A stretch of 64,000 bases of DNA from Octopus sinensis (taxonomy: Eukaryota). Positions 1 to 64,000 of the stretch are shown piece after piece (position 1 is the first letter of the stretch; every line of letters begins with the position of its first letter). The stretch is from contig NC_043007.1 in assembly GCF_006345805.1 (NCBI RefSeq), positions 29,884,001 through 29,948,000 on the forward strand, given 5' to 3'. The notes below the pieces were generated by a model. It had not been told where the DNA came from and ran no database searches. It saw only the letters and a program-made list of their open reading frames with translations. The position numbers and the translations under genes were made by a program.

Positions 1-1084
1 TTTGTGGATAAACAATAAATATACAATGCACACACAGCACAAAACATATTTTAATCGTTATATGAGTAATAGAAATTGAGGGGCTCGTAATTTTAACATA
101 ATAATTTATAATATACACAAAATTCTAGAAATGTCGCATCGAGAAAGCTCGCTCAGAGATGGGGCACTCAAACATTTATTGTTCACGAAAATCTTGCAGA
201 ACAGAACGAAATTTTTCAACTTCCTAGAATTGGTTCGGATGTTGATTTAGCAGCTGACAATGTCCCCTCAATTTTATTTCACAAAACACTTTAATTATCA
301 ACAAACCCTGGCTTTATGCCAATCCCACCCCCACCCCTACTCACCATTTCAAATTATGAAGCATCGATAATGATAATGATATTAGAATATGGAACCAACT
401 TCTCTTAAATTGACTTATAGCAACCAAAATTCTTCCATGTCAGATACAGTTCGACAAAATAAAATTGGTGCCTTCAGAAAGTGAAACTAGTCCTAAGAAC
501 ATTCTAAACAACGTCCAGGTACCGACTTGGCCTTGATTACGTAAATCCAGAACAGATTAAAAAGCAGCCATGAACACGTTCGTTGTCTTGTATGAATGAA
601 AAAAATATACAGAAAAACAGGGAGAGATTATCAAAAGTGGAACTAAATTGTTAGGAGACAGATTACCAGAAACTGATGCTAAATTTATAAAACAAAAAGG
701 TGGGGAGCGGATATAGCAAAACAAACAAAAAATAGCGCTAAACTGATTACAGTGCCACGTGTACGTCTCAGACAAGTTTGCTTGTTGGCGGCTTCAACAC
801 GACTGAAAACTCGTGGAGTTTATCTTGAACAGACAATGCCTACCACTTCTCCCGTAATACACTCTGGCAGAACTTTCGGAAGTTGCCCCCAGTCTTCTGA
901 AAGTCCCCCCCTCCAGAAAAGATTACTTAAGCTGTCCTAGTCGATACCCACCCATCATCACTTTTATCCTCTATTAACACTCTTTAGAATGTGAAGGTTG
1001 GTTTTCCCGTCGACTGTATGATGAAGCTGGTAGAATAACACTGATAATACTTTCTAAGCTGAGTACAAGACCTGCAGTTTATGA

Positions 1085-1250
1085 GGGGAGGGGCAATTTG
1101 ATTACATCGACTCCTGTGTTCAACTGTTGCTTATTCTATCAACCCCAAAATATGAAAACAAATTTAACTTTCGCAGAATTTGAACTCAGGGTGTAAAGAC
1201 GCCGTAAAAATACCGCCGAGCATTTTGTCCGACACGCTAACGATCCGCCA
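1085..1250 (-). mobile_element. tRNA-derived SINE fragment (octopus OK-like family), decayed
   Basis: Reverse complement matches the family copy at 12339-12575 (B-box GAGTTCAAATT followed by GTCGACTTTGCCTTTCATCC-like body). Confidence 0.6.
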
Positions 1251-1272
1251 ACTCACCACCACCGCCACCACC

Positions 1273-2085
1273 GAACTACCAGGCCAACATATTAAAGAAC
1301 GGCAGCTTCCCAATATGTCGTGTATGTCAACAACAAAATGAAACGATTGATCTTATTGACTCCATGTGCAGTTTTATTGCAACAGGCATGATAGAGCTGC
1401 ACAATATATTCACTGGGTAATTTGCAAAAGCCTGGACTTGCCCCATGAAAAAAACTGGTGGGAACACAAACCACCTCCTGTGCTCGAAAATGACCACATC
1501 TCACTCCTCTGGAACTTCACCATTCAAACTGACAGAAAGATAGATGCAAATAGGCCAGACATCATATTGAAAGACTTCAGATAAAAATCATGCCTCCTCA
1601 TTGATATGACTGTCCCAATCGATATAAACGTATCTGTCAAGACCTACCAAAAACTGACCAAGTATAAAGATCTTGAAATTGAAATTAGCAAAATATGGAA
1701 CCTGAAGACTAAAACAATACCTGTTGTCATAGGTGCCCTAGGAATGATAGCAAAAGAGGTTAATTGCTACCTAGCTCAGACATCAGGAAACCTGGAAATG
1801 GCAGAAATTCAAAAGATAGTGCTTATGGGAACTGCCCATATTCTACGCAAAATACTTTCTATGTAATCTAAAATTTTTAAACAAACACATAATTTTCTTA
1901 TGGTTTCTTAAACATTCTCTAGAACAACACTATGTACAAAACCAAATATATGGCATCCTAGGCATAACAACATCACGAACTTCTAACTTGTTGTCTCTTG
2001 TGGTCTCTGGGTGAGACTTGGAGCCAACTTGTACAAATGCAAAGCAAAAGTCAAACAACAACAACAACAACAACAACAATAATAA
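1273..2085 (+). mobile_element. 5'-truncated R4/Dong-like non-LTR retrotransposon (zinc knuckle + restriction-like endonuclease + 3' UTR)
   Basis: Translates to CRVC..QNETIDL..SMCS, RHDRAAQYIHW, LWNFTIQTDRKIDANRPDIILKD*KSCLLIDMTVP..KYKDLEIEISKIW..TIPVVIGALG, the REL endonuclease signature. Ends in (CAA)n(TAA)n. Near-identical copy at 34786-35886. Confidence 0.9.
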
Positions 2086-2189
2086 AACCAAGAATAGGAA
2101 AACCATGAATCACCAGTGGCCCCGGAATGGAGATACAAAGAGAGAAACAAGAGCTTTGTAGGTAATTGCCCGAAACTCAAGTCCTTAAC

Positions 2190-2620
2190 ACTGATTCATG
2201 AATAAATGAGTGGAAAATGTTGAGCATTTTGTAAAATGTGGATTGAGAAGGAAAGAACAAACATTCCATCATGATTTGGTTTGTCACAATGCAACTGGTT
2301 GCAACACTTCAAACAAAGGACAGCACAACTTGTATCAGAGAAGTCTCTAAATGAACTAAAGATTCTTTGATATTCAGGCAGAACAATTTAGCAGAGCAGC
2401 ACCTTAGATCAGGTATCGTTATACACAACATGGTATTAAGGGACCACCTCATAAAAGGAGTTGCAATTCCTGCTCGCAAAAACATTGCAAAGAAGTAGAA
2501 AAGATCTCAAAAAACAAAAACAAAAAAACATGTAGAAACATCAAGAATGTGGAGCTGTCCAGCGGCAAAAGCCACGCCAGTTACGACTTGATTCAGTTCG
2601 GGTAAAATTATGATACCAAC
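2190..2620 (+). mobile_element. Highly decayed REL-endonuclease LINE fragment (second R4-like family)
   Basis: Broken frames give RSGIVIHNMVLRDHLIKGVAIPARKNIAKK*..RMWSCP, resembling RPDIVI..LIDVAIP..NI..KE..RMW. Confidence 0.45.
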
Positions 2621-3924
2621 TGGACATGAGAAAGTTCCAAAAATCTGTCAAAGGCCGTTTGTTGTGGCTCGACACTGAATGAATAACCGTTGCGTTGGAT
2701 GAAGCATGAAGCAGGTCATATCTTCAGGTTATGACAGACGCTTATCATCCGAGTGTGCTCTGAAGTCTGACCCTATATCCACTTGCATTTCAGCCCTTAT
2801 TGTCTCCTTCCAGGACGCCCGTTATTCCCATTAGAAAACACGTTGGTACTTCATGTTATCCAAAAGTGAAACCCTCCACATGATCAATTCACTCTCCTTT
2901 CTTTTCATGTTTCAATTTTCCCTTTGTTTTCTTCTACAAGTTTCACTCTCCAATTTCAATTACGTTCCAATTCGACGAAGATAGCATGATAGGCGCGAGG
3001 GCCCCACTGCTTCCTGCTTCCTGATCTTCTGCTCCTCGACGAGGTGGGATTTGCAACTGGTGGTGCTCTGGAAACAATAGTTTTTGGCACCTGTTGTTAT
3101 TGTTGTTGTTGTGACTGTCGTTGTTGCCGCTTTTGCTCTTGCCCCCCCCCCCATTCTCTCTCTCTCCCTATTTTCTCAATTGCGCTTCACAAAAAGCCCT
3201 CGAGTGGATCTTAATGTCACCGATATAGCAGATGGGATTTCTGTTTTATACAAACAGTCAAATGTTTGTATACACTTTTTCTGTCCCCAGAATATCTTAA
3301 TGACCCTCAACCGACCATATACTGTTTCCTTCTTATCCTTGCACAAACAACTTGCCCGTACTGTGCCGCAAAGGTAGTAACAAACGAAGAGCCAACGTCC
3401 CTGACAAAGACCCTTGTATTGTGCGGCTCTAAATAGTGCGGCGGCACCAGCTTGTGGTCTCAGGTATGTGACGCAGTAAGTCAGCCTCTCACCTTGCCTT
3501 GTCATCGGTGTTTCGCTTACTAAAATACTTATCGCCCACACATCCATCAACGCCTCATTCAACATTTTTCTTTATTTTGAGGTTATTTAAACCCCACATC
3601 ATTTTTGTTAAAGCAGTCATGTTGCCTTTCCATCTTGCCCTTTCCTGTATACATATATACCTCGGCTGAGAAGGCCCTGCCCTCGAAGCAGACCTCTTCC
3701 ATGTCTTTTGTTTATCGTGGAGCCAAATTGTGTCAATAGATTCATTGTGGTTCATCAAACAACCAAAAACTGTTATTCTTCTTACAAAGAAATTAATTTA
3801 ATTTGATTTATTTTAATTTTTGTTTGTCAAAGTTAACAATGTGAGTTTGTTCAACGTAACTGTCTTTTGTTTGTCTTTTTTACTCTAAGAAATTCCATGT
3901 GAAGGTATAAATGCTGCTATCTTT

Positions 3925-3975
<51 letters not shown>

Positions 3976-4240
3976 CTGCTTTTAGCAACGCCTCGATGGA
4001 TGTCTTGTTTCTAAATATTTTAGGTCTTTTTTCCCTTATTAAATAGGGGAAGAACACTAGAAGAGGTTCCTCATCTTCAAATAACGGGTCCACACAAACG
4101 ACACAAAAATAACTGCAGCCAGTTTAATTTCGATATACTTACACACGGATGCACGCACACACGCACACACGCACACACACACGTATGTATGTATGTATGT
4201 ATGTATGTATGTATGTATGTATGTATGTATGTATGTATGT

Positions 4241-5612
4241 CATTGTTTAGTTATATTTCGTGATTTCTTGCCAATAGAGAAAGAACCGGTTTCTAACCTT
4301 GATCCAAGGCTTCTTCATTGGAATTTCAACATCAACAACAGAGTATGTTTACCTGTATGTGTGCATACGTGCAGTATTTGGAGTCAGTACAGGTGCAGAT
4401 TTGTATGCTTTATGCATATAGTTGCACATCTAGACATGTGCATACATACTTCAATGATAAACTTCTGGAAAGTTTTACAGATTTTGACAGTTCCATTGAT
4501 GGAATGGATCTGTCGTCTTCGAACGAGCTTTCTACTTTCTCACTTTGAGAAGCCCAATTTCTCAAGATTGTTACTTGTTATCCCGGTGCGCCAATAATTA
4601 CAGGTACAGACCTGAACTTGTAATCTGGTTGAGTAACTGCATGTATATATTATGTATGTATATAGTATGTATGTATGTATATATGTATGTTGTATGTATG
4701 TATGTATGTATGTATGTATGTATGTCATTGTTTAGTTATATTTCGTGATTTCTTGCCAATAGAGAAAGAACCGGTTTCTAACCTTGATCCAAGGCTTCTT
4801 CATTGGAATTTCAACATCAACAACAGAGTATGTTTACCTGTATGTGTGCATACGTGCAGTATTTGGAGTCAGTACAGGTGCAGATTTGTATGCTTTATGC
4901 ATATAGTTGCACATCTAGACATGTGCATACATACTTCAATGATAAACTTCTGGAAAGTTTTACAGATTTTGACAGTTCCATTGATGGAATGGATCTGTCG
5001 TCTTCGAACGAGCTTTCTACTTTCTCACTTTGAGAAGCCCAATTTCTCAAGATTGTTACTTGTTATCCCGGTGCGCCAATAATTACAGGTACAGACCTGA
5101 ACTTGTAATCTGGTTGAGTAACTGCATGTATATATTATGTATGTATATAGTATGTATGTATGTATATATGTATGTTGTATGTATGTATGTATGTATGTAT
5201 GTATGTATGTCATTGTTTAGTTATATTTCGTGATTTCTTGCCAATAGAGAAAGAACCGGTTTCTAACCTTGATCCAAGGCTTCTTCATTGGAATTTCAAC
5301 ATCAACAACAGAGTATGTTTACCTGTATGTGTGCATACGTGCAGTATTTGGAGTCAGTACAGGTGCAGATTTGTATGCTTTATGCATATAGTTGCACATC
5401 TAGACATGTGCATACATACTTCAATGATAAACTTCTGGAAAGTTTTACAGATTTTGACAGTTCCATTGATGGAATGGATCTGTCGTCTTCGAACGAGCTT
5501 TCTACTTTCTCACTTTGAGAAGCCCAATTTCTCAAGATTGTTACTTGTTATCCCGGTGCGCCAATAATTACAGGTACAGACCTGAACTTGTAATCTGGGT
5601 TGAGTAACTGCA
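4241..5612. repeat. Direct tandem triplication of a 485-bp unit (starts 4241, 4726, 5211), each unit ending in a degenerate (TATG)n tract
   Basis: Identical ORFs recur at an exact 485-bp spacing. Units 1 and 2 are identical including the spacer. Part of the unit recurs at about 27610-27715. Confidence 0.95.
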
Positions 5613-5771
5613 TGTATATATTATGTATGTATATATGTATGTATGTATGTATATATGTATGTATGTATGTATATATGTATGTATATATGTATGTATGTAT
5701 GCATGTATATGTATGTATGTATGTTTGTATGTATGTATGTATGTATGCATGTATGTGTGTATGTATATTAA

Positions 5772-6000
5772 AATACACGAGGTCGCAAAAGGCTCCTTTA
5801 CGGAACTGTAAATATAACATTAATCTGACATTTCTGACATCGGCAAAGCAAAGCCACACTTTGGGCGGGAATGGGTGGGGTGGGGTTTATCAGCTCAAAC
5901 ACTTGACTGAAGCTATATTCTGTTGCTTGCAGGAAGAATGGAAGCAAAAGAGGTCCCGTTGCGATTTGAACCGAGAACGTACGAGGGCTGAAAGCTAATG
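5772..6000 (+). mobile_element. Possible mariner-like DNA transposon end remnant
   Basis: TACACGAGGTCGCAAAA and TACGAGGGCTG resemble mariner TIR starts; no transposase recovered. Confidence 0.3.
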
Positions 6001-6269
6001 TTGCAAGTCGTTTTGCTCGAATGTCTAACAATTCTATCAAATAATAATTACCATCCTAAGAAAAGGTAAATTAGCCCGGGGGGATTCGAACCCAAAACGC
6101 CAAATTCAAAGGGCAATGATACTGAGTGTTTAGTTGAGCAACTGCTACACGGGGAAATATTTCACATCATAACTCTGATCATAAGATAGTTATGACTTGA
6201 AAAGTTGGTCAGAAGATGATGGTAACCTCTTTCACATTTTGGGCGTCTAACTTAACTGGTCCTCCGTCG

Positions 6270-6545
6270 GTTACGAAGACGAGTATTCCAGTTGATCTGA
6301 ACCGTGGAACAGCCTGTTCGTGAAATTAACGTGAAAGTGGCTGAGCACTCCACAGACACACGTATCACAGGCAGATTCAGCGAGACACAGAATATGACAA
6401 GGCTGGCCCATTGAATTACAGGTACAACTTATTTTTGCTAGTTGAGTGGACTGAAGCAATATGAAATAAAGTGTCTTGCTGAAGGACAGAATGCGCTGCC
6501 GGGAATCGAACTCACGACCTCGCGACCGTCAACCGAATACTCCCA
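6270..6545 (-). mobile_element. tRNA-headed CORE-like SINE (OR-like)
   Basis: Minus strand has B-box GAGTTCGATTCCC and CORE-like CCTTCAGCAAGACACTT; homologous to the plus-strand copy at 31328-31650. Confidence 0.75.
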
Positions 6546-7485
6546 ACTTCTGCGTTTGCTAGCAGAAATAGGTGAGCGGTTGGCAAAACAATAAAGGGCT
6601 TGAGTATTGAGTCGGGTCTCTCGAAATCCCGAGTTCAAATTGCGCCGAGGGTAGCTGTAGAATTCATCCTTGGACGAATCAAAACAAAAATATAGACCAC
6701 TTAAATATTGAGGTCCATCGAAACAACTGCTCCCTTCTCCCCAAATTTGGGGCCGTGTGTTTATATGAAACATCAATATTTAGTGAAATTTCTGGATGTT
6801 CCGAGATCAAATCCCGCCGTGGTTCGACTTTACCAGCGATCATTTCTACAGTTGATACAAGTACCAGTAATATGCTAGGTTATATTTCAACTGGCAATCA
6901 CCTGTCGCCTCATGCTACATCCCCCACCCCCCGCTCAAACAGCACAACAGAAATTCCCAGCCGTGGACCATAATTAGAAATATTTCTCAAAGAGAAGAAA
7001 TGATATCATAAAATAATGGCTCCATAGATTGCAACAGGTGAGATGGTGACCATACATATTAACACTGTGTGCGTGCATGTGTGTGTACATGTGTGAGTGA
7101 GCGTGTGAAGATGTATGTGTGTGTATGTGTGTGTATGAGTGTGTGTGTGTGTGTGTATACCTGCATATATATATGTGTGTGTGTGTATATATGTATGCAT
7201 GTATGTATGTTAGTATGTGTCGCACACACTTCATGTGTGTGACACATGAAGTCACACACACATGCACACAACTTAAACCTCCAAATTTCACATATACGCG
7301 TGCATCGCTCACTCACTCACTTTCTCTCTCTCTCCCCCTCTCTCTCTACATATAAATATATAATATATTAAATTATGTTATATATAATCTTATATAATAT
7401 ATATATGCTAAATTATATACATATACATACACACACACACACACACCACACATATATATATATATATATATACATACATGCATAT

Positions 7486-7516
<31 letters not shown>

Positions 7517-8041
7517 CGTATATATATATATATATGCATACACACACTTACCCAGCAACAAGCTAGGTATAACAATTATAGCCATACTACTTCCGGATTC
7601 TATTTTCATGCAGGAGATATTAAAAAAACCCCAGTAAAATGGGAAAAAAAAATGTATTATATACATTTATTTTTAATATGTACACACATGTATACATGCA
7701 TGCACACATATGATATACATGCCTTACACACACATACAAACACTCACGCACTCACATATACAATCTAGGTGTGTTTATATGCATCGATGTGCGCAAATAG
7801 TGTTGCTCCAGCATGGCCACAGTCAAGATGCTGGAAACAATAACAGTGTATGTCGGTGAGTTAACATTCAATACAAAATGATGATTGTCTAAACAGCAGC
7901 ACAAAAAGCAGATTGTTTCGTTAAAGAAATTTATCAGAGTGAAAAAAAAAAAAAAACCAACGTAAATTCCTACCTGAATATTCCGTTGTAGAAGATAATA
8001 AAAGGCGGTTGTATAATGTCGTCAAATCGGAATTGAAAATC

Positions 8042-8377
<336 letters not shown>

Positions 8378-9538
8378 TTATTCGGTTTTCTTTTTCTTTT
8401 TCTTCCTTTCTTCCCAGATTTCCTTCTCTCTTATATCTCTTTCACCTGTCGACACCCTCTTTCTATTCCTCTATCCTGCTCTATACAAAGATTCTCAGAT
8501 ATATCTGTGTGTAGCTCTTAATTCTCTCTCTCCCTCAACCTTGTCCTCCTTATCTCTCTCTCTCTCTCTCTATTTCTCTTACAACATAGATCTCTCTCCG
8601 TTCCTCCTCTCTCTCCGTCCCTCTTATTCCCCCCTCTCTCTCTCTCTCCCCTCTGTTTCTCCCCCTCTCTCTACTTCTGTTCTCCCCCTTCTCCTATGCA
8701 ATCCATTTATCTTTGTTTTTTATTCATTTCCAATTTTCTTTTCTAATTTCTCTTGTATGAAAGTAGAAACCGGAAGTAGTATGGTCGTTGCTGCTGTGGC
8801 TGTGTTTGTGATGCTACAAGTGTGAGGCAGTGTAGTATCGGTGCCAGTACGCTGAGATGGTAGTGTTGCTGCAAATATGTTGCAGTGTTGGTACTAGTAT
8901 GTCGATATTGTGGTGTTGGCGTTAGTATGTTAATGTGGTAGTGTTGGTGTTTGCATCTCACGCATTGGTGCTGGTATGTTGCAGTATCGGTGCTAGTTCT
9001 GCGATCGTTTATCTCGACACAGATGCTGCTGAGGTTGTTGTTGTTGCTGTTGCAGTATTTATTTTTATTCCTGTTGTTGTTGTGAAGCAAGCTGGAAGAT
9101 AAGAGACTACGGTCTCCCGAGAGATGCTCCAGCTTACAGATAATGGACAATGAAGATGGCGGGACAGCATCAACATCAAAGAAGTGTGTGTGTGTGTGTG
9201 TTGTGTGCATTTATGTGTAAATATACGTATGAATACGTTATCTCTATGTATGTGTGCAGATAAATATATTTGTATGCATACATGTGTGTGTGTGTGTATG
9301 TGTTTATATGCTCATACATATATAGATGTATTTATGTATGTGTATGTGCGTTGGTTGTACGTCACTGACTCGATTAAAATGGCAGCTTCTATATAAACAC
9401 AGAAGCGAATGTATATGCACACATGACGACCTACACCCCCCACGCATACCCGCACACACATATACATACACACATATATATACATATATATACACACATA
9501 TGCATATATACATATTTCCCACGTATAGAGAAATATCC

Positions 9539-9616
<78 letters not shown>

Positions 9617-9801
9617 ATATATATATCTATATCTATATGTGAGTAGAATCATACACACACAAAGATACACAGACACATACATTATATAGGTACTACTATG
9701 TATAATATAGTATACGTACATATGAATACAAATATACCTATACATACATATATATTCATATACATGTACTTGCACATACACACACACATCTATATATACG
9801 C

Positions 9802-9872
<71 letters not shown>

Positions 9873-9894
9873 TATATTATATATATATGTATAT

Positions 9895-9930
<36 letters not shown>

Positions 9931-10263
9931 ATATATATGTGTGTGTGTATGTATATTCAGTTATCTGTTGATATCCCTCCACAATATATTACCGACGTAT
10001 AACTAACATCTTGTAGCATTCATCATCATCTTTCTCTGCTTTTCTCTCTCTCTCTCTCTCTCTCACTCTGTGTAGCTGTCTGTTTCTATCCTTCTCCTTC
10101 TCTCTCTCTCTCTCTCGCTCTCTCTCTCAGTAAACTCCCTGTAAACTGAGATGTTCCCTGTTGAAACACACTCATACTTTATCCCAGATTCTGTGTGTGT
10201 GTGTGATTTAGTGATCCATCTATTTGTTTGCACTTACATGCGCGCCTGCGTGTATGTATGTAC

Positions 10264-10301
<38 letters not shown>

Positions 10302-10390
10302 ATTACAAGTCTGTGTGTGTATGTATGAATGTGTGCATATGTATTACATCTGTTTTATATATATATACATACACACATATATACTCAATT

Positions 10391-10431
<41 letters not shown>

Positions 10432-11957
10432 ATCACACGCGCACGCGCGCACACACGTACTGACGCACGTGTCTGCATGCAATCCGGAGATATAAGGTGC
10501 TCTGCTGCTGCTGCTGCTACTGCTGCTGCTACAGCAACTACCACAATAAGCACCACCACCGCCACCACCACCACCACCACCTCCACCACCACCACCACCA
10601 CCACCTCCACCACCACCACCACGGCCATTGCCACAATGGGGCAGATAGAGATGGAAATGGAGTGAAAGTGTGAGAGAGGCAGGAGGCGGGGGTGGGGGGA
10701 GGGAGGGATGAAGGAAATGGAGAAGAACTGTGAAGGCGGAAGCGAGAGGAAGAAAAGAGAGAAGCAGAAGAGGAGTGTTGATGAGAGAGGAAGAGGAGGA
10801 GGTGGGAAATGGAAGGGAATACGATGCGTGTGTGGGGGGAGGAGAAATGAGAGAGAGAGAGAGAGAGAGAGCGAAGGAGTAAGAGAGTGTGGAAATCAAT
10901 AGGAAAGGGATGGTGATGCAAGTGGCGGAGGAGGAGGAGGATGCTGTCTAATTAGTTGAGTAAGGCTTGGAGAATGGTGTGGAGAGGAAGATAGGGGAGT
11001 GGGAGTGAAGGGAGTCACGGGGAGGGGAAGGTGGAGTAAGAGAATGAGAGGAATAGAGAGGGGGGACAGGTATGAAGAGAGCGATAAATTGTGTGGCGGT
11101 GGGGGGGGGGAGAAGGGGAAGAGGAAGAGGAGAAAGAGAGAGAATGAGAGAGGGAAGAAAAGAGAGACTGGTGGATACAGTTCCAAGGTAGACGTAGACA
11201 GATAAACAGGGGAAATAGTTGAGTCGCGAGCGAGTCGGACAAAAGGCTTTGATTCTCTGTTGTCTGAGTTCAAACCTCAACGAAGGTGGTTCTGCCTTTC
11301 AACCTTTCAGGGGTCAAAGGCAAAAGGCGATGTAATCCAGAGAAAGGCAACAACTCGATCCGGATGCCTTGTGGTATTTGTTCTGGCTCTTTTCGTTTTG
11401 AGTTGAAATCCCTCCATGGCCTAATTCAGTGAGTTTAGTTGCATTACTTGGTACCTTGCTTAGGTACCTTCAGCCGATTCCACTCTGTTGGAAACATTAG
11501 GATCAGTTTTCTGGTTTGAGGTTATCCCCACCCCTTCTCTCTCACCAACCTTGCAGGCCCTAAACGGGTCATCTTGACAAGAGGATAAAAAAGGTGAGGA
11601 AAGAGAAGTATGCAAATTGAGAGGAGAGGGAGTTCAATCCAAGGGGTTCAATCGAAGCAAGAAACGCGGCCTTCATCGTTCGGGAAAGATCTTACGCTTA
11701 CAAACTTGTGCTGTGTGGGGATCGGCGTGTCAAAGAATGGACCCAACATTCGGTGTTGTGAAAGGCGACTAAAAGAGGTCGAGGTAGGATTTGCACTCCG
11801 ACCTCGTAAAACCCTCACCAGCAACGACTACTTGGAAGACACCCGTGGGTTGGAGGGTTGTCACCTGAGTGGGGAAACGGCGTCATCCGTCAGGATTAGG
11901 GAGTCACCAACGAATGCTGGATGCAATGACATGTTGCTACAGCGTATGCCACCCCCA

Positions 11958-11990
<33 letters not shown>

Positions 11991-12027
11991 CATTACTACT
12001 ACTACTACTACTACACTACTACTACTA

Positions 12028-12070
<43 letters not shown>

Positions 12071-12338
12071 GAAACTGGTCGGCTTTTACCGAACATCACA
12101 ACTCTTCCAAGGCAATAAAGCCCTCTCACCACCCCCACAACTACTGGCGATCTTTTTAGTCCAGAAAGAACTTTACCAAATAAATGCACCATTTCTTATA
12201 ATATCGGTTAATCTTCTATGCAGGACCTCTCAAACCCTCCGTATCTCAATCTTCCATTAACCCCTGCAATCAGCATTATTAGAGCTTCACAGGAAACGCT
12301 TTAAAGGTTTACAAATAATCTTAATATGAATCAGCTTG

Positions 12339-12575
12339 GAAGGCTGTGAGCTGGCAGAAACGTTAGCATGCCGGAGAAAATGCTTAGCGGGATTTCGTCT
12401 GCCGCTACGTTCTGAGTTCAAATTCTGCCGAGGTAGACTTTGCCTTTCATCCTTTCGGGGTCGATAAACAAAGTACCAGTTACGCACTGGGGTCGATATA
12501 ATCAACTTAATCCGTGTGTCTGTCCTTGTTTGTCCCCTCTGTGTTTAGCCCCTTGTGGGTAGTAAAGAAATAGAT
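12339..12575 (+). mobile_element. tRNA-derived SINE (octopus OK-like family), near full length
   Basis: A-box-like TGGCAGAAACGTTAG and B-box GAGTTCAAATTC. Body GTAGACTTTGCCTTTCATCCTTTCGGGGTCGATAAA recurs at about 32780, 34520, 44930, 49570 and 53790. Confidence 0.8.
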
Positions 12576-13470
12576 ATAATCGACTTACTTCCTCCTTGGG
12601 CCAAAACTTGAAACCAGCATCAGTTGCTCGTTTCTACGTATTTTCGTACGTGTGTTCGAGCGTTACGCCTTTAATTATGGAACGTCACGGGAGACATAAT
12701 CGAAATTTTTAGCACAACGAAACACTATGATGAAGATTTGTGAATTTAAGTAAGAAAATAAAACGTGCGAGTCATTAAGTGTGACTGAAACGATCGGTTG
12801 CCGGATAAATAGCCTGTCGGTTGTAGTTAGGTCCCTTCATATGAGGAACCAGATATCATTCAGGTAAAATCTACTTTCTTGTTTCCATGATCCATGACCT
12901 GGTGCAGAAATCAGGATGAGATTCCTTTTCTAATCCCCTCTTCTAAACTGTCCACTTCCTCTCCACCAACCCCTAATCCATTGAGTTATATCTTTGCGTC
13001 CTTATTAAACCTTATCGATTCTATCTTAATCCTTTTACTATGAAAAAAAATTCCACCCCCGTTGCTATCAATCTCCCCCGTCATCGCACGTCTGATTAAT
13101 TCCTTAATCCGTTCTCTCTAAACTTTCCGTGCCAGGAAAATCGCTCAGTTTTCTCCACCCGGATACATGTTCCTGTGTCTAAGTGGATCGAGCAGATTAC
13201 AAACTTGAGCTAAGTGAAACAAGGCGAGAGTGGAGATGGAAGTGCTGCCCTCTAGTAGATTTGGTGATCCTTTTTGTTGTTGTTGTTGTTTACGATCAAA
13301 CATACTCCAATTGTGACCTTCCCTTATAGTCTTCCTTGGAACCAAGAATCATTTTATCCAGTCTTTTTACTAAGATGGCAATATGTGATTTGAGGGAGAT
13401 TTGGCTACTTTTTTTGTAGGTTAGTTCGTTTACTAAAGGGTGAGCAGGAAGTACCTAGAATGGTCTAGAT

Positions 13471-13560
13471 CAGTGTTACTCAAAGTGGTGGCCGCGGACC
13501 GTTGCCGGTCCATGAGCCAGCAGCTGCCGGTACACGGTGAGTTTCCAGAAAAGAAAGAAA
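13471..13560 (+). mobile_element. hAT/Charlie-like DNA transposon terminal remnant
   Basis: CAGTGTTACTCAAAGTGGTGGCCGCGGACC resembles CAGTGGTTCTCAAAGTG-type hAT termini. Confidence 0.4.
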
Positions 13561-13878
13561 TATTATAAAATGCTTATATAATATTGTATTATTTGTTTAC
13601 AAAATAAAAATAGGATAAAAAAAATATTGTCAACTTTTGTTATATTCATTATATATATTGTTTTCGGTATAAATTAGTATTACTAATGAGTGGCATAATT
13701 GATGAACTAGAAGGCAAAATCCTTTTACGGTTCCAACATCCTTTCCCATTTCTGCGTTCAAATTACGCCATGATGTGCTCTTACATATTCCAGTACAGCG
13801 TGCATTTGAGATTCGTAAATGGATTTGGTTGTCTTCCTAACAATATTTCTCTCACTTTGTGTTTTGCCTTGTTTTTTT

Positions 13879-13914
13879 TCTTCTGATAACAGCTTTACGC
13901 TCGAAACGTTAAGA
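13879..13914 (+). ncRNA. Degenerate minimal type I hammerhead-like motif
   Basis: TCTT-CTGATAA-CAGCTTTACGCTC-GAAAC-GTT-AAGA: 4-bp stem I, but a G8->A core mutation and a mismatched stem II base. Confidence 0.35.
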
Positions 13915-13989
13915 CATTTCCTTTCTGCGTGAAATTGCTAACAAAAATTTTCATTGTATTTCAGCTTGTCTTTCTATATTTCCATAAGT

Positions 13990-14470
<481 letters not shown>

Positions 14471-15401
14471 CTGACCCGCCTGTTCGGGACGACTTTCGGG
14501 CCAGGGCCCATGGACAACTTCCAGAGATCCCTGGCCTGGCAGTGCTACCGAGAAGCGCTACCCGTTCGGGATAAGCTCTACAGACACGGCTCGAGAAACA
14601 CAGGGCCGACCTGCCCGAGATGCGGTCAGAGCGACGAAACCGTTCTGCACGCACTCGTTCAGTGTCCACCAATTTCCGATGGGCTGTATTCGAACAACTG
14701 CTGTCACGTGTGGGACGAGTCGGTTTATCAGCTGAGTCTATCGTCAATATTGTCACGCCTCCTTCCTTCAAACGGGAAGGAAGAGCTATTTTCATCATCC
14801 TTGTGGCTATGGCGAAAGAATGTATCTGGTGGACGCGTCTGAAAGGATTGGAGACAAACACTTTTCCTCTCTGGTCAATCTCTCATCAACTTCTTCAAGT
14901 ACCACTTGAAAAGGAAAGTGAGAGTAGAGAGGCAAGTTTGTCTAGCGAATGTTTTAAAAAAAGATGGGTGAATGTAGCAAGAATGGCACGTATGAATGAC
15001 GAAGCCACCTTGAGCATAGTCCTATGAACCCAGAAATCGAAAACAAGAGTTGCTTATTTGCAAAAAAAAAAAAAAAAGAAATATAAAATGTGACTTCATT
15101 GACGAGGTTACCGTGGTCTTTTTCCGCAGGCTTTTCTTTCACGGTAAACCTCACCTGTCCTCCCCTTTACACTTCATATTGACATTTCTGTGATAACGAT
15201 CCCTATTGATCATTTTTTTTTTCCTCTCCCCCCCCTTTTTTTTTTAACCCCCCTTATTTTTGTCCTCTTTCTCTCCTTTTACGATCCCTTTTGATCGAAC
15301 CTCCCCCTTCCCTTTTTTTTTTTTTAATACCTTCAAAAGAAAAGCTCTACCTTGTAATTTGTTCTATCTGTGTGCAGCCCTGTGTGGCTAATAAAGAAAC
15401 A

Positions 15402-15402
<1 letters not shown>
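14471..15402 (+). mobile_element. 5'-truncated Tx1/L1-clade LINE 3' end, copy 1 (frameshifted)
   Basis: [38 protein letters not shown] is the L1-type C-terminal zinc-binding domain. 3' UTR ends AATAAAGAAACAT joined to (ATCT)n. Confidence 0.88.
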
Positions 15403-15464
<62 letters not shown>

Positions 15465-15508
15465 TATCTATCTATCTATCGATCTATCTATCTATCTATC
15501 TATCCTAT

Positions 15509-15541
<33 letters not shown>

Positions 15542-16473
15542 CTGACCCGCCTGTTCGGGACGACTTTCGGGCCAGGGCCCATGGACAACTTCCAGAGATC
15601 CCTGGCCTGGCAGTGCTACCGAGAAGCGCTACCCGTTCGGGATAAGCTCTACAGACACGGCTCGAGAAACACAGGGCCGACCTGCCCGAGATGCGGTCAG
15701 AGCGACGAAACCGTTCTGCACGCACTCGTTCAGTGTCCAACAATTTCCGACCTGTGGGCTTATGTCGAACAACTGCTGTCACGTGTGGGACGAGTCGGTT
15801 TATCAGCTGAGTCTATCGTCAATATTGTCACGTCCGCCTCCTTCCTTCAAACGGGAAGGAAGAGCTATTTTCATCATCCTTGTGGCTATGGCGAAAGAAT
15901 GTATCTGGTGGACGCGTCTGAAAGGATTGGAGACAAACACTTTCCTCTCTGGTCAATCTCTCATCAACTTCTTCAAGTACCACTTGAAAAGGAAAGTGAG
16001 AGTAGAGAGGCAAGTTTGTCTAGCGAATGTTTTAAAAAAAGATGGGTGAATGTAGCAAGAATGGCACGTATGAATGACGAAGCCACCTTGAGCATAGTCC
16101 TATGAACCCAGAAATCGAAAACAAGAGTTGCTTATTTGCAAAAAAAAAAAAAAAGAAATATAAAATGTGACTTCATTGACCGAGGTTACCGTGGTCTTTT
16201 TCCGCAGGCTTTTCTTTCACGGTAAACCTCACCTGTCCTCCCCTTTACACTTCATATTGACATTTCTGTGATAACGATCCCTATTGATCATTTTTTTTTC
16301 TCTCCCCCCCCTTTTTTTTTTAACCCCCCTTATTTTTGTCCTCTTTCTCTTTACTATCCCTTTTGATCGAACCTCCCCTTCCCTTTTTTTTTTTTTAATA
16401 CCTTCAAAAGAAAAGCTCTACCTTGTAATTTGTTCTATCTGTGTGCAGCCCTGTGTGGCTAATAAAGAAACAT
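15542..16473 (+). mobile_element. 5'-truncated Tx1/L1-clade LINE 3' end, copy 2 (same breakpoints, 1071-bp period)
   Basis: Same sequence as 14471-15402 apart from small indels; flanked by (TATC)n on both sides. Confidence 0.88.
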
Positions 16474-16520
16474 ATCTATCTATCTATCTATCTATCTATC
16501 GATCTATCTATCTATCTATC

Positions 16521-16593
<73 letters not shown>

Positions 16594-17234
16594 GCTCATT
16601 GCTAATGTATTGCATTGTATAATGAACTCGAAAATTTTAAAATTATGGAAAAGTAATGGCAAACATTTTTTTTAATTTAAGAATTTCGTTAATCAATGAA
16701 TTACAAATTTTAAGAATTGAAAGAATTATTAGCTCGATAGCGATTTAAAAGGAAAACGGTAAAGTGCATTTCGTTGCCTGTCGAATGTTGATGAATTTAC
16801 TCAAACCGTCCATTAAACAAGACAATGATACAAGCATTTGTGTGCATGTGTATGTGCGTGTGTGTTTGTGTGTGTGTATGTGTGTGAGAGTGTGTATGCG
16901 TGTGTATAAATATATGTATGTTTCTACTAAATATTAATATAATTATACAAAGACTCATATTTTGATTTTTATCTTTCCCGTTTGCATCATCATCATACAT
17001 ACACACACACACACAGACATGCATGTATGGGTGCAGGACGTCACCAACGGTGCAAATAACATACACACCAGAGATCGATACAAGACGTGGACAGTAATTA
17101 CAGGACAAAAACGAGAAAACAGCGAGAAAAAATGGAAAACAGGACAAATTGACACAGAAAAAGGACCGTTCATCAGTTGTCGGCTGTCTGTTTGTTCCTC
17201 ATTTCGAGATGTGTGTGTATGTGTGTTAATGTGT

Positions 17235-17284
<50 letters not shown>

Positions 17285-17479
17285 ATGTATGTATGTATGT
17301 ATGTATGTATGTTCGTATGTATGTATGTATTGAATATGTATGTATAGTGAAGGAAAATAGAGAATGAAGAAATCTCGGTAAATATCTGAGTCAGTGTTCA
17401 ATGCGAAAAAAACCTGGCTCGCACAATGTTTCCTGATGAATATAGAAATTCGAATAGGTTATATATCCCCAGGCAATCC

Positions 17480-18470
17480 ATAAAAACTGTAAATCCGAAG
17501 TTAATCACAAATTCGTTTCTCCAGAAATCGCAGAATATAACAATACTCAGATAAAAAGAAACGAAGATTATGTTTTTAAATAACTTTATTTATTGTTACG
17601 AGCGTTTCAGATGTATGTCCATGGGAACTCCTTCCTCGCAATACAATGATTTGCATGCATAATTAATTTGATTCCTTGATGAAATTAGGCAACGAAATGC
17701 AATTTTCTTTTGTATTTAAAAGAAGAAATGTGGTTATGTAACCAGGCCTCGAATTAGGGAGCGGATGCACCGATGTTGTAATGCATACTTTCATGTCTGT
17801 TTTGACCGAGCACTTATATATAGTTACCGCTCCTGAAGAACTGTTTGTCCAAGAGACACATGTCATGATTACTACAGTTACACATTCTACTAGGTATGTA
17901 ATCAAAAGAGGTCTTATATATTAGTGTGACTGTTATTACCCAGAGGAGATAATAAATTATTATCGTCATCTTTTCTGCACTTGATAAATGTTGCATTAGT
18001 GGTAGAACCGGGTTTGTCTATACATTCTAAATAAAGAAACCTACTTTCACTCTTTCTGGCGGTATTCAATTTTATAAAACTAATAGCCGTTATAGCATCC
18101 ACTAAATTCGGTGTAGTGGGATATGACATCTTCAAGCTATGTCTATTGAATATCTTTCTAGATCTGCTAGAAGGTAGAAAGTGTCTGTTTAACGCATTAA
18201 AGAAAATACCCAGGATGTCTTCGGATACATGAATTCCAAACGGAGAATTATACCATGTGATTTTTCTATTAGTCCTTCAAATTTTATGAGTCTTGTTTTC
18301 AAAGTTTATACTGGTTTTGTGCTGGTTTCTTCCCTGTATTGGCTACTTGGTGGTTGTGTGATGTATTACGATTGTTCCCAAGATCAAACGCGTTATTATT
18401 AAGCTTAGTTCTCTTATACGGGCCTAGGTGGCGCCCAGTCTGTAAATTATCCAGGTATTATTCTTGATAT
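17480..18470 (-). mobile_element. Decayed Penelope-like element (C-terminal linker + GIY-YIG endonuclease)
   Basis: Minus-strand frames give RKITWYNSPF..FFNALNRHF..KIFNRHSLKMSY, then CNCSNHDMCLL, IYKCSVKTD, IGAS..FEARLHNHISSFKY, the typical PLE endonuclease layout with stops and frameshifts. Confidence 0.8.
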
Positions 18471-18532
18471 TAGCTACAGTGTGGAAAAAGTATACTTGAG
18501 AAGTTAGTCATTGTCATATGATGGGTAACACT

Positions 18533-18575
<43 letters not shown>

Positions 18576-19048
18576 ATGCATATATGTGTATATATATATA
18601 TGTGTGTGTGTGTGCATATGTATGTGAATATGTATGTATGTTCATATATATATATATGTATATATATTTATATGTATATATTTATGCGTATCTCTCGCTT
18701 TTTCTCTCTATGTAGTTGAAATTTATAGAAAAGCCAAAGACGAAGACAGGTGTATGAACAACAAACAGGTGTATTACACACCTGAGTGAACTTGGTTGAC
18801 AAGTGTTTTGATCTGAGATTGTGTCTTGAAGGTAAAACGATTCCAGCGTCGAAGAAACACATTGAAAACGTTCAGCGACATACAAAGACGGTTAACTCAA
18901 CCAGTTATTAATTGGTGTCAAATTTTTCGTCGCACCAACTGTGACCTACTCTCTCACGTGGTTCCACTGCCGCGTCGGACAAAGCCCCATAGTATTCCTC
19001 TCACTCTGCCCCACTCTCTCTGTGTCTCTGTCTGTCTCTTTTCTCTCA

Positions 19049-19082
<34 letters not shown>

Positions 19083-19182
19083 TCTACATTAATGTCCATA
19101 CACGCCAACATTTAATCCTACTCAACTCTCCATCACATTTTCAACTCTTTATCAAACAACAGCAACAACGCTAGTGATTACC

Positions 19183-19234
<52 letters not shown>

Positions 19235-19249
19235 GGCAGTAGTAGCAGT

Positions 19250-19281
<32 letters not shown>

Positions 19282-19899
19282 TAGTAGTAGTTGTGGTGGT
19301 GGTGGTGGTGGTGGTAGCTTAGACAACAAGTATATATGAGCAGCAGCAGAAACAGCGGCAGCAATAAAGGCCAGCCGCAGCTCCATCCCTGACAGCGAGG
19401 AAACCAATAACACCAGAAGCAGCAGCAGCAGCAGTAGCAGCAGAAATCTCAACAGCTGCTACAGTATCAATAATGGTAACAGCAGCAGCAGCAGCACGGG
19501 TGTTGCAGCTGATGGTGCTGAAAGTGATGATAATGCAATGTGCAACAACGTACAAGAAGCATTATCAGCTGCAACTGGGGGGAATCAATGGGGAAACGTG
19601 TGCAGCGAGGATGGCGGCGGGGAGGAAGGGGTTTTGGGGGTGAACAGGCTGAAGGAATGTGTATGTGTGTGTGTGTGTGTGTGTATGTATCTCTCTCTCT
19701 CTCTTTCTATACACGCGCGCGTGTATAAGTGAAATCGAGAAATAAAGGCAAAAAGAGGGATAAAGATAAAAAAAAAACAAAGCGAAACCAAAAATCTAGA
19801 AAAATAAAAGGAAGGAAGCTGGGGGGGGGGATAAAAGATGGAATGAAATTGATACAGAACTCGAAAAACGTGTGAGCGAGAGCAGAAAACAAGAAGGGC

Positions 19900-19903
19900 A
19901 GGA

Positions 19904-19984
<81 letters not shown>

Positions 19985-19993
19985 ATGGAAACC

Positions 19994-20057
<64 letters not shown>

Positions 20058-20090
20058 CGAGAGAGAGAGAGAGAGAGAGGGAGAGAGCGT
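19900..20090. repeat. (GA)n microsatellite tract
   Basis: Directly visible; similar tracts at 33455-33541 and 46565-46650. Confidence 0.95.
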
Positions 20091-20286
20091 GTGTATGAGT
20101 GTGTAGGTGCTATTTCTAGTAAATGGAGTTCCGGTATGTTTCAGGAGAGAAGACAGACGAATATTGTAACGAATGAATGTAACAACAAACCATTTATTTA
20201 GTGGTGGGGATGGTGGAAGAGGTGGAATTAATAAAAAGCTGTGACCCCCCACCCACTCTTTAATTTCTTTCTCAACCCAACCATCC

Positions 20287-20393
<107 letters not shown>

Positions 20394-20539
20394 AATCTAT
20401 CTTCATGCTTCAAAATTATCCATACATTCTCTTTTTCTTTTTACGTAAAACATTTGTCAACCGATCAAAGCAGGCTTGGCTATACTATAACTTTCCTGGT
20501 AAGATCTAATAGGCCGAAATATTACCATGATTATCCCCC

Positions 20540-21530
20540 CTTGCCTTGATCAGGCATTCACATAAACCAGAGATTCTCAGACAGGCGCTGAGCATGTGGA
20601 ACGAGGCGTGAGACATTAAGGGGCGGTGAGGTAACATAATCAACATTCTGAAAGATAGAAGTCAGGCAGTAGAGGCTAATGGAGCCACCTCTATGAAAAT
20701 ACAAATAGTGAGCGGTGTTCCACAGTGATCTTAGGACCACTGCTTTTTATAGTGACCCTCTCAGATATGCCCACAAGTGCCCGGATAGCCACCCTTGCAG
20801 GCTACGCAGACGATACGAAAGTCTCGCAGAATATACAGAACCCCAGCGATGTTGCACACCTGCAGCAGGAGTTGGACTCAATCTACAGATGGGCTGAGGA
20901 TAATAATATGCAGTTTAATGCTGAAAAATTCCAAGCCCTGCGCTACCAGCATCCAAAACTGAATATGAAGCTTACAGGGTACACCGGTCCACAGGGAATT
21001 TCAATCCCAGAGCCTAAGTCTGTGAGGGACCTGGGTATCGACATGAGTGATGATACCTCTTTCCAAGTGCACGTTACCATGATGGCGACAAAGTGCAGAC
21101 GACTGGCTGGATGGATCCTAAGAACTTCATCAGAACCAGAGATAAGGAAACAGATGGGTCCTTGGCGGACATTCGTCCTCAGCCGCCTGGGATTACTGCT
21201 CACAGCTATGTCACCCACCAGTGTGAAATTAACAGCGGACCTTGAAGCAATCCAGAGAAGATTCACAAAGAATATCGTCTCTTTGCAACGCGGCTCAGCT
21301 ACTGAAAGGTTGAAACAGCTAAGACTCTACTCCCTGAGAGAAGACGGAAAGGTATGCAGTAATATATATCTGGAAGAGCCTTGAAGGAATTGTGCCAAAT
21401 TTTGGCATTGAAAGCTACACCAATGCCAGAACGGGACGACACTGCATAGTGCCAAAGATCCCAGCAATGCTGCCCATTCAGGCTACCAGGACCAGCTTCT
21501 GCAAACAGCCTGGGTTTCAAGGGCCCCCCG
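20540..21530 (+). mobile_element. CR1-like LINE reverse transcriptase fragment (decayed)
   Basis: SGVPQ..LGPLLFIVTLSDMP..YADDTKV..LQQELDSIYRWAEDNNMQFNAEKFQAL..VRDLGI..LEAIQRRFTK: RT domains 4-7 and CR1-type C-terminus with frameshifts. Confidence 0.88.
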
Positions 21531-22234
21531 CTTTCTAATATTCTCCCAAAGAGAAAGAGAAGAGCGAGAGGAGAGAGAGGAGAGAGAGAGAAAGATATGA
21601 AGGAGAGTGAGAGAGACAATGACAGAGACAGAACAAAAGATAGAGCTGGAAAGAAGAAGAAGTGAGAAGGAAGAGAAGGAAGGAAGGAATGCAACGAACA
21701 ACCGACACCGACACCGACACGGCTGAGGCTTCACTTCACATTCTATTAACAGAGTAACATCGGAATAAATGATATCTTTTAAACAACCACAGGTAAAATA
21801 CCTTTTATCTTTTACTTGTTTCAGTCGTTAGATTTGCGGCCATGCTGGGGCATTGCCTCGAACGGTTTATTCGAACAAATCGATTCCAGTTCGTAAGTTG
21901 CTTTTTTTTTTCTTTGAGCCTGGGACTTATTCTCTCAGTCGCGGACGTAAATAAACCGACATTGGTTGTCAAGCTGGACACACACAAACATGAACACACA
22001 CACGCACACACACACACACTCATACACATACACACACATTATATATATATATATATATACATACACTAGCGTAGCTAGAGTGTGTGACGCCCCCGGATCC
22101 CACATAAAACATATATTACCTACAGCAGACCCAAAAGTGACGAACCGCTAAGTGATGGGAACGTAAACACACCAGGATCGGTTGTTAAGCGATGTTGGGG
22201 GAGGGGGACAAATACAAACATACAAACATATATA

Positions 22235-22273
<39 letters not shown>

Positions 22274-22526
22274 TATTAGGGAAGTTATTTCCGAGTCCAC
22301 AGTGGAGAGAAGTTGGATTATACGATTGCTGGTAGCCATGTTTAATTCATGGTGAGAAAGTTACCATACAGATAAGTTAACATTTCTATTTACTAATATT
22401 TCTTTTTCCTAATTTTATTCCACATTTCTGTTCATTATTTACTGAAGTAAGATTATTCCAACAACTTCTAGTTATATGATTTTAGTTTGTCATGTCTTAA
22501 TATACGATGTAAATAGCAAAATAAGC

Positions 22527-22633
22527 TAGACCTGAAGATTGGTAATATAATCGTTTAAATATGGAATTGTATTTAGAGACATTCTATTTCAGCAATATCG
22601 AGGAATATGTTGTCATGAAACGCGCGTAGTCTA
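22527..22633 (+). ncRNA. Type I hammerhead ribozyme candidate, intact core
   Basis: TAGAC-CTGAAGA-(stem II TGGTAATATA/TATGTTGTCA, about 10 bp with G.U pairs, closed by U.U)-GAAAC-GCGC-GTA^GTCTA. Stem I TAGAC/GTCTA is perfectly complementary; stem III is palindromic. Predicted cut after 22628. Confidence 0.72.
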
Positions 22634-22773
22634 TATAATGTAAAGTATATGATTCGAAATAAGAATTGAAGGTATTAATTTTGATAATTTTAATATTTAG
22701 TCCTTTATGTATCTATTGTGGATAAGTCATTCAATGATGATTGAGTTGCTTGAGGGTGATTCTGTCTCTTAAA

Positions 22774-22824
<51 letters not shown>

Positions 22825-22864
22825 ATATATAATATATATATATTATATATATATATAATATATA

Positions 22865-23020
22865 TACGACGAGTTTTTCAGTTTATGTCTACCAAATCCA
22901 CCCACAAGGCTTTGGTCGACCCGAGGCTATAGTAGAAAACACTTGCCCAAGGTGCCACGCAGTGGGACTGAACCCGGAACCATGTGGTTGGTAAACAAGC
23001 TACTTATCACGCAGCCGTAT
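22865..23020 (-). mobile_element. tRNA-headed CORE-like SINE
   Basis: Minus strand GGTTCCGGGTTCAGTCCCACTGCGTGGCACCTTGGGCAAGTG (B-box + CORE-like); related copies at about 23050-23190, 38095-38250 and 45570-45990. Confidence 0.75.
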
Positions 23021-23524
23021 GCGTGTGTATACACACACACACACACAGTGGGCTTCCTTCAGTTTCCAACCAATCAAATCCACCCACAAGGCTTTTGTCA
23101 CATGGGAGCTCTAGTAGAAGACCCTTGTTCAAGGGACTACCCAGTGGGACCGAACCCAGAACCACGTGGTTGGAAAGAAGCAAACTTCTTTATGTTTGTT
23201 TTATGACTCTCTGTAAAAAGAAGGACGGATACAAGGCCAGTTGGTTATCCAATTCGTGAAGGGAAGAGCTTTCAATAAACATCCGTGTTGAAAACTGGTG
23301 TTAATCTTATGGCGATATAATTCGATATTGTACAAAATGGAGGAAAAGACAACAAATATCACTCTTAAAGTTCACGTGAGGCATTTGAGGGGAATGCGTT
23401 GCCATGGGAAAGGTTGTTCGCCGATTTGGTTTGGCGGCAGACGAAACGTTGCACGGTGTAATGGAATCTGGCAGCCTTAGGCACATACTTTGGTTTAAGA
23501 CTGATAATTGATACGCTTTTATGT

Positions 23525-23576
<52 letters not shown>

Positions 23577-24143
23577 GTACATAATACATACAAAAATACA
23601 TACATACATACATGCAGACATACATACATACATACATACATACGTACATATACACACATACATACATACATACATACATACACACATACATACATACATA
23701 CATACATACATACATACATACATACATACATACATTCATACATACATACATACGTACATATACACACATACATGCATACATACGTACATACGTACATATA
23801 TACACATACATACATATCTACATGCATACACATGTTCATGCATACATATATACATATGTATACACATTCGCTCACACGTGTGCGTGCAAGTGTGTGTGTG
23901 TGTGTGTTTGAATGTTCTGCAGGTAATTATGCGTAAATCAGACGATTTCCCCTTCCAAACTCCATCCGGGCTTTTTGGTCGTCTGCCAAGAGGATCCCAT
24001 TTAACTCGGATGAACCCCTTCTCGCACCTACTCTCACCACCACCCCTGCCACCACAGTGCAGTTGGAAGCATCACTCACCAAGTTTTACATACGTCACAG
24101 TTGTAACGCGTTTTACTTCTAAATACGCAAATACACACACACA

Positions 24144-24186
<43 letters not shown>

Positions 24187-25034
24187 ACACACACACATGC
24201 ACTTATATGCATAAATACAAACTCACAACATTCACAGCACACATACTCACACACGCATACACATATACGTGCACAAACACACATACACTCGCTATACATA
24301 CAAACGCACTCAAAACAGTAACACCAACAACAGGAACGGAATTACGCCTAAATCCTTTCTTCCCAATTGAGTTTCAAAGTGGTCGCTCGATCTGCTAGAA
24401 ATAACAGGTAACTATCTCTCCACTAAAAATAAAAGAAAAAAATACTGAAACTACGTCGAGATTATCTTGTGAGGAATACGTTGATCGTAGGTTTACTCTG
24501 CGCCAGGGTTGACCTAGGCCCAAACAGCAATAAGATACAGCAAACGAATTAGTTGCTGAGATTCTGATGTAAATGATATCACAGGTAATAAACCCCAATC
24601 TGAGACATAAAAGAGAGAAACGGAAAGCGAGCCAACACGCCAGGCCTCTGCCTCTTTACCTTTCCTGCTGGGCGAGCAGCTTTTATTATCTTGAAACTAT
24701 GTCTGCTATTAGAAATGTTTCATTTTATCTTCACGGCTTCATTTATCAGTCGTAATTCACCAGTCCTAATTCATCAATCATTTAGCTCCCAGCAGGATAG
24801 GTTATTCGAACATTGTACAATATTGCAAAGTCTGCCACCTTGGTTCGATGTTTCTTACGTGAAATAACTGCAGGAATCGAATCCGAAGACTTAATTGTTG
24901 AGTTTTTAGTATTTATGAACGATAGTAAACATTAAAAGCATCAATTCGAGACAAACAAGAGAAACAGGTTCACAATCTGAAATTGTGGTTGTTTAGTGTC
25001 TCAGATGTCGTTCAAAAGAAGAAACTATTAGCCT

Positions 25035-25086
<52 letters not shown>

Positions 25087-25129
25087 TGTATTTATTCATT
25101 TGAAACAGACGTTGTACATTTCACTGGTA

Positions 25130-25600
25130 AGGCCAAATGGCCAAAATGCATCTGGCGTCCTCGTTGGCTGCTGTTTTTACTACATTTTCTACTTCCTTCT
25201 CCATCTTCGTCCAATACACATAACTGCGCATAAGCGCTTCCATCCTTACGATCGCTGGATATCCAATATGGAATTCTTCCAACATTTTTTTTTTGTAGAG
25301 TCTCAGGTATCGCTACCCTTTGGCCATGAATCAGTTCTCCGTTGCATGTTGAAGATAGGTTTACATCTTGTTTTTCTTTCAACGTAGTCCGCGTGAATTT
25401 CTTTATATTCTCATCGCCACTGTTATAATGTGGATCATCGTCCGTCCATTTGTATGTTGTCAACGGCACTGTAATATTCTTGTCACCACAACCATGTTGT
25501 GGGGCTATTCCGCATCTCATTCTCTTTATCGTGCTATCGCTGATAGCTCCGCGAGACGCCAACTTCTCAGGCCTACCTGGACGGTAACTCGAACACGTAT
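25130..25600 (-). mobile_element. Ty3/Gypsy LTR-retrotransposon pol remnant (integrase zinc-finger region)
   Basis: LSSTCNGELIHGQRVAIPETLQKK then, after a frameshift in an A-run, MLEEFHIGYPAIVRMEALMRSYVYWTKMEKEVENVVK, which matches the LH.GHPGI.RMKALARSYVWWP motif. Confidence 0.8.
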
Positions 25601-25785
25601 ATGCCACGTAACTGACTCTGACTCCAACTGAGAAACTCGTGCAACGACTCTACTACTACTGATCTCTTACAACGACTGACTGTCTGATTTTATAGTGGAT
25701 GGGCCATACCGCTTTGTCACGTGGGAAGAAGGAGCGTAACATTTTCACTACAAGGAATAATGAAGCCAAAACAAAAAGTGATATT

Positions 25786-25880
25786 TTGAAATCGTTTAAT
25801 GCGTACGTTTCAGTTCTGTGTAAAACATAACAGGAACATGCTTCCATTACCTAAGACCTTCATCAGTTGAAACATTTCAA
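25786..25880 (-). ncRNA. Type I hammerhead-like fold with one core substitution
   Basis: Minus strand TTGAAATGTTTCAA-CTGATGA-AG..CT-GAAAC-GTAC-GCA-TTAAACGATTTCAA: about 13-bp stem I with two bulges, palindromic stem III; U16.1 is C. Confidence 0.55.
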
Positions 25881-25973
25881 CACCGCTTCGTAGCGTGTCA
25901 GCTTATTAGCTTTCTTATATAAATAAATGTTTCTGAAATTAATGTGGTATTCATAAGACAACACCTATGTGCT

Positions 25974-26032
<59 letters not shown>

Positions 26033-26189
26033 ATGTATGTATATATATAATATATATATTATATATATATATATATATAGTAATGTATGTATGTTTGTAT
26101 GTATATATATATATATATGTAATATTTGAGGTTTGTTGGTGAATACGTTAAAACAGCTGGTTTCTACTTTAGGCCTGAAGTCTATGCAG

Positions 26190-26272
26190 TCATCTGACGA
26201 AAACGGTTTCTTTGCAATGATGTAATGTTTTCATTAATCAATTAAAGGAGTCGCTTGAAACGGCCGTAATGA
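26190..26272 (+). ncRNA. Type I hammerhead candidate, 'GGCC' family copy C
   Basis: TCAT-CTGACGA-AAACGGTTTC..GGAGTCGCTT-GAAAC-GGCC-GTA^ATGA: intact core, 9/10 stem II pairs, 4-bp stem I. Confidence 0.65.
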
Positions 26273-26324
26273 ATTGACACCTGTACATCTTTGTTACTTA
26301 TTGATATATATATTATATATATAT

Positions 26325-26358
<34 letters not shown>

Positions 26359-26414
26359 TATAAACAGTTTAGCTACTTGTTTCTTTGGAGACTGTCAGAA
26401 TGATGTGGACGCCT

Positions 26415-26449
26415 CCGATGAGAACCCAGTAAAGTTCGAAAATCGATTA
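26415..26449 (+). ncRNA. Degenerate minimal hammerhead-like motif
   Basis: CCGATGA-GAAC-CCAGTAAA-GTTC-GAAA-ATCGAT-TA: perfect 4-bp stem II and palindromic stem III, but U4->C and stem I eroded. Confidence 0.4.
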
Positions 26450-27199
26450 ATGTTGTTCATCACTTTTTCCGTCTGTGGAGAAATGGTTAAAGATTTGCTC
26501 TGTTTATAATTATATCATATGTATATATATATATATATGATTAAAGAAATGACAAGGGAGAAAGAATTGCGTAATCAACTTTATTAGCTTACAGCTGTTT
26601 CTGCCACAAGATGCGTCGCACTCAGAGTTGAATGTTTGTGCATCGTCTTCTAGCTTCCTCAGAGCTTCTAAAAACCAGCGCATGTTTATTTGGCGAAAAG
26701 ATTTAAACACTGTTGCACGTATATTGAGTTCTAACAACTGGTTATTAGTATCACTCTGCCTGTATAGACACACACACAAACACACACACACACGTACACA
26801 CGCACGCACGCATGCACGCAAACATATGCATGTATGTATATATGTATGAAGGTATGTATGTATACATGTATGAATGTATGTATGTATATATGTATGAAGG
26901 TATGTATGTATATATGTATATATGTATGTATATATATATATGTATGTATATATATATATGTATGTATATGTATATGTATGTATATATATATATATATGTA
27001 TATGTATGTATGAATGAATGTATGTTTGTATATGTATGTATGTATGTGTATATATATGTATGCATATATATATGTATGTATATATATATATGTATGTATA
27101 CGTATGAATGAATGTATGTATGTATATGTATGTATGTATGTATGTATGGATGGATGGATGTGTGTATGTATGTATCTATGTGTGTATGTATGTATGTAT

Positions 27200-27322
27200 G
27201 TTATAACGAAGAGTCGTTTGCTTCATACTCCTCGTGTACCGATTCTGCCCATAAGAAAAGAACAAACAACACAATGTGGCTGTAGGTCACAAGACCCTGG
27301 CAACGCCGGGGTGCATTGCTAG
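27200..27322 (+). mobile_element. Helitron-like 3' terminus
   Basis: Hairpin CCCTGGCAACGCCGGGG followed by CTAG|T, like the end of the element at 30329-30845. Confidence 0.55.
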
Positions 27323-27366
27323 TATATGTGTATTTGTCTGTCTGTTTGTTTGTTTGTTTGTTTGTT

Positions 27367-27423
<57 letters not shown>

Positions 27424-28407
27424 TTACACACACACGCGGATACATATACGCATTCATATCAGAAATAAGAGTTATTAATAAGAGATTAGTAATCATGAAC
27501 GAATCCAAAATGAATATCAGAAACAGCTGTAAGTCTATAATGCGCAAGTATATGTTCAAAGCTCGTCATTTATGCCTTTCTTCTTATGTATACATGTATA
27601 GCATTGTTCAGTTTTATTTCGTGATTTCTTGCCAATAGAGAAAAAACCGGTTTCTAACCTAGATCCAGGGCTTCTTCATTGGAATTTCAACATCAACAAC
27701 AGGGTATTTTTGCTCGTTTGTATGTATGTATGTATGTATGTATGTATGTATGTATGTATGTATGTATGTATGTATGTATATGTATGTATATATATGTGTG
27801 TATGTATGTATGTATGTATGTATGTATGTATGTATGTATGTATGTATGTATGTATGCATGCATATATGTATGTATGTCTGTATGTATGTATGTATGTATG
27901 TGTGTATGTATGTATGTATGTATGTCTGTATGTATGTATGTATGTATGTATGTATGTATGTATGTATGTATGTATGCGTGTGTGTGTGTGTGTGTGTATG
28001 TGCGTGCGTGCGCGCGTGTGTGTATAGGTGCATGTGTGTGTTTGCGTATATGCACTTTATATAAACAACGACTGTGTTAAAAAGGCAGCATGTGGGGTAC
28101 AAAGAAAATAGTGGTCACATGTTTTAGCAAAAAGTTGTAGATGAAATTAAACTGTTGTGAAGAATAAAAGTTCGACGTTTCGGATAATTGTCATTCTTCC
28201 GTAGCTGTGGTATTCGCCTCTGTATTACTTCTCTCCGAAGACGGTGAATAACGTTGGATAAGGAATGACATACAGGAGTATTTTGTGGTACACTATGTAG
28301 ATTGGTACAGTTAAATGATAATGATAATAATAATGATAATAATAATGATAATAACAATAATAATAATAATAAAGGGCTGGTAGAAGAGTTATATACTTTA
28401 AGCGTTC

Positions 28408-28459
<52 letters not shown>

Positions 28460-28516
28460 ATGTATGTATGTATGTATGTATGTATGTATGTGTGTATGTG
28501 TGCGTGTGTGTTTATG

Positions 28517-28547
<31 letters not shown>

Positions 28548-29693
28548 CTTAGTTACCAAAGTCACTACCGAAATTGCAATTTCCCAAGTGTGAACATAAT
28601 TCTTGATCAACAGGAATTAAATATACGCTTCGGTACATTTCTAAAAATATTTCTGAGAAATTTCTGTGAAATTCTCCGTGGGTCAGTCATTAGGAATCAG
28701 TTTTGATCTGGAAAATAAAAAAAAAGAAAAACATCAAAGAAATGGAAACGAAATTAAAATTAATTGAAAGAAAAAAAATACCATTTCAAAAAAGAACACG
28801 CATGGGAAAGAGTAAATAAAGGATAGGTCGGTTAATGGCATCACGTTTAAGAGATGGAATTATAACTTTGTTAACTGGAATCGTTATAGAAATATATGTG
28901 AGTTCGTGTCCCAAGGGCAACCTTCGACTTTTTTTTTAATCCAAAAAGGGTTTATCAACTCATATTTATAGCTTTGTGCTTCGAGATCCACTATACCGAA
29001 AAAACCCCGAATTATTTCAAGTTCATAAAATTCTTATCATATCAGCAATGTGTGTGCGTGTATGTGTATGTGTGTGTGTGGTACGAAAGATACTCATAGA
29101 GACCCATAGGTGAATTAATCCCAACATGTGCAGTTGACAATCCTTTAACCGAAATGCTTAGGGACGGAAGCATCTTGTATTCGAAAGGATTGTAAATTTG
29201 CATCTTTAAACGGGTGCCAAGACTAAAACAGCAGCAGGAAGCAGCTAAACGTCACATCCGCTTTTCAGTTTTCGTTCTTACCTCACATCTATAAACACCC
29301 GTCTTGAGAGGAAAACGAAATGAATAAAAGAAATATGAAAAGAAAAAGAAAACTTTGCCATTTCACGATGCTGCAGCAGAACTTCTTTAACTTAGATTTT
29401 TGTAGTTGAATCGAAAACATAGTGAGAAGGCGAGAGAGTGCAGTGTCGGAATGTAATCGCCTGAATTTAAAATATGAACCTTAAACGTTATACTGTTATG
29501 TTGCACACAACCATTACATGTCTAAGGTTATAAGCCTGGCACAACATTAATGTTTCGGTTGAAGCAGAAATCATTGAAACAACGGGGTTTTCTCATTTGG
29601 GGGATGGAAATTTAAATTTTCATTCCATTAGATTATTTAATTAGATAAGTTCGAATTTAGAATTTTTAAAGTTGCATTAAATCCCTCTTTGTA

Positions 29694-29785
<92 letters not shown>

Positions 29786-29862
29786 CATGCATATATAGAA
29801 ACATATGCCCGTATGTATGTGTGTATGTTTATGTGTGTTTGTGTGTGCCTGTGTTCGCGCAC

Positions 29863-29899
<37 letters not shown>

Positions 29900-30328
29900 C
29901 ATAAATGTTCGTTTTTATATATTAAAAACAATTGTAAAATAATCTAAATACTAAAGAATTACACACGTTTCTTTCATACTTTACGCGTTTATTGAACTTT
30001 TACAAGGAAAAGATAAACAGTGGATTCAAAGTTTCGACTTGCTCACCTTCGTCAGGCTGTTCTTTACTGAGGTTCTTTTGGACTTTGTATAGTCTTTGCC
30101 AAGTTCTTTCCGTTGGGGCGGGAGCGGTTGTGCTATGTAAATTGATAATTAGGTATGATGGAAGGAGGTCGGGGGAGTAGTTGTGTAGAAGGTGCTTGTA
30201 GGATGTGGACTGAAACTATATATGCGATACATATATATATATATATATATATATATTATTTAAAGGAATTCCAACTCTGTCTGTTTTTTATGTTTTATTT
30301 ATATTCTTTATAATATTAATGTAGAATA

Positions 30329-30845
30329 TCTATATATATAAAACTGTAGTTGTGTGAGTGTCTGTCTCCTACGATTTAGATTCCTAAATCCTCCCACATT
30401 TTGCGGTGCAGTTTAACCAAATTCCAGTATCTTATAGTCGTGATTAATATCAAGCCCGTCTGGCTATTAGCGCGCGTCTACGATGAGTCTACGATTTTAA
30501 AAATAATTTAACATCATTTTTTATTCCATTTTAATGCATAATTTTTCGTGTGTCGATGGCGGCGGAGTTGGCGTCCACGCTCAAACACCTGCACCTGCGT
30601 TTGCTTCTCCCCCTTCTTCCCTCCCTCGTGAAGCTGTGGGGAAGGGAGTTTAAGGAAATCAACGTCGTAATGCGTTGTCAAGGAGACCAGCGTTCTTTTA
30701 GAACAACGACTTCATGGCTTAAAGACACCAAAACAGAAATGGCTAAGAAAGCCCGAATTGGCATCTATAAAAGAAGTAACTCTCTAAAAATGCTTATATA
30801 GTTATTTCCCTTACAAACCCGAGCAACGCCGGGCGATACTGCTAG
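30329..30845 (+). mobile_element. Non-autonomous Helitron
   Basis: Starts A|TCTATATATATAAAA and ends with hairpin CCCGAGCAACGCCGGG followed by CTAG; no TIR or TSD. Confidence 0.7.
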
Positions 30846-31327
30846 GAGAATATATAGTATAAATAATATATATATATAGTAAAATGAAAGGAAGTGTTGA
30901 TTGTCTTATTGAATAGATGAAATGTTGAATATCAGATATTAAGGGACTAGTGTACTTTCATGCGTTATAGCAGTCTTCAAGGTCCCAGGTTGTGACAGGA
31001 GTGTTTCAACTGTTTCAACTATATATATATATATATATATCGATATTTACATACACACACGCGCACGCGCAAATTCTATTTTAAAGTATGAGAACAATAT
31101 CGATTTTTAGCGCAGGCACCATGTCATGAATTACTTCGACCTCATTCCTCAACTGGTAAGTTTATTTCATCGATCCCAGAATGATAAAACACCAAATCGA
31201 CTTCCGCAAGATTTGAACTTAGAAGTGAAAGAGACATGACAATCCATCGCCCCGCGGCCCCTTCCAACATTTTGTCCCTCGTTCCACCAGCTTGTCATTT
31301 GAAACAACATTAATCAATGGTTAATGT

Positions 31328-31650
31328 GAAGGTGCGTGGCTTAGTGGTTAGGGTATTCAACTCACGATTCGTAAGGATTTCAGTTCGATTCCCGGCGGCA
31401 TGTTGTGGCCTTGAGCAAAACACTGTATTTCACGTTGCTCCAGTGCACTCAATTGGCAAAAATGAGTTGTACCTTTATTTCAAAGGGCCAGTCTTGCCAC
31501 ATTCTGAACCTCCATGAGAACTATGTCCATGGTGCGCATGTCTGCGAAATGCTCATCCACTTACACGTTCGTTTCAAGAGCTGGCTGTTCCGTTGATTGG
31601 ACAAGCTGGAACACTCGTCGTCGTAACCGACGGAGTGCCAGTTAATCAAT
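31328..31650 (+). mobile_element. tRNA-headed CORE-like SINE (OR-like)
   Basis: A-box TGGCTTAGTGG, B-box GTTCGATTCCC, CORE-like GGCCTTGAGCAAAACACT; homolog at 6270-6545. Confidence 0.78.
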
Positions 31651-32578
31651 AATTAATATTGATTTTCCTTGCCAAGTAATTAATTTTCATTAACTTCATA
31701 ATGTTGCTTCTATTAAATATGTTGACACTAAATGAATTTCTGGGATTAGCACATTGCAACAGCCGCCCCATATCGCGCACTTAAGATGGGTCGCAGTTAC
31801 CCCGATTTTGCGGAGGAAATCTGCAGAACGCCTCAAGTCTCGATGGCGACCGGCACAAACTGATGACCACCGGTCAGTCACCTCCGTTCTTTTATATTTC
31901 TCTTGTCTGCATTTCGAGCATCGATATCCGGGTTTGCCACCGATGCAACGATGCTGGAGTCGCAGAATTTGTCGCAGCACGTCGCGTCCCACGTGAACCA
32001 TTATACAAGTAGAATGTTAAGTTCTCATAAGACGAATGACTCTGGAATACTTTTGCCACCGACGGGTAACATCAGCAAATATGGCAGACATGCAAGAATT
32101 ATAAATCAACATTCATCAATTTTTTTATGCTCAAAGAAAATTATGACAGGAATACATAAGAAAAATATTCATTATCTTAAAATAAAATTAAATAGACTTA
32201 TTTCTCATTTGTATAACCCCTCCCACAACGACTATCACTTACTCCCCCTCCTCTTTGCGTATGGTTCCTTCTCTCTTACTGTGTGTACTCATTGCGTGTC
32301 ACCAAGCCTAGTATGTACACTTTAGCCTGCATTCTCTCTTCCTTTTATCCCCCCTCTCTCCGTTCTCTATACGATGTAAAGTGTGACTGGAAAAAGCAGC
32401 CAACCAACCAACCAACCAACCAACATTCGTATCAGTTGTTTTTATTGTTGCTCGTTGATGGATATGGATTTTTTCATTAACGAATAATAATTTCTAATTA
32501 TCTTTTTGATGATCGATGCATTTTGTGAATTGATAGGTGGCGGTTGGTAATGAAGGTACAGTATTGTGATTCTGTGAA

Positions 32579-32641
32579 ATATAATATAATATAATATAAT
32601 ATAATATAATATAATATAATATAATATAATATAATATAATA
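32579..32641. repeat. (ATAAT)n pentanucleotide microsatellite
   Basis: Directly visible. Confidence 0.9.
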
Positions 32642-33456
32642 GAATGGAAAGCAAAGACGAAATGGAAACAAAAAAAAAAAGAAAAAAGGAGAGAAAAAAT
32701 GATTTAGAAATGAATTAGTTCTGATTTCGGTCGGGGGTCAACAATTTCGAGGTGAAAGGTAAAGCGATTCCAGTTCTTGGTTGCTATTTAATTTTAACGA
32801 TCCCGAAAGAATAAAAATCGATGTTGACCTCAGCGGGATTTGAACTCAGAGACAAAACAAATAATGCATAATATATAAAGCATCGCTGTTTCTGACGAGC
32901 AAACGATTCGGCCAGCGTCGCCGGAGGAGGATTAGAGGAACTACTGAAAGCTGAGAGGGGGGGGATGAGTTGGAGAAACGATTGGGAAAGGAAAGAGATG
33001 CAGAGAGAAAGAGAGAGCGAGAGAGAGAGAGGGATAGGGAGAGGTAGAGAGAGAGAGGGATAGAGAGAGGAAAACAAGAAATGAACTGAGTAGAAAACCG
33101 GAACCGGAAACATAAGTATAATATATAAACAAGATAAAAAAAAAGCGGCAAACTGGAAGTGAAAGTAGCTTTTGGAAACGAGGCTGGCAAATTGTGAAGC
33201 TGACAAGAACGCGTTGCGCCTAGGCGTGCGCGCGCGCGTGAGTGTATTGATTTATTTTTCTTTGGTAGGAGAGAAGAATTTAGGGGAGAGGCGGGGATTC
33301 AATCATAATGGGAGAGAGAATATAAGGAGAGGCAGTAGTAGTAGTAGTAGTAGAGAGAGAGAGACAGAGCAAGGGAGAGAGAGAGAGAATGGAGTGGGAT
33401 AAATCGTTTTGATAGAGAGGGATAGAGAGAAGAGGGGGTAGTAAAGATTATTTATG

Positions 33457-33538
<82 letters not shown>

Positions 33539-34230
33539 AGAGGAAGTTGTTAAGAGCAATATTTAGACTCGCGATGCCGAGTTGTTTAGCACCAGGTCAA
33601 TCCTGGTCGAATAGATTAATGATTAACGTTTGCTTGACATTAATGATTGAAGCCTCTTCGGCCATGACTATCATGTCCTTCAAGGTGTATGAAAAACTGC
33701 ATTATCGAATGTGTCACTTTCGCAAAAAAGAAGACTTGACTACTATTTCTAGCAAGACGACGGCGATGTCGAGGATACTTCCTGAAAGTGGCATCTTGAG
33801 GTGGTGGCGTGTGGAAGTGAGGTGTACGGAAGTGGAGTGAGTTGTGGTGCATCATGGGTATGTTGTGATCTGGCGTGACAGGTTGTCGTTTGGTATTAGC
33901 AGTGGTCACGTGTCAGCTTCACTCTCATTAAACATTGACTTGAGTTGCTGAATAGAGATGGTAAACCACAACTAGACAACTACGTTTACATGTGATGCTC
34001 ACGACACACACACGTGAGTATAACAAAGACGAATAAAGGTGTATTAAATACCACACGAAATAATTTTTTGATTTAATTGAAATTATTTCTGCTTCCAGAG
34101 AAGATGGAACAATGGTGACAAGTATGACCAACTCCAAAAGAAGAGAGGACACGATTCCAACAATCAAGAATTCTTCAAAATATGCGATTAAAGAAAAGAC
34201 AGACTGAGTGTCTGAGGGTAAGAGGAGAAC

Positions 34231-34271
34231 CGTGGACACGTGTTTCTCTCTCGATAAGCATCGTCAGCACA
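34231..34271 (-). ncRNA. Minimal type I hammerhead candidate, 'ACGT' family copy 1
   Basis: Minus strand TGTG-CTGACGA-TGCTTATCGAGAGA-GAAAC-ACGT-GTC^CACG: intact core, canonical GUC triplet, palindromic stem III, 4-bp stem I, weak stem II. Confidence 0.6.
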
Positions 34272-34728
34272 TCACTTGGCATGACCGGTCTCCCCTCTAC
34301 TAATATACCAAGTCGTAGGACAACGGGAAACTCATCCACCCGGTACAAACACCACAAAAACACACCACACATATTGTCTACTACAAGGACTAACTGCAAT
34401 CTGGTTGTGAGATGGATGAAAATGTCTTTTTAAAAATCTCGCAAAACACAACGCAGCATCCACTACAACTAACCACAAACTCATGGTTAGAATATATTAC
34501 AAGGATTTCAAATTTTGGCACAAAGCCAGCAAGTTTAGGGGAGGGGGAAAGTCGATTACATCAATCCCAGTATACAACTGGTACTTCTTTTATCGATTCC
34601 AAAAAGGATTAAAGGCAAAGTCGACCTCGGCGGACTCTGCACTCAAAACGTAAAAACAGTCGAAATGCCGCTAAGCATTTTGGCCGGTGGGCTAACGATT
34701 CTGCTAGTTCACCGACTTAATAATAATG

Positions 34729-34785
<57 letters not shown>

Positions 34786-34787
<2 letters not shown>

Positions 34788-35886
34788 CAGGCAAAGGAAT
34801 ATCTAAGTGAATTCCGAATACAAAAAATTCCAGAATTAAACGTACTAGAAACAAGCTAAGGCATGAAAATCCATGCTAAAACTGCTGCCTTTGATATTCT
34901 GAATGATAAATGGCAAGAAAAACCTCTCAATGGCAAATACCCAAAGAGAGGTAATAATGCCGATGTTGACAAAGCCCTTACCCATCACTGGCTAATGACT
35001 TCTGGCTTAAAATCAGAAACAAAAAAGTTTATCATAGCAACCCAAGATCAATGCCTACTTACAAGGAACTACCAGGTCAACATATTAAAGAACGGCAGTA
35101 GTCCAACATGTCATGTATGTAAAGAACAAAATGAAACCATTGATCATGTTGTCTCCATGTGCAGTTTTCTTGCACCTGCAGAGTCAGCAGGCATGATAGA
35201 GCTGCACAATATATTCAATGGGTAATTTGCAAAAACCTGTACTTGTCCCATGATAAAAACTGGTGGGACCACAAACCACCCCCAGTGCTTGAAAATGACC
35301 ACATCTCACTCCTCTGGAACTTCACCATTCAAACTGACAGAAAGATAGATGCAAATAGGCCAGACATCATATTGAAAGACTTCAGATAAAAATCATGCCT
35401 CCTCATTGATATGACTGTCCCAATCGATATAAACGTATCTGTCAAGACCTACCAAAAACTGAGCAAATATAAAGATCTTGAAATAGAAATTAGCAAAATA
35501 TGGAACCTGAAAACTAGAACAATACCTGTTGTCATAGGTGCCCTGAGAATGCTAGCAAAAGGGGCTGATTGCTACCTAGCTCAGATATCGGGAAACCTGA
35601 AAATGGCAGAAATTCAAAAGATAGTGCTCATGGGAACTGGCCATATCCTACGCAAAATACTTTCTATGTAATCTAAAATTTTAAAACAAACACATAATTT
35701 TCTTATGGTTTCTTAAACATTCTCTAGAACAACACTATGTACAAAACTAAATATATGGCACCCTAGGCATAACACCAACATGAACTTCTAACTTGTTGTC
35801 TCTTGTGGTCTCTGGGTGAGACTTGGAGCCAACTTGTACAAATGTAAAGCAACAATCAAACAACAACAACAACAACAATAATAATA
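34786..35886 (+). mobile_element. 5'-truncated R4/Dong-like LINE inside (TAA)n
   Basis: WQEKPLNGKYP..LKSETKKFIIATQDQCLLTRNY..CHVCKEQNETIDHVVSMC..RPDIILKD; preceded by a long (TAA)n and followed by (CAA)n(TAA)n. Confidence 0.9.
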
Positions 35887-36144
35887 GGAGTGTAGACATC
35901 CTAATATCAATTGATTTCGCTTTCTGTGTCGAACCAACACAGAAAGCGAAATCAATTGATGGGGGGGGGGGGCGGTGTCTACACTTCTACTTGTATTTCT
36001 ACAAATGGGAAGACTGTTTCAAAATATATTGCTATATTCTCCGTGAATGTTTATGTATTGTGAGAGACGCGTGGCTTCGGAGAGTTTTAAGTTTTCTTGC
36101 AAGCAAACAGGTACATATTATACTCTGACTTTTTATATATATAT

Positions 36145-36329
36145 ATTGCACATTTGGATTATGTTTGTTGGTCACTTTATCATTATTTAAAAAAAAAATA
36201 ATGACAACTTATTTGAATTTTGAATATATATATATATATTATATATATATATATATTGCACATTTGGATTATGTTTGTTGGTCACTTTATCATTATTTAA
36301 AAAAAAAATAATGACAACTTATTTGAATT

Positions 36330-36345
<16 letters not shown>
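36145..36345. repeat. Direct duplication of an about 110-bp unit separated by (TA)n
   Basis: ATTGCACATTTGGATTATG... at 36145 and 36255, identical. Confidence 0.9.
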
Positions 36346-36364
<19 letters not shown>

Positions 36365-36367
<3 letters not shown>

Positions 36368-37251
36368 GGTGCAATGGGTTGTCACCATTTTATATTTTAA
36401 TTTCGCGTACGCACCTTGTTTGTTTTTGATTTTGTCGACTACACAGTACAGTAGGGTCAGTTGGGCACATGTGAGAAAAGCAGCATCATGACGCAATTCA
36501 CTCAGCCAGATATTTGGAAACAACATGCTGTACTGTTGGGCATTCGTGCCGGAAGCTCCAATACACACATCTCAAAGTGTTTGGGTGTCGATCTGAGCAC
36601 AATGTAATCTGAGGATATGCACCAAGAGTGTTAAAAATGAAACATCCAGTCAACATCATGGTGTTTGGAGGGATCACTAGTGATGGCGACGTTATGCCTC
36701 CATTCATCTTCCCACATGGCCTCAGACACAACACGGAAGACTACATTAAGTGTCTGGAGGAGGCAGTACTGCCCTGGGTGAAGAGGGTGACTGCTGGAAG
36801 ACCCTATGTCTGGCAACAGGACTCTGTACTATGCCACACGAGCAGGAGAATCCAGTCATGACTGTCTGACAATTTCTGTGACCACATCACCCCTAACATC
36901 TAGCCACCTAACTCCCCAGACTGCAGCCCCCTTTATTATTTATCATGTGTGGGGCGCAGTTGAGCGAGGGACCAACAAAACTTCTTGTAACACCAAAGAT
37001 GAACTGAAGGCAGGAATTATAGCAGCATTTACCAACTTAAACAAGGAGACCGTCCAGAAGAGTTGTAGGAGAATCCGAAGTCGTCTGGAGGCCGTGGTTG
37101 AAACCAATGGCGATTGTATTGAATAAATTTACTCTTTAGTATTTCAAGATATTTTTTATGTAATTTTGGTAAATATAATCTGCTAAAATGAGATGTTGGT
37201 GGTATTTTCATTTTTGCGTAATTTAGACGACAGTTTATTCACCGCATCCTA
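36365..37251 (+). mobile_element. Internally deleted Tc1/mariner-superfamily transposon, maT (DD37D)-type
   Basis: TA|CAGGGTG start; KHPVNIMVFGGITSDGDVMPPFIF..YVWQQDS..PPNSPDCSP..VWGAVE..LEAVV..NG. 37 residues separate the QQD aspartate from the inferred third acidic position (itself mutated here). TIRs are degenerate. Confidence 0.8.
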
Positions 37252-37274
37252 TATGTATGTATATGTATATGTGT

Positions 37275-37317
<43 letters not shown>

Positions 37318-37549
37318 CTACACATATCTTTTATCTTTCACCTGTTTCGGTCATTATACTGCGGCCATGCTGGGGCACCGCCTTTTAGTTGAATGAATTG
37401 ACTCCAACACTTAATTATTTAAAGCCTGATACATACTCTATCAGTCTCTTTTGCCAAACCACTAAGTTACAGGGATGCAAACCAATACCTGCTGTCAAGC
37501 AATAGTGGGGACAAACACAGATGCAAAGGCACACATACATAGATGTATG

Positions 37550-37582
<33 letters not shown>

Positions 37583-37703
37583 AAAAAATAATTAAGATTC
37601 AGTTGAATTAGGTACTTAAATTGAAGCACCAAGCCATTTCGTTATAGTCTGCGCAGCTTGGTGAATAAAAGGCAAATAAGTAACAAGGATGTCCAAGTGT
37701 CAA

Positions 37704-37790
37704 TGCATTACGGCCGTTTCAAGCGGCTTCATTAAATCGATCAATGAAAACATTGCATCAATTTAAAAGAAACCGTTCTCCTCAGACGCA
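37704..37790 (-). ncRNA. Type I hammerhead candidate, 'GGCC' family copy A
   Basis: Minus strand TGCGT-CTGAGGA-GAACGGTTTC..GAAGCCGCTT-GAAAC-GGCC-GTA^ATGCA: intact core, 5-bp stem I, 9/10 stem II pairs. Confidence 0.72.
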
Positions 37791-37916
37791 GACGACCATA
37801 TTGATTTCCAACATAAAGGATAAACCATTTTAATAGAACAATTTACATCAATACTAGAAACCAAAATAGTTACATTGTTACCCTTTGCTATGTTTATTGA
37901 AAATCTATATGCTCGT

Positions 37917-38003
37917 CTGCTCTGAGGAGAGCGGTTTCTTTCAAATTGATGTAATGTTTGCATTGATCGATTAGATGGTGCCGCTTGAAACGGCCGTAAT
38001 GCA
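37917..38003 (+). ncRNA. Type I hammerhead candidate, 'GGCC' family copy B (inverted partner of copy A)
   Basis: TGCT-CTGAGGA-GAGCGGT..GCCGCTT-GAAAC-GGCC-GTA^ATGCA: intact core, 7-bp stem II, 1-nt deletion in stem I. Confidence 0.62.
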
Positions 38004-39358
38004 CTGATACCTGGACATACTTTTATTTGCTTTGTATGTATGTATGTATGTATGTATGTATGTATGTATGTATGTATGTATAAGTATATGCATGACGGGC
38101 TTCTTTCAGTTTCCGTCCACCAAATCCAATTACGAGGCTTTGGTCGGCCTGAGGCTATAGTAGAAGACACTTGTTCAAGATGCTTCGCATTAGGACTGAA
38201 CATGTAACCATGTGACTGGGATGCCAACTTTCCAACCACATGGTTCCGGGTTCAGTCACGCCCTGCGCATATTTTAGTACATGAAAATTGTATATTCCGT
38301 TTGAAAACTTGTTGATATAAGCCATGGGAACGGATGCGGTGAACGAAGGTTAAATAAAACATGTATCTTGTATATATTTCACTGTATTAGGTTTCTATAT
38401 GTCATAAGACGGGTATATATAATAGATATGTCATACAGCTATATATATATATATATAAAATAGAAGAAACTCGAATTGCTGCCGTGTGGTTTCGAGTTCA
38501 GTTCTATTGCGCAGAATCTTGGTCAGGTTTCTTCTACTACAGCCCTGGACTGTGAATGAATTTGGTAGACAGAAACTGTGTGGAAGCCTAACGTGTATGT
38601 GTGTGTATTTTGTTTGTCCTCCCACACTGCATTACAACTGGTGTTGATTGTTTATGTCCCCAGTAACTTAGCGGTTCGGTCAAAAACCGATAGAATAAAT
38701 ACGAAACTTTATTAAAAAAATAAGTACTAGGTTCGATTCGTTCGACTAAATTCTTGAAGGCGGTGCCCCAGCATGGCCATAGCCCAATGACTGAAACAAG
38801 TGAAAGATAAAAGATATGCGTATGGAATACATGCTACATTGATTATTGACAAAATACAATACTTTTTGGTAAATAAACTTCGATCAGAACGAAGCCTGTC
38901 GAGATACGTTACGCTTCAAAAATTGTAGATGAAAAGTATTTTGTATGTCTGTTATGGAGATGTTGTCCTCCTCCGTTTCACGTTTTATTCACTTCTTTAC
39001 CGAAAGAGTAAAATGTATTTTCATTTAAATTAATTTCTTTATAAAACTTGTGGAAAAGTTAATTAAAAAACCAGGCAAATAATGGCGAAATTAACCTAAG
39101 TCTATGACTCTGCTTACGTTTCAGTGCACGAAGTTATCTTCAGTATTGCCTGTATTTATAAGGAAATCCATGCCACTTGTAATACAAACAATTTAAGATA
39201 TTTCAGCGACTAGAGGATGTGAGATAATTACTAAATGTCAATTAAAATTAACTCCAGTTGAGAAGGTGAGATAATCTCGAGATTTAAAAATTCTCCAAAG
39301 TTGACTGACGTACCATTAAGGAAAAGGCCATGTTTATTGTGTGGAGATAAAAAGACAG

Positions 39359-39401
39359 CCATGGACACGTGTTTCTGACTCAGGAGCCACCATCAGCACA
39401 G
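39359..39401 (-). ncRNA. Minimal type I hammerhead-like motif, 'ACGT' family copy 2 (A9->G)
   Basis: Minus strand CTGTG-CTGATGG-TGGCT-CCTG-AGTCA-GAAAC-ACGT-GTC^CATGG: all three stems form; one core substitution. Confidence 0.55.
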
Positions 39402-39789
39402 AAATTGCCTGACCTTATCTTCAGTAGTCAAAGGACCTGGGTAGTTTGAGAGTCAAAAATATGAGAGTCAAAAGTCGAAAAAGTATATATATTCTGTTTC
39501 GTTCGTAAGTTCTTAGCTGAAGAGTCTTCGACCAAAACAGATTATTTTAGTGCCCCACCCCCCACGGTTATGGATTAAGCGAATGTGTATAAGTGTGTGT
39601 ATGTGTGTGTGCGCGTGCTCGCTCGCGCTCGGGAGTCAGGACGAAAACTGTTACAAACGATTCTAGATTATCCAAAATAGCAAGAATATATTGCCCAAAT
39701 CGCAAAAAGACAAAAACCCCAAAAGGTCTTACCTTATATATGTAGACACACACACAAAATGTCGATGTATATAGGTATTCCATTTGTGT

Positions 39790-40098
39790 CTAGCCACGTT
39801 TGTGAATCGTGTCGTCGCCGTCATCGCCGTCATCAGCCGATGCTTTCATCGGTTTCAACGCTATGAGATTTGGATTCCAGAATTTGTAGTAATAAATCGA
39901 CATAACCAACGACAGCAAACACACCATAACCACATAGATAAAAACCACCAGAATTTTACCAATCATTTCGGAATATTTCGTCTGTTTTTCAGGTGTCATT
40001 TTCGAAGATATTTCTGCTTCGTTCGAATCAACATCGTTCGTTTGTTCTGCTGTGTCCTGCACCGAACGAGAGCGTAATTCGGTATCGTCGGCCGACAT
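39790..40098 (-). CDS. Divergent InaF-motif-like small membrane protein, 102 aa, single ORF
   Basis: ATG in AAA-ATG context; one hydrophobic helix. GKILVVFIYVVMVCLLSLVMSIYYYKFWNPNL aligns without gaps to the InaF motif of the 8042-8329 protein (12/32 identical, including Y, IYY, W-x-P). Confidence 0.72.
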   Translation of the reverse strand: MSADDTELRSRSVQDTAEQTNDVDSNEAEISSKMTPEKQTKYSEMIGKILVVFIYVVMVCLLSLVMSIYYYKFWNPNLIALKPMKASADDGDDGDDTIHKRG

Positions 40099-40570
40099 TT
40101 TGGATTTATTTCAATGTCCGAAGAACCAACCAACAATATTATCAATATTATTAATATATATATATATATATTTGTATACGTATATTATATTGTATTATGA
40201 AGTATGTTATGTACAACGTTGTACTGTTCCCAATTGCATTGTGTTGTTACAGTGCAATGTTATACGACATCATATTGTTAAGGTATTGTATTTTGACACT
40301 TGATGTTTATGCCATGCAATGGACCGTTGGCTGTGAGGCAGTCATGAAGTGTTGCTTGGCCACAGACTCGACACTGTGCTGTGTATGTTGTATACCTCGT
40401 CTCCTATTGATGTTATATCTTCAACTAAATCGACTTTACATCGATAAACAACAACAACAACAGCAACAACAACAACAACCACAATTAACTAACACAGTGT
40501 GTGAACACTGACGACATGTGTTGGGGACAGACTGCAGTCAAAGACACTCGATAATAACAACAACAACAGC

Positions 40571-40613
<43 letters not shown>

Positions 40614-40901
40614 TAATAATAATAATAATAATAATATAAAATAATAATAGTCACTTCTTGGCGACTACCACTGCATTTATTTCTAATACCACCACCACCA
40701 CCCCACCACCACCACAATCATACCAACGACGACATGTTGTTTATATTGAATTTTGCAAGAAAAGTAAAAAGTACACTGGATTAGATTTCTTTTGAAAATC
40801 GTCTTAATTTAATGATGACGATGATTATGCTTTTGATGATGATGGCGTCGTTGATAATTACACACACACACACACACACAATGTATATGTTTGAGTGTGT
40901 T

Positions 40902-40938
<37 letters not shown>

Positions 40939-43173
40939 TGGGGGACGGCAACAGCTGTTAAGTGTTTGCGAATGTTTTCAAATAACCTTCAAAGGTGAGA
41001 GCCACGTAAAGGCTGAACGCTGTAAAGCGTAGGATCGACCAAGTGTTTGTGGCAGTTTCTAGAAGCAATCGATATTATGTCATTAATGGAAGCCAATGGG
41101 TGAGGGTGGCCTGGGAACGATTGGAGGCGTTTTACGAAGACGATATGAATCATTACTTCTGCTGTTCTTTGATGTCCAGAATTAGGAAGGAGACCCCGGA
41201 TGTCTTTGGCCTAGAAGTGTGTCAAGGGCATTGGCCCAGGACCAGGAAGGTTCAGGAGCTGCGAACACTCACCACCCATCCCTAAAATTCGGGTGGGTAG
41301 GGGGACACTGAAAACGCTTTGAATATTCTCCTGGGAAACAGAGTTGGGCACCTCCAAAGAAAATTTCGTTCCCGCAGTTATATCCATGGAAAGCTTTGAT
41401 TGTTCGGGTAAACTGTAGAAGTATGGTTATGTTTATAACCGGCAATATCTGAATCTGAGAGATACACATACAAGGCAACGAAGCCATCCCGTCACCGTCT
41501 GCGTGTCCCGAATATTCGACATAAGACAAACTCGCCAAATGGACAATCATATCAGCATTTTCTAAAATAATAATAATAAAAAAAAAAAGAAAATGATGAA
41601 ATGTTTTATTTGTCAGGTATCAAATAGGCAAGTCTTTATTCAACGTAAAACAGTGAGAAAAGGTTATGAGACAATTTCAAGCGAAATTTCTTTTGGCGAT
41701 TTTTCCTACAACAAAAACGTTTCCTTATAATCGACCGTGAATTACTGATTTGAGGTGTTTGTTGAGCAGCTGTTATCAGGAGCAGAAAGGACCCCACTAT
41801 TAAGCGACCTATTAGTTTTCTTTGATAAGGAACTGTGGGTAGCTTCCTCATCTTAATTGTCTTAATAAAAGAAGTTTTGACGAGGATTTGGTTGAAAGGT
41901 TTAACGTCAAAATGATTTCTCTGGCCAAACCGTCATTAATTTCTTCAGGCACCTCCCGAACAGAAAACTAAAAGTTGAATGACAGAAAGGATTTACTCCC
42001 GTAAATATTATGAAAAGCAGCTGAGAGAAATTGGGTTAACTGGAGCTACGTAATTTGTGTGACCGTGGGTGGATAACAACAACTGAGAGAGGTTACTTTC
42101 GTGTGTTCGGGTTAATCTGGGACTGTGTGGAGGGTGACCCGAATGGTTCTGTGGTTAGCCCTTCATTTGGGCCTCATTTTTTGTTGCTGGTTCTTTTTGT
42201 ATTCTTATTATTTATTTGTTAACGTATTTTTATGATTGTTAATGTTGGTTTTACAAATGTACTCCTTGTTAATTTCCCTATGTGTCTTAGTATCTGAGTT
42301 CAAATCCTGCCGAAGTCAGTATGCCCTTCATATTTCCAGGGGCTGATGAAATAGGTACAATGAAGTAGAGGGTGTGATGATACAATATACGGTACTTGCC
42401 TTTACAATGTCTGTCGTTGTGACTATTTTATCAGTCCTTATACAGAGTTGTTAGAGTGTTGGACAAAGTATTTTTTGAAGTTAGTTACATCCCTTAAAGA
42501 TCTATGTTCGAATTCTACTAGGGACGGCTGTGTTTTGTCATGGTTCTGGGTTTGATAAAATAAGTTCCACCCAAATGGGTTCGTTTACAGCTGCGTAGTT
42601 GAGACGTTCACTTCGCTACTCTGGATCTCGGCGTGTGGTGCCATTCCTCAGCTTCTGGAGCAAGTCCCTTCTACTACAGCTCCCCCCACACACACACATA
42701 CACACACGTATAACCTATGAACTGTTGCATCCACACACAACTTCCTTCACCATGACCACCAAGTAGAGGAAGATAACATACTCCTTCTTGCCAAAGGAAG
42801 GCAGTGAGTTACCCTTCAAGATAGAATCGAGTGGAAGCTGCAACTACCCTGCACACGATAACAACCATTGGATATTCGCCCATAGATCAGCACGGGCAAG
42901 GAACGGTTTCGTTGGCTTGCATCAGAAATTGGTCAAGTTCCTGGCGGCTTTAATACGGACAGAGTTTATAGAGTTTAGCACTAACAGCCCTTCGCTCTGT
43001 GAATCTGAAAATTCTTCAAAAGTGACAATTCATTTTGTGCCTTCGACTGTTTCCAGGCCATCTTCACTCACACTCCTCAATAAAAATATCGATTATTTTA
43101 ATACCTGCAATAAATATTCGGTCGATCCTATAAGAAGTAACAACCAGCAAAAGCATTCAGTCTTCGCACACGC

Positions 43174-43224
<51 letters not shown>

Positions 43225-43404
43225 TGTTTGAAGGAAACACTTAGAGACAAAGCACAGCTGTTACTTTCGCTCCAGTTTCTCAATAACTTGTGGCGCACTT
43301 TCATTTTTATTCTTATTGTTGTCGTTGTTGTGGTTCTTCTGGTTTTTCTTTCCCTATCTTATGTTCACTCGTAAACACACACAGACACACATTTTAATAT
43401 GTAA

Positions 43405-43619
43405 AACCCCGCAAAGCGGAAGAGTCTGCGTTCCAGTTGCGTGATGGTAGGATCAGGACAAGGCACGATGGTCAGACGGTAGTAGATGACGGATGCGATG
43501 TACGCATTCGCCACCTCAGTCCGACCTTTTAGAGATAGCTTCCTCTAGGCTCATTGCTGGGTGAGAGCGGCCACCCTACTCTTTATCTCATCCCAGTTCT
43601 GCTCCATTTGGGACGAGAT

Positions 43620-43620
<1 letters not shown>
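43405..43620 (-). mobile_element. Tx1/L1-clade ORF2 internal fragment starting at a (TATC)n array
   Basis: Minus strand: NWDEIKSRVAALTQQ*A*RKLSLKGRTEVANAYIASVIYYRLTIVPCP..LERRLFRF, the post-RT L1-type region. Confidence 0.75.
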
Positions 43621-43675
<55 letters not shown>

Positions 43676-43676
43676 C

Positions 43677-43738
<62 letters not shown>

Positions 43739-45264
43739 GAAGTGACATAGTGGGAGAGACAGAAAAAAATTGCCATAAGATGTCAGAGCCGAGTTGGGGG
43801 AGAGGGGGGAAAGGGAAGAGAAGATGTGAAAGTGGATTTTTGTTTGAGGGGGTGGGGTGGATATCAGTAAATATATTTGTCCCGATAAAGAAATGAAAGA
43901 CATTAATCTATTACGACCAAAATCATGGCCAGGACGGTCGATCAATCATACACTTACTTAACCTTGGTTGACCAAGGGCTAAACAGCATCATCATCATCA
44001 TCAACAACAACCACATTTCAGCTACAATAAAGTACAATTGTCTCGCCGAGGTCAGTTTTGTTATTTATTTCATCATCCAAGGGATAATAAAATAAAGATT
44101 ACCAGGGGTTTTAGTATGTCGTCTTAAGACGATTTGTTGAAACCTCTTCACGACGTTTGAGTAATTAAATTTTACTTCAGTTCAAATCCTGCCAAGGGTT
44201 TTGTGAGGTGGGGCGGGGTGCATAACTCTTTTCCAGGACTCCTATAGTTTGGGGGGTGTGAAAGAAGGAAGGAAGGAAGGTAATGGTCTCGGGACAGATG
44301 GCTTGATCTCATTACTTGCAACACTCTGGAATCTTCTGAAGGCCCCCAATGATCAGATGGTGGTTCCAAACCGAGCGTGGTGGGGGCAGAGGTTTAAATC
44401 AAGACATTCCAGCCATGGCCATCTAAACTGTCTTTCTGTCATGGTGTATCTTGGACAGCACTCTCTAATTTCTTCTTTCGTCTTCTTTGACTTGTTCAGT
44501 CACTGGGTTGCGACCATACTGGGGCACCACCCTGAACGGTTTTAGTCGAACGAATCGATACCAGTTCTATGAAGACAGTACTGAACCGAAGACCAAGGCC
44601 GCCATTTGCATATTGAGGTTGGCCTGTCGCCATCTTGTATCGCCAAATTGAACGTTACATTTAACATCCACCTCTGTGGCGGTTAAAAGTTTGGAGTTTG
44701 GCGGACAAGGCGTCTGGTGGTTACACGGAATAATGCAAAAGATGACACAAATCCCGCCCAAGCTTTTATCCTATCCACTCTGATAAAATACAGAACAGTC
44801 AAGTACTAGGGTTGATATGACCGACTTGCTCTCTCTCCCCTCAAAATTGCTGGGTTTTTATGCCAAAATCAGAATTATTATCATTAAAAATTTAAATTAT
44901 ATCCTAATATTATTAGCTATTTTTAAGACGACAAGCTGGCAGAATCGTTAATGCTTTGTGACTTCACGTTTTGAGTTCAAATACCGCCGGAGTAGACTTT
45001 GCCTTTCATCCTCTCAGGGATAACAAATACCTCAAAATTGGTGACTTTGCACCAAAAACGATGGGTAGTTATTAGTATGTGTATATCTCTCACCGATGTA
45101 TGCCAGTGAAGGGAGAAACTGAAAACCCAGGCCCACTGTCTTGCTGCTCTCACCATCTTAGATATTGTTCAAGAATTGTAATATCAAAGATGGTAAATTG
45201 TTGGATCTGTAAATAAACAACGACCTCCTCTAGAAAACGAATGAAACAATACGCTACATTCGCC

Positions 45265-45555
45265 CTCCTTCTCGAGCCATGCCTGGCTCATAAGGGCCGG
45301 TTTCCCGGTTTCCTTGGCGTATAGGTTCCCCACCTGGACGGGACGCCGGTCCGTCGCAGCTGAGCTGTAAGATGCAGGAGGAAAGAGTGAGAGAAAGTTG
45401 TGGCGAAAGAATCAGCAGAAGTTCGCCATTACCTTCTGCCGGATCCACATAGAGCTTAGGTGTTTCGCTCATAAAAAACATACATCGCCCGGTCTGAGAT
45501 TCGAACCCGCGATCCCTCGTCTGCGAGTCCGCTATATTCTAACCACTAGGCCATA
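45265..45555 (-). mobile_element. tRNA-headed SINE of a separate family (Meta-like central domain)
   Basis: Minus strand head TGGCCTAGTGGTTAG..GGGTTCGAATCTC; CCACCTGGACGGGACGCCGGTCCGTCGCAG resembles a conserved SINE central domain. Confidence 0.55.
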
Positions 45556-45723
45556 GTGAGTTAATTACTAAGCCTGGTTGTGTGGTGAGGAGTTTGCTTT
45601 GCAACCGCATGGTTCCGGGTTCAGAATCACTGCATGGCACCTTCGGCAAGTGTCTTCTACTATAGCCTTGGGCTGACCAAAGCCTTGTGAGGGGATTTGG
45701 TAGACGGAAACGGAAAGAAGCCT

Positions 45724-45768
<45 letters not shown>

Positions 45769-46482
45769 GTGCATGTGCGTGTGTGTGTGCGTGCGTGTGT
45801 GTGTGTGTGTGTGTGTGTGTTCACTGCCGCTTGACAACCAGTGTTAGTGTGTTTATGTCTCTGTAACTTAGCGGTTCAGTAAAAGAGTCTAATAGAATAA
45901 GTACCAGGCTTTGGAAAAATAATAAGTCCGGGGTCGATTTGTTCAAGGCGGTGCTCCAGTATGGCCGCAGTCCAAATGACTGAAACAAGTAAAAAAAAAT
46001 AATAATAAAAGCGAAAACCAGCACACATTAGAATTTTTGTAAACATTCAGTGATTCTAGATAATGAGGGAACCTGTGATTACTACGACTAATTAAACTGA
46101 CTAAATTTAATTGGATATTTTATAAATAATAATACATCGTAGTTTACAATTTTTGTAGACATTCGAGGACCCAGGAATGTTGTTTCTATGAAGTCCGTTC
46201 CGTTTTGTAGTGGAGGTCGTTATTTATTTCGATACTACGGTCATACCTGAAACAGAAATGTAAACAAAAATAAACCCAATCTGAGCAAGCCGACATTATT
46301 TGAGGGATATTTAGCTGCAGTTTCTAGTAGTCTGCAGAACCACGTACAGGCCTCCTTGCTGTTCTTTTACCTTTTCTGTTCTTCAGGTGTTCCATTCCAT
46401 TCAAAAAACCAGCGTTCAAAGCGAGAAATTTAATTGGTTCGTTTCACTAACGGAAGCCACTTCCACCTTTTCCACTCACCCC

Positions 46483-46522
46483 GTTGCTATGACACTCTAC
46501 CAGACGCTTGTTTTCTAACAAG
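46483..46522 (+). promoter_or_regulatory. Candidate X-box (RFX) half-site and non-coding first exon of DNAAF1
   Basis: GTTGCTATGACAC at 46483 (partial X-box), CGGAAG ETS-like motif at 46451, strong donor AAG|GTAAGA at 46523. The DNAAF1 ATG lies directly after an acceptor, so an upstream UTR exon is required. Confidence 0.4.
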
Positions 46523-46558
46523 GTAAGAAGACTCGACTGTTTTGTCTCCACATCATCA

Positions 46559-46637
<79 letters not shown>

Positions 46638-46961
46638 TTCTCTCTCTCTCTCGTCTCACATTTTATTTATTTCTATCAACTTTTAAACTCTCGATGTTTT
46701 CTTCTCACACTTTCATCTTGTTTTCATTTCCCTGTCAAATCTCTGCTGTTTTGTTAATAGCGTTCGGGGTTCAAATATTGACTTGGTTCACTTCCCCTTT
46801 CTTGGTTTGCTCCAACGAACTGGTATAATTATAATGCGGCGAGGTGTGGAAAAAGGGCAATTTCGACGCCTCCCCCCTTCAGTCCCCTCTCTGCCCTCCG
46901 TCCAATGGAATTGGAGGCTTTCTGTCACTATCAAACATCAGACACACACGCACGCACGTAC

Positions 46962-47002
<41 letters not shown>

Positions 47003-48446
47003 TATGGAATTTACATACACATATATTTATTACTATACATACATACATACATACATACATACATACATACATACATACATACATGCACACACATACATAC
47101 ATATGTACATGCATATACATACATGCATGCATGCATGCACACACACATACATACATATGTACATGCACATACATACATATGTCTGTATCTATGTTTGTGT
47201 CTATGTTCATAAGTGAGTATTTAAACCTGCGTACGTATAAATGCATAAATCTATATGTATATGTTTCATTATCATTTCGCGTACGTTTCCCGTGCTGGCA
47301 TGGGTTGGATGGTTTGACAGGACCCGATGAGCGTCAGGGGCCGATCATGCCCCAGTGCCTGCTTGGCATGGTTCCTACAACTGGCTGCTCTACCTAATCC
47401 CAATCTCGTTACAGAGTGGAGTAGGTGTGTTTTCCAAGCCACTGGCACTGGTGGGGTTGCCAAGTAACTTTCAAGGCAGGAAAGAAAAACAAAAGGGGGA
47501 AAGGAGAAAAAAACCCTTCTTAGCTAAGGGGTGGTGGGGGAGGTGGCAGGATTTGAGAGGGTGGAAAGGTGACTTTATGTTAGGGACATGTCTCTTGCTA
47601 CGGAGAAGATACATGGCTACCCAGTATTTATATAAAAGTGGGTGGGAGTATCTGGGGAAAGGTAAGATATCAGTGATGAGGTGCCAGACAAAACCTCAGG
47701 AAGCAATGGGTGGGTGGGGGACATTTTATATGAGTGTGGGGGATGAGTACCAGATGGTTAGAGGTGAAGAACAGGAGTGGAGGGGAGATATCAGTATGAG
47801 TGGGTGGTGGTGTAAGGTGAGAAAGATAAGAGGGACTTGGGGATGATAGATCAGGCAGTAGGGGATGATGATGTTGGCATAGGAGGAGTGGGTAGGAGGC
47901 CTTGAAATATTTATTCCAGTTGCACCCCTGCATTTCATGCTTAGCTCACAAACAAACAAGGAATCTGTTTCTCAACTTTTAGCTCTTCTGACAACCTGTT
48001 GTTAATCCAATCATCACATGACACCATTCCATGGATTAACACAGCCTTCCAGTTTCAAAGCAAGTACTGTCTTAATCCTGCCACTTGACTTAATACTCGG
48101 ACATGACAGGCCATTGTTATCCCTGCTCTCACATGACACATTCACTGCACCAATACAGACTTAACTTTTGATGTAATTAACATTCACATTGTCACATGAC
48201 CCTCTGACCCCTTGTCCAACTTCAACCAACTCAACTGTACTTCAACTGATGGCAATTGGAACCCTAATCACACCGAGCAAATTTTCAAAACTCTTGTCAG
48301 AATCAAGACAAATTATATAGCCCAGCCCCCAGTCCCATCATCTTGCACTACTTTTGAAAGTCCTGAAACGGTGAAACTGGTTCCCTGGTTAAGTATATGT
48401 AAATATGTTTTTCTAAAACCCCAAATGTACTCTCAACTTCTTTTAG

Positions 48447-48520
<74 letters not shown>

Positions 48521-48525
48521 GTGTG

Positions 48526-48566
<41 letters not shown>

Positions 48567-48579
48567 TCATAGTCCGTGG

Positions 48580-49030
48580 CCTATGCCAGTCGGTGTAACC
48601 AACCCACTTATGAATACCCCTCATTCATTGGACAATAAACTTTGCTTGCAAAGACCTACTGACGCAAGTGAAATCAAATCAAAATCGTTGACATGGCCGA
48701 TGACAGTACCGCCTGATTGGCACTCATGCCAGTGGAATGTTAAAAGCACATCCGAGTGTGATTGTTGCCAGGGCCACGGATTGGCTCCTGTGCCAGTGGC
48801 ACATAAAAAGCACCATTTGACCATGATCATTGCCAGCGTCGCCTTACCGGCACATTACCGTCGCCTTACTGGCACATTACCATCGCCTTACCAGCACTCT
48901 CAGAGTGGCTGGCATTAGGAAGGGCATCCAGCTGTAGAAACTTTGCCAGATCAGATTGGAGCCTGGTGCAGCCTTCTGGCTCACCAACCTCAGTTAAACC
49001 GTCCAACCCATGCCAGCATGGAAAATGGAT
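48580..49030 (+). mobile_element. Dispersed octopus-type repeat family (GGCATTAGGAAGGGCATCCAGCTGTAGAAAC core)
   Basis: Related copies on the minus strand at about 49945-50270 (with internal 63-bp tandem units) and 63395-63810, and a partial copy at about 54165-54295. Confidence 0.6.
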
Positions 49031-49108
49031 GTTAAATGATGATGATGATATATATATATGTATGTATATGATGACAGACTTTTATCTGTTTTTTTTCTTT
49101 CTCTTCAG

Positions 49109-49316
49109 ATGCCCACCACCATTAAAATACCTGCTGATGACGTCACAAATGCTACAACCAACACCAACACCAGTGCCACCACCCACAACAACAACAACAA
49201 CAACTCTACAGAACTGTCCCATTCTCTCAGCCAATCCGATTCTGATGCTAACAACATAGTTTCTATAAAACCAGGAGCAGGAATTGCTGAAGATTCTGTT
49301 CTTGAAACAGGAAATG
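49109..49316 (+). CDS. DNAAF1: DNAAF1 coding exon 1 (MPTTIKIP.., Thr/Asn-rich)
   Basis: Pyrimidine tract + CAG|ATG; donor G|GTAAAT; phase 1. No recognisable homology, assigned by phase and position. Confidence 0.7.
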
Positions 49317-52300
49317 GTAAATGGTTTTTTAAAATCAAAATTTACAGAGTTTGTGATATTTCTAAATTAATGACGTTTGTTCTTGATTGTTTAGTTGGCA
49401 TTCAATTCTTGTTAATGGTACCACACAGGGTCCATGTAGGAGTAAAATGTCATTGCTGCATGTGGGGACAGGTACTGGACTGTGTCTGTGGTAAATAGGT
49501 ACCACTGGACGCTACCCTTCTCTGTATTGTATTAAAGATTTAAATACTTCACTCTCAACTGATTTTGGTTTCAAATTTTGGCACAAGGCCAGTAAATTTG
49601 AGGGGAGGGTGAAGTCGATCACATCGGCCCCGGTGCTCAGTTGGTACTTATTTTACCGACCCCAAAAGGATGAAGGGCAAATCAACCTCAGCAGAGCTTG
49701 AACTCCAGGCATAAAGACCAATGGAGTGCAACAAAGCATTTTGTCAACCATTCTGCCAACTCATTCTGTCTTTTGCTCTCAGAAGATATTAAAGTTATTT
49801 GATCTCCAATTGATTCCAGTGATTTCCAGTGTTCTTTGTTTAGTGGCTCCCAGCCTAGGGTCCACGGAACCCTGGTGGTCTGCAAAGGTAGTACTGGGGG
49901 GAGGGGGTTCCGTGAACTAAATTCAAAATTTCATATATCATCATCATCATCATCATCATTTAGCGTCCGCTTTCCATGCTAGTATGGGTTGGACAGTTCA
50001 ACTAGGGTCTGGGAAGCCAGAAGGCTGCACCAGGCTCCAGTCTGATCTGGCAGTGTTTCTACAGCTGGATGCCCTTCCTAACGCCAACCACTCCGTGAAT
50101 GTAGTGGGTGCTTTTTACGTGCCACCGGCACAGGTGTCAGATGAGGCTGGCAAACGACCACGATCGGATGGTGCTTTTTATGTGCCACCGGCACAGGTGC
50201 CAGACGAGGCTGGCGAACGGCCACGATCGGATGGTGCTTTTTACGTGCCACCGGCACGGAGGCCAGGATAAGCATATTAAAAGGGGTCCATGGGAAAACA
50301 CATTTAAATATAATGGTTGGGAACCACTGTGAAAAGGTTGGAAACCACTGGTTTATGCCATTGATATGAAGTTGCTCTTTCTCTCTCTCTCCCTCTTTCT
50401 GTCCGCTTGTCTGTCTGTCTCTGCCTTTCTCTGTTTCTTTCTTTCTCTTGGTATTTATTATTCACTTACAGACACGTATGTACTTAAACATTCAAATTTA
50501 TTTCAGATGGAACCACCAATCAGAGTGAATTTGCTGGAGATTGCTCAAAGACATTGGAATCTACTGAAGATTGTCCAGAAGCAGTGGGAACCATTGGGGA
50601 TTGTCCAAAGACAGTGGAAACTGTTGGAGATATTTCAAAGACAGGAGAAGATATTGGAGATTGTCCAGAAATAGTGGAAGCTGTTGGAGATTGTTCCAAG
50701 ACAATAGAAAAGGCTAAAGATTGTTCAAACTTGGTTGCATCTGCTGGAGATTGTTCAAACACAGTGGAAACCATGGAAGATTCTCCAGACCCAGTAGAAT
50801 TTGTTGGAAATTGTTCAAAGATAATTGAACCTGTTGGGGATTGTCCAAAGACAGTGGAAACTGTTGGAGATATTTCAAAGACAGGAGAAGATATTGGAGA
50901 TTGTCCAGAAATAGTGGAAGCTGTTGGAGATTGTTCCAAGACAATAGAAAAGGCTAAAGATTGTTCAAACTTGGTTGCATCTGCTGGAGATTGTTCAAAC
51001 ACAGTGGAAACCATGGAAGATTCTCCAGACCCAGTAGAATTTGTTGGAAATTGTTCAAAGATAATTGAACCTGTTGGGGATTGTCCAAAGATATTGGAAG
51101 GTGTTGGAGATTGTCCAGAGACAATGGAATCTGTTGGGGATTGTCCAAAGATATTGGAAGATGTTGGAGATTGTCCAGAGACAATGGAATCTGTTGGAGA
51201 TTGTTCCAAGACATTGGAAGATGCTAAAGATTGTTCAAACACTGTTGTATCTGCTGAAGATGTTTCAATAACAGTGGAATCTATTGAAGAATCTCTGAAG
51301 ACAGTTGAATCTACTGGAGTTTGTTCAAAGACTGTGGAAGCTGTTGGAGATTGTACAAAAATATTGGAAGCTGTTGGAAGTTGTCCAGAGATATTGGAAT
51401 CTACTGGAGTTTGTTCAGAGACAGTGGAATCTGTTGAAGATTGTCCAAAGATATTGGAAGATGTTAAAGTTTTTTCAAATGTAGTCATATCTGCTGCAGA
51501 CAGTTCAAAGACAGAGGAATCTACTGGAGAATTTTTGAAGAAAGTGGAATCTACTGAGGATTGTTCCAAGACAGTGGAATTTGTGGATGATTGTCCAAAG
51601 TCAGTGGAATCTGTTGGTGACGGTTCAAAGACACTGGAAGTTATTGAACATATTTCAAATAAAGTGGAAGCTGTTGAAGATATTTCAAAGACAGAAGAAA
51701 ATGTTGGAGATGTTTCAAAAAGTGTGGAAGATGTTGGAGATATTTCAAAGGCAGCAGAAACTGTTGAAGATTCTTCAAAACTAGCAGAATCTGCTGAAGA
51801 TGTTCCAAAAATAGTAGAAGATGCTGCAGATAGTTCAAAGACATTGGAATCTGAGACAGTGACTACAAATGGTCTGGATGGAAAACAGAAAGACAGTGCA
51901 AAAGATAATGGTAATTATTCCATTTTTAGTTAGTTCCTCCTAGCAGATTTAACTTTGGATATTGATGTGTGTCTGGCTAAGTTCCTTAATGTTGTAATGT
52001 CATTGAATGTTGATGGTATAACTCTTATGTTGTGCTGTTGGGATAGCATGGATTTTTTGTTATTGTTGGGTTTGGAGGAAGTGGGAGCACCTGTAGCCTT
52101 GCAAGACCAATGAGATGCCATTAAGGTTTGTAAGTCAACCTCTGCAGAAGAGAGACATGAGCAAGGAGGGAATTCCAGGGGGATGACATGGTGGGAAGAA
52201 GGACTGGCATTTGTGATTAGTGCAGGGTCTGGTGGGTGGGTGGGAGGTGTGGAGATGAACACAACAAGTGAGATGGGAGGAGAAGGAGTGGCAAGTGGAA

Positions 52301-55300
52301 CAGAGATGCCTGAATGGAGAGAGTATGGGCCCAGCGTGTGTGCTGGGGAGGAGAAGTAGCCAGTGATATAATTGTGCTAGGAAAGAAAGAGAATGGGGTG
52401 GGGGTGAAAGTGGACCCTGGTGGAGACCTCAGTTGATAGAATGAGGGACAGAAAGAGTTCCACCAATACACATGGAGAGTTTTGCTATCTGACAGAATGG
52501 GAGACAGATGCAGCCCTTAAGCAGGACATTTTTAATAGACTTGCATGCTATAGCCAAAATCTTTGTTGATGTTGAGGGCAACGCGTTACTTTTACCAAAT
52601 TCCTCCAGGACAAGAGCTTACTGGTGACACAGGAGAGTTGGTCAGATCTGGCTTGTTTTGGTATAACTGTGATGTAGCAGCATGTTGTGATGTTATTGAA
52701 TATTGATGGTAGAAATACACCACCAATTTTCTGGTTTCCCTTGGTTCCATTCCCATGCTGGATCATCTAATTTGCTTCAACAAAGAGAAGCCACATGATG
52801 GAAATTCCATGGAAATTCCCCAAAAGACTGCTGTTGTCATCAATTGTCTTTTTGTTAATAAACCTTCATGACACACCTTTGTTTATTCGTTAGAAACATT
52901 TGATAAAGTTGGAAACATTTCTTCCAATTCTAATAACCGAATGGTGTCAATATTTAAAACCAAATCGATTACCAAGTGTGAACCTCCTAACTGTTAGGCG
53001 CCCCACTGTTCCCTTTTCTTGAAGCATAACTGTGAAGGGCTTATATTTAGCTTTCCCTTTTTCATACTGGGACACTGTATTCCTCACAGAAAGAGTTATT
53101 AGGGGCTTAGCATGTGGTGTTTTTATCAAATTTATATGGAAGAAGAATATTTCCTCCACCTTCGCAATGTGTTATGAGGGAATCAACAAATGTGTTTTAT
53201 GAAGCTTTTGTAACACAATATGTTATTAATAAAGGACATGGGAAATTTAAGTGTCAACACAAGATTAAAAGAGGAACCGGATCATCAGATGCTGGGGAAT
53301 CGGTAGAGTTAGAACTGTATAACTGTAGGTTGTGATGTCAATGACCATTGATGAGGATATAACTGTGATGTGGTGTTCATTGGTGTAGTTTCTGATGGAG
53401 AATGTAAGAAAGAAAAGAAAGAAGAACCACCACATGAGAAATCTGCTTTTGAAAAACTGGATGACCACTGGCCAAGGTAAGACACGTTCATAATTACAAC
53501 ACATGCACACACACACACACACTCACTCCCTCATATACATATACACACTTTTGATTGTAATGTTCTTTGCCACCCTACATCTTTCATCTTCCTCTCCCCT
53601 ACTGATAATTACCACCTCCACCCTTGTTCAGCCTCCCCTGCATTACCACCCTCCCCCACCCACCTCTCTCCTCTTTCTGCACCTATAAACTCATCCACCC
53701 GCCCTTCCACAGACTCACCTTTTTGGGTATAAGAGAATAGGCTCTGACATCCCTTTGCCACCCTTATATATAATATACTTATTTCTTTACTACCCAGAAG
53801 GGGCTAAACACAGAGGGGACAAACAAGGACAGACAAAGGGATTAAGTCGATTATATCGACCCTAGTGCGTAACTGGTACTTAATTTATTGACCCCGAAAG
53901 GATGAAAGGCAAAGTCGACCTTGGCGGAATTTGAACTCAGAACGACTGTGGTGCTGGTGGTGTAGTTGCCAGGCATCTCTTCCCTAGCAACATGCCTGTG
54001 CCTGTCCCTCTGTCATACTTTGACCTTTCAACACTCACCACAAAGCCACCTCGCTCCCTCTTTCCTTTTCAGCTTTAGGGTTTTGTCCTGCAAGTTACTG
54101 AGTGACCTCATTAATGGTGGAGTACATAGGGTGGGGGAAATCACTCAGAACTCTCTGCAAAATGGTTGGCATCTGGAAGGGAATCCATCCATAGAAACTA
54201 AGCCAAAGCAGACCCGGAAGCATGAGGGTTCTGTGTGGCTCATTATTGGATCCTGTCGAACCGTCCAACCCATGCCAACATGGAAGGCAGACTTTATGTG
54301 ATGATGATGATGATGATGGTGATGATGGAGTTGATGATAATGATGATGGTGGTAGTGTTGATGATGATGTTGATGATGGTGATGGTGGTGGCAGTGGTGG
54401 TGGTGGTGGTGGTGGTGGTGATGATGATGTTGATGATGGTGATGGTGGTGGTGGTGGTGGTGGTGGTGATGTTGATGGTGGTGGTGGTGGTGGTGGTGGT
54501 GGCAGTGGTGGTGGTGGTGAAGGTGGTGGTGGTGGTGATGGTGGTGGTGGTGGTGGTGGTGGTGGTGGTGGTGGTGGTGGTGGTGGTGGTGGTGGTGGTG
54601 GTGGTGGTGGTGGTGGTGGTGGTGATGATGATGATGGTGATATTACTGCCCACTATACCCTGTTATATTAGTTTGCACCATTCTGTTACCCCACAGACTG
54701 ACCAAGAAATTCCTCCGCCAACACTGCAAGGAGCACAAACTGTATCAAACCCCTGAGCTAAACGATGTCCTTTACCTACACTTCAAAGGTGAGTACGTTT
54801 CGGTTGATGTTGGTAGGAAAGCGAGAGGTTCCTACGTTTGAGATAAAGGTCTTCTAGTGTTGATTCTCTTTGAATACCCTGGGTGCTTTTAGCAGGATTG
54901 TAGGCCTCATAATCCACCTGGCCCTTTGGTGCTTCCCGTAGGGTGGTTGGTCCAATTTGGCTCTAACTGTTGGCCTATAGGTGTCTCTAGTGGGCAGCTG
55001 GATCCATCACACCTTAACAGGGTGGAAGATGCTGCACACTTGAGGGTCTGGCTGTGAAACTGATGTGGTGGTCACATGACGGATTGTCCAACCAGCCAGG
55101 ACAGCTTGACCTACTAGAAATAACAGCTAAACCTCCCCCATTCTGCCATCTTAAAAAGGAAGGGCATATTGGATAAGTTTCAGATCCACTGAATAAAAGA
55201 CTTGACAGTCAGGACTGAAGCATTTTTGTGTGCAAGGACTGACCCAGGGCTAAACAACAACAACAACAACAATTACATGTTGTTGAACAGAATTAATTGT

Positions 55301-56878
55301 AGAATTGTTTACATTTCTAATTGTTGTAAAGGAATTAATGATGTGAATGTTTTAATTAATTAGTAACATGGTTGCTTGGCAACTGTGAGATTTGGAGTTT
55401 AGCTGTCATTTATTTGGTTTCTTGGTGTTTTCTGTCTCAAATTGTTTTTTTGTTTTTGTTTTGTATTTCTCTCATTTCTGTGTCTGGGGTCTCTTCTTTT
55501 GTGCAGGTATTTATAAAATTGAGAATCTTGAAGAATATGTTGGCCTGAAGTGTCTTTGGTTAGAAAATAATGGACTGAATAGGATTGAGAACCTTGACCG
55601 TCAGGTCGAAATGAAGTGCCTCTATCTGCAGCAGAATCTCATCTACAAGATTGAAAACTTGGAATCGATGCATAAATTGTCCAATTTAAACCTTTGCCAC
55701 AACATGATTGAAACCATTGAGAATTTGTGTGAGTTGCAGGTTCCGTGTTTCTCTCTGGGGAAATGGTATGAAGGGCAGATTGCTTATTATGGCTTTGGGA
55801 AAATATAAAAAGTCAGCTGGTTTTATCTTGGGGGAAAGGAAACTATTTGAAACCCTGCTAACATGTTACCAATGTATCAGTAATCACACTTTGTCGGGGT
55901 CAAATTATAAGGGAGTGAAGCTGCATAGGAAATAATGAAGTAGAGACTTGAAAGGGGTCAGGTTGTGTACTGACCCCTTTGCACTGATGTTATGTACTGT
56001 ATCACCTACTCATGAATTAGGGTATGGAAATGTGGAGTGCCTGACATGAGTGGAGTTTGAGTTGAGGTTAATGGCTTTCTTTGGAAATTTGAGTGAGTTA
56101 TTTGAGTGGAGTCTGTTGTAATATGAAAATATGGAAATTGAAGAGTGTGACTTGAGTAGAGTCTTTTGAGTGTGGACTTTAGTATCTGTGGAAGCTGTTG
56201 AAGATATTCCAAGGACAGTGGAAGGTGTTGGGGATTGTTCAAAGACAGCAGAAGCTGTTGAAGATTCTTCAAAGATAATAGAATCTGCTGAAAATGTTCC
56301 AAAAATAGTGGAATTGGAGATTGGTTCTTTCTGTAAATAGCATTCAGATATAAGGTATAAAAACATTATCAAGTTATCCTTGAAAATATTCCTGTTGAAT
56401 TATCTACGAGATGTGCAGGGCCAAAAGTCACAGAGATTAAAAATGGAATTGGTGCATTTTGTATGGTTGCAACGGATGAAGCCATCAGATTCTGGCCACA
56501 GATCACAATATGCAGTCAGGCTTTGTGACTTTTGGCTCACCCTCTATATATAATTATAAACATATTCAGATCGAATCAAATATACTTTGAAATTATAATT
56601 ATAATTCTCAACTGTTTTTACATTTTTTGTCTCTCGTTGCAGCCTGCTTACCCCAGCTGAGCACCCTCCAGATAACCCACAACAAACTATCCACCCTGAA
56701 ATCTGTAATCCACCTCAAAGACTGTCCGTCCATTTCAGTGTTGGATCTTTCTCATAACAGACTTGAACAACCAGAAATTGTCGAAGAAGTCTTTGCCAAA
56801 ATGCCTGCCTTGGTTCGTAGTTCTTCTTCTTCCTATCACCATTGTTGTAGTTGATGTTTATATTTTGGATAATATATA

Positions 56879-56927
<49 letters not shown>

Positions 56928-59900
56928 AGATAGAAAGCAATATAGGTGCTACTCAGCACCCTCAATCACAGTGAGTGACAATTGAATTTTTCCTTTTTGG
57001 TTATATATATATATATATATAAACATAATCAAATAGGGTAATAAAATAAATTATTATTACCATTGGCCAAGCACAAAAAACGAATTAGTCATTAGACTAT
57101 ATATTATTCATATAGAAATACAATAAAAGGCTTCCAAATAAGGAAGCGTAGTGCTAGAAACACAAAAAGGGATAAATTCATGAAAGGAATGAAAATTAAA
57201 AACATTTACCATCTCAGCTCTATCCCAGACCGAACGGTTTCTGTGTGTTTGCTAAAAAAGAGGTAGAAACCGTTCGGTCTGGGATATAGCTGAGATGGTA
57301 AATGTTTTTAATTTTCATTCCTTTCATGAATTTATCCCTTTTTGTGTTTCTAGCACTACGCTTCCTTATTTGGAAGCCTTTTATTATATTTCTATATATA
57401 TAAATTTATAAATCAAGAAGATGGAATGAATAGGCTTTAATCACAAATCACAACAACTGTTTCCGTGCTTTTATGTTTTATTGCATAAAATATTATAGAA
57501 ATAATCACATAAATAAATATGACCCAGCTGCAGCAGCTATTTAATTGATGTGTGCTTGTGTTTCAGAGAGATGTTAGACAAGATATTCCACTCTTTCCCC
57601 CTTGTCTGTTGTATAATATGTGTAACTGTTATTTCTTGTTTTTTTTCAGGGAGTTTTATATTTGATTGGGAATCCTGTTATCAGAAACATCAAGAATTAC
57701 AGGAAACATGTTACCGTGGCAATTGTAAGCGAGATACATTAATTCTAGCTGTTTGACTTGAAAGTGTGTGTGTGTGTGTGTTTTATATGAGTGCAGATAA
57801 TATGTGCATGTTTGTGTCTGAATGTGTTTGTGTGCCTATGTGTGTGAGTATGTGTATGTGTGTATGCACAATGATTCAGCCTCTAAACCAGCCCCATCTG
57901 GACCCAGATATTCTCCTTGTTTTATGTTCAGACTGGCCCCATCCAGCCCCTCACACCTAGAACATGCCGTACCAGTAATGGCACCCAAATAGATTAAAAC
58001 AACTGATGTAAATGATCTTGTTGTTGCTGTTGTTTAGCCCTTGGTCAGTCCTGATTAAACAAACCCACGATGGAAAGCATCTCAGGATTTTTTCATTAGA
58101 ACTAATTCCATTTTCTTTTCCATGTTTTGACTCCTGCACCAGATTAGTAACGTGGCAAGTAGGAAAAGAGGTCTAATAACACTGAAACCTGTCCTCCATA
58201 CTGCCTTCTGATGAAACCAGATTTGAATTTGTATTATAGTAGAGTATGGAAGAGCTAACATTACCCTAGAGTAGGGGATTCCCATAAGAAGACATTTAAG
58301 GATTAAAATCATGGGGGTATATTACCGTATGTAGTAAAATGAAATGGTTTTAACCTTTATAATTTGTCTGCATCCTTGGTCAAGAATGAAGAATTATAGG
58401 GATGAAGATTCTAGTTTCCATTTTCATTAAAAAGGAGAGGGCCAAAACCTTTCCCTTGTATTTTGGTTTTGGTAGTAGTGGTGGTGGTGGAGGTGTTGAT
58501 GATGATGGTGGTGCTGGTGGTGGTGGTGGGGGTGGGGGTGTTGATGATGATGGTGGTGCTGGTGGTGGTGGGGATGGGGGGTTGGAGATGATGGTGGTGC
58601 TGGTGGTGGGGGTGGGGGTGGGGGTGTTGATGATGATGGTGGTGCTGGTGGTGTGGTGGGGTGGGGGTGTTGATGATGATGGTGGTGCTGGTGGTGGTGG
58701 TGGGGATGGGGGTGTTGATGATGATGGTGGTGCTGGTGGTGGGGGGGGGGTGGGGGTGTTGATGGGTGGGGGGTGGGGGTGGGGGGTGTTGATGATGATG
58801 GTGGTGCTGTTGTGGTGTGGGGGTGTTGGTGATGATGGTGGTTGGGGTGGGGGTGTTGATGATGATGGTGGTGCTGGTGGTGGTGGTGGGGGTGGGGGTG
58901 TTGATGATGATGTTGGTGCTGGTGGTGGTGGTGGGGGTTTTGATGATGATGGTGGTGGGGGTGGGGTTTGATGATGATGGTGGTGCTGGTGGTGTGTGGG
59001 GGTGGGGGTTTTGATGATGATGGTGGTGGTGGTGGTGGGGGTGGGGGTGTTGATGATGATGGTGGTGGTGGGGGTGGGGGGTGGGGGTGTTGATGATGAT
59101 GGTGGTGCTGGTGGTGGTGGTGGGGGTGGGGGTGTTGATGATGATGGTGGTGCTGGTGGTGGTGGTGGGGGGTTGGGGTGTTGATGATGATGGTGGTGCT
59201 GGTGTGGTGGTGGGGGTGGGGGTTTGTTGATGATGATGGTGGTGGTGGTGGTGGTGGTGGGGTGGGGGTGTTGATGATGATGGTGGTGCTGGTGGTGTGG
59301 TGGTGGGTGGGGGTGTTGATGATGATGGTTGTGGTGGGGGTGGGGGTGGGGGTGGGGGTGTGATGATGATGGATGTGGTGCTGGTGGTGGTGGTGGGGGT
59401 GGGGGTGTTGATGATGATGGTGGTGGTGTGGTGTGGTGGGGGTGGGGGTGTTGTGTGATGATGGTGGTGGTGGTGGTGGTGTGTGGTGCAATCTTTCTGT
59501 CACTCACTTTTTTCTCGTTATTGTCATACTCTGATTAATTCCCCACTTGATGACATAAATACTTAATTATTTTGCTTCATGCCAGTAATTGCATTCGTAA
59601 ATTGATTTTTAATTAATAGTCAATAGTTCTTGATTAGATATCCAAAGTAACGTTTATAAACTGAATTTTGGCAGAAAAGCCTGAAGTATTTGGATGATCG
59701 ACCGGTTTTCCCTCGAGACCGTGCCTGCTCTGAAGCATGGTAGGTATTTCAGACATCAGCACAACTTTTTATACACACTCGAAGATATAATATGTGTGTG
59801 TGTGTGTGTGTATATATATATGTATATAATACAAATAAGAAAAAGTTGATTAACCAACTAAATTGTTTCTGCATTTCCTTATTTGTATTATAAATTAATG

Positions 59901-60910
59901 GTAAAATATTTCTTTACCTTCACCCGTTTAATACAATAAATAAGTTAATTGCATTGCAATTAAAAACACTTGTGTATTAATAATTTGGGTATTATACCAA
60001 CAGTATATTGGATAGATATTATCCCTTAGTGGGTTGCACCCATAACCCCTATCTTACTTGGTGTTATATATGTATATATACGTGTGTGTGTGTGTGTGTA
60101 TGTTTATTCACTATAAAGACACAACTGTATATACATCCATATGTCCATCTATACACAGCATATATAGCATTATAAATAGTATTCCTTCTTGTTTGGACAA
60201 GAGTCTAAGATGACCTGAAAAGGTCAACAAATTAATGTCCTTTTACTCTTGACTGTGTTATGAACGATATATCTGACCAGTTAACGCTCACTGACCAGGT
60301 CCAGTGGCAGATTTGCTGTGGTAGTTGTGTCAGTGTATCTCGGCATCAGAGGCTGTCAGAATAAATAAGAGAACAATTACCAAGGAATTCACTGACACAG
60401 CGAGACCCATCGATGGATTCTTTTCCTATCACTGCACTGATACTTAATTCTCAATGGCTCAATTCAGCTAGCTGTAAATAGGTACCATGAGGTTGTACAG
60501 CTCGTTGAGTATTATAGATGGTGCCACCCTCATCAGACTGATGAATGCAATGCTGTGTTCAAAGCATTTCTGTGGCACTGTGCCATGACTGAAAATAGAG
60601 AATCTCTCAACAATTGTATTACGGTTGGCACTACATTAACACTTATTCAACACTGCCCTAACACTGCAAAGTTTACTGATGCCACAAGAAACCTACACAC
60701 ACAATCAGAATGTATTTGTGATGGTGGTACAGCTGTTGTAGCATGGCCTGTACCATGACGAAGTAAATGTGAAGAATGTTGTTGTTATTGCTGTTGTTTC
60801 TATGACAGGGCCAGAGGTGGAATAGAAGCAGAGAAGATAGAACGACAGATTTGGATTGATAAAGAAAACAAACGAATTCAAGACAGTGTGGATGGTTGGT
60901 TGAGTATTGC

Positions 60911-60953
<43 letters not shown>

Positions 60954-62731
60954 GAGTGAGAGAGCTGTGCATGCCATCAAAGTGACACTGGGGTAAAATA
61001 TATGAAGCCCAGTATACCCATCATGACTACCCATCTGATAAGGGTACGCTAGGCACATGCATCACAACCATGGTGATCTCATATCAAGATAAACAGCACA
61101 TGACCTTGCAGGTGGGGCCCAGTTAGAATTTTCTTCTGGTCTAGTGACCCATCTCGCTCAAAAGGTCCCTGAATAAGGGTTGTTTAAGGATGTTGAATGA
61201 AACACCCATGTTTCCAGAGGTGAATTATTCAAACCCCAAACAATCCCTCTCAACACACGGCTATGATGCTCCCCCACTACTTCTGCTCGTGATCAGAGAT
61301 GCATATATCGTCAGCCACTAAGGGACATTCTCAACTGGTTATGGTCAAACAGCTGACAAGCAAATCTGGGGTATTGAGCAGAATATTTGCTGTAGCCCAT
61401 TATTATTATTATTATATTATTATTATTATTATTATTATTATTATCCTTATTATTATTATTTGGTAGTCTTATTTTTATCATGTGCTTTCACTGCACTATT
61501 GAGCACATTTGTGTGTGCCTTGGGTATGTTCTGTGGTTTGTTGTGGTGCTCTTATTTTCAATGTAGTGAAAGTGTTTTATGTGGGATGTGTGCAGTGCCT
61601 AGTTGTGCTATTTTCTGCATGTTATTATTATTATTATTATCATTATTGTGCTTTTTTTACCCAACATTTGCTGTAAACTATTTTGTTTTTATATTGTTCT
61701 CCTCGTGTGTTGCCCTGGTGGCAAATAAAAGAAATTGTTACTTTTATTTTTTAATCCTCAAAATCGTTATCGCATCAGACAAAGTGCTCAGCAGCATTTC
61801 TTTTGGTTCCTTTCATTCTTAGTTCAAATCTTGCCGAGATCGGGATAGATGAATGTGTGTGTGTGTATGTATGTATATACGTATATATGTATGTATCTGT
61901 GTGTGAATGTGTGTGTGTGTATCTGTGTGTGTGTGTGTTTGTGCGTGTATGTGAATTAAACAATTCTGTACATAGAAATCAGTGGTGGCCTTTGTTGTAG
62001 AGAGCTGTTAATGTGGCTAAAATGAGATGAAGGGTGAGAGACCCAAGGAATCCAATTTCTCTCCTCGGCATACGATCTTCTTTAGAAACTCCTAAAATTT
62101 TATATAACCATATTTTTCTACTCTTGAATACTTTGAGCATTATTTGTAGTGAGTGTGTGAGTGTGTGTGTAGTGTGTGTGTAGCACAGGTGTCACCGTGT
62201 GTTGCTGTAACGAGTAATAAACTGTGTTGTGTTTCCGCTGTCTGTTTGTAGCTCTGTTGAAGATTCGGCAAAAAAGTGAGGCAAAGAAGATTCAGAAGAA
62301 ACTGGACGAGAAATTGTTGGAACGGGGAGATGCGGAGAGTAAGCAAAGAGAAGTTGTTATCGAGGAGAGCATTGACTGGTTGTATGGGACGTACAAGACA
62401 AAATGGGTTGATGCGGAGAAGGGAGGGGACGGAGACGAAGCGAAAACAGGGGGGGAAGAAGGACTGGGAGGAAATGCAACGAAGCCAAAGGAAGAAGAGG
62501 GAAAATGTGTGGAAGAGAAAAGAGAAGAGCAGACGGATGAAACTGTTAAGGAGGAGGAGGAGGAGGAGAAAAGTTTGGAAGAACAACAACAAGAGGAAAA
62601 TGTGGAAAAGAAGACTGCAGAGGTAATATAAAGGAATTGTTAAGTTTTGGTTTTTATCATTTGTAGGAAGAGTCAACAGGAATGGTTGTCTGTCTGTGAG
62701 TCTTTCTCTCTCTCTTGCTCTCTCACTCACA

Positions 62732-62763
<32 letters not shown>

Positions 62764-64000
62764 CTCCCTCTCTCGTATGTCTGTGTGTCTCATAAGGTTT
62801 GTTGCTGTTTATTTGATTTGATTTACATAATAATATTCAACTTGATGACACAGAAATTGAGGACAATACTTCCTGAAAACCAGGCAACTTGTCAACGTTC
62901 CAATGCATTGTGCGTGTGTGTGTGCATGCACTTACTTGGATATATATAATCTCTCACTCTCTGCAAGTGTGTATAGATCATCTGATCACATGATCGGCCA
63001 GACTATCAGATGTTGTTATACGTTGCTGGTCAGAATGCACTTTGCATCGTTTTAGCGTTTGAATGATGCCACCCTGCTAATCATAATTAGGTAAGCAGGC
63101 CAACATTCCCCCTAATCGGAAGGCTATTCTTACGCTGGGTTATCCATTTACAGCCGAGTGGACTGAGCAACATGAAATGAAGTGTCTTGCTCAAAAACAC
63201 AATGCATCACTTGGTCCAAGAATCACTGGTTTGTGAGTGTGACTGACCACTGACCACTGAGCCACATGCATTAACCATCCGTCTGTCTGTCCAGCCATCT
63301 GTCTGTCTGTATTTGAACAAAATAATGGCCTTTATGAATACATTTAGGCAAAAAGATTACTCTTAAACGCACACACACATCATCATCATCATCAACATCT
63401 TTTAACATCTATTCTCCATGTTGGGCATGGACAGTCTGACAGGGTCTGGCAAGGCTGGAGAGCTTCCCAGGTTCCAACTGCCTTGTTTTGCCATGGTTCC
63501 TACTGCTAGATGCCCTTCCTAATGCCAACCACTTCACAGTCTGTGCTAGGTGCTTTTTATGTGTCACTCGCATGGTCGCTGTATTTGTGGCAGTGACACG
63601 GGGACTTCCTGTAATTTGGCCCCATCCCTCAGTACGATACCTTGCTCAGTTGATGCTATGGAAAATGTCCCCAGTACATTCTGTGAAGTGGCTGGCATTT
63701 GGAAGTGGACCTAGAGCAGACAGTGGAGCTTGGCACAACATTCTGGCTTGTCGGTTCCTTTCAAACGGTCCGACTCATGCCAGCATTGGAAAAAGGACGT
63801 TGAATAATGATAACGATGAGGTGTGTGTGTGTGTGTAGTGATTTGGAACCGGTCCATATGAAATATCGTGTTACAAAGTGAAGATTGTATTTCAAAGTGT
63901 CATCTGGTGGAGAGATGTCTTGCCAATAATTGATCTGTTTGTTTCCATTTATAGACGACATCATTCAAGGAGGAGGTGAAGGAGGAGGAAGCAACTACTG
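49109..64000 (+). CDS. DNAAF1: Dynein axonemal assembly factor 1 (LRRC50/ODA7), 3' end beyond window
   Basis: join(49109-49316,50507-51910,53389-53476,54697-54788,55507-55728,56643-56812,57650-57724,59675-59739,60809-60894,62252-62622,63955->64000). All introns GT-AG, all phases consistent, no stops. [72 protein letters not shown] is the DNAAF1 signature. Confidence 0.95.
49841..50350 (+). mobile_element. hAT-type MITE interrupted by a repeat insertion
   Basis: Termini TAGTGGCTCCCAGCC and GGTTGGGAACCACTG (3' TIR duplicated at 50315 and 50336); no TSD found. Confidence 0.5.
50507..51910 (+). CDS. DNAAF1: DNAAF1 coding exon 2: 1404-bp exon of about 44 ten-residue repeats (xxExVGDCxK)
   Basis: TTTCAG|AT acceptor, ATG|GTAATT donor, phase 1-1, open for 468 codons, joins exons 1 and 3 in frame. 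Confidence 0.75.
53389..53476 (+). CDS. DNAAF1: DNAAF1 coding exon 3 (..EKLDDHWPR)
   Basis: GTAG|TT acceptor, AAG|GTAAGA donor; phase 1 to 2 completes the PR of the PRLTK motif. Confidence 0.85.
54697..54788 (+). CDS. DNAAF1: DNAAF1 exon 4 ([31 protein letters not shown])
   Basis: CAG| acceptor, AAG|GTGAGT donor; conserved motif. Confidence 0.95.
55507..55728 (+). CDS. DNAAF1: DNAAF1 exon 5 (LRRs)
   Basis: [41 protein letters not shown]; CAG|GT..T|GTGAGT. Confidence 0.96.
56643..56812 (+). CDS. DNAAF1: DNAAF1 exon 6 (LRRs)
   Basis: [29 protein letters not shown]; CAG|..TTG|GTTCGT. Confidence 0.95.
57111..57396. repeat. Near-perfect inverted repeat (132-bp arms, 22-nt loop) in DNAAF1 intron 6
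   Basis: 57111-57242 is the reverse complement of 57265-57396 with 2 mismatches that I could find. Confidence 0.95.
57650..57724 (+). CDS. DNAAF1: DNAAF1 exon 7 ([25 protein letters not shown])
   Basis: LRR cap motif LxLxGNP..YR; TTTCAG|..ATT|GTAAGC. Confidence 0.95.
58484..59485. repeat. G-rich minisatellite (GGTGTTGATGATGATGGTGGTGCTGGTGGTGGTGG-type unit) in DNAAF1 intron 7
   Basis: About 1 kb of GGT/GAT/GGGGT units; a related GGT/GAT tract lies at 54295-54645. Confidence 0.9.
59675..59739 (+). CDS. DNAAF1: DNAAF1 exon 8 ([22 protein letters not shown])
   Basis: GCAG|AAA..TG|GTAGGT; conserved motif. Confidence 0.95.
60809..60894 (+). CDS. DNAAF1: DNAAF1 exon 9 ([28 protein letters not shown])
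   Basis: ACAG|G..ATG|GTTGGT; continues W|ARGG. Confidence 0.92.
62252..62622 (+). CDS. DNAAF1: DNAAF1 exon 10 (coiled-coil, Glu/Lys-rich)
   Basis: TGTAG|CT gives D-A-L-L-K-I-R; donor GAG|GTAATA; open for 123 codons. Confidence 0.85.
63955..64000 (+). CDS. DNAAF1: DNAAF1 exon 11, partial ([15 protein letters not shown]..)
   Basis: TTTATAG| acceptor, phase 0 matches exon 10, Glu-rich; truncated by the window edge. Confidence 0.65.

What the first reader, a model, noticed from the sequence alone, without database searches (positions are those of the whole stretch)
50507..51910. DNAAF1 carries a 468-codon symmetric exon of Cys/acidic decapeptide repeats upstream of the LRR domain
Seen: a 30-bp unit (consensus about T-V-E-x-V-G-D-C-[SP]-K) repeated about 44 times, with a perfect higher-order 240-bp duplication (50594/50834) and a near-perfect 60-bp duplication (51091/51151). 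Splice sites are good and the phase is 1-1 with length divisible by 3, so the exon can be skipped cleanly. Established: DNAAF1/ODA7 is a cytoplasmic dynein-arm assembly factor. I do not recall such an N-terminal array in vertebrate or algal orthologs. Inference: a lineage-specific, still-expanding repeat domain with regularly spaced Cys/Asp/Glu (metal binding, spacer or condensate role), possibly restricted to a sperm isoform.
Basis: partly seen in the sequence, partly recalled or inferred. Interest (0 to 1): 0.7.

Follow-up and report, generated by a model that had tools for sequence, protein, structure and literature searches.

The report
Octopus DNAAF1 repeat-array coding exon
An octopus version of the cilia-motor assembly gene DNAAF1 really does carry a 1.4-kb exon made of 44 copies of a 30-base unit that is kept readable as protein and is still changing in copy number, but it looks like an ordinary fast-evolving, probably floppy acidic spacer, and a sister species' public gene model already contains it.

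Summary
Window 50507-51910 is a 1404-nt open, phase 1-1 exon. It contains 44 in-register 30-bp units (D-C-[S/P]-K-T-V-E-x-V-G) and a perfect 258-nt internal duplication.

It belongs to the DNAAF1 orthologue. The phases fit exon A (ATG at 49109) and exon C, and exon C leads into the conserved RLTKK...LRR core.

The O. bimaculoides orthologue (XP_014788744.1 / A0A0L8FLP4, 1298 aa, "uncharacterized") includes the same exon with the same junctions and conserved splice sites. Its array is 279 nt shorter.

Evidence that the exon is translated:
- It has no stops, where about 10 are expected (P<=0.0002).
- The only between-species indels are 210, 9 and 60 nt; about 9 frameshifting indels are expected at intron rates.
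- Its divergence is 0.72x the intron rate.
- A 4-unit relic of the same repeat in a downstream intron did acquire frameshifts.

The peptide itself is weakly constrained (dN/dS 0.88, against 0.09 in the LRR exons). It is strongly acidic (net charge -73), has no Pfam family and no confident fold.

Among 1.84 billion representative proteins, only the O. bimaculoides protein shares it. Other animal DNAAF1 N-termini are short.

I found no support for metal binding or a sperm-specific isoform, and no transcript reads were available. Verdict: a real lineage-specific coding minisatellite of modest interest.

The parts
49109..49316 (+). Exon A of the DNAAF1 orthologue. The ATG is at 49109 and the exon encodes 69 codons plus 1 nt (ends in phase 1). 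Donor AATG|gtaaat.
   Evidence: tblastn of P0121 residues 1-93; junction search; sequence; splice-site table.
50507..51910 (+). Repeat exon B: 1404 nt, phase 1-1, 467 full codons, 0 stops. Acceptor tttatttcag|AT, donor AATG|gtaatt.
   Evidence: The O. bimaculoides counterpart is L004:11113-12237 (1125 nt), with identical splice-site contexts.
50539..51858 (+). Array of 44 in-register 30-bp units (36 of them distinct), consensus GATTGTTCAAAGACAGTGGAATCTGTTGGA = DCSKTVESVG.
50594..51091 (+). Perfect higher-order duplication: 50594-50851 is identical to 50834-51091 (258 nt, offset 240 nt = 8 units). O. bimaculoides has a single copy.
51079..51198 (+). Two-unit (60-bp) duplication with 2 mismatches in unit register. 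O. bimaculoides has a single copy.
53389..53476 (+). Exon C, 88 nt, enters in phase 1 and leaves in phase 2. It encodes (V)[28 protein letters not shown](R).
54697..54788 (+). Exon D, the conserved pre-LRR motif (R)[30 protein letters not shown](G).
55507..55728 (+). Exon E, leucine-rich repeats.
56185..56323 (+). Relic of about 4 units of the same 30-bp repeat inside intron E-F. It is not part of the annotated protein. It carries frameshifting indels relative to the other two octopods.
56643..56812 (+). Exon F, leucine-rich repeats.
57650..57724 (+). Exon G ([23 protein letters not shown]).
59675..59739 (+). Exon H ([22 protein letters not shown]).
60809..60894 (+). Exon I ([28 protein letters not shown]).
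62252..62622 (+). Exon J, the acidic C-terminal half (3' end approximate). The gene runs on past the end of the window.

Best explanation
The array is a genuine, translated internal exon of the octopus DNAAF1 (ODA7/LRRC50) orthologue. A 30-bp segment was amplified head to tail, by unequal crossing-over or replication slippage, into a coding minisatellite. It inserts about 470 residues of an acidic decapeptide repeat carrying one Cys per unit, between a short N-terminal exon and the conserved RLTKK...LRR core.

The unit length is a multiple of three and the exon lies upstream of the essential LRR domain in the same reading frame. Whole-unit gains and losses are therefore tolerated, while stops and frameshifts are removed by selection. 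This keeps the exon open even though the peptide sequence itself drifts almost neutrally.

The product is most likely an intrinsically disordered, highly negatively charged spacer or tail on a cytoplasmic dynein-arm assembly factor, not a folded or metal-binding domain.

Shown here: the anatomy, the phases, conservation of frame and splice sites in two species, the copy-number change, and the weak peptide constraint. Inferred: inclusion in the main mRNA, disorder, and the lack of a specific function.
For: - Gene identity and phases.
- Annotated orthologue: the O. bimaculoides protein XP_014788744.1 / A0A0L8FLP4 contains exons A+B+C+LRR with the same junction residues.
- Splice sites: the contexts are the same in both species.
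- Stops: none in the 36 distinct units, where scattering the observed differences at random gives 9.6-11.7 (P<=0.0002). The sense frame is open in both species.
- Indels: between species only three occur, of 210, 9 and 60 nt. At intron rates about 15 indels are expected, about 9 of them not a multiple of 3 (P about 2e-4).
- Substitutions: the rate is 0.72x the composition-matched intron rate (P about 0.01; Fisher P=0.007).
- Internal control: the intronic relic of the same repeat has an 8-nt deletion in O. bimaculoides and a 2-nt insertion in a more distant octopod.
- Weak peptide constraint: dN/dS is 0.88 in exon B and 0.09 in exons C-I.
- Recent growth: the extra units in the window coincide with a perfect 258-nt repeat and a near-perfect 60-nt repeat.
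- Composition: 111 D+E, 38 K, 0 R/Y/W, net charge -73, pI 4.05.
- No domain or fold: no credible Pfam family and AlphaFold2 mean pLDDT 45, pTM 0.24.
- Context: a review describes the LRRs of DNAAF1 as set among disordered regions (PMC12633730).
Against: - No RNA or peptide evidence could be consulted. The O. bimaculoides model may be partly ab initio.
- There is no wobble signature. Third codon positions are the least variable, both within the array and between species. This is not what ordinary purifying selection on a protein gives.
- One antisense frame is also nearly open, with 1 stop in both species. Openness alone is therefore weak evidence.
- A single-sequence AlphaFold2 run cannot prove disorder.
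- The perfect 258-nt duplication could be an assembly error.
Confidence: 0.7

Rival explanations
1. The exon is real but is a cassette used only in some tissues or isoforms (for example testis). Other cells would join exon A directly to exon C and make a DNAAF1 without the array.
For: The exon is phase 1-1 and its length is divisible by 3, so skipping keeps the frame. It is an unusually long internal exon. The conserved Met of the PRMTKK motif is Leu in both octopuses, so every isoform must start upstream in exon A.
Against: The exact A-C skipped version of the O. bimaculoides protein is not in the 15-billion-protein collection; this is weak evidence. The splice sites of exon B are at least as good as those of its neighbours. 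No expression data of any kind were available.
Confidence: 0.2
2. The array is a non-coding intronic minisatellite that happens to be open, and gene predictors wrongly took it up as an exon.
For: dN/dS is about 0.9 and third positions show no excess variation. An antisense frame is also almost open. No transcript evidence was seen here. A fragment of the same repeat does sit in an intron.
Against: There are zero stops against about 10 expected (P<=0.0002). No frameshifting indel occurs between species, against about 9 expected. A 9-nt indel is not a unit multiple yet is in frame. Splice sites and phases are conserved. Divergence is below the intron rate. The true intronic copy did acquire frameshifts.
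Confidence: 0.05
3. The regularly spaced Cys, Asp and Glu form a functional metal-binding or redox-sensing module, or a selected condensate scaffold that tunes DNAAF1 behaviour in dynein assembly particles.
For: There is one Cys every 10 residues in 27 of 44 units, and Asp1 and Glu7 are nearly invariant. All 20 O. bimaculoides Cys align with Cys in the window. DNAAFs concentrate in liquid-like DynAPs (PMC7785291, listed).
Against: Cys conservation is not significant (about 2 changes expected, P about 0.12, from the counts). Cys is replaced by I/V/S/G/F in 17 of the 44 units, 9 of them among the last 10. There are no C-x-C or C-C clusters and Cys is 5.8% of residues. Amino-acid-changing positions evolve at 0.73-0.88x the intron rate. 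There is no Pfam family and no confident fold.
Confidence: 0.07
4. The extra 8-unit block (the perfect 258-nt identity) is an assembly artefact, so the true exon in this species is 240 nt shorter.
For: The identity is perfect over 258 nt, and O. bimaculoides has only one copy.
Against: An independent assembly of O. bimaculoides shows a 37.5-unit array at the same place, so the array as such is real. A second, older duplication (60 nt, 2 mismatches) shows that such events do occur here.
Confidence: 0.1

Closest known systems
DNAAF1 / LRRC50 / ODA7 (cytoplasmic axonemal dynein assembly factor)
   Same: The pre-LRR motif (M/L)[21 protein letters not shown], the LRR_4/LRR_8/LRR_9 repeats and the post-LRR segment are conserved. 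The window is 58-62% identical to named vertebrate DNAAF1 over the LRR exons. As elsewhere, the LRR core is flanked by low-complexity sequence (PMC12633730).
   Different: The human protein is 725 aa. The O. bimaculoides protein is 1298 aa, and the window's would be longer by 93 codons in this exon. Other animals have about 30-130 unrelated residues before the PRMTK motif. The octopuses have exon A plus a 375-468-codon decapeptide array there. RefSeq labels the O. bimaculoides protein 'uncharacterized'.
Coding minisatellites / VNTR exons (for example the MUC1 60-bp repeat, the DRD4 48-bp repeat, involucrin; recalled from general knowledge, not tested here)
   Same: Head-to-tail units whose length is a multiple of three, an open frame kept while unit number changes, higher-order duplications, and weak constraint on the individual residues.
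   Different: It sits in a cytoplasmic chaperone-like assembly factor and not in a secreted or structural protein. The unit is D-C-[S/P]-K-T-V-E-x-V-G. Within-species length polymorphism was not examined.
Acidic repeat proteins hit by composition (Ciona LOC100183481, Ptychodera 'OMM-64-like', and others)
   Same: Long runs of E/D/S/V/K-rich short repeats give HMMER E-values of 1e-23 to 1e-15.
   Different: They are 20-35% identical and come from unrelated taxa and gene families. None has the DNAAF1 LRR region, and none has the DC[SP][KEN] motif in an array of this kind. This is compositional resemblance, not homology.
Metallothionein-like Cys-rich repeats
   Same: Repeated Cys in a short periodic unit.
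   Different: There is one isolated Cys per 10 residues (5.8%), no C-x-C or C-C motifs, and Cys is missing from 17 of 44 units. The defining features are not met.

Membership tests
DNAAF1 / LRRC50 / ODA7 | SDS22-like leucine-rich repeat domain (Pfam LRR_4 / LRR_8 / LRR_9) | tested here: met
   Pfam on the O. bimaculoides orthologue: LRR_4 39.8 bits, LRR_8 36.2 bits and LRR_9 36.0 bits, all above their cut-offs. Window exons D-I are 91-100% identical to it.
DNAAF1 / LRRC50 / ODA7 | Conserved pre-LRR motif (M)TKK..L...[18 protein letters not shown] | tested here: met
   Window 54695-54790 aligns at 62-77% identity to the start of DNAAF1 fragments from vertebrates, a termite and others. Met is replaced by Leu in both octopuses.
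DNAAF1 / LRRC50 / ODA7 | Closest relatives are proteins named DNAAF1 (orthology) | tested here: met
   The top named hits of two searches are 'dynein axonemal assembly factor 1' from reptiles, birds, insects, corals and gastropods. No tree or reciprocal search was made.
DNAAF1 / LRRC50 / ODA7 | Required for cytoplasmic pre-assembly of axonemal dynein arms | not testable with these tools
   Needs genetics or biochemistry.
Coding minisatellite (VNTR) exon | Head-to-tail units whose length is a multiple of 3, in one register | tested here: met
   44 units of 30 nt with no indel.
Coding minisatellite (VNTR) exon | Reading frame kept open beyond chance, and across species | tested here: met
   0 stops against 9.6-11.7 expected, P<=0.0002. 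The frame is open in both species. Indels are only 210, 9 and 60 nt.
Coding minisatellite (VNTR) exon | Unit number differs between lineages | tested here: met
   1404 nt against 1125 nt. The difference maps to recent internal duplications.
Coding minisatellite (VNTR) exon | Present in mature mRNA and in the protein | not testable with these tools
   Only annotated models (XP_014788744.1 / A0A0L8FLP4) include it. No reads or peptides were accessible.
Metallothionein-like / Cys-cluster metal-binding repeat | High Cys content with C-x-C, C-C or C-x-x-C clusters | tested here: not met
   27 Cys in 467 residues (5.8%), one per unit, never clustered, and absent from 17 of 44 units.
Metallothionein-like / Cys-cluster metal-binding repeat | Cys preferentially conserved | tested here: inconclusive
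   20 of 20 aligned Cys are conserved between species, but only about 2 changes are expected by chance (P about 0.12, from the counts).
Intrinsically disordered acidic region | Biased composition, no aromatic core, no confident predicted fold | tested here: met
   Net charge -73, 0 Arg/Tyr/Trp. AlphaFold2 mean pLDDT 45, pTM 0.24, 337 of 467 residues below 50. This was a single-sequence prediction, so the evidence is weak.

The most novel reading that the evidence does not exclude
The array is not a passenger but a selected module: a strongly anionic, Cys-studded disordered scaffold that changes how octopus DNAAF1 partitions into dynein-assembly condensates or senses redox or metal state in sperm or ciliated epithelia. 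The unexpected conservation of its third codon positions would then reflect RNA-level control of this giant exon (splicing enhancers or editing-related structure).
Probability: 0.1. Interest if true: 0.55.

Novelty: new member of a known kind. Interest (0 to 1): 0.3.

Why it matters
It is a clean example of an essential, deeply conserved cilia gene absorbing a growing 1.1-1.4-kb coding minisatellite. Selection acts on the reading frame and hardly at all on the peptide, and an intronic copy of the same repeat serves as a built-in neutral control. For cilia biology, it offers a natural length series of a disordered N-terminal tail on DNAAF1, which could be used to ask whether such tails matter for dynein assembly particles. 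For genome annotation, it shows that the RefSeq entry 'uncharacterized LOC106882542' is the octopus DNAAF1. It opens no long-standing question, and a public gene model already contains the exon.

Tried and rejected
- The word-indexed protein search with the whole exon gave no hit, although the O. bimaculoides protein is in that collection. In all three searches the hits had lengths close to the query's, so I treat this as a limit of the tool and not as absence.
- A query spanning the exon B / C / D / E junctions, meant to catch spliced transcript contigs, returned only DNAAF1 from other phyla and no cephalopod transcript.
- An exact look-up of a hypothetical exon-B-skipped O. bimaculoides isoform found nothing.
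- The Pfam hit of the repeat to COG2p_C (32.7 bits, with no single stretch passing) is a low-complexity artefact.
- The other 132 HMMER hits are compositional. None has the DNAAF1 LRR region or an array of the DC[SP][KEN] motif.
- AlphaFold2 gave low-confidence helices only, so I ran no fold search.
- The idea that the intronic 4-unit patch is a second cassette exon was rejected. In the window it has an AG acceptor, a GTAAAT donor and phase 1-1. However, O. bimaculoides has an 8-nt deletion there, and the distant octopod has a 2-nt insertion and lacks the donor.
- The antisense 464-codon ORF was rejected as a gene. It has a stop in both species, has no splice or gene context, and shares its third codon position with the sense frame.
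- The lack of CpG in the repeat does not explain its low divergence. The deficit remains at non-CpG sites and after correcting for A/T against G/C content.
- Literature searches for the accession numbers, for DNAAF1 plus octopus, and for the SRA run found nothing.
- The bacterial promoter scan is irrelevant to a eukaryotic gene.
Full report
**What is in the sequence**

The window is eukaryotic, about 40% G+C, and full of microsatellites and SINE/LINE debris.

Tandem Repeats Finder reports a 30-bp period, 44.2 copies and 68% matches at 50527-51853, with a 240-bp higher-order period. Cutting from 50539 in 30-nt rows gives 44 units that stay in register to 51858 without a single indel.

The interval 50507-51910 is 1404 nt. 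Its offset-2 frame has no stop; the other sense frames have 16 and 23.

The stretch 50594-50851 is identical to 50834-51091 (258 nt).

The consensus unit GATTGTTCAAAGACAGTGGAATCTGTTGGA encodes DCSKTVESVG.

**Which gene, and does the exon fit it**

ORF fragments at 54.7, 55.5 and 56.6 kb match proteins named dynein axonemal assembly factor 1 at 58-62% identity.

A junction search guided by the orthologue gives GT-AG exons:
- A 49109-49316 (ATG at 49109)
- B 50507-51910
- C 53389-53476
- D 54697-54788
- E 55507-55728
- F 56643-56812
- G 57650-57724
- H 59675-59739
- I 60809-60894
- J from 62252

These concatenate into one open frame. Exon A ends in phase 1, exon B is phase 1-1 and exon C starts in phase 1, so both inclusion and skipping of exon B keep the frame. 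Exon C ends in phase 2 and rebuilds the Arg of the conserved P-R-(M/L)-T-K-K motif with exon D.

**Independent support from a sister species**

An exhaustive HMMER search of 1.84 billion representative proteins with the exon's translation found one true relative, P0121 (E=1.9e-183, 91% identity). This is XP_014788744.1 / UniProt A0A0L8FLP4, 'uncharacterized protein LOC106882542' of Octopus bimaculoides, 1298 aa.

Its sequence reads exon A, Asp, the repeat, Val, exon C, then RLTKK and the LRR region. These are the junctions predicted in the window.

Its genomic locus (L004, CM046611.1:969264-1004343) has the repeat exon at L004:11113-12237. That exon is 1125 nt, also divisible by 3, and has the same acceptor and donor contexts.

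The window therefore comes from an octopus close to, but distinct from, O. bimaculoides. Introns differ at 6-8% of aligned sites.

**Is the exon coding, or only an open minisatellite?**

Several tests bear on this.

- *Stops.* I scattered the observed 223 differences from the consensus at random over the 36 distinct units. This gives 9.6-11.7 in-frame stops; 0 are observed (P<=0.0002).
- *Indels.* Between the two species the exon aligns with three gaps only, of 210, 9 and 60 nt, all in frame. The 9-nt gap is not a unit multiple. The flanking introns carry 23 gaps in 1683 aligned nt, 13 of them not multiples of three. At that rate the exon should have about 15 gaps, about 9 of them frameshifting (P about 2e-4 for each comparison).
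- *Substitutions.* There are 53 mismatches in 1125 nt, against 122 in 1683 nt in the introns (odds ratio 0.63, P=0.007). After removing CpG sites and matching A/T against G/C content, the exon evolves at 0.72x the intron rate (P about 0.01).
- *A built-in control.* About four units of the same repeat lie in intron E-F (56185-56323). They occupy the same position in O. bimaculoides and in a more distant octopod known only from Logan contigs of SRR11869390/91/84. That copy has an 8-nt deletion in O. bimaculoides. In the distant species it has a 2-nt insertion plus a 30-nt deletion. This is the decay expected without a reading-frame constraint.

Together these results say that the exon is read as protein in transcripts that matter to fitness.

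**How constrained is the peptide?**

Constraint is weak.

- Between species, dN/dS is 0.88 in exon B (dN 0.048, dS 0.054). It is 0.09 in exons C-I (dN 0.019, dS 0.22).
- The repeat regions are 90% identical in protein.
- All 20 Cys of O. bimaculoides align with Cys in the window, but only about 2 changes would be expected by chance, so this is not significant.
- Within the array, Asp1 (35/44) and Glu7 (39/44) are the best-kept residues.
- Cys2 is present in 27/44 units. It is replaced by I/V/S/G/F in the other 17, 9 of which are among the last 10 units.
- The 467 residues hold 111 D+E, 38 K and no R, Y or W. The net charge is -73 and the pI is 4.05.
- Pfam gives only a spurious hit.
- AlphaFold2 without an alignment gives mean pLDDT 45 and pTM 0.24.

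The simplest reading is a disordered polyanionic tail. A recent review notes that the LRRs of DNAAF1, DNAAF11 and DNAAF12 sit among regions of varying disorder and that no experimental structure exists (PMC12633730).

**An unexplained detail**

Third codon positions are the least variable. Within the array, the fraction differing from the consensus is 0.244, 0.233 and 0.142 for positions 1, 2 and 3. Between species the rates are 0.73x, 0.88x and 0.55x the intron rate (P=0.016 for position 3).

The LRR exons show the usual opposite pattern: 1.71x at position 3 and 0.29x at positions 1+2.

The antisense frame that is almost open (1 stop in both species) shares the same third position, so it does not explain this. 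Neither does the absence of CpG.

Splicing-enhancer or other RNA-level constraint on a 1.4-kb exon is a possibility, and so is chance. The repeat units share ancestry, so the within-array counts are not independent.

**Turnover and age**

The window's exon is 279 nt longer than that of O. bimaculoides. The extra sequence coincides with the perfect 8-unit duplication and the 2-unit duplication with two mismatches. The array therefore grew recently in the window's lineage, unless the 8-unit block is an assembly error; that needs long reads to settle.

The intronic relic shared with a distant octopod shows that the repeat family predates that split.

**Distribution**

Apart from O. bimaculoides, no protein among the 133 HMMER hits has DNAAF1's LRR region or the DC[SP][KEN] motif in an array of this kind. 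The better-scoring hits are acidic repeat proteins of Ciona, a stick insect, Ptychodera, a frog and others.

DNAAF1 fragments from gastropods, arthropods, a coral and vertebrates have about 30-130 unrelated residues before the PRMTK motif. Squid, cuttlefish and nautilus loci could not be examined.

**Verdict**

Its functional ideas (metal binding, a condensate role, a sperm isoform) remain untested guesses and gain nothing from the data here.

The feature is a new, undescribed example of a familiar kind: a coding minisatellite expanding a disordered region of a conserved protein. It is already present in a public, though unnamed, gene model. No paper in the searchable library mentions it.

Noticed in passing
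window 56185-56323 (also L004:15494-15622 and L001:~820-925): About four units of the same 30-bp repeat lie inside the intron between LRR exons E and F. They are at the same place in O. bimaculoides and in a more distant octopod. In the window the patch has an AG acceptor, a GTAAAT donor and phase 1-1, but the other species carry frameshifting indels and one lacks the donor. It is a decaying relic and not a cassette exon.
   Followed up: yes
window 50507-51910 compared with L004:11113-12237: Third codon positions of the repeat exon are more conserved than first and second positions. This holds among the units and between species (0.55x the intron rate). The LRR exons show the normal excess at third positions. 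I have no explanation for this.
   Followed up: partly
window 50523-51914, minus strand: A 464-codon antisense ORF runs across the array. The same antisense frame has just one stop in both species and is depleted of stops relative to simulation (P about 0.001-0.003). It is probably a by-product of the lack of Tyr/His/Gln codons in the sense frame.
   Followed up: partly
window 58470-59488 (intron G-H): A 1-kb G-rich minisatellite built on (TGG)n, with a 45-bp period and 22 copies. Window 57962-59442 has no counterpart in the O. bimaculoides locus.
   Followed up: no
window 54299-54641: A (TGA)n/(TGG)n microsatellite of about 340 nt that ends only 55 nt upstream of the acceptor of exon D.
   Followed up: no
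window 49939-50265 (intron A-B), including the 63-bp tandem repeat at 50107-50257: A SINE-like dispersed element with other copies in the window and in L004. It has an internal 63-bp unit repeated 2.4 times. It accounts for part of the extra length of this intron relative to O. bimaculoides.
   Followed up: no
window 54697-54702 and P0121 residue 476: The Met that begins the conserved MTKK motif in many animal DNAAF1 proteins is Leu in both octopuses. In some annotated fragments that Met is the first residue. The octopus protein therefore cannot start at the LRR core and must use the upstream exon A.
   Followed up: partly
window 14510-16105 and 20725-21384: Fragments of retroelement ORFs lie far upstream of the gene: duplicated zinc-finger-like ORFs and a reverse-transcriptase-like ORF. 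I identified them only by reading the ORF translations; no family search was run.
   Followed up: no
L004:29926-35080: In O. bimaculoides the next gene downstream of DNAAF1 encodes a RhoGEF/PH-domain protein. The window ends before that point.
   Followed up: no
exons C-I, window against L004: Synonymous divergence of the LRR exons (dS 0.22; third positions 1.7x the intron rate) is clearly higher than intron divergence (6-8%). This is unusual, and I did not pursue it.
   Followed up: no
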